Made by a program: the position numbers and the translations under genes
The notes under the pieces: model-generated
What the model was told of the DNA's origin: nothing
What the model saw: the letters and a program-made list of their open reading frames with translations, nothing else
Databases searched by the model: none
Assembly (NCBI RefSeq): GCF_964204645.1
Contig: NC_134032.1
Coordinates: 12,016,275-12,080,274 of the forward strand
Length of the DNA stretch: 64,000 bases
Direction of reading: 5' to 3'
Origin: Tubulanus polymorphus
Taxonomy: Eukaryota > Animalia > Nemertea
Part shown: in pieces, positions 1-64,000 of the stretch
Layout of the letters: every line of letters starts with the position of its first letter
Position numbering within the stretch: position 1 is the first letter of the stretch

Positions 1-589
1 TGGTTGATAAAAACGCCATGTATAAATTATTCAATTATGGCCTACTCAGCAGCGACTTCTACCGAGAACACCATAGGCCTTTTTATGAACACTCGATTAG
101 TATATTCGAGTATGCAAAACGTTTTTATGAGCATGGATTATGTCATAATCCGTCATTTTTATGAACATTGGTTATCATAATCGATTAGCATACTCAGCAT
201 ACTCGCTCGGCGAGCAAGTATGCCGATTATCTAATCCAACCGATATGGTGTTCTCGGTAGAAGTCGCTGCTGAGTAGGCCATAATTGAATAATTTATACC
301 TGGCGTTTTTATCAACCAACATACCCGGTTATGCTAATTGACACTAATCGGCTATATAATCTAAATAGCTAATCTATTTCGATTTTGCTGGTTCATAAAA
401 AGGCCTCATATCGGTTGGATTAATTAGATAATCGGCATAGGCCTACTTGCTCGCCGAGCGAGTATGCTGAGTATGCTAATCGATTATGATAACCAATGTT
501 CATAAAAATGACGGATTATGACATAATCTATGCTCATAAAAACGTTTTGCATACTCGAATATACTAATCGAGTGTTCATAAAAAGGCCT
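1..589. mobile_element. Nested MITE pair: element 75-406 inserted into an inverted copy of itself (1-74 + 407-589)
   Basis: TIRs AGGCCTTTTTATGAAC (75-90) and GTTCATAAAAAGGCCT (391-406), flanked by CAT (72-74, 407-409). 1-75 is the reverse complement of ~245-319, and 407-589 is the reverse complement of ~75-247. Confidence 0.8.
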
Positions 590-1201
590 TTAATAAGGCC
601 ATATGAAATAGATTACTTGATTCCCAACAGCTACTTCCGAATTTATCAGCCGCCGCCAGTTTTTTTTTCTTAAATTCTAGAATAATTTATAAATTATACC
701 GACCGATAGCACTTCAGTTAAAGATTCACACCAACAGGTCTTCATATCATAGAAACCGCGTAAACATTTACTAATGGAATTAGCTTATTAGTCACAACTA
801 CGTTTAAATACAAGGACAGTTCATGCACTCCGAGATAACTAACTCACATCATGGCCACGAGGAAAGCGGTCTATTTGAGTCATTGGGGGAAAACCCTAAT
901 TTCTAAATGCCTATTTCTCAAAATTGAAGGAGTTTCGATCAAGCACCTTTTAATAGCTTTTTCAGTTTAAAAGGAGTCTTTTAGGAATCAAGGACATGGG
1001 GACCCTAAGGAATCAAGGAGTCATATGGGGACCCATAATTATTTTTATGTTGTTAGTAAAGGCGTCGCGCCCGCTGATACTGATCCTTAACAACAGCCAA
1101 TTCAATGTTTATCGGAACTCTATAGTGGATAAATAAACAACATCAACACAAAATATTTCTGTGATATTTTGAATTTATTTGCAGTTTAAATTTAGCGCCA
1201 T

Positions 1202-1230
1202 TCTCGCGAGATTGTCAACAACCCGGAAGT
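1202..1230. promoter_or_regulatory. Housekeeping-type promoter motifs (TCTCGCGAGA palindrome and ETS CCGGAAGT)
   Basis: Perfect TCTCGCGAGA at 1202-1211 and CCGGAAGT at 1223-1230. The transcript they serve is not identified. Confidence 0.4.
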
Positions 1231-1737
1231 AAAATCCAAGCCAGTTTACAAGACCTGTGCTGTGGACTGAATGAAATAAAAAGGGAATACGCATTTTCGG
1301 GCCCTTTGGCTTTGGCTTTGCTTTCCTGTCCAGGTTGTGAAGATATAAGGTTGAGACTCGAACACCGCGTAAACAACACCAACTCAATAACCAAAACCAA
1401 AAAAACTATGTTATTAATTTAAATTTCATACTTTATTTGATTTAGAAAGAGGCTTCGTGTGGATAACCCAATGTGGAAATGGAATTTAGCGCTGAAGCGC
1501 GGCCTTGGTTTATTGAACGGAACACTTCGGCAGTTTCCGCCAGAATAACCGAGTCCGAGGATCACGTTTTTCATAAAACACAAATAGTATGTCAAATTCC
1601 CATAATAATAAAATTTAATAGATATAATGATTTAGATTTCAGTTAAGGTTTATTTCGTAGAAAATTTTTTTCGGTTTTAAAATGGTTTTGGATATATTTA
1701 TTTACACTCAGCAGGGTGGTAGAGATTAACTGTTTCG

Positions 1738-1764
1738 GTACCCATAGCGACGGTTCCTAACAAC
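1738..1764 (+). promoter_or_regulatory. RFX X-box upstream of EFHC1
   Basis: GTACCCATAGCGAC (1738-1751) fits the X-box consensus RTHNYY-WT-RRNRAC and is followed by a second X-box-like site, GGTTCCTAACAAC. It lies ~100 bp upstream of the ATG of a ciliary gene. Confidence 0.6.
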
Positions 1765-1853
1765 TACCAGCACCACACTGTACTGCCGAATCCTGTTAGC
1801 ATAGCGCTCAAAAATATCGAATAAACAACTTTTCTCGACGAGGACACTCCGCG

Positions 1854-4800
1854 ATGGAAGGTTTACCTGTTTTACCCGGCAATAGTTTCAGAGATCCAAC
1901 GGTAAGTCTTCAGAAATTAAGTTTTTAGCAGATTCGATGAATCAAATTAAATCAAATTGAATTTTATTCCTTCTCTTTGACTGACTTCGTTCTTGTGATC
2001 TGTTCACTGATTGTTTTGACTCCCGCGTTCCACAAATGTAGTAATTTAATATGAATCTGGATCCTACCCCTTCCCCAGCCCAGGTAGGGCAGGAGGCCCT
2101 TGGTGTGGGTCGGTCAGTACTAACTAACTACATCATTCGCTGATGATGCACTGACACTGACTGTCGCTGTTTGTCTATGTAACAATGAATCTCGTCACTA
2201 CTATGCGCATGCGTGAAAGAATTGATTAAGGGTAAGATGATATAGAGGGGCTAGATGAAATAGATTTCATCAAACTTGCAGTTGCGTTCTGTGGCTCAGT
2301 GGGTAAAGCACTGGACCAGCGTTGGGCATAGATAGGACTATTTTTGGTAGTAGTCGAATGAAACACTCTAATCCGTGTACACTGTAGATAATCAATGAAG
2401 TCCCACAATTCAAATTTTATATGAAATGATTTATTAAAACGAAACCACAACATTTCGGCTGTCGGACTCCCGTAATCACAGCTATTTCACTCTGTTTACG
2501 GGCCCTGTAATTGAAGAGGCGGCCAAATTAATAAAGCCTGAATAACTTGTGCTTTGATTTGACCTGTTTGTACTTGTTGTGCGTATTGTTTTAGTTTCGC
2601 GAACTGTTACTTTCACAAGTCTTCGAAAGCCCGTCTAAACTAAGCTTACAATTAGGTTACCGGTACTAACTTATTCGGAATTGAATTTGCATTTTTCAGC
2701 AAACCAAATACCACCGATCTCAAACACTCGGATACAAGAATGGATATGCGTTGCCACGGTACCCGACAGTCGGAGTGGGCGGCGTCCCGCTACAGTATAA
2801 CCAAATCAGTCAACAGGAACTCGACGAATTAGCCAATTATCAACCGACTTTGACGTACGGACAGGCAAAACAAGCCCCGCCCGAGGATTTCGTACCCGCG
2901 CACGTCGCCTGGGATAAAAAGGTGCCGATTTCTCCTTTTCGATGTTTTAACTCTGAAATCGAATAAAGTCTAAAACAAGTTTTTTTTTCGTGATATTTCC
3001 TTTGATGTTTGCGTTGTCGCGATAATATGGAAGAAAGGAAAACAAGTCTGAACTTCTCCCCAGGGCCTGGTTCCATTGTTGTGAGTTAACTCAAGAGTTG
3101 AAATCTGGGTTCAGTTTCACAAAAAAAAATTAAACTCAAATTTTTGGTGTAATTGTTATGTTTTCAATGAGGACAACAATTCAAACTTAACCGTTTTAGG
3201 CTTGAACTTTTTCGTGAAACTGTCCCCGCGGGGCCGGTTGCGTAGTCATGGCTGGTCCCAGTTCATTTTCTATGTTTTGACTTTTTTACTCTTTGAGTCA
3301 AATTTGACTCAGAACTGTGGAACTGGATCCGGGACATTTTTATCTTTGAATGATTGATGTTTTTTTTTTTTGTAAAGGTTTTGATGTTCCACGGATATTT
3401 CAAGATGACCGTCCACGAATCGCCGGACGAATTTTATCGCGTTCGACCCGTGAAAATTTATTACTATCTCGAAGACGACAGCATCGCCGTCATCGAACCA
3501 AACGTCGAAAACAGCGGCATGCCACAAGGTGATAATAATTTAATCGAGTTTATGTATATTTCAAACGTAACATCTTATTTGCGAGACTTAAGATGAAATC
3601 AGTCACTTTCGAAGTTGTGATTGCTGGTGCCTCCTCTACTGGGACCAAGAATTTTTTCACGATTTATTTTGACCAAATCTGGTATTGGACCCAGTATTAT
3701 TTTTAAAGTTCGCTTGGCCAAAAACATTTCTCAGATTTTTGAATTTGATAAATGCCGAGTGAACTGGGCTTTTCTCCAATACTCAGTTTGTTTCTATACC
3801 ATGTGCATAAAACATTACATAAGAATATGAATGATTATGTAAGTAATATACTTTTTTATTATTTGGTTGGTAAATTTTGTTTGATTTTCTGATTGAGTGT
3901 CCCTTACAAACCCACCACACCTGCCGGGAGCGAAACAGGGGGTTTGATTTTGAAATCGGAAATCGAAGTACAGATATAGTTGTGTGATCGACCGGTCGAG
4001 TTTACATATTTTTTTGTTTAAATTACTTTTTTTAATGTACCAACTGGACAACTATTTCAATTATCATTTTTTTCTTTTTAATTTTCTCAAAGGTAAACTG
4101 ATAAAACGTCAGAGGCTGCCAAAGAACGATCAGGGAGATCACTGGCACTGGAAAGACATCAACTTACAGCAGAACGTTACGTTTTATGGCAAGATTTTCA
4201 GAGTAACAAACTGCGACCAGTTCACCCGCGTAAGTTCATTTTCAACACCAGGGGCCAGTTGCACAGTCGTGACTTAAGTCCAAAAGTGGTCTTAAATCTT
4301 AAGACTGGTCGTAAGTTGTAAGATTGGCTATAGAGCTAAGTTGGTCTTAGACTGGTCTTAAGTCTAAGCCATGACTATGCAACTGGCCCCATATGCTTTG
4401 AAGCTCTCATAATGTATCCACTAGCTGTGTTAAAATTTGAAGTTGTATCTCAATCTATCCGGATTGTGATCAGTTACTGCTCATGTTATTTTACCAGTTT
4501 CACAAAAAGGATTAAGGCCTAAATCGATTAAAGATAAAGTGAATTAATGAAGAAATTAAATCGATTGAGTCAAATCGTTTTGTGAAACTGGGCCCTGACA
4601 TGAAAAAATGTGAAATACTTGCAGTTCTTCTATCTGACCCCTGCTAAGTTATCAGTTTTAAAACTTTGCCTCTATCATAGAAAATTTATTGCGTATCAAT
4701 TGCTTAGACCCGATGATAATCAGATTTTAGCTATCAGGATTTCGTTCTTGGAATTTTCTAGGATTTCCTGGAAGCGGAGGGCATCATCGTGAACGACCCG

Positions 4801-7800
4801 GAGTCGGAGCCCACCGATCCGTACGACAGCAAACGTAAAGACGACGCCGAATTGAAGACGTTCACGACGAAAACAAGTTTCGATAAATTGAAACAGTTCA
4901 TCGAATTGGATCGAAAAGTTTTACGATTTTTCTGTCTGTGGGACGATCGAGAAAGCATGTTCGGAGAAATGAGACCTTTCATATTACACGTAAGTTGTTG
5001 CTGTACCACCAGATGGCGTAAATGATAGTTGACAGGATACTCACTCGCCACGAATAAAATCCTCCATTGCCCTAGTAGTGATATCGTTTTGTACACTAGC
5101 ACACCTGGTGGATCTTCACGTGCCACAAATAGAATCCTCTATTGCCCCAGTAGTGATAAGATAAGAGGTTATTACTCTCCAACCATTTCCATGGTACGTG
5201 GAGGAAAAAAATTATTTTGTTTGCGAATATTTACATATCGAGAGAAAAATAAAAAGATTTTAAAAACTTAACGAGGTTATTTACTGTATATACAAATACA
5301 GTGTACTATTTACAATTGACAGACTACAGGAGAGATCTATATACATCGAAACTATCTTTGATAAATTGTGCTAATAGTGATATGCTGCACACTAGCGCAC
5401 CTGGTGGATCCTCACCCGCCACAAGTGGAATCCTCTATTGCCGCAGTAATTAATATCCTAATGTACCTGGTGGATCCTCACTTGTGGAATCCGGAAAAGA
5501 TGAAATCTTATTTGAACCCTCTTTCTCTTTGTTTCAGTACTACCTGGTCGACGACACTCTCGAGATCCGAGACGTCCACGAACCGAACGACGGCCGCGAT
5601 CCGTTCCCCGTGCTCATTACGAGACACAAAGTTCCGAAAGATCGTTACAACGTCGATTCGTCGTTCCCGGGAATCGTCATGGAGTTGACCGATCACGAAA
5701 TCAAAGAGCAATATTTCACGCCGAAAGATTTCATGGTCGGCGTAACGTTCAATTTGTACGGCAGACGGTTCCTGATTTACGATTGCGACAAATTCACGAA
5801 GGCGTTTTATTACCATAATTTCAACATTACCGATTTCCCGACGGTCGAAGTGAAGGGACTCGCAAAAGAACTGCCCAAAATGGTAAGTTAAAGATTATCA
5901 TAGAGCATAGGGAATGGGTCAATCTTGTAGGAAATAGCTTATGTTTCTGGAAATAGCTAGGAATGGGTTAATGTTCCAGGAAATAGCTAGGAGGCAGTCA
6001 ATATTGAAAGGATAGCTAGGAATAGTGTGGGTCAATGTTGTAGGGAATAGCTTGGAGGGGTTTGGCGTTACATGATTTGAAAAGCCGAGATATATCTGAA
6101 AATGTAGATTCTTGAGATCCCAGAACAACAATCAAATAATAGAAAACTAAAATGAAATTAAAGTACTTTTTTATGAAAGCCAGTGCCCAGTTTCACAGGA
6201 AAGTTCATCTCAAAGTTTTGGTGTGATTGCCATTGGTTACTTCATCTCTTCAATGACGAGAACAATTATTCAAACTTAACCGTTTTAGGCTTAACACTTT
6301 TTCGTGAAACTGGGCCCAGGGCATAGTTTAGAAAGGTTTTTTGCTATTCCCCAGTGAAATTTTATTCTTTTCCTAAGACTTCCAAAAAAAACATTCTCTT
6401 TTTATCTCGAAAGGAAATTTCACAGTACAACGGCTACGGGTCGATGGAAGATTCAATGCAGTCGTGTTTATCATTGGTGCCTCAACCACCGAAAAAAGAT
6501 TTCATAAAATCCCTCGAAAATGACCACAAAATTCTGCGCTTCGAAGCGATAATGGTGCGTATATGAAACATTCAAAACAAGTTGTTAGAGATGTTCGAGT
6601 AATCGAAGCATTTTTTGAAATAAAAAAAAAAATTCTTTAATTTTAGGATTCGATTAAACCGGATCACAAGGGCAGACGGTTTATCATATCGTATCATCTA
6701 GCCGACGATATGTTAGGTATTTACGAACCGCCGGTGCGAAACTCAGGAATAATCGGCGGTAAATTCCTCGAGAAAACTCGCGTGGCGAAACGTGGCAGCA
6801 CACCGGAAAATCCGTGTTTCTACGGACCAGACGATTTCAAAATAGGAGCGTCGATCGATGTATTCCAACACAGGTATGTCGAGAATTCGAACAAGCCGAA
6901 AAAGTCCTTCTTAGTACTTCTTTTTACCCTGGCCTTACCACTGGAAACCCTTAGGGGTTAATATGAAGTTTGGAAGTTTCAATGAAAGTTTTATATTTAC
7001 AGATTCACGATAACTGACGCTGACGAATATGTATTAACGTATATGTTAGAACATTCGAACCAGTTCTCGCCGGATACAATAAGGTAGGCGCTTTATTTCG
7101 AGTCAAAATCGTGATAAATAGGAGATATGGACATCGAGATAGGATAGATAGACGAGAGGGTGGGTGGTGTAGTAAGAAGGAGAGTGGTGGAGAAAAGAGG
7201 AATGGGAAAGTATCACAGAACAGGAAAATAAGTGGAGGGGAGCGGGGGGGAGATAAGTGAGAAAGTGCATGAGAGAGAGCTTCTCGGTGAGACTGGGGAA
7301 TAACAACTGACGTGATAGACTTAAGGGTAAAGTTAATCTGATTTTATACACAGGTCACTGCAAGAAAAACACAACAGACCAACTGAGGGTAAAGAGCCTA
7401 AGAAAGGAGGACCGATGAAAGTCACTCGACAGTAAGTTTTAAAAATACTTCATATCCCCTTCATGTCCCAAATATGGGAATTAGTTGAAACATGGTCCCT
7501 GTAGTATGGTGGTACGTTCACTTTTAACAAAGGTCCATTTTCATTTAGAAAAATTACCCATGAAATATGAAGGAAAAGATTGGGAAAGTTTAGCTTTCGT
7601 GGGAACAATGTTTTTAATAAACAGATCATTTCGCAATGTTGAAATATATGCAATGATGATTTGTTTTTTCAGAGAAGGAGATTTAGGACGGTTAGTCGCC
7701 GAAGTGAAGAGTCAACTGAAGAAAATGGCCATTACGGATAAAAGTCGATTCGACGAGATGTTCTTACGATATAACTCCGACCGAATGGGTTTCATCGATC

Positions 7801-8452
7801 GCGAACATTTAAAAGATATGTGTCAACAATTACAACTACCCGGAGATTCAGACGTCCTCGACGTGGTGAGTTAAAATTCAGATACCACCTCCACCTCCCC
7901 ACACTTCGGTACCTGATATCTTTATTAATTGTAGTAGTTTGCACCAAGATTAAAGGGTAATTAATTAGGCATTGAAAATGGTGGTTTGATAGAAAATGAA
8001 CTAGAAATCATTCTATTTATGAGAGTATTTGGATATTTTTGGTAGTAGTTGAGCAATTAAAGAATAGAAACTACTCTGAAATAATAGTCGTAGTCAGATA
8101 TGCCTTGAAAAAACAACATTTTATGAATCCAAAGCTCATACCTAACATAATCTCTTTTATACCCATGTACCGGAATATGAAAGACCTACAATTCAAGATT
8201 AAAACCGAGGAATTCATTAGATTGACATTTTGCTAGAGTGCTTCTACCCATTTCACACCAGAAGTTGTTTCTTGCTGAAAAGATGGCTACATCCATAAAT
8301 CACCTTATGAGATCGTCGAAATTGATGCATTAGTTCATTCATATGCCTACATCCATAAATCCCAAGTTTTATCTTTTTTTCAGATAATTGCCGAAGCGGG
8401 AAGCAATGGACAAATGAATCTCGAACAATTCCGAAAATTCTTCGAAGGATAA
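1854..8452 (+). CDS. EFHC1: EF-hand domain-containing protein 1 (Rib72/myoclonin; three DM10 domains plus C-terminal EF-hand region), multi-exon
   Basis: Exon 1 [16 protein letters not shown]|gtaagt. Later exons: [14 protein letters not shown]...[20 protein letters not shown]...[91 protein letters not shown]. Last exon [22 protein letters not shown] (TAA 8450-8452). GT-AG introns. Confidence 0.95.
4251..4390. mobile_element. MITE family A (TIR GGGGCCAGTTGCA); related copies ~9859-9980, ~14176-14290 and a fragment ~3230
   Basis: GGGGCCAGTTGCACAGTCGTG ... CATGACTATGCAACTGGCCCC. Internal AAGACCAGTCTT repeats are shared among copies. Confidence 0.8.
4494..4595. mobile_element. MITE family B (TIR GGGCCCAGTTTCAC); copies ~3110-3226, 6185-6317, 10038-10152
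   Basis: CCAGTTTCACAAAAA ... TTTTGTGAAACTGGGCCC. The internal sequence is shared between 4494 and 10038, and between 3110 and 6185. Confidence 0.75.
5908..6060 (+). repeat. ~29-bp intronic minisatellite
   Basis: About five degenerate units of GGAATGGGTCAATGTTGTAGGAAATAGCT. Confidence 0.6.
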
Positions 8453-9415
8453 AATTCCGACCGCGAAACAATTCCTGCCGAATTCAACTTGTGATAAATT
8501 CATTTTTCAATAAATATACGCTTAAACGTCGACGCCACCTATTATCGAATATATAAACTATCCGTCCATCTGGTGTTTTTCACGAGAAATTCGAATTTGT
8601 TAGAAAAAGAGCATGTCACTTTTAAGAACTCTGCCCCCTATGCTACACGCCCTGTGACCTCCTATAGAGTAAGTTGAATATTTCATGTTAAAAATAAGAG
8701 CTGTGATGGTTTAAGTTGATTTTATTTATTATTATTACTTTTATTATTATCCTTATTATGTGTAAATATAGATGTATTTGAAACGTGAATTCTTTATTCA
8801 TTTGCCGATGAAATGGAAAAATCAGTAATAATAAAATTCAGTTATTTACCGAATTTTGAGTTTGTTACATTTTTTTTCTCAATCGGACTTCGGATTCATC
8901 TTTCAATCGAGCATTCTCTCGTGGACTGGCCGGCTAAGATGACCAACTAGTACTCAAACATTTGTTTGTTCTTTATCTTTCATCTGTGAATCACGTATTT
9001 TCTTCTGGTGGACAAGCCTGCCAAGATGACCAACTGGCGACCTTTTCAGGGCCTCTGATGACCTATAGGACATGCTCACTAGGCTTGAAGTTGGAATACT
9101 CAGATAAAGGCTCCTAGAATATCCAGGAACACCAGACCCAATTTCCCGGCCAAAGAAAACTCAAATTTCAGATATGCCTCAGTTGAAACCAGAACTGCAT
9201 AGATTCTTAAAACATGAAATTCTTGATAATTCCTCATCCATCATTCCAAGAACGAAAACTTTGAAAATTGACATATTTCTTAGAAAAAGTTGACTAGCTT
9301 TTATTCAAAAGATTCAACGATTGTACGAAAACAAACGATGATAAACATCTGGAATTTCTTAAAATACGATATAAAAAATTATCTGTCGTCCCTAAATTTT
9401 CGTGAATGTCGTCTG

Positions 9416-12400
9416 CTACCTGGTCGACGTCGTCTGCCCGGATTTCAAATGTTGTTTACGTCGTTTAACGACTCTCATTATTGATTCGCTGACGGCAGAC
9501 GGCATTTTGTAAATCATGCGGTGGTCAGCGCCGTTTATAACGAAATGTTTCGATTGAGGCAGAAGTTTCGATATGAGAGTTTGTTGAGCTTTGGCCCACG
9601 CCTGAAAATAACATCAATCGTTCGTTACTAAGAATGTAGATTTCGCTAAACACACCGGATCAGGATACCTTCACAAAACGGGTTAACTCTCAAATCAACT
9701 TAATTTGTTAATTCAGTTTATCTTTAAAATTGTTGAAGGCGTTCATCACTTTCGTTGATCTGGACTCGGGGTCATTTTATCATACAAACTGGTTTCTGGT
9801 AGACCAGTTTTGACATAAACCCACAGGGCTGGCTAAATAGAGCAGTAACTTCAATCCCAGGGGTCTGTTCCATAGGCAGGAATAAAGACCAGTCTTAGAC
9901 CATGTTAGTTCTATAGCAAATCTTACGACTAAAACCAGTCTTATGATTTAAGACAACTTATGGACTTAAGTCTCAACTCCGGGTACAAAACCGGCTTAAA
10001 GGAGTTGGTTTTTAGACCAGTTTTAACATTAACCCCAGGGTCCAGTTTCACAAACAAGATTAATATGAAGGCCTAAATCGATTTAAGATAAACTGAATAA
10101 ACGAAGAAATTAAACCGATTTAGGAGTTAAACCTTTTTGTGAAACTGGGCCCAGGGCTGGTTTTATAGAAAACCAACCAAATGTCTACATATATTTTCAC
10201 TGTACCTTGTTAAGCGTACTGGGCAATTGTTCGTCGTAATAATTCCCGGTTATCACCGTAACTGATATTCTACTTTGAAACTGTTTTAACCTCCACGCAG
10301 TCCTAAAATACGAATGAACAAACATTTTTTAAAACTTGACCTTCATCATATTGTAATAACCGGCGGTATTGTGTGTTTGGGATATTTTGAATATACCTGA
10401 TTTGTGAAAATGTTTCGTTAACGAAATAATGTTCATCGACGACGGAACTTAAATGACGCGGGTTACACATTAGATGTTTCTGAAAAATGAAGAAATTTCG
10501 GTTCATGCAAAAAAGACCTGACCTCGTTTTGGCTCAACTGGTTTTATATCCTTCTGCACACAAGCAAAATCTAGTGGATCCTCACTTGCCAAAAGCGGAA
10601 TCTTCTATTGCCGAAGTAGTTGATGCCCCTGCACACTAGCACACACCTAGTGGATCATCACTTGCCACAAGTGGAATCCTTTATTGCTGCAGTAGTTGAT
10701 GCCCTACTGCACACTAGCGACACCTAGTGGATCATCACTTGCCACAAGTGGAATCCTTTATTGCCGCAGTGGTTGATGCCCTACTGCACAATAGAATCCT
10801 ATTTCATACTCTCCATTTTTCAAGTAGGCCTACCTGTCTCATGATGATTTCCTCTGGAATATTTTCACCTATAATCGGTTGACTGATCATCCCGACCATG
10901 AATGCTAAACGTGATATCCCAGCAGCGGCCGCTAACTGCAACCCCTGAAATGAGGGGATCAAATGACCAAACCTGAAAAATGTAGCATCCAACAATAATT
11001 TTGATATCAACCGTCACAGCACCACATTTAGATAAAATGCCAGAAAAGATTTGTCAATGACTTGGCCATCGTGAGGACGAGACCTTGACGTAAACTCACC
11101 AAAATTGTGTCCATATGCCTGAATCTTGCTGAAATAAATCTTCCACTAATGGATCAACTAATATCAGATCCGACACTTCTCTGAAAATGAGATTAAGATT
11201 TTTTTTTTAAACACGTCCAACCCAAATTCTATGATTTCAAAATTTCAATTCATCTAAACATCAGATTAAGATACAAATTATGAATGCAATACTCACCGTT
11301 CGTAGATTTGGGCGTAGAATCGGGAGACTAACGCGCCCAGTTCCGATCCGACTAAAACAAACGGCTCAGTTTGATTTGAACTGTTCGTTAACAACACGTG
11401 TAAATCATCGACCATCCTAGGAAAAAAAAACAACACAATAAACACCTCTCCTACACTAGCACACCTGGTGGATCCTCACTTGCCACAAGTGGAATCCTTA
11501 CGTCCTTTAGTAGATTAGAAGGTTCCCAACTGAATTCCATTCATTCATGGAAAGCGAGTTTAAAAGGTAAATTTCGAAATCTCTTACCGTTCGACGGTAA
11601 ATATAGCCCAGCGTTCACGTCCGCGTTTTTCAATCTCGTCTTCATCATCATTCACTTCCTCGTAATTTTCATCTTCGTCGTCAGAACGAGTTTTCTTTTT
11701 GGAATAATTTTGGAACGGACGATCGCTGAATCCGAGACCAGCTCGATCGTAAATACAAGTCTAAAACAAACCGATCGATGTTCATTTTCAATTCTCGAAA
11801 TGTCTCTAGTAGGAATGATCATCAGAAATTGACAGAATGACGATATTAGGCTACGGATGATATTATCGAAGTTATGCAGATATCAATCTGCAGCCAGGAA
11901 ACAAACTCTCAAGCCATACACAAATGCACCCCTTCAGACATTCATCGTTGTATTGAGAAGTCTCGATGATCAGTTTTTTCAAAGTGCGCTGATGAAATGT
12001 CTAATACTGGTATTCACTTCATATAGCTCATTTTCGATCAAAAATGTTTCGGACATCAAGGATATAGTCTGGATGACCAAAAATTGGGTGACTGGTGAAA
12101 ATGTATCTAATGTCTGATAGTGGGTCTAGGCAGCAGAAACTACCTGTATTAGTCCGGCCATAAGGTCAAGCCTAGTCTAATACCTAGCCGTCATTCTAGA
12201 GTTGTAGGAAACCGTAACAACGACTGGTATTCAGACTAGGTCAAGCCCATTTTTGGACCTAATAAGTCACAATCAATTTGTTACCTTCGTTATTTTAGCC
12301 ACTTGTTCCTGTATCAAAACCCACACGTCCGAAGTCATTCCGGTCGGAGCATCCAGAATAACTGAAATGATCGTGATTCAACCGTTTTCGATAGTTGAAC

Positions 12401-12977
12401 GGTGCCGCAAGGCAAGAGTTTAGGGAAGATTATTTCAAAATTCATATTTACCGGTTGGTAGACCTTGACCTTTACACGACATGTATAATTTCTGTCCGAA
12501 GCCGATGTCATACAGCTCACCTAAAAAAAAACCAAAAAATAGCTTTTCTCAATCTAAAAATTCAATTAACTCAAAATCAGTCCAGGATCCAGATTATAGG
12601 GTAACCTACCATCGTCGGGACGAAGTTGTTTCTCTTCCTTTTGTAACGAGGCGTAATTCAAAAATGGCGGAATAAACAGAATGAGAATTACGTATTTGGC
12701 GTAGGTTAGATATCGTCTACAAGTCGCCACAAAACCGGACACCTTGAATTATAAATGAAAGAAAATAGAAAAGGAAATAGATTCAGTGGGCATGTTTTAG
12801 GCTAAATAAAATTTGATTTGTGAAATAAAATCTAACTTTTTTCAAGTTGTTGCTGCCATTTTTCTGCGGGTCCGAGTCAGATTCTGCATCTTCTGCTTCG
12901 TCATTTTCGTCCGGCTCCCTCTTTCTGGACACCAATACCGGAGGGGGCTTTGCGAGCTTCAAATTACGACGCTTCAT
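9416..12977 (-). CDS. Membrane-anchored alpha/beta-hydrolase-fold protein, 11 exons, probably catalytically altered
   Basis: Exons spliced by hand: 12837-12977 (MKRRNLKLAKPPP...), 12610-12742 (TM YVILILFIPPFLNYASL), 12452-12520 (GELYDIGFGQKLYMSCKGQGLPT), 12285-12361 (VILDAPTGMTSDVW), 11588-11760 (TCIYDRAGLGFSDRP), 11297-11416 (PFVLVGSELGALVSRFYA), ~11099-11180 (LILVDP), ~10834-10972, ~10398-10479, ~10206-10302, 9416-9601 (HFVINGADHRM...STR*). Phases are consistent and all introns are GT-AG. Confidence 0.88.
10550..10805 (+). repeat. ~77-bp dispersed/tandem repeat family; other copies ~5040-5160, 5385-5490, 11452-11500, 18010-18050, 41500-41590, 41790-41860, and inverted at 57280-57450 and 58305-58480
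   Basis: Unit ~CTGCACACTAGCGCACCTGGTGGATCCTCACTTGCCACAAGTGGAATCCTCTATTGCCGCAGTAGTTGATGCCCTA. About three tandem units here (CTAGTGGATC at 10571, 10647, 10724). Confidence 0.85.
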
Positions 12978-13164
12978 CGTTTTATTCAGCCGGTGACGTG
13001 CTATATTTAAATTGAAATTGAAATAAATTGATTGAATCTGCTTGCCTTTAAATGAAAATGGAAAATTCCGGATTCGAACCCGATTGCTGATTGGAATCAA
13101 TTCAACGCAAATCCACCGGCTATATTGGACAGAAAATAAAGCGTTCGAGATTCCAAAAACGAAA
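12978..13164. promoter_or_regulatory. Compact bidirectional promoter (hydrolase / TDP2)
   Basis: Only 187 bp between divergent ATGs (12977 and 13165). Contains GTGACGT and a reverse CCAAT (GATTGG). Confidence 0.7.
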
Positions 13165-16100
13165 ATGCACGAAATGAGCAGCTCTGGAAGCGAAGATGAA
13201 AGTAACCTCCCAGAGAAAGAGGTTTGTGCTAAGCTGTGCCGGGAATTTGCGGACGTAACAGGCACTGACACAGCCCTGGCGCAGTTTTATTTGCAAGAAA
13301 GTTGGAATCTGCAGGTAAATCAAAAGAAAAGGACTGGCCGGGTGGTAGTCAGTAACCTGTCTGTGGTTTAGTTTCACAATCGGATATTTTCACAAACCAC
13401 ATATATAACATGTTTTCACAAACCACATAAACCACATGTTGGTATAAGCCCATCCGATTATAAAAAGCTTACCACCAACGATTAGGTAACTAACTAGTAA
13501 CTAACTAGCCGGGTGGCTGTTACTTTACTTACTTACTGCCATGATACCTAATCTTTATCACGGGCAATCATGAGATACTTATTTTCTTCTTTACCACAAA
13601 GATTTACTTCTCCTCTACCGCATGTTACTAGATATTGTTTATTTGGTGAATGAAATTATCGGGATCTGCAAAGTATGCTTGTTGTTGAGACGAGTCATTT
13701 TCTCGATATCGTTTGAGTTCGGGACGGGTGACCTACTATTGAAAATCAATAATGACTGAGTGGCTGATAATGCGTTAATCGATATTTTGATGAATCTTCG
13801 AAATTGATGAATATTTTTTTTTGTTTGTTTTAAGACAGCTCTAAATGCATTCTACAGTCAAGCCTCTGATTCTCCACCGGCGCCGCCGCTGTCAAAAGAA
13901 TCCGGCGAAGAATCGTCACACAATCGTAAGAAGAGGAAGAAACCGACGACAGATACCGCGGCCCCTTCATCCTCATCTACTAGATCATCCTCATCTAATG
14001 AGAAAGATCAAAAATGGTTTGCATCATTTGTCGTTTCTCCAGCTTTTATTCAATTTCAGAAATGAACCATAGTTGATATACCGGTAACCGTCTTTCCTGT
14101 AGACAGATGTCATAACAGATTCTAGGTCAAGTCTTAGAATTAGACCTAAGACCAAACTTACCCGGGTAACCATCAGGGGCCGGTTGCATAGTCATGACTT
14201 ATACTAAAGACCAGTCTAAGACCAACTTAGTTCTATAGCCGATCTAACAACTTAAGACCAGTCTTAAGATTTAAGACAGTTGTGCAACACTGGGGTAAGG
14301 CATGATGGTGTTGCATTCACTATCAGCACTGAGTGACAAGCGGGTTCAAGTACTACTGGCTGCTTACAGAATGCGGGCATCGCTTTCAAAGGTTGTTGTC
14401 CCGTCTTTAGGTTAAATGATCAATTCTTAAGGGTTAAAGAAAAAACAAACATAAAGACCATTTTTGGGTAAATTTGATTCATAAACAAATTCTTGGGGCA
14501 TCTTGCAAAATCATCTGGTTTTCAGGTCTGTGCTACTGAATCTCGTTCCTTCCATCAACTGTATCGATTTGAAGAATATTTTCAATTTTCAGGGATATAC
14601 CAGATGGCGCTAGCGCAGCGGCTCGCGATCCTGATCCGTACAGGTTTCGGTTAATAACGTGGAATATAGATGGCCTCGACGATGTCAATTTGAAGTCGCG
14701 TATGACCGGCGTCGCAGAAGTCATCGCCAAGTGCGTAAACATTTCGTGAAAATGTTCATAAATTTGAAATTCTATAAGTTTATCTATGTCTGCTTACAAA
14801 ATTGTGAAAAGAAAATCATGAAATGCGTGGAAAAATCTAATAAAAGTGTCCGTCAAAATATTTTGATGCGCCATGTAATGCAGAGTTCAGAATTCATGGG
14901 CAAGCTGTGTCGAAATTTATTTCATTTCAATCTATCCTGATTGTGATCAGTAACCAATATGATTATCTTGATGAGCGAAAAGTTCAAAAACTTTGTGAAA
15001 TTTTTCGTGTAAAAAAATTGGAGAAAGCCGATTTTAGGTATTTTCATTTTCTTCCAGAGAGCAACCAGATGTTGTGTTTTTACAAGAAGTCGTTCCCGAG
15101 ACGTTTAAGTTGTTAAAATCGCGATTTTCCCGACAGTACCACTGTCTCCCCGGTGAATTCCAGGGTTACTTCACGACGATGTTGCTGAACAAGTCGACGG
15201 TGATGCCCGAACAACAGGAAGTCATACCGTTTTATACCAGTAAAATGTGTCGCAACCTGATGGTTGTTGAGGTATGAAAAACTATCTTTTTAAATCTAAG
15301 CAAAAAAGGATCTTTCCTAAAAGTGGCTACCTTCATAAGTCCCGCTATGACGTAATATCATTGAATTGTGATTTGGTCTAAAAACTCTTAACAAAATTCA
15401 TGGCTGCCACTTTGTTGAATCCCCCTATGACATCATCAATGCCGCTGTGAATCCCCCTTTGACATCATCAAATTGTGTAGTGATTTGATCAATGAAGGCT
15501 CAAGTAAATCGTGGCTGGCTACCATTTTTCTCCTATGACATCATCAAATTGCAGGGTGATGGTCCATGATGTTTAACAGAAAAATCATAGCTGCCACTAT
15601 TTGTCCCCCTATGACATCAAATTCAGTGATTTGAATTATGAACTCTCCCGAATAGAAAGGGGGCCTCTGAATGATAGCTATGACGCCATCAAATCACAAT
15701 CGCTCTACTCTCTGTTTTTAGGCTAATATTAAAGGCGTTCCTGTATTGTTGATAACGACGCACCTAGAGAGTACGAAACCACATAAAGCGGAACGTCTGC
15801 GCCAACTGACTGCCGCGTTTAAAAAAGTGACTGAAGCCGATAATTCGCGGACAGTTATTTTCGGCGGAGATTTGAATTTGAGGGATGAAGAGGTTGGTAA
15901 CAGTTTTGACAATTTTCTTGATAAGAGAATTTTTCAAGAAAACCATTACAGTTGTGTGGGTTTTATTTGCTTCTGTACCCATTTTCAATTTGACTCTGTA
16001 CCCAGTTTCACAGTGCGCATTTTTGGAGTCTTTTACTAACTGCCTTCTATATTATCATCGTTGCAGTTGGCGAGTATAGGTGGCGCTCCCGACGGTGTAT

Positions 16101-16366
16101 ACGACGCGTGGGAACTCGGCGGCAAACGACCGGTTGCGAAATACACGTGGGACTTGAGCAAAAACGACAACAAACAAATGCCGGGCAAATCGCAACCGAA
16201 ATTGCGTTTCGATCGTTTGTACGTGCGTCACTCGAAACCGAAAGCGAACGTGAAATTAGTTTATTTCGAATTGTGCGGCATCGAGCGGTTGAAGAGTTGC
16301 CAGCGTTTTCCTAGCGACCACTGGGGGATATTGACCCATTATGACATCGTCGATGGCGATAATTAG
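13165..16366 (+). CDS. TDP2: Tyrosyl-DNA phosphodiesterase 2 (N-terminal UBA-like domain plus EEP nuclease domain), 6 exons; alternative ATG at 13174
   Basis: CREFADVTGTDTALAQFYLQESWNLQ|TALNAFY (UBA-like), LITWNIDGLD, PDVVFLQEV, THLEST, VIFGGDLNLRD, YTWD...LRFDRLY, FPSDHWG. Confidence 0.95.
13350..13505 (+). repeat. Dispersed repeat shared with 18828-18930 and ~19970-20050
   Basis: CAGTAACCTGTCTGTGGTTTAGTTTCAC...AGCCCATCCGATTATAAAAGCTTACCAC...GATTAGGTAACTAA occurs at both main loci. Confidence 0.7.
15320..15695 (+). repeat. Degenerate minisatellite (TGGCTGCC...CCCCTATGACATCAT); same family at 40700-41070
   Basis: Repeated CCCCTATGACATCATC cores in a TDP2 intron and in a WDR35 intron. Confidence 0.7.
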
Positions 16367-17465
16367 AGATGTTCGTCGGACAGAGTTGCGGTTGTATCCC
16401 TGCCTTTAACTGAATAGCTCGTTATATGATCCGTTGGAACATTGCCAGTTGTCTCTTAAGAATGTTTTATACCGGTATGTTCAATTTGAAGAAAATTGTC
16501 TAAGAATTCAAAGTTGGCCGTTTGAAACTTTCTGAATGTGTTGAAAGTTGTCCTCTTGAAACTTTCCGAATTTATTAGAGATGCCCAATTTCCGCACGCA
16601 TTTTTACAAAAAGTTCTACCAAACTGGTAACTGTGAGTCCTATGTGCTAGTACGACATTGAAAAAATTGTAATTTCCTATTTCGTTAATTGTAAAAACTA
16701 TAGTTTTGTTCTGGTCAGAGGTAGTCATTTCCTTTGAAAAAATATATTTTCCATAAAAAATGAATGATTTTTATTTGAAAGTGGATTTGGTTTTTTAAGA
16801 GGTTTTGATTAGGCCTATATTTCTGGTAAATCAATCATGTTCCAATCAAGGACAGGTCGCCTCGTTCGTTCACAACAACGTTGGTAATTATGGACATTTA
16901 TTCATTAAATCATTAAAGGTTGCGCTTGGTGAATTCGCCCTACGAAAAAAAGCATTCCGCTACGCATCCTGTGGCACGCGAGTAGATCAGGACAACCTAT
17001 GGCAAGCGAGTAAACAGTGTTTGGTCAGCCAGCTGTGGCACGCGAGTATACACAGTTCGGTATCGATCTGCTGTGGCAAGTGAACGCGGAAGTGAAATAG
17101 CTGTCAAAAATGGAAATGATACCCAAGAAGTTAATGAAATTCAGCGATTATGTAAATAACGGAGATTAAAATCACTTCCAGCCAGAAATAATGCGCAATA
17201 AACAATAAATATAAGTCAACTGTAGAGGTGAGGTTGATATTTTTACACACCAGAAAAATTGGGGTACAAAAAACGAGGAAATGGGATCGTTCTATTATGT
17301 CTAATAAATAACACTTTATGAAGTAGCCTATTTAGTAATAATGTGCTTTTTTACAGAATTTCTTGTTAACCGTTAGAAATTATTTTTGTATCTTCTTCAC
17401 AGAAACAGATAGTTTTCTACTGCAGTGGCGACTGGTGCGTTGTGTGTGAGTGGTTCGATTGTAAT

Positions 17466-20400
17466 ATGATGGCTACTTACGACATCGTTGATGAAGATCA
17501 AGTGAATTTACTGCAGCCGCAAACGTTGAGTATCGAATTACAAAAGAAAGCCTACATGGAACTGAACGAGAAAGCCGAATGGAGGTCGCGCGATATCCAG
17601 GCCTTGAGAGACATGGTCATCGCTCATCCGGGTTAGTATTGTATTGTAGGCTAACTAGGTTTCGATGAGCGTCTTGTAGGCTTAGATGATGTCCTTGGCT
17701 ACTGCACATAGTCATCTTTGCTTGCCAGGGTTTAATTGACAAATCTCATGCCAACACAAACCGTGGTCACAGTTCCTTTGTCAGTCTATAACACTGCCCA
17801 AGATTTCCTGGCTACCACCAGTCTATATATCTAGCCAATCTGCTGGTGAAAAACAACGCATCTGATTGGCTAGGTATGGACAGGTGGCCGCCCAACAGTG
17901 TGATGTGCCAATGAATCTTGGTCGGTGTAGTAGACTAATGGTCTGCGGCCAGGGTTTGTGTTGGCATGAGCCTCACTGGGAGACGATCAAACCTTGTCTA
18001 GCGAGCTCAGTATGCACAGTAGTGACACCTGGCGGTCCTCACTTGCCACAACCGGTATTTCTACATAGCGTCATTGTTGTCTTTCTATTGTAGGTCTAAC
18101 AGCTCGCACGGACGATGCATTTCTACTGCGCTTTCTTCGCGCTCGTAAATTCGACTACGACCGCGCATTCAAATTGCTCGTCAATCATTACAAAATTCAA
18201 AAGAAATATCCGGAAATTTATTCCGATTTCCGTCCATCGACCGTTAAACACGTATTCGACGACGGTATCGTGAACGTGCTTCCATCGCGAGACCGATTCG
18301 GCTGTCGGATTCTCGTTCAACGTCCCGGTGAGTTCAATAAGCTGCAACCAATCCTTATGGCAACCTGACTTGAGAGCATACAGGGTAGCCTCAATCAGTC
18401 AGTTTTGGTGGTACATATCTTATAAAAGTCTTATTAGGACCAGAATGCATTGGCAGTCGACCTAAATCATCATTTTTTAATCCATTTGAAACTGTATTGA
18501 AGGATATCCAAAAAATCTGAATTGAGAGGGGTTCCTGAGAGATTTGAAAGTTTAACAATATTTTTCCATGCCTACCAACTGAAATTTGATGCGTAGGCAT
18601 GGAAACATATTGTTAAACTTTCAAATCATGGAGTCACTTCTCTTCATTTAACCCCTTTCAGTGAAGACTCTTTGGATATCCTTCAATACAGTTTCAAATG
18701 GATTTAAGAATGATGATTTAGGTCGACTGCCTGTCCTTTCTGGTCCTTTTATCAGGTATGTACTACCAAAAATGACTGAGCTAGGCCACCTGGAATGCTC
18801 TCAAGTCAGATTGAAATAGACATTATTCAGTAACCTGTCTGTGGTTTAGTTTCACGATATTTCGGATATTTTCATAAACCACAGCCCATCCGATTATAAA
18901 AGCTTACCACTAATGATTAGGTAACTAATTACAACCATCCCTTACCCTCAAACATCAGGGATCAACATCTTGAACCAAAATGTCTACTGGAGGTGGTTGT
19001 TGTTCACATTCGTGAAAGGATATAACTTGTAAATATTCAAGCCTATTTCAGTCTTAATGGATTTCATAGAGCAGTGCTGCCAACTGTTCCTGAATTTCAA
19101 TATTGGTTACTATTATATAACCAGAAATACTGATTTGATGCATACAGAAATATGAAAGATGTTACTAAGGGTCTTACTGTTGATTACTGATTGATTTAAG
19201 CATGTTCTTTCATATTTCAATGAAATGTTACTGAAAATAGTTCAATTTGTAACTGATAGCAATTTTCAGCCCTGATAAAGGAAAACCCACGATATCAGTT
19301 CAACAAATATTGTTGTGTTCATATTCGAATGAACTCCTCAGAAGTTGAGTAGACGGATTCTACCCGAAACATAAGAAAAAGAAAACATTAACAGTTGTTT
19401 CAATTGATATTGTGGGGATGATATTCTCAGGATATTTCCGAAAGAGTCTGGATGAACAAAGTTATGATTTAGAAATAAGATTTCATCGAAAAATTGCAAC
19501 ATTTCGGATTCAAAATATGATGATTTATGTATGCAATAAATTGTTACAGGTTTATACGACGCTGTAAATATGCCGTACTCCGTAAATGATGCTTTTAAAG
19601 CGACTTTAATCACTTTGGAGAAACTAGTTGAGGTAGGTCGGATATAGGATCAGAGCGAAATCTACTGAGTCCAGATCCTCAATTAGCATTTGAAGTCGGA
19701 AGATTAATTGACTGAAAATATTAAAACCACTTCGAATTTGTTCAACTAAGACTCAGCTCACAGTTTCACTCATATTCTTGGTTTAGTTACTTTTTAACAA
19801 AAGCAACAATACGGTGGTCTCAGTAGCTGAGTGAGATAAGGTGTGATGCCGTCGTGAGGTTAAATGAATAATTCAATAGGGTGCGTCTTGGAAAACCAAG
19901 ATCTAAGCGACGTAAAGCCAAAACAAGCAATATACCTCACCTCCTTCAATAACCAGACCACGATTTAGTCAGTAACCTATCCGTGGTTTACTCGGTAACC
20001 TGTCTGGGGTTAATCAGTATAATCTGTCTGCAGTTTAGTTTCATAATCAGATATAACAACTCTTTGATATTCTAGCCTATTTAATTACAAAAGTTAAACG
20101 GTTAGCTACCCCCTCCTAGGCTTCACCACTCAAACGATATTTTCAATATTCAGGAGGAGGAGACTCAGATCAACGGTATTCAAGTGATAGTAGATTTGAC
20201 CGGGGTCGGATGGCCGTTAGCGAAATGCCTGGCGAGGTACAGCAGTCCGAGTATGATGGTGAATATTATGCAAGACGCGTTCCCGATGCGGGTTAAAGGC
20301 GTTCATCACATTCACGAACCGAAAGTTTTCGGTTATATATTCAACCTGATTAAACCGTTTCTCAAAGAGAAATTAGCAAAACGGGTAAGCCACCTTTGTG

Positions 20401-21495
20401 GAACCACCTGATGTCATCTGAATATGAATTAACCTTAACTGAAGAAGTTCCCTACTTATACACATCATCAAATAACTACATAGACTCTTGAGAAAATAAA
20501 GACCCCCATGATATCACTATCTTCATCAGATTTTTGTGAGGAGACATAGTTTGAGTTTGCACATTCCCAATAGGCAGGCGTTAAAACATCTAGTTACAAA
20601 ATTGTTTAAGTTAAGATAGTTGCCTAGCTGGTTGTGATATTTTGATTTTTACAAAAAAAATTCAGATTAAGTATTTACCTGTAGCCTGTTATTTGAATAA
20701 TAGTCATTTTGTTAACAAAATCTTGTTCTAAGAAAACTTGCCTAGTCCAATACCATATATACGGTACTCTCCATTGTAAGATCATGTACATAGTCTAGCG
20801 AAAATAGCTGTTTCAGTATATCTCCCTATGACATTATTAACTGCTGCGTTGATATCCTGTTAATGATCATTAATTTCTTTCAGATTCATTTTCACCGTTC
20901 CGACTTAGAGAAATGTTTTTACAACGAATTCCCGCGAGAGATTTTACCGAGAGACATTCAACTGGGAGGTTACTGCGACCCATTACCTTCACAGGTTAGT
21001 GTTGCTCTGAATAGGGGACTGATTCTGAATCTTGTTCTGAATAGGGCACCGATAGTTAACTACAGTTGATCAAACCTTGATTCTAACAAGTTCTTGAAAA
21101 AAAAATCTGGTTTAGTTGCACAGATGTATCATCAGTACGATAGTGTTTAGTTGTTATGAGCTGAGCAAAATAAGATGGAATTAAGTGAAAATCTGAATTC
21201 AAGATTGGAAAGATAAAATAGGAAATCACAGAATAAAGTTTGTTTTTGGTCGAGTTAGTCAAAGTGGAAGTTGGCCATTTCTAAGTTTACCGTACATACA
21301 AGTGTGTTGAATTACGCATTATATTTCTGTTCGCAGTGGTGGACTGATATCGTAATGGCTGCCGAAGAGGAATTCGAGGGCTACAAGAAACACTGTCTCG
21401 ACGAAGTTCGTTTGATGGAAGCGCCACCTACGACTGACGAGCTGACTCAATGCGGCGTCCTGATCGGTCCTTACATGAAATTACCCTCGTCTTGA
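17466..21495 (+). CDS. CRAL-TRIO lipid-binding protein (alpha-tocopherol transfer protein-like / clavesin-like), 6 coding exons
   Basis: KAYMELNEKAEWRSRDIQALRDMV, RTDDAFLLRFLRARKFDYDRAFKLL, LPSRDRFGCRIL, GLYDAVNMPYSVNDAFKATLITLEKLVE (~19550-19632), EEETQINGIQVIVDLTG...QDAFPMRVKGVHHIHEP...IKPFLKEKLAKR, IHFH...ILPRDIQLGG. Confidence 0.92.
18361..18813. mobile_element. Foldback/MITE, almost fully palindromic ~450 bp
   Basis: ~170-bp arms (CAACCTGACTTGAGAGCAT... / ...ATGCTCTCAAGTCAGATTG) around a central palindrome GATTTGAAAGTTTAACAATAT...ATATTGTTAAACTTTCAAATC. Confidence 0.8.
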
Positions 21496-22122
21496 CATCG
21501 CTCAATAGAAGGCGCTTTCGTATTGATGTATCCTTACTGGAAAGATGGCTGTCATAAAGTTGTCGATTCGATTGTTGACGTCATAGTGATTTCTGGAGGC
21601 GGCCATCTTTTCAAGAATAGGGTTTGGATGCAGATTCAAATGCAGCTTTGCTTAGCAACAACATGATTAACAGCAAGTTCTTCCAAAATTAATAATTGGT
21701 TATTTGATTACCCGGGTAGTTGTAATTAAGAAACTCAGTATTTCAATCGGTACCCAGTTCCACAGTTTCGAGCATCAGTTAAGCGAAAAAAGGTTAACTT
21801 ATCTGAATTTGAATTGAATATTCTAGGCAATAACAAAATGATACGTTGTTTTTTCCTAATCAGTCGGGTCGTATAATAAAATGCAATACAATTTGTAATC
21901 AGTTCATTTCTATAACTGTCGGGTCTGGTTAGCTTGATCGTGATTTAAAAAAAGTAATCTACAGGGTAGATAGGCGCCAACTTTTAAGCCCAGCAGAAAG
22001 GAGAAACAATTAGGGGATCAATTTTTTAGCCTTACTCCTTTCAGATCTTAACTCGAATACTGTGGAACCGTGGCCTTAGATTCTAGCTTTTTCTAGATTA
22101 TTATTATCAAGTGAAATCAATG

Positions 22123-22405
22123 CAGAAGCGGATCCAAGAGCGAGCTTTAGGGGATCTCGACCCCCCTTACTCTGTGTGCGAAAATTTTCTGATAGTGATT
22201 GATACTGATCATATTAATGATGAGACTAGAACCACAATTCAAATATTTATCGATCGCTATTTCGGCGTCTGCACACATTTTCGTGAATGAAATTCTCTTC
22301 TCAGGAGATTTATGCAATTTTCATCGAAACATGGAAGAATTAATTATATCTGAGAAACCACTGCACTTGACCCCCCTCTGCTCATATTTCTGGATCTGCT
22401 CCTGC
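22123..22405. mobile_element. Short non-autonomous DNA transposon (hAT-like ends)
   Basis: CAGAAGCGGATCCA ... TGGATCTGCTCCTG imperfect TIRs with G/C-run subtermini. Confidence 0.5.
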
Positions 22406-25400
22406 AACGCTTACATCGAAAGCAATATCCACACAGTTGCCTTATAGGAAGTTACTGGGGAACTAGTTTTAGACGCCTTCCATGTAAATCTGATAACCGT
22501 ATAAAGTGCAAAACAGAAGAAAATCAAATTTTCTTTGAACAACGAAATTGTTCTGACGAAAATCTCTAAAGATTTAAATGCATATATGTTTGATAAGAGA
22601 ATTGTGCATTCAAGAGAACTATTACTGAACAAGTCTTCGATAGTAGATATTAAGATCAAATCCTGATTACTTGTAGGTGTGATGGCATGATGTCTAGGAT
22701 TCTCCCCAAATCTGCCTCTGGGGTGGTCGACTTTTCTTCCACCCAGCAGAGCTTCCATCGGCAATATTTAAAATGAGATTTTATATATATTTTAACTATG
22801 TGTATAAACTAGGTATCTATATATTTTGATTGTTAATTTATGTGGTTTTATTCAAATTGTTAGTTCTATGTATGAACATGTATATATGTGTTTAAACAAA
22901 GTTTTATTTGAAACTACAACTGGGTACATTTCTAACCCTGTAATCACAGTCTTCAACATAAACAATTTTCTGTTCCCAACAAATAACTTGAATGTTTAGC
23001 CCCAAGTCAGCGTAGAATTTTAACAAGTCTGATCTTTACAACAGTTAGAGACTGAGTCTACGGCATTTCTTAAAACTCTTACTCAGTACAGTAATCCAGT
23101 ATTTGACACCAAGAAGCCAGGCTAGAATTTGAGCAGTCTTTTTGAACGAACTTCCAACCCAATTGAATAGATATTTATGTAAACATACAACGTATTTACC
23201 GATCAAAGAAGTTGCAATTTTAGCAGGTTTTCCTATCTCACTACAAGGACTAAAGATCTTGATGAATGTATTTTTGAATAATTCAATGGTTTATGAGTGA
23301 GAATTATATTTGTAAGCACATAATTGTTCCAACACAAAATATATTGCAAACGAAAAAATATATGCATCGAAATAAATATCTATTCTATCTATTCTAACGA
23401 AAACATGTTCTTTTCAAGCTTGTAAGTTTTCACCCCTCACTTGGTTTGTAGAAGTAAAGTTAAAGCTATAAGAAGCACATTTTCAGCTCATTTTGCGGAA
23501 CAAAACTTGCACTTTCTGCATATCATGATTGATTTGTCAAAATGAAAATTCGGAAGAAGTAAATTGGAATAACTTCTATTGGAAAGTGGCCTTAAAGTCA
23601 TAATTAAAAGAATAAGTTCATTAAATGAAGCGTTAACGTTGATGGAATTGGCGATTGAAACAACTCTGCCAGCCACCGCAAAAATAGCGATCTTGACCGT
23701 CTAGTGCTGTCGCCCATAGAGAGCGGGTAAAACGTGAACTAATGTCACATAACACTCGCTTACCAGTCTTTGGAAAGTAGTGGACAAACAATTTACCGAT
23801 TTGCGGGCTGGATTCCCGAAAAGGGGATTATCCTTTGGAGATGATTTGAGAAGAGTTACTGTCTGAGGGTTAATTTTCGAAGGGGTCTATTAAGGCTATT
23901 TTAGGAGTAATTGCCTAGGGGTGACTATGTCAATGACTCAGTGGAGTTGTAAAGGGACCGCTGGGGGGAGGCTCCGGCGCGGCGCCCAACCCCAACACAC
24001 AGTATTTAGTTAATAAAAACACTATTTCTCATCATGTTTCCATGTCACACATTTTCATTACCACGAAAATATTGTTTCGTTCGTAAAACGAGAGGCTGCG
24101 TAGTAACAATGAAGTATAAGCATGTTTTTAGTTATTCCGAAAACTACTGAATGCCTCTAAGATTTGAAGTATTAAAAACCCAGCACACTAGCATCGGCTA
24201 CGAAACATAGTTGCCCTATTTTTCTGCATCCCTTTGAAGAAATCTTACATTTGTGGATTTGAACGATTTTCGCGCACTTTAATTAGTACGTAGGATACTC
24301 TCGCAATTGCCTGAACAATAGTAACCACACGAAGCTAGGGCTGGTTAGAATCTACATGTTGTCAACATGTATGAACGACGCTACAATAATAAAACAAGAC
24401 GAATATAAGACGAACCATTACAAAACGACTACGAGTCTACGGCGCAACGAACATTCAAGAAACAGCTTGTTGATAGGGGATTACGACGACTTGAACAGGC
24501 ATCGCCGTTATATTTCCCTCTGGAGCTGGGGCAACATGCCTTTGCCAAGGTTCGTAGTTATTCGAAATATAATTTCTGAATCATATTATACAAAATGTAT
24601 ATTTCTACTTGACTTGAGAGGACGGGTAGCCTATAGCTCAGTCGATTTGATGGTAGGCCTGCATGTAAAAGTAAAGTGAAAGTCTTGACCAGGACGGCCT
24701 GCAACTGAACTAAAACATTGTTTTTACGGATTGCAAAAAAGTATTAATCGAAGAAGAAATGCTTGACTCCTTTGATTTGATTGTTCAACAATATGTTTCC
24801 ATGCCCGAATAGCATAGTATCATCGTGTTGAAACATTGTCGTTCGAAAAAGTTGACATTTTTTTCTGATAACAAGTACGTAAAGTGGTTACAATCACTAA
24901 TGTATTTCGTCTAGAATCGAGGGGAAGGTATGTCACTCTTATGCAGGTTAATTATATCTAATAAGTACTACTCATGCCTTATGTTGGTAAACATATATGT
25001 GTGTCTGCTGTTATTAGACTCACTGGATGGGGATGAGGACTCACGCAATTATTCATTTCTGACTCTCTGGTATCCCACTGTGGACTCTGGTATCCCTTGA
25101 CGACCATCAGCCTAACTGCCGGCATCCATAATCCAAAGATCAATATTACACATTGATGTACATGTGTCAGGCGAATTCCCGAACAATGGTGAATGGTTTT
25201 GATGAAAATATCATAAGAGTATATCAAATATCAGCAGGAGGCCGGCGGGCTACAAAAAGAACCACGGCGTGAAAAAAATTTTATAGATGGTTAGGTGAAA
25301 GTTTCTTAATTTAAATTTACACAGGATTTATACAAATCAATTATAACAGCGTTTAAACATGCGAATTTTCGCGTCCTTTGGGTCGCGGATTCAGTGGAGG

Positions 25401-26317
25401 CCCTCAAGCGGCCCGCCCCCCTCTTTTTGCCAAGGTAACATTTTGACAAACTGGCTTAAGAAAGTTACACATACACCGTGGCAAGTTATTGTCGGGTATC
25501 TTGTTCTAAAATCACTTAACACTTGCATATGCTCAGATCAGAAAATGATTCATTTTTCAAAATTTTTTGTGCATTAAATCATGATCAGTTTTACTATACT
25601 GGCAGTTATAGGAATGAGAAGATAACCAATTTCATTACATTTTACAAAATTAACTGGCCTATTTGGAGAAACAAAGGTATCATTTTTGTTTAGCCCAAAT
25701 GGAATACTTAGAATGAAAGTAAATTTTTATCAATCTCAAAATAGTTGAATGATTTTCTCTAGGTTTCTCAGTATGTGTTTATACCTCGCCTTTTTCTCTG
25801 TATGGGCAGATTTAGTGTGGTAGTGAAAACCCGGTGCATGAAATAAAACTTCCTTGTTCGTCTGGCGTCGGTTATTTATTGAACTTATTTCATGTCATTA
25901 GCATACGTACAGTTGACTAAAGCATTTTGTACAGGACATTCAGTTTTTTTTCGCGTGAATGGCGTAGATGTTACAAATTCAGCAAAAATAGAATCTGAAT
26001 GCTGAAAATATGAACAAGTATACAAAGTCATGATCGCTGTACTGTAAAGTACTGACCTGATGATATTCATATGTGTCGGATCAATATCAGAAACAAAAGC
26101 TCAGGAAGCCTTGTGTAAGTCTGATCTTTCGGAACCCGAAGAAAAATTATCCGACTTAGAAAAAGTCCGACTTTTGAATGGTAGGATTTCCGGCCTTTTT
26201 CGAAAACTACGACTTGAGAATCAATTTCTGTAAACGGAAAAATTAAAGCAGCATCTACAAGAAGTGATTTAAAAACATCTGACCGAAAAATCTTATATGC
26301 TATTGTATTATTTTTAG

Positions 26318-27329
26318 ATTCAACAAGTGGATTGTTCTAGCCACGTGCCTGGTTTTAACATTTATCATTTGCGGAATGATTAATAAAAAGAAGGGTGTGA
26401 AAATGCGTAGTGTAACCAAAATGATAGAAATGCAACGTGTAAGCAAGATGGAGAGGAAAGTAACCAAAATGATGGAGGGGAATAAAGTATCCAAAATGAC
26501 GGAGACACCGTCGACCAATAGTATGGGGTCTTTACGAGGTATCGAATTCGTTAAAAACAATGCCACATTATGTCGGGGAAACCCCAAAACAGTCGTCGTC
26601 ATCATATCACATTCGGATAACTACAAACAACGGCGGGCGATTCGTGCAACGTGGGGTAAATCGACGAGTGATATTCGGTATGTTTTCTTGCTGGGATTAT
26701 CGCCGGGTCAACGCAGGGAAAAGATCGCGACCGCCGAAGTGGATACACACGGCGATATCGTGCAGATGAATATGGTGGAAATGTATTACAGACTGACGAT
26801 GAAATCGGGGGCTATGGTGAAATGGGTTAATGAATTTTGCCGACACGTGAAATACGTCATCAAAATTGACGATGACATGTATTTAGACGCCGGGCAGTAT
26901 ACGTCGGCGTTAGATGCGCGCGCCGGTCATAATGCATATTTATTGTGTTACTTGGTGAGGAATCCGGGTGTTAACAGAAATCCTAAAAGTAAATTTTATG
27001 TCAGTCGGGAGGATTGGCCGTCATCACGTTTCCCGAATTATTGTTCCGGTACCGGGTACGGTTTCACGGCGAAAATAATTCCCGATATGTGGAAAACGGC
27101 TCTAGAAACTAAACTGATGAACAACGAAGACGTCTGGTTAACGGGTGTTGTAGTTAGTAAAATGAAAGGTGTAAAACGAATTGACGATCGTCGCATCAAT
27201 TTGACATCTCGCGCGAGGAACTGGTGCGAATCGAAAGATTACATTACGACGCACAGACTAAGCCCTCAAAATCTGATGGATATATGGAAAGATAAATTAT
27301 CCGGGAAGACTTGCCCTCCGAAAAAGTAA
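26318..27329 (+). CDS. Beta-1,3-galactosyltransferase (GT31 family), type II membrane protein; the short first coding exon upstream is not firmly located
   Basis: After acceptor ttttag (26317) the frame reads FNKWIVLATCLVLTFIICG (TM), then RRAIRATWG, VFLLG, HGDIVQ, LTMKS, YVIKIDDDMY, SKFYVS...FPNYCSGTGY, NEDVWLTG. A candidate M-V-R micro-exon (ATG 25287, weak donor) is unconfirmed. Confidence 0.92.
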
Positions 27330-27960
27330 CATAGAAACCTAGATTTCTCTCGTCACACCGTGTGCCTTATTTCTATTTTCAGCAAAGTAAGAACGAAAGA
27401 ATATTGTCCCTAGAATACAGTAATGTTGATGTAGAGGCAATTATGGTGGTATGAAGATAATACATATCATCAAAAATTAAAGTGGTCCTAATGGATTTTA
27501 GATTTTAGATTTATAGATACATATATCGGAATTTTCCGAGGGCACCGTCGAGAATCCGATAGATCATAAAATAATCCCCTTTTCCTAATCTTCGTTCCAA
27601 ACAAGAAAATTATATAACCTAATAGTTAATTGACGCCTCGAAGAATAACACTGCTTTAGGTAATATTATTGACAATGTATATATGATATCATTTTAATAT
27701 AAATTATATAATGAAAAGGATCATGAAAGTTATTTTGGATTTGAATTTACCCATGTATCGATGGCCGGCAACCAGTCTCACGAGATAATCATTAAAAATC
27801 AATCATAAGTAACACATATTGACAAGAATGGATAATATTGAGGATCGATAAAGCTATATTGGATTTTGAGGAAATCGTAGACCGCTTGCCGCTTCACTCC
27901 GTCGATTATCACGCACGTGGTACAAACCCGGAACTGCTGCAACTCAAACCCACAGGGACT

Positions 27961-28034
27961 CGTATTTGAAGTTTGGGGTGAACTGTAGCTTAGATCATCC
28001 AGTATCTCTGGTACTAAAAAAAATATATCTTTAT

Positions 28035-28101
<67 letters not shown>

Positions 28102-28155
28102 TACCAGGGATACTGGATGATCTAAGCTACAGTTCATCCCCAAACTTCAAATACG
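27961..28155. repeat. 55-bp inverted repeat enclosing a (TA)~31 microsatellite
   Basis: Arms 27961-28015 and 28100-28155 are near-perfect reverse complements. TA run ~28038-28099. Confidence 0.9.
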
Positions 28156-28526
28156 TGGCCACTGTGCTCAAAACGCCAATCGATTGCCAGTTGTCCGGGC
28201 TCAGCTTAGTGAGTTCGAATCCCTTTGCGGGTGATGAAAGAGCGATTTGGGCTCGGTGGCACTAGCGCCAGCGTTGGTTAAATAAAAATGTCATGTGGCT
28301 GTCAGCAATTTCTAGGGGCAGTCTAATTGGGCTGCAGATCAATATGACAGAGTGGTTCCTTTATCAGAATCCTCCCTTGTTCCTACAGAATCTTTCGGAT
28401 GATCGGAAACTAGGTGGAGAAGCAGAAACTAAATCAAGATCAAAATTTCCAGGGATCACAGATGTTATTCTTTATTCTCCATAAAACAAAACAGTTTGAG
28501 AAATCTATTTTCTTATTCAGAGAAAT

Positions 28527-30897
28527 TTACTGCTGTTCACCGCTGGGCATACTTCTAATGATATCACTGTCACCTGTAAATATACAAATAGAATTGACAT
28601 TAGAACAAAATGGATACATCCGGCACTACTTAAACCCCACCTTCCCTGGAATACACAACAGGAACCTCGTTAATTTCTATATTCAGTTCATGGTTTATAT
28701 TCTCAGAAAGATTTAGGTATACATCATCTATTATCAGGCGAAAGATGGTGATTTTGTCTTTCATCATAGAAATATCTTAAACATAACTATTAAAGCTATA
28801 TGTTTTTCATTTTAAATAAGCCTTCATACAATATAAACCAAGCAGGAAACCAATCCAAGGAGAGCAGAAACGGAGGATAAGCCAAGTCTATCCCGGTTCT
28901 GTCTGTTGCTATTCAAATGATTTAAGGTTTCAATGACTAAACTACCGGATCCTGGTGTCAAAAGAGCAGAGGAATAATTTCCCTCGTATAAACGTAACTC
29001 AGACAGAGGTTCGAAATAAAGGATTTTCTTCATAAGAAATAATCGTAACATATTGTCATCATTGTCACTGGTGGAAAAGAATAACACAGGTCGGCCACTT
29101 ATTTCGACTTGCGTAATCCAGGCTTGAACCAATCGATTAACAGTCACATACGTATGACTCAAAACAGAAATTGTTTGTTTTTACACGCGATCTAGCTATT
29201 CCCAAATATCTACGACCTTTTAATTGGGGATCGTTCATTTATTACATATGCATTAGGGGAGGGGTCAGTGCAATTGCGTACTGGGGTGAAAAAGTCAAAT
29301 TTCATGCGTACGCAATAAATGAATGATCCCTTAAGGAAAAGAATTTTCCCAGCTATAACAGTGGCCAGCCTGTATCATTCACAACTGAGATACTGAATCA
29401 TGGTTCAAAAGTGAACGAATAACGTTTCAGATTGTAGCTATGCAACGTGCTGACTGGTTTATCAGTGAAACCAGCAGCATAGCGAGCACAGCCGAGTTTA
29501 ATATCCACAAATGGGAAACGACGACCGAATCACGAAATTGAGACACCGGTCGTAGCTGATTTGTGGAGATTCGACGCGGACGTACGGAATCTCAAAACAT
29601 ACCTGGATCAGTGATGCTGAGCACGCAAACGCGGAAGTATTTACCGCACGACGTTCCCAAATCGATGTTATTGCCGTTGTAATGATGAACGCCGGTCTTC
29701 GCCAACATAGCGTAATATTCGATCTCACTCTTCCTACAAACGGACAAAAAAAAAACCACATCATTCACCATCAGCATCAGAAATAAGCTTTTTTCTAAAC
29801 CCTGTAAGAAACAATCGCGTCATCTACAATTTTGATAAATCTCTGGCACAGACGAGTCCTATTGAAGAGGATTGTCTCGGATATCTTTCAACTTACATCA
29901 GAGAACTGAAACGTGAAATCGCGGGGACACACAATGGACTGGCGGCAATAAACCAGGCTATATAACTATGTGTCTGTTACATGACTTTCTTATTCTTACC
30001 TCTCACCCTGTTCAACTGTGAAACATAAAACAAATTTTTGCATGAAAATGTTCAACGGACTTCATCTTTACCCCAATCTGGGAGCTCCGAAGCCTTTCTA
30101 CGAATACACTTCTTTCTTGTCTACTTTTTTAATTTATCTTCAATTACAGTATAACCCTACACAACTCTTGACCCAGTTCAACGCCTACCTCAAGTAACGA
30201 TTGGCCTCCAATAAAAATTCCCGAGTCCATAATTTAGTAACCGGGCCCAGGGAACTGTATCTTACCAACCACACCAAAAGAATCTTGAAACTGAACATAC
30301 CTTAAAGGTGGGGTGTTGTTAGCGATGATGACAAGTTTAGCTTTTCCTTGACGCAGAGTCTTCAGGGTCTGTTTGTAACCGAGCACGTACTTGCCACTTT
30401 TCATTACCAACGCCAAACGAGAGTTGATGCTCTCGATGGACTTTTTCTGGAAGAATAAAAAAGACGAATGTTATCAACTCCCCGAGCAAACCCATGATTA
30501 GCCAGCAGGAAACAATTGAGTCCGTTGCGCAGGTCTCAACAAATCGAGGGTAAATCATAGGGCTTAGTATATGAACATAACCACACACTTAAAACTGCAG
30601 TCACTAGAATTGATTTAAAAATTTAGTGTAGCCTCATATTAGCGGGGTTATCCTCATTTCAAACCTTTTTACAGGTCGAAAATTGGTGTAAGCTTGACTA
30701 GATTTGTTAATCATAGGCTCAAATCACTTTAGCTGAAGCCACCACATGATTAAAGCTTCCTTTTTCTAATTAAAATATTAAGCGAATAGGAATACAGGTA
30801 ATTAAGTTTATGTTCAATCGAGTATCATTTTGTTTTCTTAGATCAACCGACCGAAATAGGAATTTAAAATCCTTACCGATTTCTTGGTTGGTGCCAT
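28527..30897 (-). CDS. RPL30: 60S ribosomal protein L30 (eL30)
   Basis: Coding exons 30877-30897 (MAPTKKS), 30301-30446 ([29 protein letters not shown]...NNTPPLR), 29603-29733 ([35 protein letters not shown]...DP), 28527-28573 ([15 protein letters not shown]). Non-coding exon ~31063-31097 begins with a pyrimidine TOP-like tract. Confidence 0.98.
28697..28775 (-). ncRNA. SNORD51: Box C/D snoRNA, U51/U32A (yeast snR39/snR59)-like, guide for 28S Am (human Am1511 equivalent)
   Basis: Minus strand: ATATTTCT-ATGATGA(C)-AAGACAAAA-TCACCATCTTTCG-C-CTGA(D')-TAATAG-ATGATG(C')-...-CTGA(D)-GAATAT, with a terminal stem. The 13-nt guide is complementary to conserved LSU CGAAAGAUGGUGA, and the D'+5 rule gives the second A. 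Confidence 0.88.
28994..29068 (-). ncRNA. Box C/D snoRNA with 12-nt complementarity to 18S rRNA (CAGAGGUUCGAA)
   Basis: Terminal stem GTGAC/GTTAC, box C ATGATGA (29056-29062), box D CTGA (28999-29002), 75 nt. Guide TTCGAACCTCTG (29004-29015) lies just upstream of box D. Confidence 0.75.
29226..29335. mobile_element. ~105-bp MITE (Kolobok-like, TTAA-associated); related fragment ~45995
   Basis: GGGATCGTTCATTTATT ... AATAAATGAATGATCCC followed by TTAA. GGGCCATTCATTTATTGCGTAC recurs at ~45995. Confidence 0.6.
29430..29569 (-). ncRNA. Box H/ACA snoRNA with two 28S-complementary pseudouridylation pockets
   Basis: Hairpin 1: TCCACAAAT/ATTTGTGGA and ACGACCG/CGGTCGT. H box ATATTA (29499-29504). Hairpin 2: GCTGTGC/GCATAGC and CTGGTTT/AAACCAG. 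ACA at 29433-29435, 3 nt from the end. ~140 nt. Confidence 0.88.
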
Positions 30898-31084
30898 TTT
30901 ATTTCGTCTTTTTCTCTTCTAATTCGACGTCAAATTATACTGAAATTTAAAAGAGAAGGAACTATTAATATGAACATTATTTCAGTTGTACAAATTTATA
31001 AATTGACACGATAGTTTTCGAGATGAAAGCGGATAAATATCGGGACGAAAATTCAAACACACCTTGACTCAACGTCCACGTTAG

Positions 31085-31256
31085 CTGCAAAGGGATGAGG
31101 ATACGTCACTTCCGACGAGATTGGAGTTGAGTTCCCGCGAGATCTCGCCGCAACATATTTGTTTAAAGATGGCCGCCAGCGACTGACATTCCATCGGAAT
31201 TTCCAAAATTGCGGCAAATTTTATCGAAAAATCGACTCCGAAGGTGACCGTTCACG
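31085..31256. promoter_or_regulatory. Bidirectional RPL30/WDR35 promoter
   Basis: TCT/TOP-like CATCCCTTTG on the minus strand (~31088-31097), ETS-CRE CGGAAGTGACGT (31103-31114, minus), TCCCGCGAGA (31133-31142), YY1-like AAGATGGCCGCC (31166-31177). WDR35 ATG at 31257. Confidence 0.75.
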
Positions 31257-34200
31257 ATGTTTATCTATCTCAGTAAAAAGGTCAGTTGTTGAAGATCTAT
31301 TTCTGCATAAATATTTAATCATTATTTTAGTTTCTCTATGTTTAAACGGCTAAAATTCCGATCTTTATTTACTTCCGGGTTCTCTAAAATCGCACTATTT
31401 ACCGAAAAGACCTGTCGAAGTCGTGTTATACGTCAGTTCTTTTTAAAAATGACTTTGACAAAAAAACTTATTAGTGGGTGCCACTTAATTATCTATGCAA
31501 TATGCTTGCTTGATAAAAGGTCTGTGTGATTCACCTAAAATCCGGGCTAATAATTGAATAAAAAAAGTAAAATGATGAAATGTTAAAACTACGGTACCTT
31601 CCTTGAAGGGTACTCTGTAGAAAAAACTTTTGGTAAACACCCTCGATAAATTCCTGCTAAATAGAAAGTAGAGTTAGGATTCCAAAAAACTAAGTTGTTT
31701 TAGCCCGTTTGATGGGGCTACCCCTAGAGGCCTAATTGCATACATCCTCGCTTGTCAGGTTTTGATTGCTGTAGTATTTATAGAGCAAAAGTCTGGACGG
31801 TAAAAACCGCATCTGATTGGCTAGATATATAGACAGGTGGGCGCTTTGTGGGAACTGTCCGCCCAAGAAGTCTTGGGAGGATGATTGCATATACAGTTTA
31901 CCATTATTCTAATACTTACTACACGCAAGATTTCATGTTTGCCAAGTGCGCCACCTTTTTGCCCGTTATGAAACTCGTATGGATTTTAATTTATAGATCG
32001 CAATTCCGAACAACACGAGATTACGATGTTTATCGTGGAACGGGGAACACGGTTTCATCGCGTGCGGAGGCGAGGACGGCCTGTTGAAAGTTCTCAAATT
32101 AGAAACGCAGCCGGGCAAAGATTCGAAAGCGAAAGGGCTCGCCGCTCCGAGCAACCTGTCGATGAACCAAACGCTCGAAGGGCACAGTGGTAAGTGAGGA
32201 ATTCGCGAATATGAAAATACGCTTAAAAATCTAATAATGAAAAATTGAGTCTGAAATGTCTCCTTGAGTTAACAGTTCATTCCTTGTTTCGACTATATCC
32301 TAATACAGGGGTCCATATGACTCCGTGACATGTTAAAAACTTCTTCTTAACAGAAAATCCTTTTTAAGTTTCTTGAAACTCCTTTCATTTGAGCAAATTG
32401 CTCATAGCTCCTTCAATTTTGAGAAATAGGCAATGAGAAAATTTTGTCTAGTTTGTACAGTAAACTATTCCTAAATCAGTACAGTCACGATCAGGACTTG
32501 TGTTAAAGGGGGTTGCTGGCCGACAAACCGAGTTTCGGTAGTGTTAGGATAAAAGTTATTTTCAAAACCCCTGAGTTAATGGTTTACCGAGGTAAACAGT
32601 ATCAGTTTAGGAGGAGTCTACTATAATTAGGTTGTGAATGTGATACATGTACAGTGAGATGTTTCCTCGAAATTTCAAATTTTCTCTTTTAAAAACTCCT
32701 TGTATCCAGCAATGACTGATCTGTAGGGAGCCTGTTAACTATTAACTCAAAACAAAAAGATTTTGAATTTTTCATCATTAGTGTGTGGGATTTTTACCAT
32801 ATCATGGTTTCAACACGGATAGAATGTTTCATCGAGTAGGCCTATAAAAATTATATGCATAAAAAGAAAAATTTCAAAGATTTTTTTTTTGATGATTTTC
32901 AGGCGCAGTACAGGTGGTCACTTGGAATGAGCATCATCAAAAGTTAACGACCAGTGATCAGTATGGATTGATTATAGTCTGGATGCTTTATAAGGGTAAT
33001 CGGGTTTTTTAATGACCTAGAATAAGCCTCTTTGAGGAATACGCCGTATATTCTAATCGTATGATTTTATTCGTTCAGGTTCGTGGTACGAAGAGATGAT
33101 AAACAATCGTAACAAATCGGTCGTACGCAGCATGTCGTGGAATTCGGAGGGTCAGAAAATCTGCATCGTTTACGAAGACGGTAAGATTGATCGGCAGTTC
33201 GAACGATTCACTATAATTCAACTCTGATTTAACAGCTATCTACTAGAGGGGCTCAGTGTTCTCTGAGGCGTTTTTGTCTAGATGTTGATTTGTCAAATCA
33301 ATTTACCAAAGTAAATTCTGCGCATTTATCTACTCGATTTATCAAATTGATTCGGCTAATCAATGCATTTATTTAAATGATTACTCAAATCGATTTGATA
33401 AATCAAGCAAATTGCTAGTGGAGCGATTTGCTTGATTTGTCGAACTGATTTGAGTAGATTTACATGGAGAGTAAAGATGGCGGAAAAGAATCAGCAGGTC
33501 TCCCAGCACTGGTTGCTAATCCACGCGTTTATCTAACTTCAAATCGATTTATGAAATCAGCGAAACTAGTGGATCTGTAAATCCAAGGCGATTTGCTTGG
33601 ATAAAAACGCTTAGGTTTTAGAGGGCCGGCCACCCCTTTAATTTTTACATGCACCCAGTCTAAAAATCAGCCACCCCTTATAAGATATCTGCTGCCCCTA
33701 CCAGAGTGGATGTCAATATTCTATCAATGGTGATAATTGCTTTGAAGTCTATTGAGCTAATGTGATGAATAGAAGATTACGCCGAAATAAATAATTTTCA
33801 ATTTTTTTGGGGTGGAGATCGAAAGCCTTGCTACTTCAGCAGCCACAATGTTATACACTTAACGATGAATGCAGCCCCTTTAAAATTCCTGGAGCACATT
33901 GGTCGCTCTGTTTACCCGGACCCAGTTCCATAGTTTATGTTCAAGATTTTACTCTAGGTTTAACCCTTTCATGTTGCTAGTATAACACATTTTAATGTAA
34001 ACTCACCCTCAATTGATAACGATTGGTGGTATTCCAGTTGAAGATTGCAATTTCATGATTAACAGAAATCGATACAAGGGAAAAGGGGTGTATAAAAAAC
34101 CTAGCTCGGGCAGGAAATTACATGTATTATAATGTTAAAACATTGAAAATGACTTAGGCTTCTCGTGTATTAATTTGACAGGAGCGGTTATCGTCGGTTC

Positions 34201-37200
34201 GGTCGATGGAAATCGAATTTGGGGAAAAGAATTGAAAGGCCTCCAGTTAGCTCACGTTCAGGTAACAAGACGACTGTCTACACACACGATGAAATTGTGA
34301 TTTGCAACTGATGATAACTTTTGAAGAAATAGAAACATTTATATCTATATAGCGCCTCATTATAGATACGTTACGCTTTACATTGCTGAACGAACAATAA
34401 GATTACATGAATATGAATGCATACTTTTAAAATAGTGTCATTTCTATTTTTAGAAAGTGATTAAGTCTGATATGTGCAAATTTTTTTCTGAATTTTCAGT
34501 GGGCTCCAGATGGTAAACTGCTGCTATTCGGAATGACAAATGCAGAAATACAGATGTTTGATAATGCTGGAAATTTCATGGTATGTGTGTGACTCATTAT
34601 TACTTGTTGAGAGTTCCGACTTAAGGCATTCCATATACGACCGATCTAGGAGAACTCTCCTATTTTAGAACAGATGTTTTTAATGGTCAATTCACCGAAC
34701 CTGACTACCACCACTAGTCGAGTGCAGTTTCTAAGCTCTGAAGAGCTTGATTACGTCTTGAATATATCGAAATATGCTAGAATTCTGAATGGTTTCTCAT
34801 TTTCAACGACGAACAGCTAATGCTATCTGCCACAAGCAACAAAGTCAAACAATCATTTCTGAATCCTCGAAATTCTTGAATGTCCATGAATAGTCTTAAT
34901 TTTTTAAATCGGAAGCTTGGGAGGGGCGTTTTCTGGCCCTTTAAGGCTAATATTTACAAATTTTCCAGAATTAAAAAAAAAAACGAGATTTTAGACTAAA
35001 AGAAAAATAATGCGGAACTTGGCATTAAAAAGGGAGCATCCCCCGATCCCCCTTTGGTGACGCCCATGGGCTGCATCGTATCTAAATGTATGGTTTAATA
35101 TCATAATTATAATACCGGTAGTAAGGATATATTTTCTTTTATAGCGCTGTACTATAGAATAATCACTGTGCTTAACGATTTTAACAATATAATTAAGACA
35201 ATACAGAAATATTGCAATAGTTAAAAAAAGGCACAGTTAATAAAGATATCGTTATCGGAAATAGGTGCGTTTGAAAAGATACGTTTTAAGATTGGATTTT
35301 TAAAGATTCGAGTGTAAGACTAGATGTAACATGATCAGGAATTGCGTTCCAAAGATTAGGGCCAGCAATCTTAAAGGCCCTTTCGCCGAAATGATTGCCG
35401 TTTGATGATGTCTTTAGAAGTTGCTTTGATCGACTAGAGCAAAGAAGGCGCGTAGGTACATAAACATTAAGAGGTGACTTTCTTTTAAGGGGCCGACAAG
35501 TTTCGCTAAACAATATTGCACAATTAAGGTTCCCACAGTACAGGGAATTTTTGAAAAATCTGGGGATTTTGAAATAATAATTCCCATTTTGGAAATATTT
35601 GGGAATTTGAGAAGTTTTCCTCAAATCAGGGAAATATTTGGGAAATTCATTTAAATTTTGCGTATTGCATTTGCCAAAGGGATCTTTCTTCAACAATTTC
35701 CCTTGAAAATCACCTTTATCAACCAGTTACAGCTTAAGTGTTGACTGTAGCATGATGGTATCTGTTCATATCCATTATGGAAAATTTGATAATCTCCCAT
35801 GAAATACTTGGGGGAAAACTGCAAATTTTTAATTCATGTCACTGGGCTGACAATATATGCGATTGTATTATGATCTTAAGATGGGCAGTGCAACAAATGA
35901 ACTGCAATAAGTTTGTCTAATAATATACGCTTTCCTATCCCGAAAATAACTTCAACTTTGCTTGTAAATACTAAAGTGCAAATACTTTGCAAACTGCTTC
36001 TATAACCCGGTAGTTTTCCTCATTAATGCGATGAAATTCTATTTGCTGTGTAATTTCTATGGTCAGGTTTTGAAAGCATTCATATCTATTGAAGAGACGT
36101 AAATTCTATTACGACAATCTATTCGCTTATTATGTCTGTTCAAATTGATTTTCTCTAAGCTAAAATGAAATGTTGAATGTGCGAATTCCATCATGCTATC
36201 TAATGAATGCTTGACAATTTTTTATTTTTACATCATCTAATATGTCATCCAATGGCGAAGTTGCGAAACTGATAATATCCTGGCATAGCGAGTAAAGTTA
36301 TTAATTAAATCTAGGCGACAACAACAGAATCATTCCGATCACCCGATGAATTCATCAGTCGCGGATACAGTCGCTTTTCCCGCGTACGTTTCATCTTTAG
36401 TTTTGACGAGCGTCGCGAATCGACCGGGAAGTCCGATTATCTGGCTGGTCACGTCTATCGCGATATTCGTGCTCGGAGCCGTCGGAAACGTTCTAAGTTT
36501 TCTAATAATGACGACCAGCAAGCGATTCAGACACTTGTCGTATTCGAATTATCTGGCCGCGTTGGCGATTACCGATTTCGGGACGTCGATCGGGTTTTGC
36601 CTGCTACCGGTTGTGTATTACTTATCGAGCGGCGACGGATCCTCGGCTGTCGATCTATCGAATCTAGCCGTTTGTTCCGTTTACGAGTTTTGTTTTTCGT
36701 TTTGCGTGTTCTGCAGCTCGTGGCTCGTCGTCGTGATCGGGTTCGAGCGACTCGTCGTCGTGCTGTTCCCGTTCGCCGCACGAAAAATCGTCACGCGCGC
36801 GTTACGGTCGGGGCGCTCGTGTTGGTCAACTGCGCCGCCTGCAGCCTTCAGAGCGTCGTTTTCATGCGTTACTCCGTCGACGACGGATGCCACTATTCGC
36901 GATTAAGCCACCACTCGATCGTCTTCGCGTTCGGCGCCATGTACCTATTCGGCGTTCCGATAATAGCGACGGCCGTTTTCAACGTGGTCATCGTCGTGAA
37001 ACTCATCGCTAATCGCGATTTCGGATCAAGTAGGTCGGCTAAAACGCGCCAGACCACGATCATGTTAGTAACGGTAACCGGGGCGTTTATCGTTACAACC
37101 TTGCCGTCGACGTTGACGTCGTTGATTCCGATGCCCGGCCACATTCAAGGCAATCTTCTAGCCGTACTTTCACTTCTGCAAAGCTGTAATTACAGCATGA

Positions 37201-40200
37201 ATTTCTACATATACCTTTTACTGGGCAAGGAAGTCAGAGCCGTTTTCATGAATTTTTTTAGAAAAGATAAATGACAATAGATGATGGCTCTATACAGCAG
37301 TGATAACGGGGTTTCCTACTACTCATTGATTCCTTAAAAACTCCTCAATCGAAAATGCTTTGAAGGTGATTGAAATTCCTTTAATTTGAGTAGATCGCTC
37401 GAAACTCCTTCCATTTTAAGATTAGGCAATTGGAAATGTTTGTAGTTCTATTGTAAACTACGCCTAAATTGCTACAGTTTGAATGAGGATTTCTTTTTTA
37501 CCGAAAGTGAGGCAGTTTCCAATAGAAACTGAGTTTAGGAAGTGTAAAGGATGAAATTGATGCAGACACTCTTGCTCAAAATTTGAAGTTGTCTCCTTTT
37601 TGTCAGAAATGACTAATATGTAGAGACCCTGGTTAATGATTCCGTTACTTGGAAGCAATAAATCTTTATTGAGTTGATTTGCCCACCCTGTAGCCCATAG
37701 CCCTGCCCTGTTATTGAACAAACCATGTTACTTCCATCTATCCACATAAAGTCGTCGTAACAACTCAGCTGTTGTCATTACAGAGAATTATATCCATCGA
37801 CTCAAGTTAAATTTTGATTTAAAGTATAAAGAATTGCATCATGATTTCGTTTAATTCAGACAAAATTCTCCAGTCCCAGGTGATCCGAACTAAGCAAGTT
37901 CTACTGCACCTAGAATCTTTAATTTCAGCAAGATTTTTCGCATCAAATTTGAATCAGTAGTTGTCGATTATTTTCAGTCTAAACTACAAGTGGTTTGTTT
38001 AGCGAATGTAACCGGTGCCGTACATATAGCCGGTATGGCGTGGTACAACGGAGAGTACGGCTACGTCGAACCGAACTGTCCGTGTCTGGCGATCTGCTTC
38101 GACAACGGTCGCTGTCAAATCATGAGGAACGAGGCCGACGATGGTAAGATTAAAAACTTTTTCCAAAAAAAAAAGTTGTTTTATCGCATATGAGTAATGT
38201 GGGTATCAATCTGCAGCCCGGAAGCACCCCTACCCTTCAGACAATTTTCAGCAGGGTTGTTTGGGTCCAGGGGGCCTGTTTGAAGAATTCATCACATCTT
38301 AATAGGGCACTTTGATGTGCAAAAAGGTAATACAGTGTACATGCGTGTATTAGGCGCATGACTTCCCGACTGAGAAAAGCCAAATGTTTGTTGACAAAAT
38401 GAAAGAGGGAACCCAAAAAATTTTATGGACATGTTACAAGTGTCACAAGTAGATCCCCTAGATCCGCCACTGTGTAGCCTGGTCACAAGTACCCACCACC
38501 TAGGGTCTTTGTAGCCTGGATTTGGAAATTCGCTATTGCAGTGTTGACGATCATATTGTGAAAGTTTGCTGATAAAATGTATACCGTAATGTCTATATCT
38601 AGTTTTTGCGTTTGTACATTCAATTAAAACGACATCTCGGGTGAAGCCTCGGTGAAAGATTTGGTAAAAGGGCCCGTAGGGTGCAAGAAGCAGATTGATA
38701 CCTACGTGAAGAATATCGAAAGAATGTTTTAAAAACATTCTATACCGGATTTTGTTAAGTGTCGTGCAATAACGAATCGAGATTGCGATGATTCGAATAT
38801 CTACCACTAGGTGGCGTGTATGCGTATTTTTACATGTGTTCTGCCCGATTTTTTTCAATTTCAGTCCTTGTTTTAGAGGGAGATCGAACATGTATGTAAT
38901 ATGTATATTATATATTCTAATGTCCTCAAATAATCGCATGCCAGGGTACACTTCTCTTATTAGCTGCCAAAGTCTCTATCGGTCTCAATCAAGATTTCAA
39001 TCTTAGCTAATTTCGTTTTTAGTTTTAGTTTCTCTATTTCAGGGGCTACGCGTTCTCTCTCTCTCTCTCTCGCTCCCTTTTGAAAATATATTCATTTTAG
39101 TTTTCGAGAAATGCACTGATTCTTGTAAAAAGAAATTTGTTGTTAGCCAGCAATTTTTAGTTAGATTTTTTAGCGGTCTTTCTTTTGCCGCAAGTCGACA
39201 AGAAATCACAAAGCTTGCTTTTCTCGCGCGTAAGTCAGTGAAGCTTGGTTCGTAATTTTTGTGCTGGCATGTTAGTATCTTATCTTTACGATATAGAGGC
39301 CTTTACTTTATTTTTGTTTGCTAGAAATTTTTTGCCTCAATCACTTATTTATATATGTCGCCTGTACTCTATAATTTAGCCAAATATTTTTTTTATTTTT
39401 GATATACGTAGTAGTTTGTAGAAAGACAATTACGAAAATTTTGAATTTGTTTCTCGGTGTCAGTTAGAGAATTTTAAGCTATAGAAATAGTCAGAATTTA
39501 GATACCGTCTACAAAAATAAAATCTATTATGTACTGGGTACAAGTTCAATGAGGAAATGAATTTCAAACCCTATAGCTCCCTCAGAGTTCTGCCCAGTGG
39601 ATTGAGGGGGAAGCCCAGAACCCGCTTATCATGAATGCTATGAGTGCAGCTCAGTGGGTTGAGGGCAAAACCTCAAACTAGCTAATGATCCCCTGGGTGG
39701 TACTCAGTGGGTTAAGGGGACTTTACCCGCAAATAATACCCGTCCCTCAATGGCTCTCCACAGGTTGAGAGGATAGAAGAATTCTAATGAAAATTTTCCT
39801 GAATGTATTTTTTACAGTTCCGATATTGCTGGACACGGGAATGCAGGTCGTGCACATCGCATGGAACCACACCGGGTCGGTGTTAGCGGTCGCCGGGTCG
39901 CAGCGGGCGATCTCGCAGGATAAAGACGTCAACGTCGTTCAGTTCTACACGCCGTTTGGCGAACACCTGCGCACGTTGAAGGTGCCCGGTAAACAGATGT
40001 GTTCGTGTTCGTGGGAAGGAGGTTCGCTGCGCATCGCCCTGGCAGTTGACTCGTACATCTACTTCGCGAATATTCGACCCGATTATAAAGTAAGTTCGAG
40101 GAAAAAATGATTTCGTAATATCGTCCACAGTCCATGCGGTTCCTCAAATTCTTGAAAAGCTCCTTCCCAATTAGACGGTTACCAAATTAGAAACCGAATT

Positions 40201-43200
40201 TGGTTGTGCAGGATAAATATTTACTTACAAAACCATTGAATTACCGGTTTACCGGAGATAAAAACAGTACTGACAAGTCGTTTAGATTGAGAAGATTTTT
40301 CCAATTTTGAAATCACCTAGCCTTATTGTATATTATTACCTATCATTTAGTGTAAAAAGTATACAAAATCTTTAAAAGAAAGTGTCAGTTACCCATTTAC
40401 ATATGAGTCTATAGGCCTACTGAGAATTCATGGTCAATTACGTTAACTTAAAGTTTAAAATCAAATTCACAACTGCAATATCCAACTACAACAAAGAAAT
40501 ATAACTGCTATATACTTATTTGTACAATTGTAGAATTGTTTCCGTGGAATTTTATGTTTTGCGGTTTGTTTTTCGTAGTGGGGTTATTGCTGCAGTACAG
40601 TAGTGTACGCGTTCACTAAACCGGACCGGCTGGAAAACTGCGTCATCTTCTGGGATACCAAGAACAATGAGGTAAAACATTATGATAACTGCCTCAATCC
40701 GCCACCTACGACATCATGAAAATTGATCTGTATTCTTCCAGAAAGAAAATTATGGCCATCTTAATTCTCTCTACGATATCATTGAATTTATTTGATGAAC
40801 TGCCCCTGTAAAGATGGCTGCCTCTGTATATCCCCCTACGACATCATTGAATATGGTTTAGTATTAGGCTGCCTCCGTAAAATCCTTCTATAACATCAAA
40901 TTGCCCCTTTGTTATGCTCTAAAACGGTGGTTGCCATTAGAAATCCCCCTATGACATCATCACATTAACAAGGGATTTATAGACACTTCTAAAACACATG
41001 GCTGCCTCTGTATATCCCCCTATGACATCATTGAATAGGGTTTAGTATTAGGCTACCTCTGTAAATCCTTAGTAACAGCGTTTAATGTTTTTTTTTTATT
41101 TTAATTTTTAGAAATACGTCAAATACGTGAAGCACTTGTTGTCGATCACCGCGTCCGGTGATTTCTGTTGTCTGGCAACGAGAGCAGACGACGTCAGCGG
41201 TCAGTACGTGTTGGTGTTGTGTAACTCGATCGGAACGCCGCTCGATTCCAAATACATCGACATCGACCCAGTTTACGTGACGATGACTAAAACTCACATC
41301 GTCGCCGCGTCGAAAGAAGCGTTCTACGTGTGGCAGTTTAAAAATCCGAAAAATCTTGCCGCGATGGAAATGTCCGGAAAACGCAAAGCGGGATATGAAC
41401 GGTAGGTTTTTTTTAAGGATTTTCAAAATTTTGTGTGAATCGAAGTGTGATAAACTGACTTGAGGTACTAGTGCACCCATAAGTCAAATCGTTGATTACT
41501 GCAGTAGTTAATGTCCTACGGTACACTAGCGCACCTGGTGGATCCTCACTTGCCACGGTTGGATTCCTCTATTACAATGGTGGTTGATATTTGTTTGGCT
41601 TTACGTCGCTTGGATCTTGGTTTCCCAAGACTAACCCTATTCGATATTTTTTTTAACTTCACAAAGGGACGGCCTCTGAAGTGTTGCCCGCACACTGTAA
41701 GCAGCCAGCAGGACTCAAACTCACTTGTCACTCAGCATCTGTTACTGGATGCAACAGCATCACGCCTTATCTCACTGAGCTACCTAGGCCTAGTGACACC
41801 TGGTGGATTCTCCTTGTGGCATCCACTATTGCTGCAGTAGTTGATATCCTACTGCACACTTGCATTCATCCTCACCATAGATTGAACCCTCAACTACCTC
41901 AATAGTTTATTTTTGAATCTATTTTCAGATTGTTTCATATCGATGATAAACCGTCCGGTAACGAAACACAGGGATTGGTCGATTTTAACAAAGCGTTCCA
42001 AACAACCCAGGACGCCATCTGCTGTATTGCTGCATCGGACAAAATACTCGTAGTCGTAAGCATATCTTATTAAAATATGTTTTTTGAAATACGTGGTTAG
42101 TGTGAGGGTCAATTCGATGTCTCTAATATGTTTTGTATCGTTTTCATTGAAAGTTGATTTTTAATAATATTAATAATAAGATAAAGCTAGTATCAACGAC
42201 CAACCCTAGTATCCATGTAGGTTGACAAGTCTTCTACCAGTGATTGAAATGTAGAATAAATTGCTGGGTTTCCTTTTGGGATATCGAAAAAATTCCTGGA
42301 TCGCATTAAAATGTAGTTCTTTACAATTCTCATGTCTGTTGATGTGCTTTTGATTGTAGGGACGTGAGTCTGGAACTGTTAACAGATATTCAATGCCGAT
42401 GGTACAACTAACGCAGAAATATGTATTGAGCTGTCGCCCGCATCAACTAGCACTGAACTGTACTTCCAGGTAAGGAATAGAAATACCACCTTTTCCAAAT
42501 ATAATAAAGTCGGTTTAAGTCAGATCCTATTTGAACAGGGATCTTTTTGGAATTAAGCATTTCACTACCGACAACTTGATAATACCCCTACCCTGCAGCG
42601 CGGCATAAAACAGAGGTACTGAAATGATATGTACCTACACCCAGTGCTGTAGTGTATCATTACTAACTAATATTTCACAACGTGCGGCCCTCTTTCAATT
42701 GGGATACACTGCACTGCAGTGTACAGATAGAAAATATATGGTGGGTGTGCCACCATTTACTGGTATTAGGAAACCTGGCAGTACCTTATATATAGTTTAT
42801 TTTCAAGAGAAATTATAACAGATGGTCATGCATAACATTTCATATAAATACGAATAAAGAGTCAACAAGATGTTATAATATCTTCTGATGTTATAATACC
42901 TTAACTGTACTTCGGCATTGAATTTGAATTTGTGTCATTTTCAGTCGAATGTCCATCATCGATATTTCGGGAATGTTAACGTTTTTCGACCTGGATACGA
43001 AAATAACCGACCTCGACGGTCAAGAGGTTATCGGCGAACATTTGAAATTCGAACGCAAAGATGTGTGGGACATGAGATGGGCTGAGGTAGGTCTTTTTTA
43101 CCCAGTGGGTTATTTTCAGATCAATTTTGACTGGTCTTAAGGGGCAGGTTTTATAGACTGGTTTTAACTTTAAACCCAAGGGTAAACTAACATTCAAACA

Positions 43201-46200
43201 AAAGAGTTAAACAGGGTGGCCACTTAAATGGAAATCTGGGAAAAGTTGTGGAATTTTCTTAAAGAAAATTCAGGGAATAGTTAGAGATTTTGTAAAATAG
43301 CAAAAAAATCAGGGAAATTTATTGAGATTGTTATATCGCGCGTAAAATCAGTTCCCGTCTTTATCTTATGTATGTGACTGTGTTATTTGATTGAATTCTT
43401 AGCACATCAATCGAGGAAAAACAACATGTGCATCAAGGAATAGTCGGGGGAAAAAGCAAATGAAATAAAAGTGACCACCTGATATTATTGTCCTGTTTTT
43501 TAGGATAACGCTGAATTGTTCGCGATGATGGAGAAAACACGTATGTACGTGTTCCGCAGTTTGGACCCGGAGGAGCCGATACTCAGCAGCGGTTATATCT
43601 GTCAATTCAACGACTTACAAATCCGTTCCGTTCTACTCGACGAACTGTTGAAAGATCCGGAAAACCCGAGCAAAGAATTCATCAGCGAGATGGAAATCAA
43701 GGTAGGGGCGGAATTGTCGCATTTTGAAAAAAAAAAATTACGAAATTATTTTCACTTGTCTTTTGTTTGTATGAAAATCTGGATCTCGGTCTTAAGATTA
43801 GACCAGTCTAAGGTTCTTTTAGCTACGTAATCGATCCTAAAGAAATCTAATCCTTATCTAGGTCTAGATGTTCATCTTACAACATCACAAATGTTAAATG
43901 TTAGAATATTACTTATTTTGCAGTCGTTACGGGATACTAGAGATCTTTTAGAGAAAGTCGGAATTGAAGACGCCCAGCAGTTTATCGAGGACAATCCACA
44001 TCCTAGATTATGGTAAATAATGATGATAATTTTTTAATTTGTGTAGGGCCTTTCCCATTTAAAAAGTGTTCACCAGCACTTTTGGGTGTTAGTGAAACTG
44101 CGTCTAAAGTTTGTACGCTTTACAGAAAAGCAGATGTTCCTGACTGTGTTTAAATGTGTTCAGATCATCGACTTTCCGAATGTCTGAATTCAAGGAGCCA
44201 AAGAGTTCCATATAGATGAGGCAATAAATATACCCTTAGTGCCTCTGCCCATCCCCCTTTTTATGATCAGGAATTGTGACTGAGGGTTAGAACTGGTAGC
44301 CTGAATATCCTCAGGGCTGCCAACCCTCCCGAATTATTCGGAATCCTCCCGATTTGCGTGAAGAAATTCCGACGATACGATCGGGTATACAAAATTCCGA
44401 CTTTTTTTTTCTTTTTCGGCGATGTCCGATTTTCCACCCGCCAGCGCGTTGTAACACAATATGATGATTTGGTAGAACAGAATTGAATAGGTGGGGAATT
44501 TATATGCACGCCCGCGGTGGATGAGTGCGTGGCTATATACTGTGTACGTGGGTCAGGCGATAAACAGCGCTTACTAGCGCGCGCGTGCGTGCGTGTGTGT
44601 GTATGAGAGTAGCTGTGTTATTGATTTTATCTACGCATGGCGTACGATTATTTCGTAGTAGGAGAGCAGCTTTTTAATTTGTTTCAAGAATAAAAATAAA
44701 GTTCATTCGTTTTAAAATACGTTGTTTTCAATCATTTTTGTGAAAATATTATTACATGTGGCAAAATGTGATTGTTATTGTCAAATTGCTCCGCATCGTT
44801 TCGGAGAAGAATCAGTTTACTGCGGTAATTAGCTCGTTTTCGCAGCGTGATTAGCATTCGAAGATCCGGGTTAGATTTCAACGTGTGGACTCTTTGAAAT
44901 GTTTCGGTAAGCAATTGCTTTGCTAGTTTGAACCTTAATGTTGTCACTCTTGTGTTAGTTTGATTTAAAAAGATAATTTAAGATGCTTTTGAGCAGTGCA
45001 TCTCAAAGTAAACTTTTAGTTCGCATATTTGGCAGATGGCAGCACCATCGAGTAGCATGTAGATTTAGAGACTTTTTACTGTTTGTATCTTTCAGTTCTG
45101 TACGTGGAGTCTCTCTTGGACAGTATCGTGGAATTGATGCTGGAAATGGATATATTCGCATGACAGCTGTATAGTGTTATGTAATTCGTTTGACAATTTA
45201 TGCCAGTTTTATGTTCTTATTTTTTAGTCTATTGTATATTTTTGATAAACACTGTTGATTTTTATCTTTCATAAAATAATAAAGAAAAAATACATTCTGT
45301 AGAATTTGCTGATTTTTTATTTTGCTAATAATTCCATATTTTCATATCCAGCTTTCATATATTACACGTGAAAGGTATTCCTAATTGAAAGCAAAATATT
45401 CCTACTTGGAAAAGTCACAATTTCTTCGGTTTCGATATATTCCTATTGAAACCTTCAATATTCCTAATTAATCTGCCATTCATCCCTAAATGGAATTTTG
45501 AAAGGTTGGCAGCCCTGTATCCTACCAAGATCCAGAATTCTATATAAAAGTACATTGTATGACAATGACATGTACCAGTTATTTGTTCTGTGCGGCCAAT
45601 TAGGGACAATCTATACACATCCAGCATTTTGGTAAATACTTATTCAAGTGCCCCCTCTCCCTGAAAGAGAATTTATTTAAGAATTCTGAGCTGAATTTTC
45701 AGCGGGAAGCCCGAGTCACCTTTCGGAATTGTGTTTTAAAGTGCGATGTGTATTTCATTGCAGGCGTCTGCTGGCGGAAAACGCGTTGGATTCGTTAAAT
45801 CTCAAGGTCGCGGAGCAGGCGTTCGTGCGGTGTAAAGACTATCAAGGAATCGAATTCGTCAAACGACTCGGTAACATCCAGAATGAGACGATGAAACAGG
45901 CGGAGGTGATGGCGTACTTCAGACGGTTCGACGAGGCTGAGAAAATATACCTCGATATGGACCGACGGTACAAATTCATTTATTACGTTTAGACGGGCCA
46001 TTCATTTATTGCGTACACATTAAGGGGTAGGGGTTAATGGAATTGCCTACAATAATGCTTAAAGTTTTTGAGATAGTGCTCAACTTGCATACAAAGGAGG
46101 CATTGAAGTAATCAAATTTTACCGATTGATCCCAGAAACTTTTCAACTGAAATTTGACACTTAGCTACTTGGTCAATGAAACCCCCTTCCTTGCAGCCAG

Positions 46201-49200
46201 AAGATGATGTTTTTAGATTTTCATTTTCGTAGAGATTTGGCGGTGAATTTACGCAAGAAGCTCGGCGATTGGTTCCGCGTCGTTCAGTTGATTAAGACCG
46301 GCTCAGGAGGCGGTGATGATGTTCAGTTAGAGGAGGCGTGGAATTCAATCGGTGATTACTACGCGGATAGGCAGAAATGGTAAGTCGTACGGGAGCACAC
46401 CAACTGTTGTTAACTGGCTAAGGGATTGATGGGCTGATGGATTGTGAGTTGGCAGACGAACTGACAACTGGTGGACAGATTTTATCCTGGAAGACGGATT
46501 GACATCTGGCTGATTGACTGTCATTTGGTAGACTGGCTGTTGTCAACTGGCACACAGGGCCAAATTCGGTTTTCATATCTACCATGGATTCTGTGAACAG
46601 CCGTACACTTGTCTCGGTGAAGAATGTGACCGCGAATCGATTAATTTACAGTACATGAAAGCGCAATTACATACCGGCAAATGTGGTAGTCGACTCTAGA
46701 TCAGAACTAATAACTGAATGCGCTTAATTACCAAACTATTTCCGGAATATAGTTCCGACAAACTGACATTCGGTTTCACTATAGTCGACTTACTCAGATA
46801 ACCCAACTTGGCCCAGACTGTCAATTGGCAGATGGATTGAAACTTGCTGTTACACTGACAGTTGGTAGATGGACTGTTTTCAGTTGAGAGATGGACACTC
46901 AACTGGTGACCAGCAGATGTACCGATGGATTGTCAAACAGTTATCCAATTTTTGTGCTGACTCTGTGATATACCTGTCAGAAATCCTTGTTAAACTCGAG
47001 TAGTGTCAGTTCCGTTCAAATGTTCGATTATTTTTCTAGGCAACAGGCGGTTACTTATTACGTACAAGGTCGAAACCAAGAAAGATTAGCCGAGTGTTAT
47101 TATATGCTGGAAGATTACGTCGGTCTTTTATCAATGGCGCAGTCGTTACCGGAAAATCACCAACTTTTACCGGTAAGTCAACAGCTCGCTTCGAACCTCC
47201 CACACCCTACACCATGCTGAAATTGCTGATTCAAAATTCGTAAAATAATTTTTGAATGTATCGCATTTGTAAATGACTTCTACACAATATTCTAAATTTC
47301 AAATTTTTTAGGGACGTGGAATAAGTGAATTCCCACAATAAATTCAGCCAAAAATGAATAGTTCTGTATCAAAATGATTATATTTCGAGCATCGTTTCAG
47401 ATAAATGCTTTTAGCCATCATATCAGCCATCACTACGTCTGATGATGGCTAATAGCATTTAGCTGAAACATTGTTAGAAATATAATCATTTTAATATAGA
47501 ACTTTTCATTTTTGGCTGAATTTATTGTGGGATATCTCTCGTTATCATCATACACGGATATCGTGTATCTTCTCGTCTCATTAAAGAAGATGTTTGGAAT
47601 CAACCATTTGTACTGGTGTATAAATGTGCGTGTGTATGTATTTTGTAGGATATAGCCGGTATGTTCGCGACGGTGGGCATGTGTCAGGAGGCGGTGCAAG
47701 CGTACGTGCGCTGTAACCAGATCAAGTCGGCGATCGACTGCTGCGTTCATCTGAATCAGTGGAATCAAGCGATCGAACTGGCGAAAACTCACAACGTCAA
47801 AGAAATCGACGCGTTACTCGCGAAATACGCGCAACATCTACTCGAGAAGGATAAGATTCTCAACGCGATCGAGCTCTATCGGAAAGCCAGTCGATACATT
47901 GACGCGGCTAAATTGTTGTTCAAGGTGAGTGGAGTACGGGAGCAGACGGGCCACCAACTGGCAGGCAAGTTCGATTGACAACTGGTAGATAGACTATTGA
48001 CTGAACCAGCACAGTGTATTTACTGATGTGACACTATTAACTAGGGCAGATGGACTATTCACTGGAACAGTAGGACTATCATCCTCGCTTGTCAGGAATT
48101 GGTCCCTGAATTGATTTCCACCAGCCCCTGGCCTCACGAATCGTGATTTCATTACTGGCACTTAAGCACATGACATCATATATAAGTTGCAAAATACTTC
48201 CTTGTTTGCCAAAACCTTGTTCCGATTGGTCCATTTAATGGGAAATCCAACAGAAGCCTAATGTCGTTTGTTACATGTGCTGTGATTGGTACGACCGGAT
48301 TCGGGTCGGCTAGTAACAACTCCAACTACTAGCGCGGTCAAGGGTTTCGGGGAACGGCTTGAGCTTAGTGAGTTCGAATCCCTTGACGGGTGAAGATGGT
48401 GGACTGAACTTACTGGGATGGAGTGACTATAAACTAGGGGAGATGGACTATTTACCAGAGAAGACAGACCTTGAACTGGGGCAGACAGTCAAACAGCCTT
48501 TGAAATTGAACCAGTTATAGCCAAAAACGAGATGAAATTACTACCGGTACATACCGTTCATTGAAGGATATAACTACAACAGAAAACTTGTCATTGCTGC
48601 TTTGTTGTTATATTTACATTTAATGATAATTGTTCGTTGTAGCTCGCTCTTGATGAATCGAAAAAACGTACGAAACCGCTGCGAATAAAGAAACTGTACG
48701 TGCTCGCCGCTTTATTGGTCGAAAGATACCACGAACAAATGAAAGAAACGTCGCGTTCGAAAGTGAAAGGAAAACGAACGGGAATCGAGGCCACGTCTGC
48801 TCTGGCCGGTTTGTTAGAGGAAGACGCTACGAGTATCTCCGATAGTAAAGTCATCGAAACCGCCTGGCGCGGAGCCGAGGCTTATCATCTTTATATCTTG
48901 GCGCAACGACAACTTTACGACGGTAAGATAATGCAGATTTCTCATCTCCAGTTCTTCTTCGAGCTCTTCACTCTGTTAATTGATACAGACTCCTGATAGC
49001 GACAGAGTTGCTCGTGCATTTCTCGTAGCTTTTCACCGTGGACGATTAAGTGATAATCCCGAGAGCAACAGAGTTTCTCTCTGCAGTACTTCTCTGAGCT
49101 GTCCACCACCAACGATATTTGATAGTTTGAATCCAGACAGTGACAGTTTCTTTCCGCAACTGTACTCCTGATCTTTCCGAACTAGACTATGATTATGAAT

Positions 49201-50410
49201 CCTGAGAGTGATGGAGTTTCTTTCTGCGGTTCTTCTCGGTGCTCTCCACCCCCGACAATTGATAATTTGAATGATGACAGCGACAGAGTCTCTTATGCTT
49301 TTCACCGCAGTTAATTGAGTTATAATCCTCATGTGGCAGCTGAGTTTCTTTATGTGGTTCTTCTCTCCCACCCTAACAATTTTTAGGTGGAATCCTGACG
49401 GAGTTTCTTTCCGGGAATCTTCAATTAGCACTCCACCCCTAGCAAATAATGGTTTAAATGCCAAGTATGCATTGCTTGTTTGATGATGTTTAGAAAATAG
49501 AGGATATTTCTTAATATTTCAGGTTATTTCGAGGCGGCGATGAGAACTGCTTTACATTTACGAGACTATGAAGACATCATGGAACCAGAAATCATGTATT
49601 CGCTTTTAGGTAAATTTGAATAAGTTGGAGTAATTGGTAAATGACCAGATCCATCAAATTGACTGTAAATGTTCAACAATTTGTTTCTAGGTTTATGCGC
49701 CGGGGCGAATCGCGCATTTGGTATATGTTCGAAAGCGTTTATCAAGCTTGAGTCTATCGACGATTTGAGCGCGGACCAGCGAGAAATCTATGAGGACCTC
49801 GCTCTAGAAATATTCACCAAGTAAGAATTTAAACTAAACTGCGGGGAAGGGGAGCTTAACTCTTTTAGCCGGTTATTGGGCGTTTTACCCTTTTGATTCA
49901 TTACTGGGGACATTCTTATTTCAAATATTTTATGATATGAAATTTAGTTCTTACAAATTGGTACATCATATGGGAAATAAACATCGATAAGACTCTAAAT
50001 AGATGATTTTAAAGGACACCTGAACGCTTTTCCAAAGAGCATAATATTTTTTCATTGATATGTAGAAAAACCTCCATATTGTTCATATTCTTTGGTAGAA
50101 ATTAAGTACGTGGCGATATAACCAGAGAAAACAAACTTTTGTAAGAATTCCGATCTGATTTTCTTTCAGACACAGCCCGAAGGATAGCCGTCAGATGAAA
50201 GTCGACTGCCCGAACTGCGACGCCCAGATGCCCGATTGGTCGTCGAACTGTCCGAATTGCGACACTAAATTCCCGCTGTGTATCGTGACCGGGCGCCCTC
50301 TATTGGACTATCAGTTCTGGATGTGTCCTCAGTGTAAACACCGCGCTTATGAGTCGGAAATAACAAACCGATTGCACTGCCCCCTATGTCATATTCAGGT
50401 TAATAGTTAA
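31257..50410 (+). CDS. WDR35: WD repeat-containing protein 35 (IFT121, IFT-A complex), ~20+ exons
   Basis: MFIYLSKK|[38 protein letters not shown]...[110 protein letters not shown], and C-terminal CPNC...CIVTGRP...CPQCKH...CPLCH*. Confidence 0.97.
35110..35480 (-). mobile_element. 3' remnant of a non-LTR retrotransposon (L2/CR1-clade ORF2 end); a similar, more decayed remnant ~44110-44225
   Basis: [10 protein letters not shown]...[21 protein letters not shown]...TLESLK matches the typical Y.P.R.LRS...G.RAF..A.P.LWN.LP C-terminus of these LINEs, followed by a 3' UTR-like tail. Confidence 0.7.
36346..37274 (+). pseudogene. Intronless class-A GPCR (FMRFamide/peptide-receptor-like) nested in a WDR35 intron; one frameshift at ~36793-36801 (pseudogene or sequencing error)
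   Basis: Frame 1: GAVGNVLS (TM1), YLAALAITD (TM2), [19 protein letters not shown] (TM3). Frame 2: [18 protein letters not shown] (TM6), [17 protein letters not shown] (TM7/H8). The 929-nt span is one base short of an intact ~309-aa ORF. Host intron 34581-37977. Confidence 0.85.
44312..45517. mobile_element. Non-autonomous hAT-like DNA transposon, 1206 bp, 6-bp TSD
   Basis: 14-bp perfect TIRs CAGGGCTGCCAACC/GGTTGGCAGCCCTG. TATCCT is duplicated at 44306-44311 and 45518-45523. Confidence 0.88.
47331..47532. mobile_element. ~200-bp hairpin MITE
   Basis: TCCCACAATAAATTCAGCCAAAAATGAA ... TTCATTTTTGGCTGAATTTATTGTGGGA, with ~90-bp imperfect arms and a ~20-nt spacer. Confidence 0.8.
48355..48400 (+). 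repeat. tRNA-derived SINE-like fragment; copy at ~28197-28240
   Basis: AGCTTAGTGAGTTCGAATCCCTT..CGGGTGA (B-box GAGTTCGAATCC) at both loci. No cloverleaf. Confidence 0.5.
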
Positions 50411-50938
50411 TTGATTCGAAACAACAAAAATGGCTGATTGTCTGGAAAAAATCCTTGAAAATGGTTTACTTCATCTTGATTTTCGATAACAGTCCCTGAC
50501 AGTTGTTTGCTATTACCTGATCGTTGGGGACAGCCTGTAACGGATTTTACGTCCCCTGATTGTCAGTAAAATTCCCTGAAAGGGGTTTGCTGCCCCCTGA
50601 CTATCAGCAAAAGTCTCTGAAAATCTTTAAATGTCCCCGATTGTTAGGAACAGTCTCTGAAAACCTAATTGTTACGGTCAGTAGGGCTGCACTTGCCATT
50701 ACGGCAAACTTAACTCATTGTTAAGAAAAAAGATTTATTATCAAATTGTTTTGAAAGATCTGATATTTTCCATTCCGTCCAGATGAACATATCCCACTTA
50801 CCACAGCTATTTTGTCGATATGATTTTCATTATATTATGATATCATTATTGTATTAATGTATTGTACTGTTGTCAGGTGAATAAAATGCAACTGATTCAT
50901 TTAGATATTGATAAAAAATTACGTTTTTGTTCACTTAA

Positions 50939-51340
50939 TGAATGATGAATGATTTTGCTGCTCACTGTGAACAGAGACTGCCTTTACCAATGCGAGAGGA
51001 GTGCTGCCTTATCTTGTGAGAGGAGTGTACTGTCCTTAACCCTTTACTGCTGTAACGTGGGGTTGGTTTACCACTGAGGAGGACCGATACCACGGTAAGA
51101 TAATTGGACCGCCAACCCCTTGCCGCTGCCAGAGAGGAGTCATTCAACAATTTATAAAGAGACTGGATTGACAATTTTACGAGCCATATCCTTTAAATCT
51201 TAGGTTCGATCTGGACACCCTATCTATCCTCTACTCAGATCACTCTGAATAATTAGAAATTATAATAGGTTCGAAGCTGGGGCTGCAATGGTTATCCGCT
51301 ATTCAGCCTCCAGGTCACGATCAGTAGACATAGTGGAAAT
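50939..51340 (-). repeat. Probable SINE/LINE-tail element ending in (CATT)n
   Basis: GC-richer ~400-bp block; the minus strand ends ...AAAATCATTCATCATTCATT. Confidence 0.35.
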
Positions 51341-51602
51341 TATGATCGTTGATAATGTTTATTTCGTCAAAGTTTTTACACTTGTATGACATTAATAATA
51401 AAGTGAACAAAATTATAAAGACTAATATGTGCAGTGTTTCAAATACATCTGTTATTTCAAAACATACTCAGCTTACTCATAATAAGTCAATTAGGCAGGG
51501 TAATCGTTTGTCTTACGTTAATGGTCCCGTTATGTGGACGACTGTTACATTACGGTATTTGATACCGGTTTGACGGGTTACATGGCGTAAAATTTCTGCG
51601 CT

Positions 51603-53566
51603 CCAGTCGTTTCTAAATAAGTTCAAATACGTTAGACAAATAATTACGTTGCCTAATTAACTAAATTACCAGTAATTTGAATATGTATTGAATTCAAAAA
51701 TGTGTTCGAGACGCTATATTCTTTCTCACTTCGGGAGTCCGGAGGTTTTGGCAATTTTCTCTGGGTTTTAAAGGGTTACGATTACGATTACGATTACGAT
51801 TTATTTACACTCCAACCATTTCCATGGTATATGGAGGAAAACTATTACACATTTATATACAAATATTTACAAAACAACACTGAAGTGATTAAAATTTAGA
51901 GAATGAAAACGTAACAAAATATATATACATCAACTATTTACAATACTATATATACTATTATATACATCAACTATTTACAATACTATATATACTATTGGAG
52001 GGATCTATATACATCTAAGCCGGTCTTAATGAATTTAGCTAAGTTGACCGTTGGTTTTTCAGAATTTCGATGCTCCACCCCCTCTTTTGGATTTTCACTG
52101 AACTAAAATCACAATGGATGCTTTGTGTAGATTCGCTTTTTATATTCATATCGTAAATACAGGTAGAAATGGTAAAAATGACTAGTTGTGCATATGTTCA
52201 GCATCAGCATGACTCAGAATTAGTATCGCTGGGCCGAACACGCCTGTACTGTTTATTCTCGGACAACTCTGAGTGTCAAAAGGTCGGGTTAGAACCTGGG
52301 ACAACCCTTATCATTCGATACGACATATACTACTCCACTAAATCACCATGAACTTATTGAACTGAACTGTGTTTGTAGTTGGGTTCTGTTTTAGTTTGAT
52401 CGGGTTCTTGGTTGATATTCGACTCGAAAGATGACTATAATGTGACTTCGTTAAAGAATCTTCAACAAAGTCAGTATTCACTCATCAAGAACTATTGAAC
52501 CAGGGCCAAGTTTTCAAATCAGGTCCACTGGAGAACCTATTTTCGACTACACTTTCACTGGTTTGAGAATTATAGATAAGAGTTTAACAAATTGCGGTAA
52601 AAATAATTCCTTTTCAGTAATTATTCACCGAACAACAGTCGAATTAAACCCATTGCCAAAATTGTCAGGTCTCGACCGTCAAGTCCTGCCGCTATGTATA
52701 TCAATAGCGGTAAATATGGGAACTAACTCGACCACACAGTATTTCTACTGTGGCATGCGAGTAATGAGTTAGTTCAGATATTCGCCGTCAACGATATGCA
52801 TAGGGGCAGCACTTGACGGTTAAGATTTTATAGGAACGATATTCTTACTGTGGCATGCGACGTGACATACATGTATTTCCAACTAAAAAATCAATAAAAA
52901 ACGCAATTTCTTTCGAAATGCGCAATTCAAGCGACGCTAATGTTTTATTCAATATAAATCAGTTTATTTTCAAAATGAACTTCAAGCTTCTTCTTGTAGA
53001 ACGCGTACGGTACGAAGGTCCCTGGTTTGAATTCTGCGCGGTCACATCCGAAGGTTTGAATCTAAAGTTGATAGTAACCTTGCGATCAGTATCTCACCAG
53101 CCGAATAAAAACATTTCATTGAATCGTTTTTTTTTGAGTGTCAGATGTTCTTCTGATGGAATTAACTTGAATTGACCAGGAAGCCAAGATATTGGAATAA
53201 CTCGATTTGGTAGAAGTAGAAATCTACAGTGTTTCAAATCAATCTCTGAATTAAAAACCTGTTCGAATTACTCGTAAACTAGCGGATAAGGTTAATAAGC
53301 TGTACGGGATACTGTCTGGAAAATTCTATGAATTCTTTACAAAGGATCTATTGTGATTTTAGTTCAGTGAAAATCCAACAGAGGGGGTAAAGCATCGAAA
53401 TGCCCTTTAGACCCCAGAGAAAATTACAAGAACCTCCCGAAATGAAAATATACAGTGTTTCAAAAACGTTAGTTAATTCGAAACATATTCAAATTACTCG
53501 TAAATTAATTAATTAGGCAACGTAATTATTTGTCTAACGTATTTGAACTTATTTAAAAACGACTGG
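51603..53566. mobile_element. Long-TIR non-autonomous DNA transposon, copy 1 (carries a retroposon-tail insertion ~51776-52050)
   Basis: CCAGTCGTTTCTAAATAAGTTCAAATACGTTAGACAAATAATTACGTTGCCTAATTAA... mirrored at ~53500-53566. The interior is collinear with copy 2. Confidence 0.85.
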
Positions 53567-53618
53567 TTTATTTTCTGATACCAGTTTGGCGAGTTTCTGG
53601 TGTGGAATATCTGTGATA

Positions 53619-55308
53619 CAGTCGTTTTTAACTAAGTTCAATAACGTTAGACAAATAATTACGTTGCCTAATTAACTAATTTACAAGTAATTTGAATACA
53701 TTTCGAATACGTAAATGAATTAAGAGCATTGTATACTTCGATTTCGGGAGGTTTTTGTGATACTGTTTGGGGTCTAAAGCATATATCGATGATGTACGCC
53801 CTCTGTCGGATTTTCACTGAACTAAAATCACAATAGATGCTTTGTGTAGATTTGGTATACATTTTCATATGGTAAATACAGGTAGAAAACGGTAAAAATG
53901 ATTAATTCAACGTCTGTTTAGCATCAGCACGACTCACAATCAGTATCACTGGGCCGAACACCTATATCTATTCTCTTATCACCTGAGTGTCGAAAGGTCG
54001 AGTTAGAACCTGGGGCAACCCTGGTTATCATCTATTCGATATCAGGACAAATATACTCCACTAGAAATCACCATACGAACTTATTGAACTGAACTGTGTA
54101 TGTAGTTGGGTTCTGTATTAGTTTGATCAGGTTCTTGCTTGATATTCGACTCTAAAGTTGACTATAATGTGACTTTGTTAAAGCATTCTTCAACAAAGTC
54201 AGTTCACCTTCACTCAATCATGAACTATTGAACCGGGGCCAAGTCTACAAATCAGGCCCACTGGAGAACTTATTTTCGACTATATGTTCACCGGTTTGAG
54301 AGTTAAAGATAAGAGTTTAACAACTTGCAGTAAAAGTTATTCATTTTCAGTAATCATTCACCGAGTAACAGTCGAATCAAGCCCATTGCCAAAATTGTCA
54401 GATCTCGACCGTCAAGTGCTGCCTCTTTGTATATCACTAGCGGTAAATATGGGAACTAACTCGACTGCACGGTATTTCTACTGTGGCATTCGAGTAATGA
54501 GCTAGTTCACATATTCGCCGTCAACGATATGCATAGGGGCAGCACTTGACGGTTAAGATTTTATAGGAACGGTATTCTTACTGTGGCATGCGACATGACA
54601 TACATGTATTTCCAACTAAAAAATCACAATAAAAAACGCCATTTAATTCGAAATGCACAATTCAAGCGACGCTAATGTTTCATTCAATGTAAATCAGTTT
54701 TTTTTCAAAATTAATTTCAAGCTTCTTCTTGTAGAACGCGTACAGTACGAAGGTCCCCGGGTTTGAATTCTGCGCGGTCACATCCGAAGAACCCTGGTTT
54801 GAATCTTTTGATAATAACCTTGTGATCAGTATCTCACCAGCCGAATAAAAAGATTTCATTGAATCGTTTTTTCTCGAGTGCCAGATGTTCTTCTGATGGA
54901 ATTGACTTGAATTGACCAGGAAGCCTAGATCACGGGATAACTGATTTGGTAGAAGTAAAAATCTACAGTGTTTCAAATAAATCTGTGAATCTAAAACCTG
55001 TTCGAATTACTCGTAAACTAGCTGATAAGGTAAATATACTGTACGGGATACTGTATGGAAATTTCTATAAATTCTTTACAAAGAATCTATTGTGATTTTT
55101 GTTCAGTGAAAATCCACCAGAGGGGGTAAAGCATCGAAATACCTTTTAGACCCCAGAGAAAATTACAAGAACCTCCCGAAATGAAAATATACAGTGTTTC
55201 AAAAACTTTGATGAATTCAAAACATATTCAAATTATTCGTAAGTTCGTTAATTAAGCAACGTAATTATTTGTCTGACGTTGTTGAAGTTTTTATATAGAA
55301 ACGACGTG
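53619..55308. mobile_element. Long-TIR non-autonomous DNA transposon, copy 2 (direct tandem with copy 1)
   Basis: TA-CAGTCGTTTTTAACTAAGTTCAATAACGTTAGACAAATAATTACGTTGCC ... GCAACGTAATTATTTGTCTGACGTT...AAACGACGTG. ~1.5 kb aligns by eye with 52080-53566. Confidence 0.85.
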
Positions 55309-56024
55309 TTTCAATGATTTTGAGTTAACGGGGTGGATTAGTGGGACAGTCGTTTCTATCCCAAGTGTCTGCCGGGCAGAAATTTCGTGAACTAATAATT
55401 GAATGGATGAGAAATAATGTGCACCATCTGGTGAAATTTCCTGTGCACTTGAATCCGAATTTAGATTAGCAATGGATCAAAACCACGACTTCCGTGTCAT
55501 CGTCCAGATCATTAAGAATCAGCAACAGCGTGCTGGTTTCGAACCTAGATTTATGCACTTTTCAGCATCTTCAGCCACGGCTCACCAGTATCAATAGACC
55601 GGACTCGAACATTGGACTTCCTTGGTAGTTCTATGCAGCAGGCGGAACATTATCAAGATATCTAATTGTCAAAACAATTCGAAAACCATAAAAAACCGTA
55701 ATATTATTCCGAATATTAGAAATAATATGTTGATCTTTATTTCATATTTTATATAGATCTATTATTTTAATAACAAACATTTAACAACCCGCGTATTAAT
55801 ACAGTCATATATACAATACAACAATGGAATATTGCAGACGCGCGTGAAATAGATCCCGGTTAACCCGTTTAGAATATTAAACGAGGCCAACGATCTCGAA
55901 TTCCCGGGTTAAACTTTGACGAGTTCCTGACCCATAAGTTGCTGCCCTGAAGTGAAAACAGCAATTCACTCCATTTTACAGTTCCAGTTATTTGATATGC
56001 AAATTAGGTCGATGACGTATTGCA

Positions 56025-57197
56025 CTACACCCACGACTGCGGGCTCTGTGACGTCATCGATTTCGAAAGTCGATTGTCGGAATTGCGGTGGAACTTGTAG
56101 GTGAAAACTTTTTTCATTTCTTTGCGAAAAAAGGCACCGGTTATCGAGTAGAGGAAGAAATTTATGCAATAGTTCACGTAGAAAATCGGCCTGACGATCA
56201 GCAGAGCGCCACTGACGACACCGTACGGAACTAAACGTTCGGCTTTTTCCAGCAGTCGATCGTCCATGCCTCGGTTCTGTTCGCGACTGAAAAACCACTG
56301 GTAAAACCAAACGATGAAATACGGCAAATTCAAAGTCACGAAACACGTCGAAATGGACAGCAAAATAACGGTGAATTCGATTCGAATTTTGTTCTCCGTT
56401 TTGCACATGCCGTTCATGCGCTGCGATCGATTGCGCAGGAAAAGTTTGCGCACGATCAACATGTTCAACACGAGTATGGTCAACAACGGCACGAGCGTTA
56501 TCAACAAACCGAAAATACTGTCCAAAATGAACGACAACAGTTGATATTCCCTGTTGCGCGTGCAGCGGAATGTATCCGGAAACACTTCGTAAACACCAGA
56601 CAGCGCCGGCTTGTACGAGCCCAAAGCCATCGCGAACAGCACTATGGCACCGATGATCCGCCGCGCGCTTGATATGGTGCAGATTTTCCGTCGTTTCAGC
56701 GGATGGCAGACGCCGATGTAGCGTTCACAGGTGAACATCACCAACAACCAGACGGACAAAAAACGCGACACGTACGATAAGTATAGAAAAACATGACACA
56801 CGCCGTTCACGTCAAAATACGGGATTCGAATCTCGCCGGGCAGCTCGGGCAATCCGCGTTTTACCCAATCGAACATAACCGACGTGACTAAAACGAGGAT
56901 ATCGGTCATAGATAAGGCCGCTAGGTAGTAACTGGCGCTTTGCTTGCGCATGTGTTTCGAGGTGAACACGTTTAAACTGATGCTGTTACCGATCAGTCCG
57001 ATGATTATTATAATCGGCGTCAAGTAGGCGAAGAACATCGTTCCGAACGTATACACGAACGGCGTCACGTTCGATTCCGTTGTACAGTTTAGATACGTTC
57101 CGTTGTCGCTAGGTTGCGTTGTGTTCGGGTTTAGACCCTGCAGCAAAATGGCTATACATTTGGCTTGGTTACCAGTACCGCCAGCACTCGACTCGCC
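56025..57197 (-). CDS. Class-A neuropeptide-receptor-like GPCR (FMRFamide/TRH/CNMamide-receptor-like); main coding exon, ATG on an upstream micro-exon
   Basis: GLIGNSIS (TM1), YYLAALSMTD (TM2), LSVWLLVMFTCERYIGVCHPL (TM3), CFVTLNLPY (TM6), YVNYCINFFLYSITGAFFR (TM7/H8). The frame stays open up to a phase-0 acceptor at 57198. Candidate first exons are ATGAAT|gtaagt (57555-57560) and ATGAAG|gtaggc (60165-60170). Confidence 0.92.
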   Translation of the reverse strand, partial: GESSAGGTGNQAKCIAILLQGLNPNTTQPSDNGTYLNCTTESNVTPFVYTFGTMFFAYLTPIIIIIGLIGNSISLNVFTSKHMRKQSASYYLAALSMTDILVLVTSVMFDWVKRGLPELPGEIRIPYFDVNGVCHVFLYLSYVSRFLSVWLLVMFTCERYIGVCHPLKRRKICTISSARRIIGAIVLFAMALGSYKPALSGVYEVFPDTFRCTRNREYQLLSFILDSIFGLLITLVPLLTILVLNMLIVRKLFLRNRSQRMNGMCKTENKIRIEFTVILLSISTCFVTLNLPYFIVWFYQWFFSREQNRGMDDRLLEKAERLVPYGVVSGALLIVRPIFYVNYCINFFLYSITGAFFRKEMKKVFTYKFHRNSDNRLSKSMTSQSPQSWV

Positions 57198-60100
57198 CTA
57201 AAAAATAAAGAAATGCAGATTTATTTCACATTTCTAAATGTTAATGACATTGTATTTTGAATGGAATCCCCGGTAGCGCATCTGTGGCAAGTGAGGATCC
57301 ACCAGGTAGGCGACATCAACTACTATCATGGCAATAGAGGATTCCACTTGTGGCAAGTGAGGATCCACCAGATGCGCTAGTGTGCAGTAGGACATCGACT
57401 ACTGCACTACTGCAGCAAAAGAGGATTCCATTTGCGTAAAGCGAGGATCCACCGAGTACGCCCGCCAGTAGCTTCATTTTAAAAAAGGAAATCGAATTTC
57501 GGATTAAAATCGACTTTAGACAAAAAAAAACTGGCCTTACTTTGACTTACTTACATTCATATGAACTTGCTTATATATTCATATGAATATGCTTATATAT
57601 ACCATATGAACAAAGCTCGACCATCCGGGATCCCATCCCCGGCGTTATTAGCTTTTAGGTCGTCAATCGATGGATCAGTTTTATTTTAAATGCCAAGAGT
57701 AAAACGATACATTCGTAGACCTATTCTTAGAGACACATTATCGGTAATGTAAAGGGAGGGAATATTACCGAGAAACCTTTCAAGAACCCCAAACAATCGC
57801 GCTGGAAACAAATCATAATGTCGACAAAAACCCAACCTACCGCACCGGAAAAAGATCAAATTGGTGTGTTCAGCACTTATCGGGGTTTTTTTATCATTCG
57901 ACATCTACTTTCCCTGAAAAGCTATTCAGTCCGAAAAGATTACCTCTTTTTGTCGTGGTCAAGAGTCGTTAAGTCGAACTAAAATAAGCTTTTCGACTGG
58001 TCTTTAAGTTATAATACGTGATTGTGTATTACTGGCCGATGAGTCCTCGCTCTCTGCCTCTCTCATTCTCTTCGGTCGTGGATAATTGCGTGCATAAGCG
58101 AATGATTTCGTTAGAAAATCCGCGCCTAATTTATTAGATTATTACGGCGCTCTGTCTTGATTATTAGATTAAATACGTCGCGCGCGATGGTCGAGACTTT
58201 TTTCAAAAGCGGGCATTTTGTAATAACGAGATAGCTTCTTACTGAATCTAATTGTGATACGCCAGATTTGGCACCGGTCTGAACTAGGCCGCATCAACTC
58301 TTTGTTGGCAAGTGAGGATCCACCAGGTTCGTTAATGTGCTGTAGGTCATCAACTGTGGTAATAAAGATTCCCCTTGTGGCAAGTGGGGACCCACCAGGT
58401 GCGCTAGTGTGCAGTAGGACATTAACTGCTGCGCCAATAGATGCCTCCACATGTGGCAAGTGAGTATCCACTAGGTGCGCAGTAGATCTAGCTATCTACC
58501 ACGCAAGAAAGATTTCCACCTGTTGCACGTATGAAGCGCAGCCATTGTAACCTCTACCATACTAGCACTTTCAAAATCACAATGAACGTGAAAATTAATG
58601 CGAATTTGGCAGCCCCATCGATCAAAGAAACAATCTCAAAGTTCTATTTTCTTCGTATTGCGCTGAATTTTGTAACCAATGATTTGGTATATTGTCTGCC
58701 TTTTTGCTATCCGTTTTTCCTGCTTACACGAAATCGGTTTTTTTCGGCGTTTTACTAGGACTATGGTAAAATATAAATCATATCGGTTTCTGCGCTTCGA
58801 TACCCTCGCATTTCTGTGATAACTTGGCAATGTTCGTAATATGATAAGCGAGATTCCCTTGTCATGGTTTTCAAACGACTCATGATGTTCGTTCGCGCAC
58901 TATTGTATATTAGTTTAGTTCCGCTTCCGTTTGTATTTTGTATCTGTCACGGATTTTCAATTTAGTAATGGTTTCCACGTGTACGTATTTGTCCTGTATT
59001 TGACCCTTGTCTAATGCGTTACATTCATTAACGCGGAATTGTCGTTAACCCACAGGATTTTTCATAATGTCGTTAACATTGACAACCTGGTTCGAAGAGG
59101 TTAGGCGCCGAACGCCCGACTGTTCCTGGTGTGAGCTGATAAAAAAATAACAAATCCCTTTTTCACAACGCGGATCTTCTGCCGGTTCAGTACTCTCGCG
59201 CCCCCTGGTGCGTCATTGTTGTCTGAAGGTCGGTGTAATTCGACGATACGGTTTTAAAGATCAATCTTAAGCTAACGATATCTTGGAATATTCTGATGAA
59301 TCAACAGTTCGTGATTCTATTCAGAAGTCTATTCCCGAATGTCTAATTCTGTGATTTATCTGCCATTTTCAAGACTTATTTTCGACCCAATTGCCCAGCC
59401 GATTCAGCCAACAATTCTATTCTGTTTGATGATGGGTTGTCTAGAATTTTATCGAGTGAAATACATACACAAATGAATTGCAGCGGACTGGTATTTCTAG
59501 ATGGTTCAGGTTCCTGAGATCCCCGCCGAGTGGATTGAGAAAAAAACTATGCCGGGTTCACTTAATCATCAATAAACTAGACGAAGAACTAGATTAAGGT
59601 AACACAGTTTCATCTGTGGCGCATTCACCCCATACCGCAACGTTTATCTTTATCTGAATGTTAAAATGATATTATTTTCACGATTCATAACATGCCGTAT
59701 GCAACTGTACACGTTTTAAAAACTCAATCCAGTACGCAAAATATTTCCCAATTTTATTCGAAACAATTTGCAAGGTATGGCCCCGTTCGACAGTTCCGGG
59801 TTGAAATCTGATTCGTTGAATATTTGATAATGAATCAATTCTAACTAAAGAGTTGATTGTGGATCAGGTTGTTAGACCAGCAGCCGTGATAAATAGTTAA
59901 ATATCTGAGTTCAGAAACTCAGATTTTCTTAAACTCTTCTTGAAAGAAAAAACTGAAAGGTTTCTGGGCGAGAAAGTGCATAGCTAAAAGGAACAAATTA
60001 TACATTGATTTGATATCGTCGAATGAACCAAAAAGATCTCTGAAATTGTTTATAAAAGTAAATGGAAGTGATAAGAATGTTTTAAAAACTCATGAAAACC

Positions 60101-63100
60101 TGTCATGAAAGGTATCAACACGGAGAAATTAAGAATCAATTCAATTATCAAATTCGCAGCCTACCTTCATTTCCGGTCGCATCACCACAGCAAAAAATCT
60201 ATTGATCTTATTTCGAATGATTAATTAATTCCTTTAGTTCATTAATTAGATATTCAAATTCGTTTTGATTAGATTTGTCCCGCGAGCGTTTTTGCGCACA
60301 GATAGAGAACACTTATAGAAATAGTCGACTAAATAGTCGAGCTAGCGAGCGCGAGGAGAGACGGAGGAGTGCTCCGACCCTGGGCACAGTAGCTGTTTAA
60401 CTGCGCTGTAGCTCTTGAGGTTTCAGTGTACTCAACGATAGAGAGAGAGGTAGAGAGAGGGGGGTTTTTAACGAGAATTAATTCTGCCAGCGCTAGAGTT
60501 ACATTTTTTGCGTCGGTATCGTTTCACCTGAAGTTCTTTGTCAATAAAAAACAATCCACCGTCGTCTGCATGAAGTATATACTGAAGTTGCCGCGGGTCT
60601 CTCGCTATCATTCTCCTGTCTTCCCCTCTCGCACACTCTATCTCTCCCTGTCCCCCCTTACCCCTCAAACTCCCTCTCTCACCTTTCCCTTCATCCCTCA
60701 CCTTTTATACCGCCCTCTCTTCCTTCCATTCTTTCCCCCTCTCCCCCTCCCTTTCTATCTCCCACGTATTTACCATCTCTCCCAATTTTTTTCTGCGCCC
60801 CACTCCCTCCCTACGCGCTCATTCTTTAATATTGTAACAAAGGGAATATTAGATTTCAACTGAGATACGACACTAGCTGTCCGCATTTTCCCCCGGCAGT
60901 ATAGAATATAGAATACGATAAAGCTCGACGAAGACGTCGGTATTAAATGTCATCTCATAAAAAATTAAGCTTCGGCTTCAAAACGGTCAAGTGCATCTCA
61001 ATTGATCTATTTATAGGGATTGAGATTCCTCGTAAATGACATTTAGTCTACTATTTTGAGTATATAAATAGTCCATAGACGGAGCTTTTGTTTGGGCTCG
61101 CCGGGAAACGGTTTTGGATGGCTGAAAATGAGCTTTCTCAAAATAAACATCGAATCCGCTGCTGCCTGGATCCCGCGTCACTCCGACATTCAATATACGT
61201 TTTTGATTTAAGATGACGAAACTACTCGAAAGCAGACGCAGGCTGCAGGGGGTGCGCACCCTCCCCTTAAAAGTAAAGTTTCTTAATTCTTGAATCTTAG
61301 ACAGTTGATGATGAACATCATTCTGACAACATTTCTAATAGAGTCGATACTATTTTCCTGTTATGATCTACAATGAGAATTCGTTCCACCATGTGGACGT
61401 ATAAACTAGCCACGGTTCAACACACATAGACATAAATATGTGTTTCTATATAAATTAAGTGGCTCAGTACTTACGAGAAGTTAACCGATTCAAAGACAAC
61501 CGACCCGCTGCTGTATTTCACAATTACGAGACAGACAGCAATGAAAGGAAGGTATTGCGCGAGCGAAAACAAATGAGCCGCAATGTTGGGGGAAGTGGTA
61601 CAAGTTAATTGTCATCGTCTGCGCGATGGTTTCAGGTAAGAAACACTATGAGGGAAGCTATAAAATATACTGCCGGTAGACATTAACCAATCAACAGGCG
61701 ATAACAATGTAACCAGTCGTCGTAATGACAAAAACAATCTAATTACGAAGAAGTAAACGGAATGAACCCCAGCACACAGCCTTGCCGCACGGCGCGCAGT
61801 TATCATATATTGCAGATTACTATCCGTCTAGAGAGAATGGGCCCGGAGATGAGAGCGTGTGAAAAATACGAAGAGGGAGTGGGTGGAGGGAGACACGGAT
61901 GTGAGGAGAAAGAGGCGACTGAGGCTCTAAGGCTCAGCGTTCGAAGTCCAAACTTTAAAATGGCCTTAAATGTAGAGCTATCACACTGATGCATCTTTTT
62001 GGTTCATTGAAGTGGAGATGCAAAACATAGCGAATGGGCGTTGAGCAGGGAGAACTAGGGAGCGCGAGGAGAGTGGGAGAAAGAGTGGGAAGAGAGGATG
62101 TAAGAGGAAAAGGCGAGTGCCTAGATGGGAGTGAAATTAAATTTGAAAGATATGAGGAGTACGTAGATGAGAGAGATGAGAAGGGTGAGGTAAGTTTTGT
62201 TCTCAATGCTTGTTCCGGTGTTCTCTCGATATGTCACCAGGTGAAGAGAGACGAAGGAAGGTAAACTGTAACAATGGTGCGGTTATGCAGATACAGCAGC
62301 AGGGGTGTGTTCCCAGGGGAATGATGAATGTTATACCGTCTGTCACTGCAGCTGTGGTTACATGTATATATATAATTACGTCTGCGGACACGTCTAGATC
62401 CACAATCGATATTACCGTCGTGACCGTTAGGGTTTGAATTTATGGATCCGGTTGCGCAGACGTTGTTGTGCGGCGGCCACAGAAAAAAACGCCAACCTTC
62501 GAAAAAATGTCTTGAGAAAACTCTCACGTGCTCCACCCTAAAAGTGTCAGCAAAAAACCTGGACCAACATTTTTAGCGCATTGTGTCTTGAAACATTTTC
62601 TTTCGTTCTCAAGGATCCTCACATAGGATTCAATGCTCTCAAATACTATTCAGAGTAAAAACTAGAGTGATGGACATCTTAAATTCTAGGAAGAATGATT
62701 TAGGCTTGCTGCATTATTTCTCTATTGGGGCTAATGTATAAATATATATGTTAAAAAAAAAAAAATCCGGTTATTTAAAACTTTTTCAGACTTAAAAAAC
62801 TGATCTTCTGTTGTTTTTGCTTGAAAGTGGATCTTTTGAGTTGGCTGTTGAATTGTATCTCTAGCTATGGGTGCAAATGAAGATATTATGTTGTTTAAAA
62901 AAGCTCGATTCTAACAGCTCTCCACATTGATATTTGCTGTTTTGTTTCGGTCTGGAAGTGAATTAAGAAATTTTGGAAAAGTGCCATTTTGCAAATATTG
63001 TTATATCCTAAGCCCTGCAGTGTATACAAAATTCTTGTCAAATCAAACTGTTTTGTCGAATTGGATCGTGAGTTTCAAGGCCGATTAGTTCACTTCCAAT

Positions 63101-64000
63101 GATTCTTTCCCATCACAAGTTCCACAACTGCGCCGCCCAATAATTATGAACTTCAAGTAGAGCTAATTTGAATATGATTGATTTAACTGATACCATCCGC
63201 GGCACCAATCAACACCCACCTTTTAATCGTGATCTAACATCGTTAGGTTTTAGGCTATATAATTTTCTGGTGATATCGTTTATATATGGATGTCATTAGT
63301 TTTACCCGTATAAGCCTATGCCGCTAAAAACGATTGACAAATCAAAAGCTCGCCCCGCCCCTCTCCCCCTGTCTATCAATCATTTACTTTGAAGTGTCAA
63401 ACGCATCTTATTCGACCTTAAAGGTTGTTTTTTTTCTGTCTCTAATTAGCTCCGGATAAACCATAAAGACTATAAACGCAACTCGAATCTAAAAAAAACC
63501 GTGTGTACTTTCATGATTTTCTTTTCTACTCTCGGCTCCATAATGACGACGCAATAAACCAGCCTCAGTAATTTCGCGTCTTCTTAGAAACTGCTACCGG
63601 TGCGATCCTCTTGACTTTGATGAATTTAGATTCGCTGCCAGAAACGGCTCGGGATTAAGAAGAAGTCAGACGTATACTCGAATCGTCTGCCTTCCAGTTA
63701 AAAAGAATGTAGCTGATTTAGAAGAACGCACAGTATGCGAGATGATGTTGTTGCGTAAGGGAAAAAAAATTCCGGTGTCCAAATGTCTGGCCGTACAGTA
63801 GCGCCACCTAGTGAGTAGCCTGTATATGGCTGGTGATAGGCCTACCTTATAGGGGAAGAAATAAGCCTTGGTCATAGAAGTAAAAAACCTTCTTAGGCCA
63901 ACTTGGGTTTTACAGCGCGCTATTGGTTTTGCAGTCGATCGTAGTTTAGACAGACTATGCGAGACCAACGAACAGCGGAAATTATTTCATTAACTGAAGT

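Follow-up and report, generated by a model that had tools for sequence, protein, structure and literature searches.

Intron 2 of the gene for ribosomal protein eL30 in the nemertean Tubulanus polymorphus contains a short hairpin of the K-turn type, which recurs in the same intron of annelids and molluscs together with splice-site-like signals immediately downstream. We interpret this arrangement, with moderate confidence, as a candidate eL30 autoregulatory K-turn that is coupled to unproductive splicing. The gene lies on the minus strand of the 64-kb stretch of genomic DNA that we analysed (hereafter the window), and positions are numbered from the first letter of that stretch (Table 1). In what follows, we describe how the hairpin is built, how far it is conserved and covaries, that it is unique in the genome, and which splice-site-like features surround it, and then weigh the ways in which these findings might be explained.

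The translation of exon 2, searched as an uninterrupted genomic ORF, is 90-100% identical to eL30 proteins and contains PF01248. The eL30 of the window retains the aromatic residue of the KYFR motif, a residue reported to be needed for RNA binding (PMC3706390). Exon 3 is present as a single copy across the genome, which speaks against a paralogue or retrocopy with the micro-exon. An Rfam scan of positions 28500-31500 returned C/D snoRNA matches within intron 3, marking that intron as a host of snoRNAs.

Table 1. Features of the eL30 gene and its intron 2 in the window, in the order of transcription
Feature	Position	Strand	Basis or remarks
eL30 exon 1 CDS	30897..30877	-	minus-strand reading and local translation
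eL30 exon 2	30301..30446	-	146 nt; ends in phase 2 (AG)
eL30 intron 2	29734..30300	-	567 nt; GTATGT...TAG
K-turn hairpin (predicted), 37 nt	30058..30094	-	structural regular expression, covariation, model R1, minimum-free-energy fold
Hairpin NC (outer) stem	30094..30089 pairs with 30063..30058	-	
Hairpin GGA	30088..30086	-	
Hairpin C (inner) stem	30085..30081 pairs with 30074..30070	-	
Hairpin loop	30080..30075	-	
Hairpin 3-nt bulge AAA	30069..30067	-	
Hairpin GAU	30066..30064	-	
Spacer, 42 nt	30016..30057	-	branch-point-like UUCAU (A at +15 from the hairpin), T-rich tract, cryptic AG
Cryptic acceptor AG of the 16-nt piece	30017..30016	-	within the 42-nt spacer
16-nt candidate poison micro-exon	30000..30015	-	acceptor ...tttcacag; starts TTGA, giving an in-frame TGA after phase-2 exon 2
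Donor-like GTAAGA after the 16-nt piece	29994..29999	-	sequence reading
9-nt splice-flanked candidate piece	29897..29905	-	acceptor ...cgtttcag; gtaagt donor from 29896
Third acceptor-like tract (candidate)	29802..29813	-	...ttcttacag; AG at 29803-29802
eL30 exon 3	29603..29733	-	minus-strand reading and translation
eL30 exon 4	begins at 28573	-	gene model

An initial annotation of this region had suggested looking for a K-turn, and the hairpin located here ends 42 nt upstream of the 16-nt piece. K-turns are defined by a 3-nt bulge with tandem G.A/A.G pairs on its 3' side (PMC5061560), and the hairpin is predicted to fold with this standard anatomy. Thus, a canonical stem precedes a 3-nt bulge of the form NAN, the GA of GAU then stands opposite the GA of GGA, and a second stem follows the G.A pairs. 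Both stems are reproduced by the minimum-free-energy fold. Since the thermodynamic z-scores of the hairpins are unremarkable (-0.6 to -3.2), support for the structure comes from covariation and not from stability. In the window the element spans nt 207-243 of intron 2, and in relatives its distance from the donor ranges from 33 nt to 3.5 kb.

The hairpin was found in eL30 intron 2 of nine further species, including Capitella, Lamellibrachia, Dimorphilus, Mytilus, Dreissena and Octopus. A structural regular expression detected it in intron 2 of the first five of these, and in three distant relatives it was detected by sequence in introns that are otherwise unalignable, exon 2 being 75-80% identical at the DNA level. 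Indeed, only the hairpin and the adjoining acceptor and short exon are recognisable between species, which represents conservation above the intronic background. In the structural alignment (A2) all 97 of 97 pair cells were paired, and five pairs carried compensatory changes on both sides; none of 500 shuffles reached the observed pairing, and controls in which the frame was slid were at most 53% paired. The GGA, the middle A of the bulge and the GAU were invariant in this alignment, as were the K-turn letters of the bulge-flanking G.A/A.G pairs in 10/10 sequences. A model built for the element (R1) gave 44-57 bits at these sites and 36.7 bits in Octopus intron 2. The hairpin was not found in intron 2 of a mayfly, in a beetle without this intron, or in another species whose intron is only 57 nt long.

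The element is also unique in its own genome and linked to eL30 in 10/10 species. When the 268-Mb genome was searched with model R1, the eL30 site ranked top at 46 bits and the next match, at 31 bits, lacked the GAU. The structural regular expression gave only one other match, a weaker one, on the two strands of the window. As to possible mimicry of the organism's own 28S rRNA, neither the strict expression nor model R1 matched the 28S; a loose K-turn scan of the 28S listed candidates, none of which could be assigned to helix 58.

The region downstream of the hairpin was compared in the nine species with enough sequence, using random anchors in the same introns as the null and features that were picked after inspection of the data. 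On this basis, a T-rich tract with an AG lies at +33 to +42 from the hairpin in 9/9 species (null 0.23 each), NTGA follows that AG immediately in six of the nine (null about 0.006), a GTA donor that gives a length not divisible by three is present in eight (null about 0.03), and the short piece contains an in-frame stop in every one. A length of 16 nt together with NTGA and a GTA donor recurs in four lineages (Tubulanus, Capitella, Lamellibrachia and L004), although L003/L004 and Lamellibrachia are closely related. The acceptor has an A at -3 in 8/9 species, making it an unusually weak 3' splice site. The donor is absent in allele L003 (GAT for GGT) and ambiguous in Dimorphilus, and exon boundaries are ambiguous in the three molluscs. 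Where branch-point-like motifs exist, the K-turn ends 7-16 nt upstream of them. Judged from the aligned sequences, the predicted hairpin, the putative weak 3' splice site and the stop-bearing short piece form a module that is conserved in annelids and molluscs. Two further readings of this region were discarded. Recursive splicing at the 16-nt piece would need a GURAGU-like sequence directly after the AG, so that a donor is restored; the letters found there are TTGAAC in the window and NTGA in most relatives, and this reading is rejected. Alternative pairing would be implied if the cryptic acceptor repeated the 3' strand of the K-turn, but such a copy is perfect in Dimorphilus only and weak elsewhere.

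The initial annotation had described three splice-like motifs in intron 2, and all of them are present exactly as given when the minus strand is read, separated by gaps of 94 nt (29999..29906) and 95 nt (29896..29802). Local translation likewise agreed with the frames assigned to them: the 16-nt piece reads AGT TGA after exon 2 and so has, at the sequence level, the premature stop expected of a poison exon, the acceptor at 29801 leads to AGG GTT TAG, and the 9-nt piece alone is in frame. The RNA-like contigs, however, did not bear out the junctions predicted from these motifs (30015, 30000, 29905, 29897 and 29801), which occurred in none of the contigs of any run. As contigs drop rare variants and NMD would deplete such an isoform, this absence is weak negative evidence. 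Only two forms were represented, exon 2 joined canonically to exon 3 and intron 2 left unspliced. In run X2 the canonical junction (30301|29733) was found in one contig at a depth of 22,796, and unspliced intron 2 had a depth of 390 against 39 for distal intron 3; the unspliced contig was continuous across the entire module. Truncated proteins from a poison isoform were not seen among some 40 short eL30 matches, all of which end in ...PPLR plus intron read-through and are therefore genomic ORFs.

We propose that eL30 present outside ribosomes would, as yeast L30 does, bind the K-turn in intron 2 of its own transcript. Binding would then move the processing of this intron from the productive joining of exons 2 and 3 to an unproductive outcome, which might be inclusion of the 16-nt stop-bearing exon to give an NMD substrate, stalled excision leading to intron retention, or both. 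By either outcome, an excess of eL30 would lower eL30 output. The part played by eL30 as the ligand, the direction of the effect and any splicing-in of the micro-exon are what we infer here, and the ligand could instead be another protein of the L7Ae family. The feedback through unproductive splicing that had been suggested initially thus gains a K-turn and a conserved stop-bearing module, whereas the chain of micro-exons (see below) is not supported and none of the predicted junctions was seen in the contigs. The direction of the proposed effect deserves comment. For a protein positioned 7-16 nt upstream of a branch point, the simplest effect would be to block the corresponding 3' splice site; such a block alone would favour productive splicing, and so leaves the direction of the feedback without an explanation.

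In an alternative scheme, the micro-exon would serve as a decoy. Bound eL30 would stop U2 snRNP from engaging the cryptic branch point, as in yeast, and the half-assembled complex on the micro-exon would engage the exon-2 donor unproductively, so that intron 2 would be retained and the micro-exon not included. The placement of the K-turn end relative to the branch-point-like motifs fits this scheme, as does the finding that L30 in yeast prevents U2 from being recruited to the L30 transcript (PMC8047918). It would also agree with the roughly tenfold greater depth of unspliced intron 2 over distal intron 3 in X2 and with no inclusion junction being seen, although contig depth is a poor measure and the snoRNA-hosting intron 3 may turn over differently. 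Nevertheless, we consider retention by a decoy unlikely. A retained intron is already out of frame, and the immediate in-frame stop and the length that is not a multiple of three would therefore go unexplained.

More doubtful still is the idea that the signals are chance decoy splice sites in an AT-rich, T-rich intron, never used, with the intron always removed as one 567-nt unit. The RNA-like run, with its single deep canonical junction and unbroken unspliced intron, is in favour of this idea, and acceptor-like tracts are common in the window (about 3.5 per kb). Chance may indeed be the origin of two of the three motifs: nothing comparable to the 9-nt piece or the 29802 acceptor can be recognised in relatives, where the introns cannot be aligned, and the third tract is polymorphic, with a substitution at 29809 in run X1. 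Both lie outside the conserved module. The chain of micro-exons envisaged in the initial annotation, and the conservation of its splice sites, can accordingly be upheld for the 16-nt piece only. For this piece, in contrast, chance is a poor explanation, since its position, length, stop and donor recur beside a covarying hairpin in lineages whose introns are unalignable. Pattern counts point the same way. In a scan of both strands of the 64-kb window for a Y-rich tract and YAG followed by GTAAG within 3-30 nt, eight micro-exon-like configurations were found (about 0.06 per kb per strand), the 9-nt piece being one of the eight, and two of them fall on the sense strand of the 567-nt intron 2, against about 0.03 expected in this post hoc scan. 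GTAAG itself, also counted post hoc, occurs three times in intron 2 against an expectation of about 0.4. This excess is suggestive; the decisive support for the 16-nt piece comes from the comparison with other species and not from the counts.

Autoregulation by a ribosomal protein that binds its own pre-mRNA has its textbook case in yeast, and the hairpin resembles the RNA site used there. The yeast L30 RNA oligonucleotide of binding studies consists of an outer stem, GGA, inner stem, loop, inner stem, 3-nt bulge, GAU and outer stem (PMC3706390, Table S1). The hairpin of the window likewise has GGA opposite NNNGAU, and within this loop the bulge letters alone differ (AGA in yeast, NAN here). 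As in yeast RPL30 (L30/L32), the element lies in the protein's own pre-mRNA and comprises an inner stem, a 3-nt bulge, the G.A/A.G pairs, U.G as the next pair and an outer stem. The yeast site acts on splicing near a splice signal, and the candidate site adjoins a cryptic one. The two differ in the closing pair of the inner stem, which is C-G in yeast and mostly G.U here, and in location: the yeast site is formed by the 5' exon and covers the 5' splice site of the sole intron, whereas the hairpin described here lies within intron 2 and precedes a cryptic acceptor by 33-42 nt. Moreover, binding and repression have been demonstrated in yeast and are predictions for the present element. It is conceivable, and we put it forward tentatively, that lophotrochozoans also use the eL30-K-turn recognition of yeast, whether inherited or re-evolved, to guard the branch-point region of a 16-nt poison micro-exon.

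It is improbable that the hairpin instead has nothing to do with eL30 dosage and is bound by SNU13/15.5K or NHP2, either as an intronic K-turn or K-loop RNA of the kind reported to suppress excision of the host intron or as the remnant of a box C/D RNP. Box C/D motifs share the G.A/A.G core with GAUGA on one strand, and a 2026 preprint describes thousands of intronic 15.5K-bound K-loop/K-turn RNAs that lower the excision of their host introns. Those RNAs resemble the present element as intronic elements of K-turn type proposed to reduce host-intron excision. However, they are excised small RNAs that run into the thousands in a genome and mostly lack a canonical stem, and they have their C box close to the 5' end and a CUGA D box close to the 3' end. 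The eL30 hairpin is genome-unique and eL30-specific, and does not have the layout of a C box (RUGAUGA) and D box (CUGA): its strand order is reversed, with CGGA on the short strand. Rfam contains no family that matches it, and the letters of the loop outside the bulge equal those of the yeast L30 site.

Introns of ribosomal-protein genes are frequent hosts of snoRNAs, intron 3 of this gene among them, yet the view that the hairpin belongs to a small RNA gene in intron 2 that has escaped recognition (a snoRNA, scaRNA or other), with the splice-like sites irrelevant, can practically be dismissed, as the conserved stretch amounts to only about 37 nt plus the T-tract and AG, no guide-like conserved single strand was seen, intron 2 read by eye holds neither C/D nor H/ACA boxes in a proper arrangement, and the Rfam scan of 28500-31500 gave nothing at the hairpin or micro-exons at E up to 10. 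A Thr_leader match in Rfam at 29746-29884 is noise.

Feedback by eL30 in an animal has a precedent. In C. elegans, a larger share of rpl-30 mRNA is productive when rpl-30 is knocked down, and the other isoform is NMD-sensitive (Takei et al. 2016; PMC4937301). As proposed here, that isoform of an animal eL30 gene bears a stop and is visible only when NMD is off, and the alternative intron is conserved among related species (PMC4937301). The initial annotation had regarded a multi-micro-exon version of this feedback as undescribed, which is only partly right. The splicing feedback and the NMD-sensitive isoform are already published for the nematode, whereas the accessible text of PMC4937301 describes no cis element or K-turn. 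Likewise, an animal eL30 K-turn is not described in the searchable papers, and the one report from an animal, the nematode, gives the phenomenon without the RNA element. Another parallel is the L10ARE of RPL10A/rpl-1, a short element in an orthologous ribosomal-protein intron that is conserved across metazoan phyla. The protein encoded by its own gene binds the L10ARE, which redirects splice-site choice towards an NMD isoform; for the eL30 hairpin, binding is a proposal. The L10ARE involves another protein and another RNA motif, and lies between two alternative 5' splice sites and not upstream of a cryptic 3' splice site. In archaea, L7Ae, of the same protein family, controls its own mRNA through a K-turn in the 5' leader, although this control is translational, in a prokaryotic leader and without splicing (PMC5539422 and PMC6298567).

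If lophotrochozoans do use the recognition known from yeast, animals would have a defined and testable cis element for eL30 feedback, and this feedback would be among the oldest or most often reinvented protein-RNA regulatory contacts in eukaryotic gene expression. The module would also be a natural K-turn-protein switch controlling a micro-exon, with consequences for ideas on how very short exons are recognised, how NMD helps to keep ribosome components in balance and how splicing switches that respond to proteins could be designed. The 37-nt K-turn is a concrete element that is open to gel-shift and minigene assays, and it can serve as a query for model searches for such modules in other genomes. 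A motif scan of metagenome contigs gave 39 matches, 38 of them in GC-rich contigs, mostly in recurring contexts that resemble bacterial coding DNA. The sole low-GC match (L027) lies in intron 2 of another eL30 gene.

In intron 2 of the four-exon eL30 (RPL30) gene, the initial annotation proposed a chain of two micro-exons followed by a further acceptor, acting as a poison-exon switch. All three motifs lie where it placed them, with gaps of 94 and 95 nt between them, and translation bears out the frames that it claimed. Because exon 2 terminates in phase 2, the 16-nt piece would read AGT TGA and the 29801 acceptor AGG GTT TAG, and the 9-nt piece alone would be in frame. Over the two strands of the window together, a crude pattern scan found eight micro-exon-like configurations; intron 2 accounts for two of these on its sense strand (about 0.03 expected from the same scan).

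Features of the eL30 gene and its intron 2 (window positions)
Feature	Position	Strand	Remark
eL30 exon 1 CDS	30897..30877	minus	four-exon gene
eL30 exon 2	30446..30301	minus	terminates in phase 2
eL30 intron 2	30300..29734	minus	567 nt
K-turn hairpin	30094..30058	minus	intron 2
16-nt piece	30015..30000	minus	flanked by ...cacag / gtaaga
9-nt piece	29905..29897	minus	flanked by ...tttcag / gtaagt
Third acceptor	AG at 29803-29802	minus	
eL30 exon 3	29733..29603	minus	
eL30 intron 3	3' limit 28574	minus	
eL30 exon 4	28573 onward	minus	

Relatives were sought with exon 2 and its open flanks as a 78-codon genomic ORF. Several matches were genomic ORFs of other species that span exon 2 together with intron 1 sequence before it and intron 2 sequence after it, and the intron position after ...PPLR is common to the window and these species. 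The loci compared comprised three from such genomic-ORF proteins and eight from proteins of NCBI genome assemblies. Exon 2 is merely 75-80% identical in DNA to these relatives, and the introns are unalignable save for one short block. This block is a hairpin with a K-turn layout of the eL30 type, a feature that the initial annotation had suggested looking for. Read 5' to 3', an outer stem (6-7 bp) and GGA lead into an inner stem (2-7 bp; the canonical stem of the K-turn) that carries a variable loop; after the inner stem come a 3-nt bulge (NAN), GAU and the second strand of the outer stem.

A regular expression for this layout matches intron 2 of the window, of loci L001, L003/L004 and L027, and of Capitella, Mytilus, Lamellibrachia, Dimorphilus and Dreissena; its background was one weak extra match across 128 kb of window sequence and no match in the T. 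polymorphus 28S. In the hairpin alignment all 97 of 97 cells are paired and five pairs have changed on both sides, the pairing being kept despite differing letters, for example in Mytilus (outer stem) and Dimorphilus (inner stem). None of 500 shuffles attained the observed values, and slid controls were at most 53% paired. A covariance model of the hairpin detected a further site in Octopus intron 2 (36.7 bits) and none in the mayfly, beetle or L002 loci, and the eL30 site is its best match in the whole 268-Mb genome. The runner-up (31 bits; G000:C1:40887-40931, or 1501-1545 of own-genome locus L055) combines GGA with an outer stem of palindromic GAATTC, lacks GAU, lies away from eL30 sequence and is probably a chance match. 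A strict-motif scan of metagenome contigs gave 39 places, the lone low-GC one being in intron 2 of another eL30 gene. Judging from gene structure, some lineages have either lost the module or never had it, since the eL30 gene of the beetle Aethina tumida (L046) lacks an intron at the exon 2/3 position, its intron lying 57 nt earlier in the CDS, and the intron at this position in L060, from an NCBI assembly, is only 57 nt long, too short for the element.

Conservation extends downstream of the hairpin. Each of the nine species for which enough sequence was available there has a T-rich tract with an AG, ending 33-42 nt past the hairpin (23% from random anchors in the same introns). NTGA follows the AG directly in six of the nine (null about 0.6%), which, given the phase-2 exon 2, would create an immediate in-frame stop; the remaining three reach an in-frame stop within 11 codons. 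Eight of nine have a GTA donor that would make the length of the piece indivisible by three (null about 3%), and the piece is exactly 16 nt long in the window, L004, Lamellibrachia and Capitella. The pattern lies far beyond chance, though the nominal probabilities make the case look stronger than it is, since the features scored were chosen post hoc, after the data had been seen, and L003/L004 and Lamellibrachia are closely related. Branch-point-like motifs, where present, occur 7-16 nt past the hairpin. We count as weak points that the acceptor -3 position is A in eight of nine species, that the donor of allele L003 is without its G, that no clear donor follows the short piece in Dimorphilus, and that the mollusc boundaries of the short exon are ambiguous. 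At about 1320-1335 of the Dimorphilus locus (L052) the cryptic acceptor near-exactly repeats the K-turn 3' strand (AAGATGAAGTC), which would give the 5' strand a choice of two pairing partners. The other species have only a weak echo of this strand at the acceptor (AG-NTGAA). Such a copy may be a sign of alternative pairing or of an origin by duplication.

Three sequencing runs were compared with the gene region as assembled contigs, from which rare variants drop out. Run X1 has an even depth of about 30 and behaves like DNA, and run X2 behaves like RNA. In X2, a contig at depth 22,796 has 30301 spliced to 29733, an unbroken contig over 29706-30253 (depth 390) represents unspliced intron 2 across the hairpin and both micro-exons, and the depth over distal intron 3 is 39. 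On these depths the canonical splice predominates, and intron 2 stays unspliced more often than distal intron 3. The junctions predicted by the initial annotation did not appear: no run contig has a joint at 30015, 30000, 29905, 29897 or 29801, in data that lose rare variants and for an isoform that NMD would deplete. The micro-exon isoform, if any, is thus rare in the X2 sample. An X3 contig (depth 22) fuses 30225 to 30455, omitting 229 nt (30226-30454, plus-strand coordinates) that hold the whole of exon 2; the ends, TC..GA, are not splice-like, and the skip may stem from assembly or filtering, or from an allele with a deletion.

The multi-micro-exon chain is therefore not established as a whole. 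Its 16-nt piece gains support from the recurrence of the module in relatives. Neither the 9-nt piece nor the 29802 acceptor falls within the conserved module; neither has a counterpart detectable in the relatives' loci or a supporting joint in the run contigs, and the T-tract of the third acceptor carries a substitution in one run. The 9-nt piece may be used species-specifically, since the whole window holds no more than eight configurations of this kind.

The best-supported reading of the module, in our analysis, is feedback by eL30 on its own splicing. Free eL30 would bind the intron 2 K-turn and so divert the intron to an unproductive outcome, with two possible read-outs that are not mutually exclusive. 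In one, the poison exon would be included and the transcript subjected to NMD; in its favour are the in-frame stop, which is conserved, the length, which is indivisible by three, and the nematode rpl-30 precedent. In the other, a stall at the decoy exon would leave intron 2 retained. In support of the latter, the K-turn sits where U2 snRNP has to bind, L30 in yeast blocks U2 recruitment (PMC8047918), and unspliced intron 2 is in excess while inclusion junctions are absent from the contigs. We infer activation of the acceptor by analogy, from the logic of feedback, which leaves unexplained how eL30 could switch on a site to whose branch point it is bound so near.

The yeast L30 pre-mRNA stem-loop of binding studies has its parts in the same order as the window hairpin; GGA and GAU occupy the same places and the bulge letters alone differ (PMC3706390, with the template oligonucleotide in its Table S1). 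Within the KYYR motif, RNA binding is reported to require an aromatic residue (PMC3706390), and the window eL30 protein has KYFR there. However, the yeast element takes in the 5' splice site, a defining feature, whereas the window element does not. The hairpin belongs neither to the box C/D RNAs nor to the K-loop RNAs of the 15.5K type. In C. elegans, the productive share of rpl-30 mRNA increases when RPL-30 is lowered, and NMD acts on the other isoform (PMC4937301). Functionally, the yeast RPL30 K-turn and nematode rpl-30 AS-NMD are the closest systems. The initial annotation had called its multi-micro-exon version of the feedback undescribed: no animal eL30 intronic K-turn is described in the literature searched, which covered few subscription journals, and a 2020 review cites yeast as the sole case, but AS-NMD of nematode rpl-30 has already been published (PMC4937301).

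Intron 3 holds a high-copy repeat (29227-29333; summed contig depth about 3,300-37,000 across the three runs), from which many contigs run on into unlike flanks; it is probably a piece of a mobile element, short interspersed or of another kind. An X2 contig over 29254-29735 also has high depth. On the minus strand of the same intron, 28695-28772 resembles the box C/D snoRNA Me28S-Am982 (45.6 bits, E 6e-6, just below the gathering score of 49), and a second C/D-like stretch lies near 28994-29068.

Follow-up and report, generated by a model that had tools for sequence, protein, structure and literature searches.

Introns with several snoRNA genes in other organisms

In the textbook view, animal intronic snoRNAs are matured by splicing, debranching and exonucleolytic trimming, a route that can free only one RNA per intron. 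The polycistronic snoRNAs of plants and yeast are cut by an endonuclease and then trimmed by exonucleases, and the same is presumed for the intronic clusters of Drosophila. Animal introns mostly hold a single snoRNA, and two snoRNPs on one excised intron stall the exonucleases and give a joined sno-lncRNA unless the intron is cut between them (PMC11028025, PMC4233238). The preliminary description of the DNA studied here had assumed one snoRNA per vertebrate intron and extra cleavage otherwise, which agrees with both papers.

Intronic snoRNA gene clusters are known in rice, Arabidopsis and Drosophila (PMC2780460, PMC2875012 and PMC3089462), and it was in rice that this type of organisation received its name (PMC2780460). 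The Arabidopsis clusters include those in RPL34 and in a gene of the L7Ae/L30e family (PMC2875012). Like the intron described below, intron 4 of RPL30 in the ribbon worm Tubulanus polymorphus, the rice and Arabidopsis introns hold several host-sense snoRNAs each, often within a protein-coding host related to translation. The plant RNAs are released from a common precursor. The RPL30 intron belongs to an animal host, and a processing route can only be proposed for it. Moreover, the intronic clusters listed for Arabidopsis mainly repeat a single snoRNA in tandem variants, while the three RNAs predicted in RPL30 are unrelated and belong to two classes.

Drosophila, with several snoRNAs per host intron, is an animal exception of the same kind (PMC2246290 and PMC3089462). 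Its clusters are described as H/ACA, in contrast to the one H/ACA and two C/D RNAs, all without paralogues, of RPL30 intron 4; in this insect, H/ACA genes on the flanks of C/D genes are said to be 'not common' (PMC5932544). The mammalian sno-lncRNAs (SLERT, LNC-SNO49AB and those of 15q11-13) likewise come from excised introns with more than one snoRNA, on which the core proteins stop the exonucleases (PMC11028025). They are joined lncRNAs with ends of like class, whereas the predicted ends in RPL30 intron 4 differ in class and enclose a third snoRNA. In the genome of T. polymorphus itself, a fibrillarin intron also holds two C/D RNAs. The RPL30 arrangement is less exceptional because of this second intron and of the clusters known in rice, Arabidopsis and Drosophila.

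The RPL30 gene and its fourth intron

The window, a stretch of 64,000 nucleotides, carries on its minus strand a gene identified as eL30/RPL30 by the reading frames of the exons flanking the intron. The translation of exons 4 and 5 gives the conserved ...SITDPG/DSDIIRSMP..., with the intron at the slash. Intron 4 is the last intron of the gene. The coding frame sets its boundaries, together with its conserved position, which is also present in the RPL30 loci of several other animals. The upstream edge of exon 4 was set by an RNA contig junction (29732/30300). The features are listed in the order of transcription of the host gene.

29603-29733, minus strand: RPL30 exon 4, 83-93% identical to many eL30 proteins carrying PF01248
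28574-29602, minus strand: RPL30 (eL30) intron 4, GT..AG, 1029 nt, phase 1, between codons ...DPG and DSD...
29430-29569, minus strand: predicted box H/ACA snoRNA, H box ATATTA at 29499-29504, ACA at 29433-29435, three nucleotides ahead of the 3' end
29227-29333, no strand assigned: palindromic, MITE-like repeat of high copy number in the first spacer (H/ACA RNA to C/D RNA 'A'), a long hairpin as RNA
28994-29068, minus strand: predicted box C/D snoRNA 'A', C box ATGATGA at 29056-29062, D box CTGA at 28999-29002, 5-bp terminal stem
28697-28775, minus strand: predicted box C/D snoRNA 'B', C box at 28761-28767, D' box at 28734-28737, C' box at 28722-28726, D box at 28703-28706
28527-28573, minus strand: coding part of RPL30 exon 5 up to the stop, placed by translation, with a C-terminal motif also present in relatives

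The preliminary description had placed three sense-oriented snoRNAs of two classes at these positions in one RPL30 intron of about 1 kb, and their boxes, stems and guides confirm it. Intron 4 thus holds three predicted host-sense snoRNA genes with no exon seen between them, which is the organisation of an intronic snoRNA gene cluster (two or more such genes in one intron). We regard it as probable that intron 4 is a heterogeneous cluster of this type, made up of predicted genes whose RNAs are released by cleavage in the spacers followed by trimming. The spacers measure 361 nt (H/ACA RNA to C/D RNA 'A') and 218 nt ('A' to 'B'). All three predicted snoRNAs are single-copy in the genome (268 Mb) and have no paralogues. 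The intron 4 sequence of the second haplotype differs by 13 SNPs and one 13-nt deletion; only two of the SNPs fall within snoRNAs, both at linker positions, and none lies in the H/ACA RNA.

Candidate C/D guides were defined as at least 10 nt directly upstream of a D or D' box, with the target opposite the fifth nucleotide from the box, and candidate H/ACA pockets as lying some 14-16 nt away from the H box or the ACA. The C/D scanner, applied to 128 kb (the window on both strands), returned 'A' and 'B' as its only strong matches, and the H/ACA scanner, applied to the RPL30 gene, returned 29430-29569 as its sole hit. The Rfam search proposed in the preliminary description had a divided outcome: at the curated gathering thresholds there was no match in the whole window, but a permissive search gave 45.6 bits for snoMe28S-Am982, and all family leads presented here come from such permissive searches. 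The rRNA positions follow our own numbering, and their equivalence with yeast and human sites is partly presumed. Taken individually, the predicted guides have ordinary, conserved functions.

The H/ACA RNA

The RNA at 29430-29569 has the layout of the H/ACA class (hairpin-hinge-hairpin-tail), with an H box of the ANANNA type in the hinge, a correctly positioned ACA and bipartite pockets around an unpaired U-N. Its fold has an energy of -53 kcal/mol (z -6.4), equalled by none of 200 shuffles. The 5' pocket (pocket 1) pairs with 7+6 bp around 28S U3602, 16 nt from the H box, and the 3' pocket (pocket 2) with 5+7 bp around 28S U3501, where stem and pocket take up the 13 nt ahead of the ACA. The observed rRNA match was reached by 4 of 1000 shuffles of pocket 1 and by 49 of 1000 shuffles of pocket 2, so that pocket 2 on its own beats the shuffles just modestly. 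The RNA would pseudouridylate both uridines, which lie in the peptidyl-transferase region of the 28S rRNA.

Among the Rfam models, searched against 171 nt, snoR136 (RF02410) scored 29 bits (E 0.0024), short of its gathering score of 43, and the alignment is good just for the 3' hairpin and its pocket. We take the sequence context of the 5' pocket target to be that of the yeast snR37/psi2944 site. This yeast site has been equated with human U4521/SNORA10 (bioRxiv 10.64898/2026.03.20.713187), and snoR136 is assigned to 25S-2833, with E3 as its human equivalent (PMC2875012). The predicted RNA therefore resembles plant snoR136 and human E3 in its 3' pocket, and yeast snR37 and human SNORA10 in its 5' target context, although the host genes differ. 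Furthermore, the E3 and SNORA10 functions are carried by separate RNAs in human, according to these papers, whereas both are found here on one predicted RNA.

The C/D RNAs

Both C/D RNAs have the boxes (RUGAUGA for C towards the 5' end, CUGA for D towards the 3' end), the terminal stem and the guide geometry of their class, whose members are stable RNAs of about 70-90 nt that bind fibrillarin, Nop56, Nop58 and Snu13. In 'B', the C box reads ATGATGA, the D box reads CTGA and the terminal stem has 6 bp. Its D' guide (28739-28751) forms a 13-bp Watson-Crick pairing that targets 28S A1112, which the RNA would methylate; no shuffle out of 1000 matched rRNA equally well, and the guide together with its D' box has a single occurrence in the 268-Mb genome. 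The model of snoMe28S-Am982 (RF00535) aligned with 'B' over its full length (E 1.1e-5), the score of 45.6 bits being below the gathering score of 49. As 'B' carries the consensus D' guide of this family, it may be seen as a near-threshold functional equivalent of snoMe28S-Am982, slightly short of formal membership and placed in a different host gene.

The D guide of 'A' (29004-29016) pairs with 18S rRNA over 13 bp, including one G-U pair, with A1074 opposite the fifth nucleotide upstream of the D box, and 'A' would 2'-O-methylate this position. The target context is presumably that of the SNORD59 site, 18S A1031. SNORD59 guides A1031 of human 18S rRNA (table in PMC12288042). The SNORD59/U59/Z159 model (RF00160) gave only 12.4 bits (E 7.7) with 'A', which is below the gathering threshold and has another host gene.

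The features of 'A' bear on the alternative that at least one of the three RNAs, most likely this one, is the remnant of a decayed snoRNA or resembles a snoRNA by chance, leaving one or two functional snoRNAs. 'A' has no significant match to an Rfam family (only weak, generic C/D matches, the best at 20.7 bits), its C' and D' boxes are degenerate, its rRNA match was equalled by 5 of 1000 guide shuffles, and it has no counterpart in the fetched RPL30 loci, among which no ribbon worm was recognised. On the other hand, its C and D boxes are perfect, a terminal stem is present, the target A lies exactly 5 nt from the D box and falls within a universally conserved stretch of 18S rRNA, and the haplotype SNP in 'A' spares both the boxes and the guide. 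Six other genome matches to TTCGAACCTC...CTGA were fetched, none of which has a C box, and no second locus was found with both the guide and the C box. We consider this alternative rather unlikely, and 'A' is treated below as one of three predicted snoRNAs.

Proposed release of the RNAs from intron 4

From the sequence we infer the expression of the three RNAs, the rRNA modifications and the entire processing route. The RNAs would be transcribed within the RPL30 pre-mRNA, and all three would mature from intron 4. Core proteins would assemble on each RNA, whether on the pre-mRNA itself or once the intron has been spliced out and debranched. Both spacers (361 and 218 nt) would be cut by an endonuclease, and exonucleases working in the 5'-3' and 3'-5' directions would then trim the fragments to the protected ends. 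At least some animals beyond Drosophila would thus need an extra cutting step, because three single-copy guides are spliced out as one piece and the layout recurs in the genome; the two C/D RNAs of the fibrillarin intron make a general route for multi-snoRNA introns likely.

The preliminary description had interpreted the locus as requiring either extra cuts or hidden exons. The logic of extra cleavage stands in the light of the literature, but the splice candidates and the hairpin on which the interpretation also drew do not rise above chance. According to the hidden-exon version, splicing within the 1029-nt intron (acceptor 28952, donors 29151 and 28829) would isolate each snoRNA in unproductive RPL30 isoforms, so that ordinary exonucleolytic release would suffice, as in human multi-snoRNA hosts coupled to NMD. 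A good polypyrimidine/CAG acceptor is present 42 nt past 'A', hexamers GTATGT and GTATGA occur in the two spacers, and human multi-snoRNA host genes are extensively alternatively spliced (PMC4233238). However, donor-like hexamers number 2 against 2.3 expected from shuffles, and acceptor-like sites 2 (29281 and 29068) against 1.9 expected, by a crude rule that misses both 28952 and the real acceptor. The exon-side context of the candidate donors is poor (TAC and ATT before the cut). Moreover, the exon that would result (28951-28830, 122 nt) shifts the frame into the last exon with no upstream stop and is not a typical NMD substrate, and the productive mRNA still removes the three predicted RNAs as a single piece.

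The assembled contigs of the RNA-containing runs are of limited weight for this question. One contig from an RNA run is colinear with the genome over 28547-29276 with no internal joint, and no junction within intron 4 was found in RNA-containing contigs, but the constitutive junction of exons 4 and 5 is missing from them as well, so that this absence says little. Run X2 clearly contains RNA, as its contigs cross the intron-3 junction at a depth of about 22,800, whereas the one run tentatively labelled as RNA (X5) yielded nothing. Coverage of the exons is enough to account for the contig depths of 3097 for exon 4 with the H/ACA region and 39 for the remainder of the intron. Overall, release through hidden exons is decidedly unlikely, and we favour cleavage in the spacers.

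Apart from the incidental hairpin of the repeat, folding of the spacers and the 3' flank gave no significant structure as a possible mark for cleavage. The hairpin reported at about 28865-28900 in the preliminary description proved not significant (z -1.5, equalled by 16 of 200 shuffles). The repeat at 29227-29333 folds with -36.2 kcal/mol (z -7.9), and its summed contig depth was 18,000-33,000, against about 30x for the other contigs of that run.

The lack of an evident cleavage signal in the spacers is consistent with an outcome in which no internal cut takes place. The end-trimmed intron would then be a stable sno-lncRNA of about 870 nt, with the H/ACA snoRNP at the 5' end, the 'B' snoRNP at the 3' end and 'A' inside, and few or no free snoRNAs would be made. 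In mammals, two snoRNAs in a common intron do give rise to sno-lncRNAs such as SLERT and LNC-SNO49AB (PMC11028025). Nevertheless, no second copy of any of the three guides was found in the genome and their targets are widely conserved modification sites, so free functional snoRNPs are to be expected; the single-copy guides thus argue for free snoRNAs rather than a joined lncRNA. The recurrence of a multi-snoRNA intron in the fibrillarin gene also suggests a productive arrangement. We therefore hold the joined RNA to be very improbable and release by cleavage in the spacers to be the better reading.

More broadly, it is possible, and we propose it only tentatively, that ribbon worms, and perhaps other spiralians, routinely carry unrelated snoRNAs of both classes in single introns of protein-coding genes, with either endonucleolytic release or a new sno-lncRNA as the consequence. 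If so, this endonucleolytic release from animal introns would be comparable to the RNase III route of plants and yeast; the repeat hairpin in the first spacer could then be an accidental entry site for RNase III. The other outcome would be a sno-lncRNA of a new type, H/ACA at its 5' end and C/D at its 3' end. A text search of the literature for snoRNA and Nemertea returned incidental mentions only, and the ribbon-worm snoRNA literature is essentially nil. RPL30 intron 4 is a compact, testable substrate for the cutting step, with three different protected ends and two spacers in 1 kb.

RPL30 loci in other animals

Relatives of the RPL30 gene were found by a word search with the exon-4 peptide and by a search of metagenome contigs with the exon-3 peptide. 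BLAST, guide-motif, C/D-scanner and pocket-pattern searches showed the three guides to be absent from these loci (L007-L090 and L106-L109), among which no ribbon worm was recognised. In some invertebrate contigs, the position of intron 4 is occupied by a single C/D RNA unlike 'A' and 'B'. In a vertebrate-like contig (L042), taken to be from a non-human vertebrate because its C-terminus differs from the human one, the intron between DPG and DSD holds SNORA72 (121.9 bits). The vertebrate RPL30/SNORA72 locus has the host gene, the intron position and an H/ACA content in common with the ribbon-worm locus, but carries one snoRNA in the intron against the three predicted here. The H/ACA RNA of T. 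polymorphus was considered as a SNORA72 homologue and rejected, as there is no homology in sequence or pockets. The ancient intron position of RPL30 shows a turnover of snoRNAs, holding SNORA72, one C/D RNA or, in the ribbon worm, three predicted RNAs.

RPL30 gene structure and the limits of intron 4

Reading of the sequence assigned the region to eL30 (RPL30), which is encoded on the minus strand, with the following exons:

near 31100, minus strand: 5′ UTR exon
near 30900, minus strand: start-codon exon
30301-30446, minus strand: exon 3
29603-29733, minus strand: exon 4
from 28573, minus strand: exon 5

The gene was searched one exon at a time, and the exon-4 peptide showed 83-93% identity to many PF01248 proteins. 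The exon 3-exon 4 junction (29732/30300) was seen in the RNA-containing run. Exon 4 closes with the residues ...SITDPG and exon 5 opens with DSDIIRSMP, and intron 4 occupies exactly 28574-29602, beginning with GTATGT and ending with TTTACAG; the limits proposed in the preliminary description are thus exact. An intron is present at the same codon position in the RPL30 loci of several other animals and has been lost in many.

Two observations concern the upstream part of the gene. One contig (depth 22) of the sequencing run X3 lacked 229 nt within 30225-30455, including the entire exon 3, with non-canonical ends (TC..GA); an artefact of assembly or a rare deletion allele is the probable cause. 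For intron 3 (29734-30300), the contig of the RNA-containing run reached a depth of about 390, whereas the 3′ part of intron 4 stood at 39, which might mean intron-3 retention, contig depths being unreliable.

Three snoRNAs of two classes

Boxes, folds, rRNA guides and the intron limits confirmed the earlier observation that three snoRNAs of two classes share this single RPL30 intron:

29430-29569, minus strand: box H/ACA snoRNA (fold, boxes, rRNA pockets)
28994-29068, minus strand: box C/D snoRNA 'A' (boxes, stem, D guide)
28697-28775, minus strand: box C/D snoRNA 'B' (boxes, D′ guide, Rfam)

The H/ACA RNA adopts a predicted two-hairpin fold (-53 kcal/mol, z -6.4), with ATATTA in the hinge and ACA 3 nt from the 3′ end. 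Guides were matched to the rRNA of this same genome, whose own numbering is used here. The 5′ pocket pairs by 7+6 bp around LSU U3602, in a context which we take to be that of yeast psi2944. The latter is made by snR37 in yeast and has been equated with human U4521/SNORA10 (2026 preprint, bioRxiv 10.64898/2026.03.20.713187). The 3′ pocket pairs by 5+7 bp around LSU U3501, and in a permissive Rfam search this hairpin and its pocket aligned to plant snoR136 with 29 bits. The Arabidopsis snoR136 pocket has been assigned to 25S-2833, and its human equivalent is given as E3 (PMC2875012). The H/ACA RNA thus appears to unite two guide functions which in human belong to different RNAs, E3 and SNORA10.

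In C/D 'A' the C and D boxes are perfect and the terminal stem has 5 bp; Rfam yielded only weak generic C/D matches. The D guide of this RNA pairs over 13 bp and brings 18S A1074 to the fifth position, presumably in the context of the SNORD59 site. SNORD59 has been assigned to A1031 (PMC12288042). In C/D 'B' boxes C, D′, C′ and D were all found, and the D′ guide forms 13 Watson-Crick pairs with 28S rRNA around A1112. This RNA scored 45.6 bits against snoMe28S-Am982, below the gathering score of 49, with a guide identical to the consensus.

One main rival reading is that one of the three snoRNAs is non-functional. Shuffled guides equalled the observed rRNA match in 5 of 1000 cases for C/D 'A' and in 0 of 1000 for C/D 'B'; for shuffled H/ACA pockets the counts were 4 (pocket 1) and 49 (pocket 2) per 1000. 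A simple C/D scanner (boxes, stem and guide score of at least 10), applied to both strands of the 64-kb window, returned four matches, and only the two intron RNAs combined a canonical C box with a score of 12-13. The simple H/ACA scanner found 29569-29430 as the sole match in the whole RPL30 gene. Each of the three RNAs is single-copy in the 268-Mb assembly; the C/D 'B' guide with its D′ box occurs once genome-wide, and none of six further fetched sequences matching the shorter pattern of C/D 'A' has a C box. Another haplotype, seen in a DNA run, differs in intron 4 at 13 positions and by a 13-nt deletion. Two differences fall inside snoRNAs, both at linker positions, and none in the H/ACA RNA, which is consistent with constraint on the snoRNAs, the numbers being too small for a test. 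The deletion polymorphism (28784-28796) stops 7 nt short of C/D 'B' on its upstream side; indels are tolerated in the spacer as far as the edge of this RNA.

Spacers and proposed release from the intron

The H/ACA RNA starts 33 nt from the 5′ splice site, the spacers between the snoRNAs measure 361 nt and 218 nt, and 123 nt separate the end of C/D 'B' from the 3′ splice site. Within the first spacer, 29227-29333 is a palindromic, very high-copy repeat with a predicted long hairpin (about -36 kcal/mol, z -7.9); its summed contig depth was 18,000-33,000, whereas other contigs of that run were near 30x. Folding revealed no structure in the other spacer segments. The repeat is MITE-like, with terminal inverted repeats, and many contigs continue into unlike sequence at its edges.

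The preliminary description had argued that such an intron needs extra cuts or hidden exons, and this logic is sound; the internal splice sites and the hairpin offered for it are at chance level. Donor-like hexamers (GT[AG][AT]G[TA]) numbered 2 in intron 4 against 2.3 expected from shuffles, both with poor exon-side context. Acceptor-like sites under a crude rule also numbered 2 (29281 and 29068), against 1.9 expected, although this rule scores neither the suggested 28952 site nor the real acceptor. The putative exon 28951-28830 would have 122 nt and frameshift into the last exon, and the hairpin at 28865-28900 was no better than shuffles. Hidden exons, a main rival, are further, though weakly, disfavoured by the RNA-containing run, where no joint internal to intron 4 was listed, though the constitutive exon 4-exon 5 joint was absent too and contigs drop rare forms. 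One contig of this run is continuous from 28547 to 29276; contig depths cannot reveal snoRNA accumulation.

Another main rival is a joined sno-lncRNA: two snoRNAs in one intron yield sno-lncRNAs, since the bound proteins halt exonucleases (PMC11028025; PMC4233238). We favour, with moderate confidence, an RPL30 intron cluster released via its spacers: cleavage there, followed by trimming, would free the three snoRNAs.

Shortly beyond the 3′ end of RPL30, at 27953-28163, inverted repeats of about 35 nt enclose a long (TA)n tract. Both strands matched several models of plant microRNA precursors at sub-threshold scores, and the element is most likely a further foldback repeat and not a microRNA.

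Comparison with other loci and known clusters

RPL30 loci were taken from public assemblies and metagenomes. None of the loci L007-L090 and L106-L109, among which no ribbon worm was recognised, carried the three guides or pockets. In the invertebrate contigs with the most similar exon 3 (98%), the orthologous intron between DPG and DSD is about 220-230 nt long and carries a single C/D RNA, different from those described above, whose D′ guide can form 13 bp with 18S near position 1422:

L007:6291-6368: single different C/D snoRNA, orthologous intron
L012:6089-6166: single different C/D snoRNA, orthologous intron
L011:2730-2808: single different C/D snoRNA, orthologous intron

This RNA occurs in two versions, with the guide kept and the flanks differing. 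In a vertebrate-like metagenome contig (L042:3098-3232), SNORA72 (121.9 bits) occupies the same intron position. As this position holds a different C/D RNA, SNORA72 or three RNAs, it seems to have hosted snoRNAs for a long time, with turnover of its content. The H/ACA RNA was also considered as a SNORA72 homologue, which was rejected as the comparison showed no homology.

Intronic snoRNA clusters are known from Arabidopsis ribosomal protein genes (PMC2875012), and RPL30 intron 4 is a further example of this organisation. Drosophila clusters are H/ACA clusters, while silkworm has one snoRNA per intron (PMC3089462), and H/ACA genes adjoining C/D genes are uncommon in Drosophila (PMC5932544); unlike the Drosophila clusters, RPL30 intron 4 mixes H/ACA with C/D. 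What sets the cluster apart is that its three guides are unrelated, single-copy and of two classes, that the host is a protein-coding gene for a ribosomal protein, and that it comes from a phylum, Nemertea, for which a text search returned only incidental mentions of snoRNAs. The locus is a small animal system in which the processing of multi-snoRNA introns could be examined.

Multi-snoRNA introns are not a one-off in this animal, since two C/D candidates share an intron of its fibrillarin gene. The interval L105:3867-4516 (contig C6), about 650 nt between the exon that closes with ...VISIK and the one after it, contains them at 3906-3963 and 4379-4436. Their guides, of 11 and 12 bp, are both directed at one 18S site (own position 103); Rfam gave no match in this interval. 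Weaker H/ACA-like candidates were seen in two other introns of this gene (L105 2943-3099 and 3350-3513).
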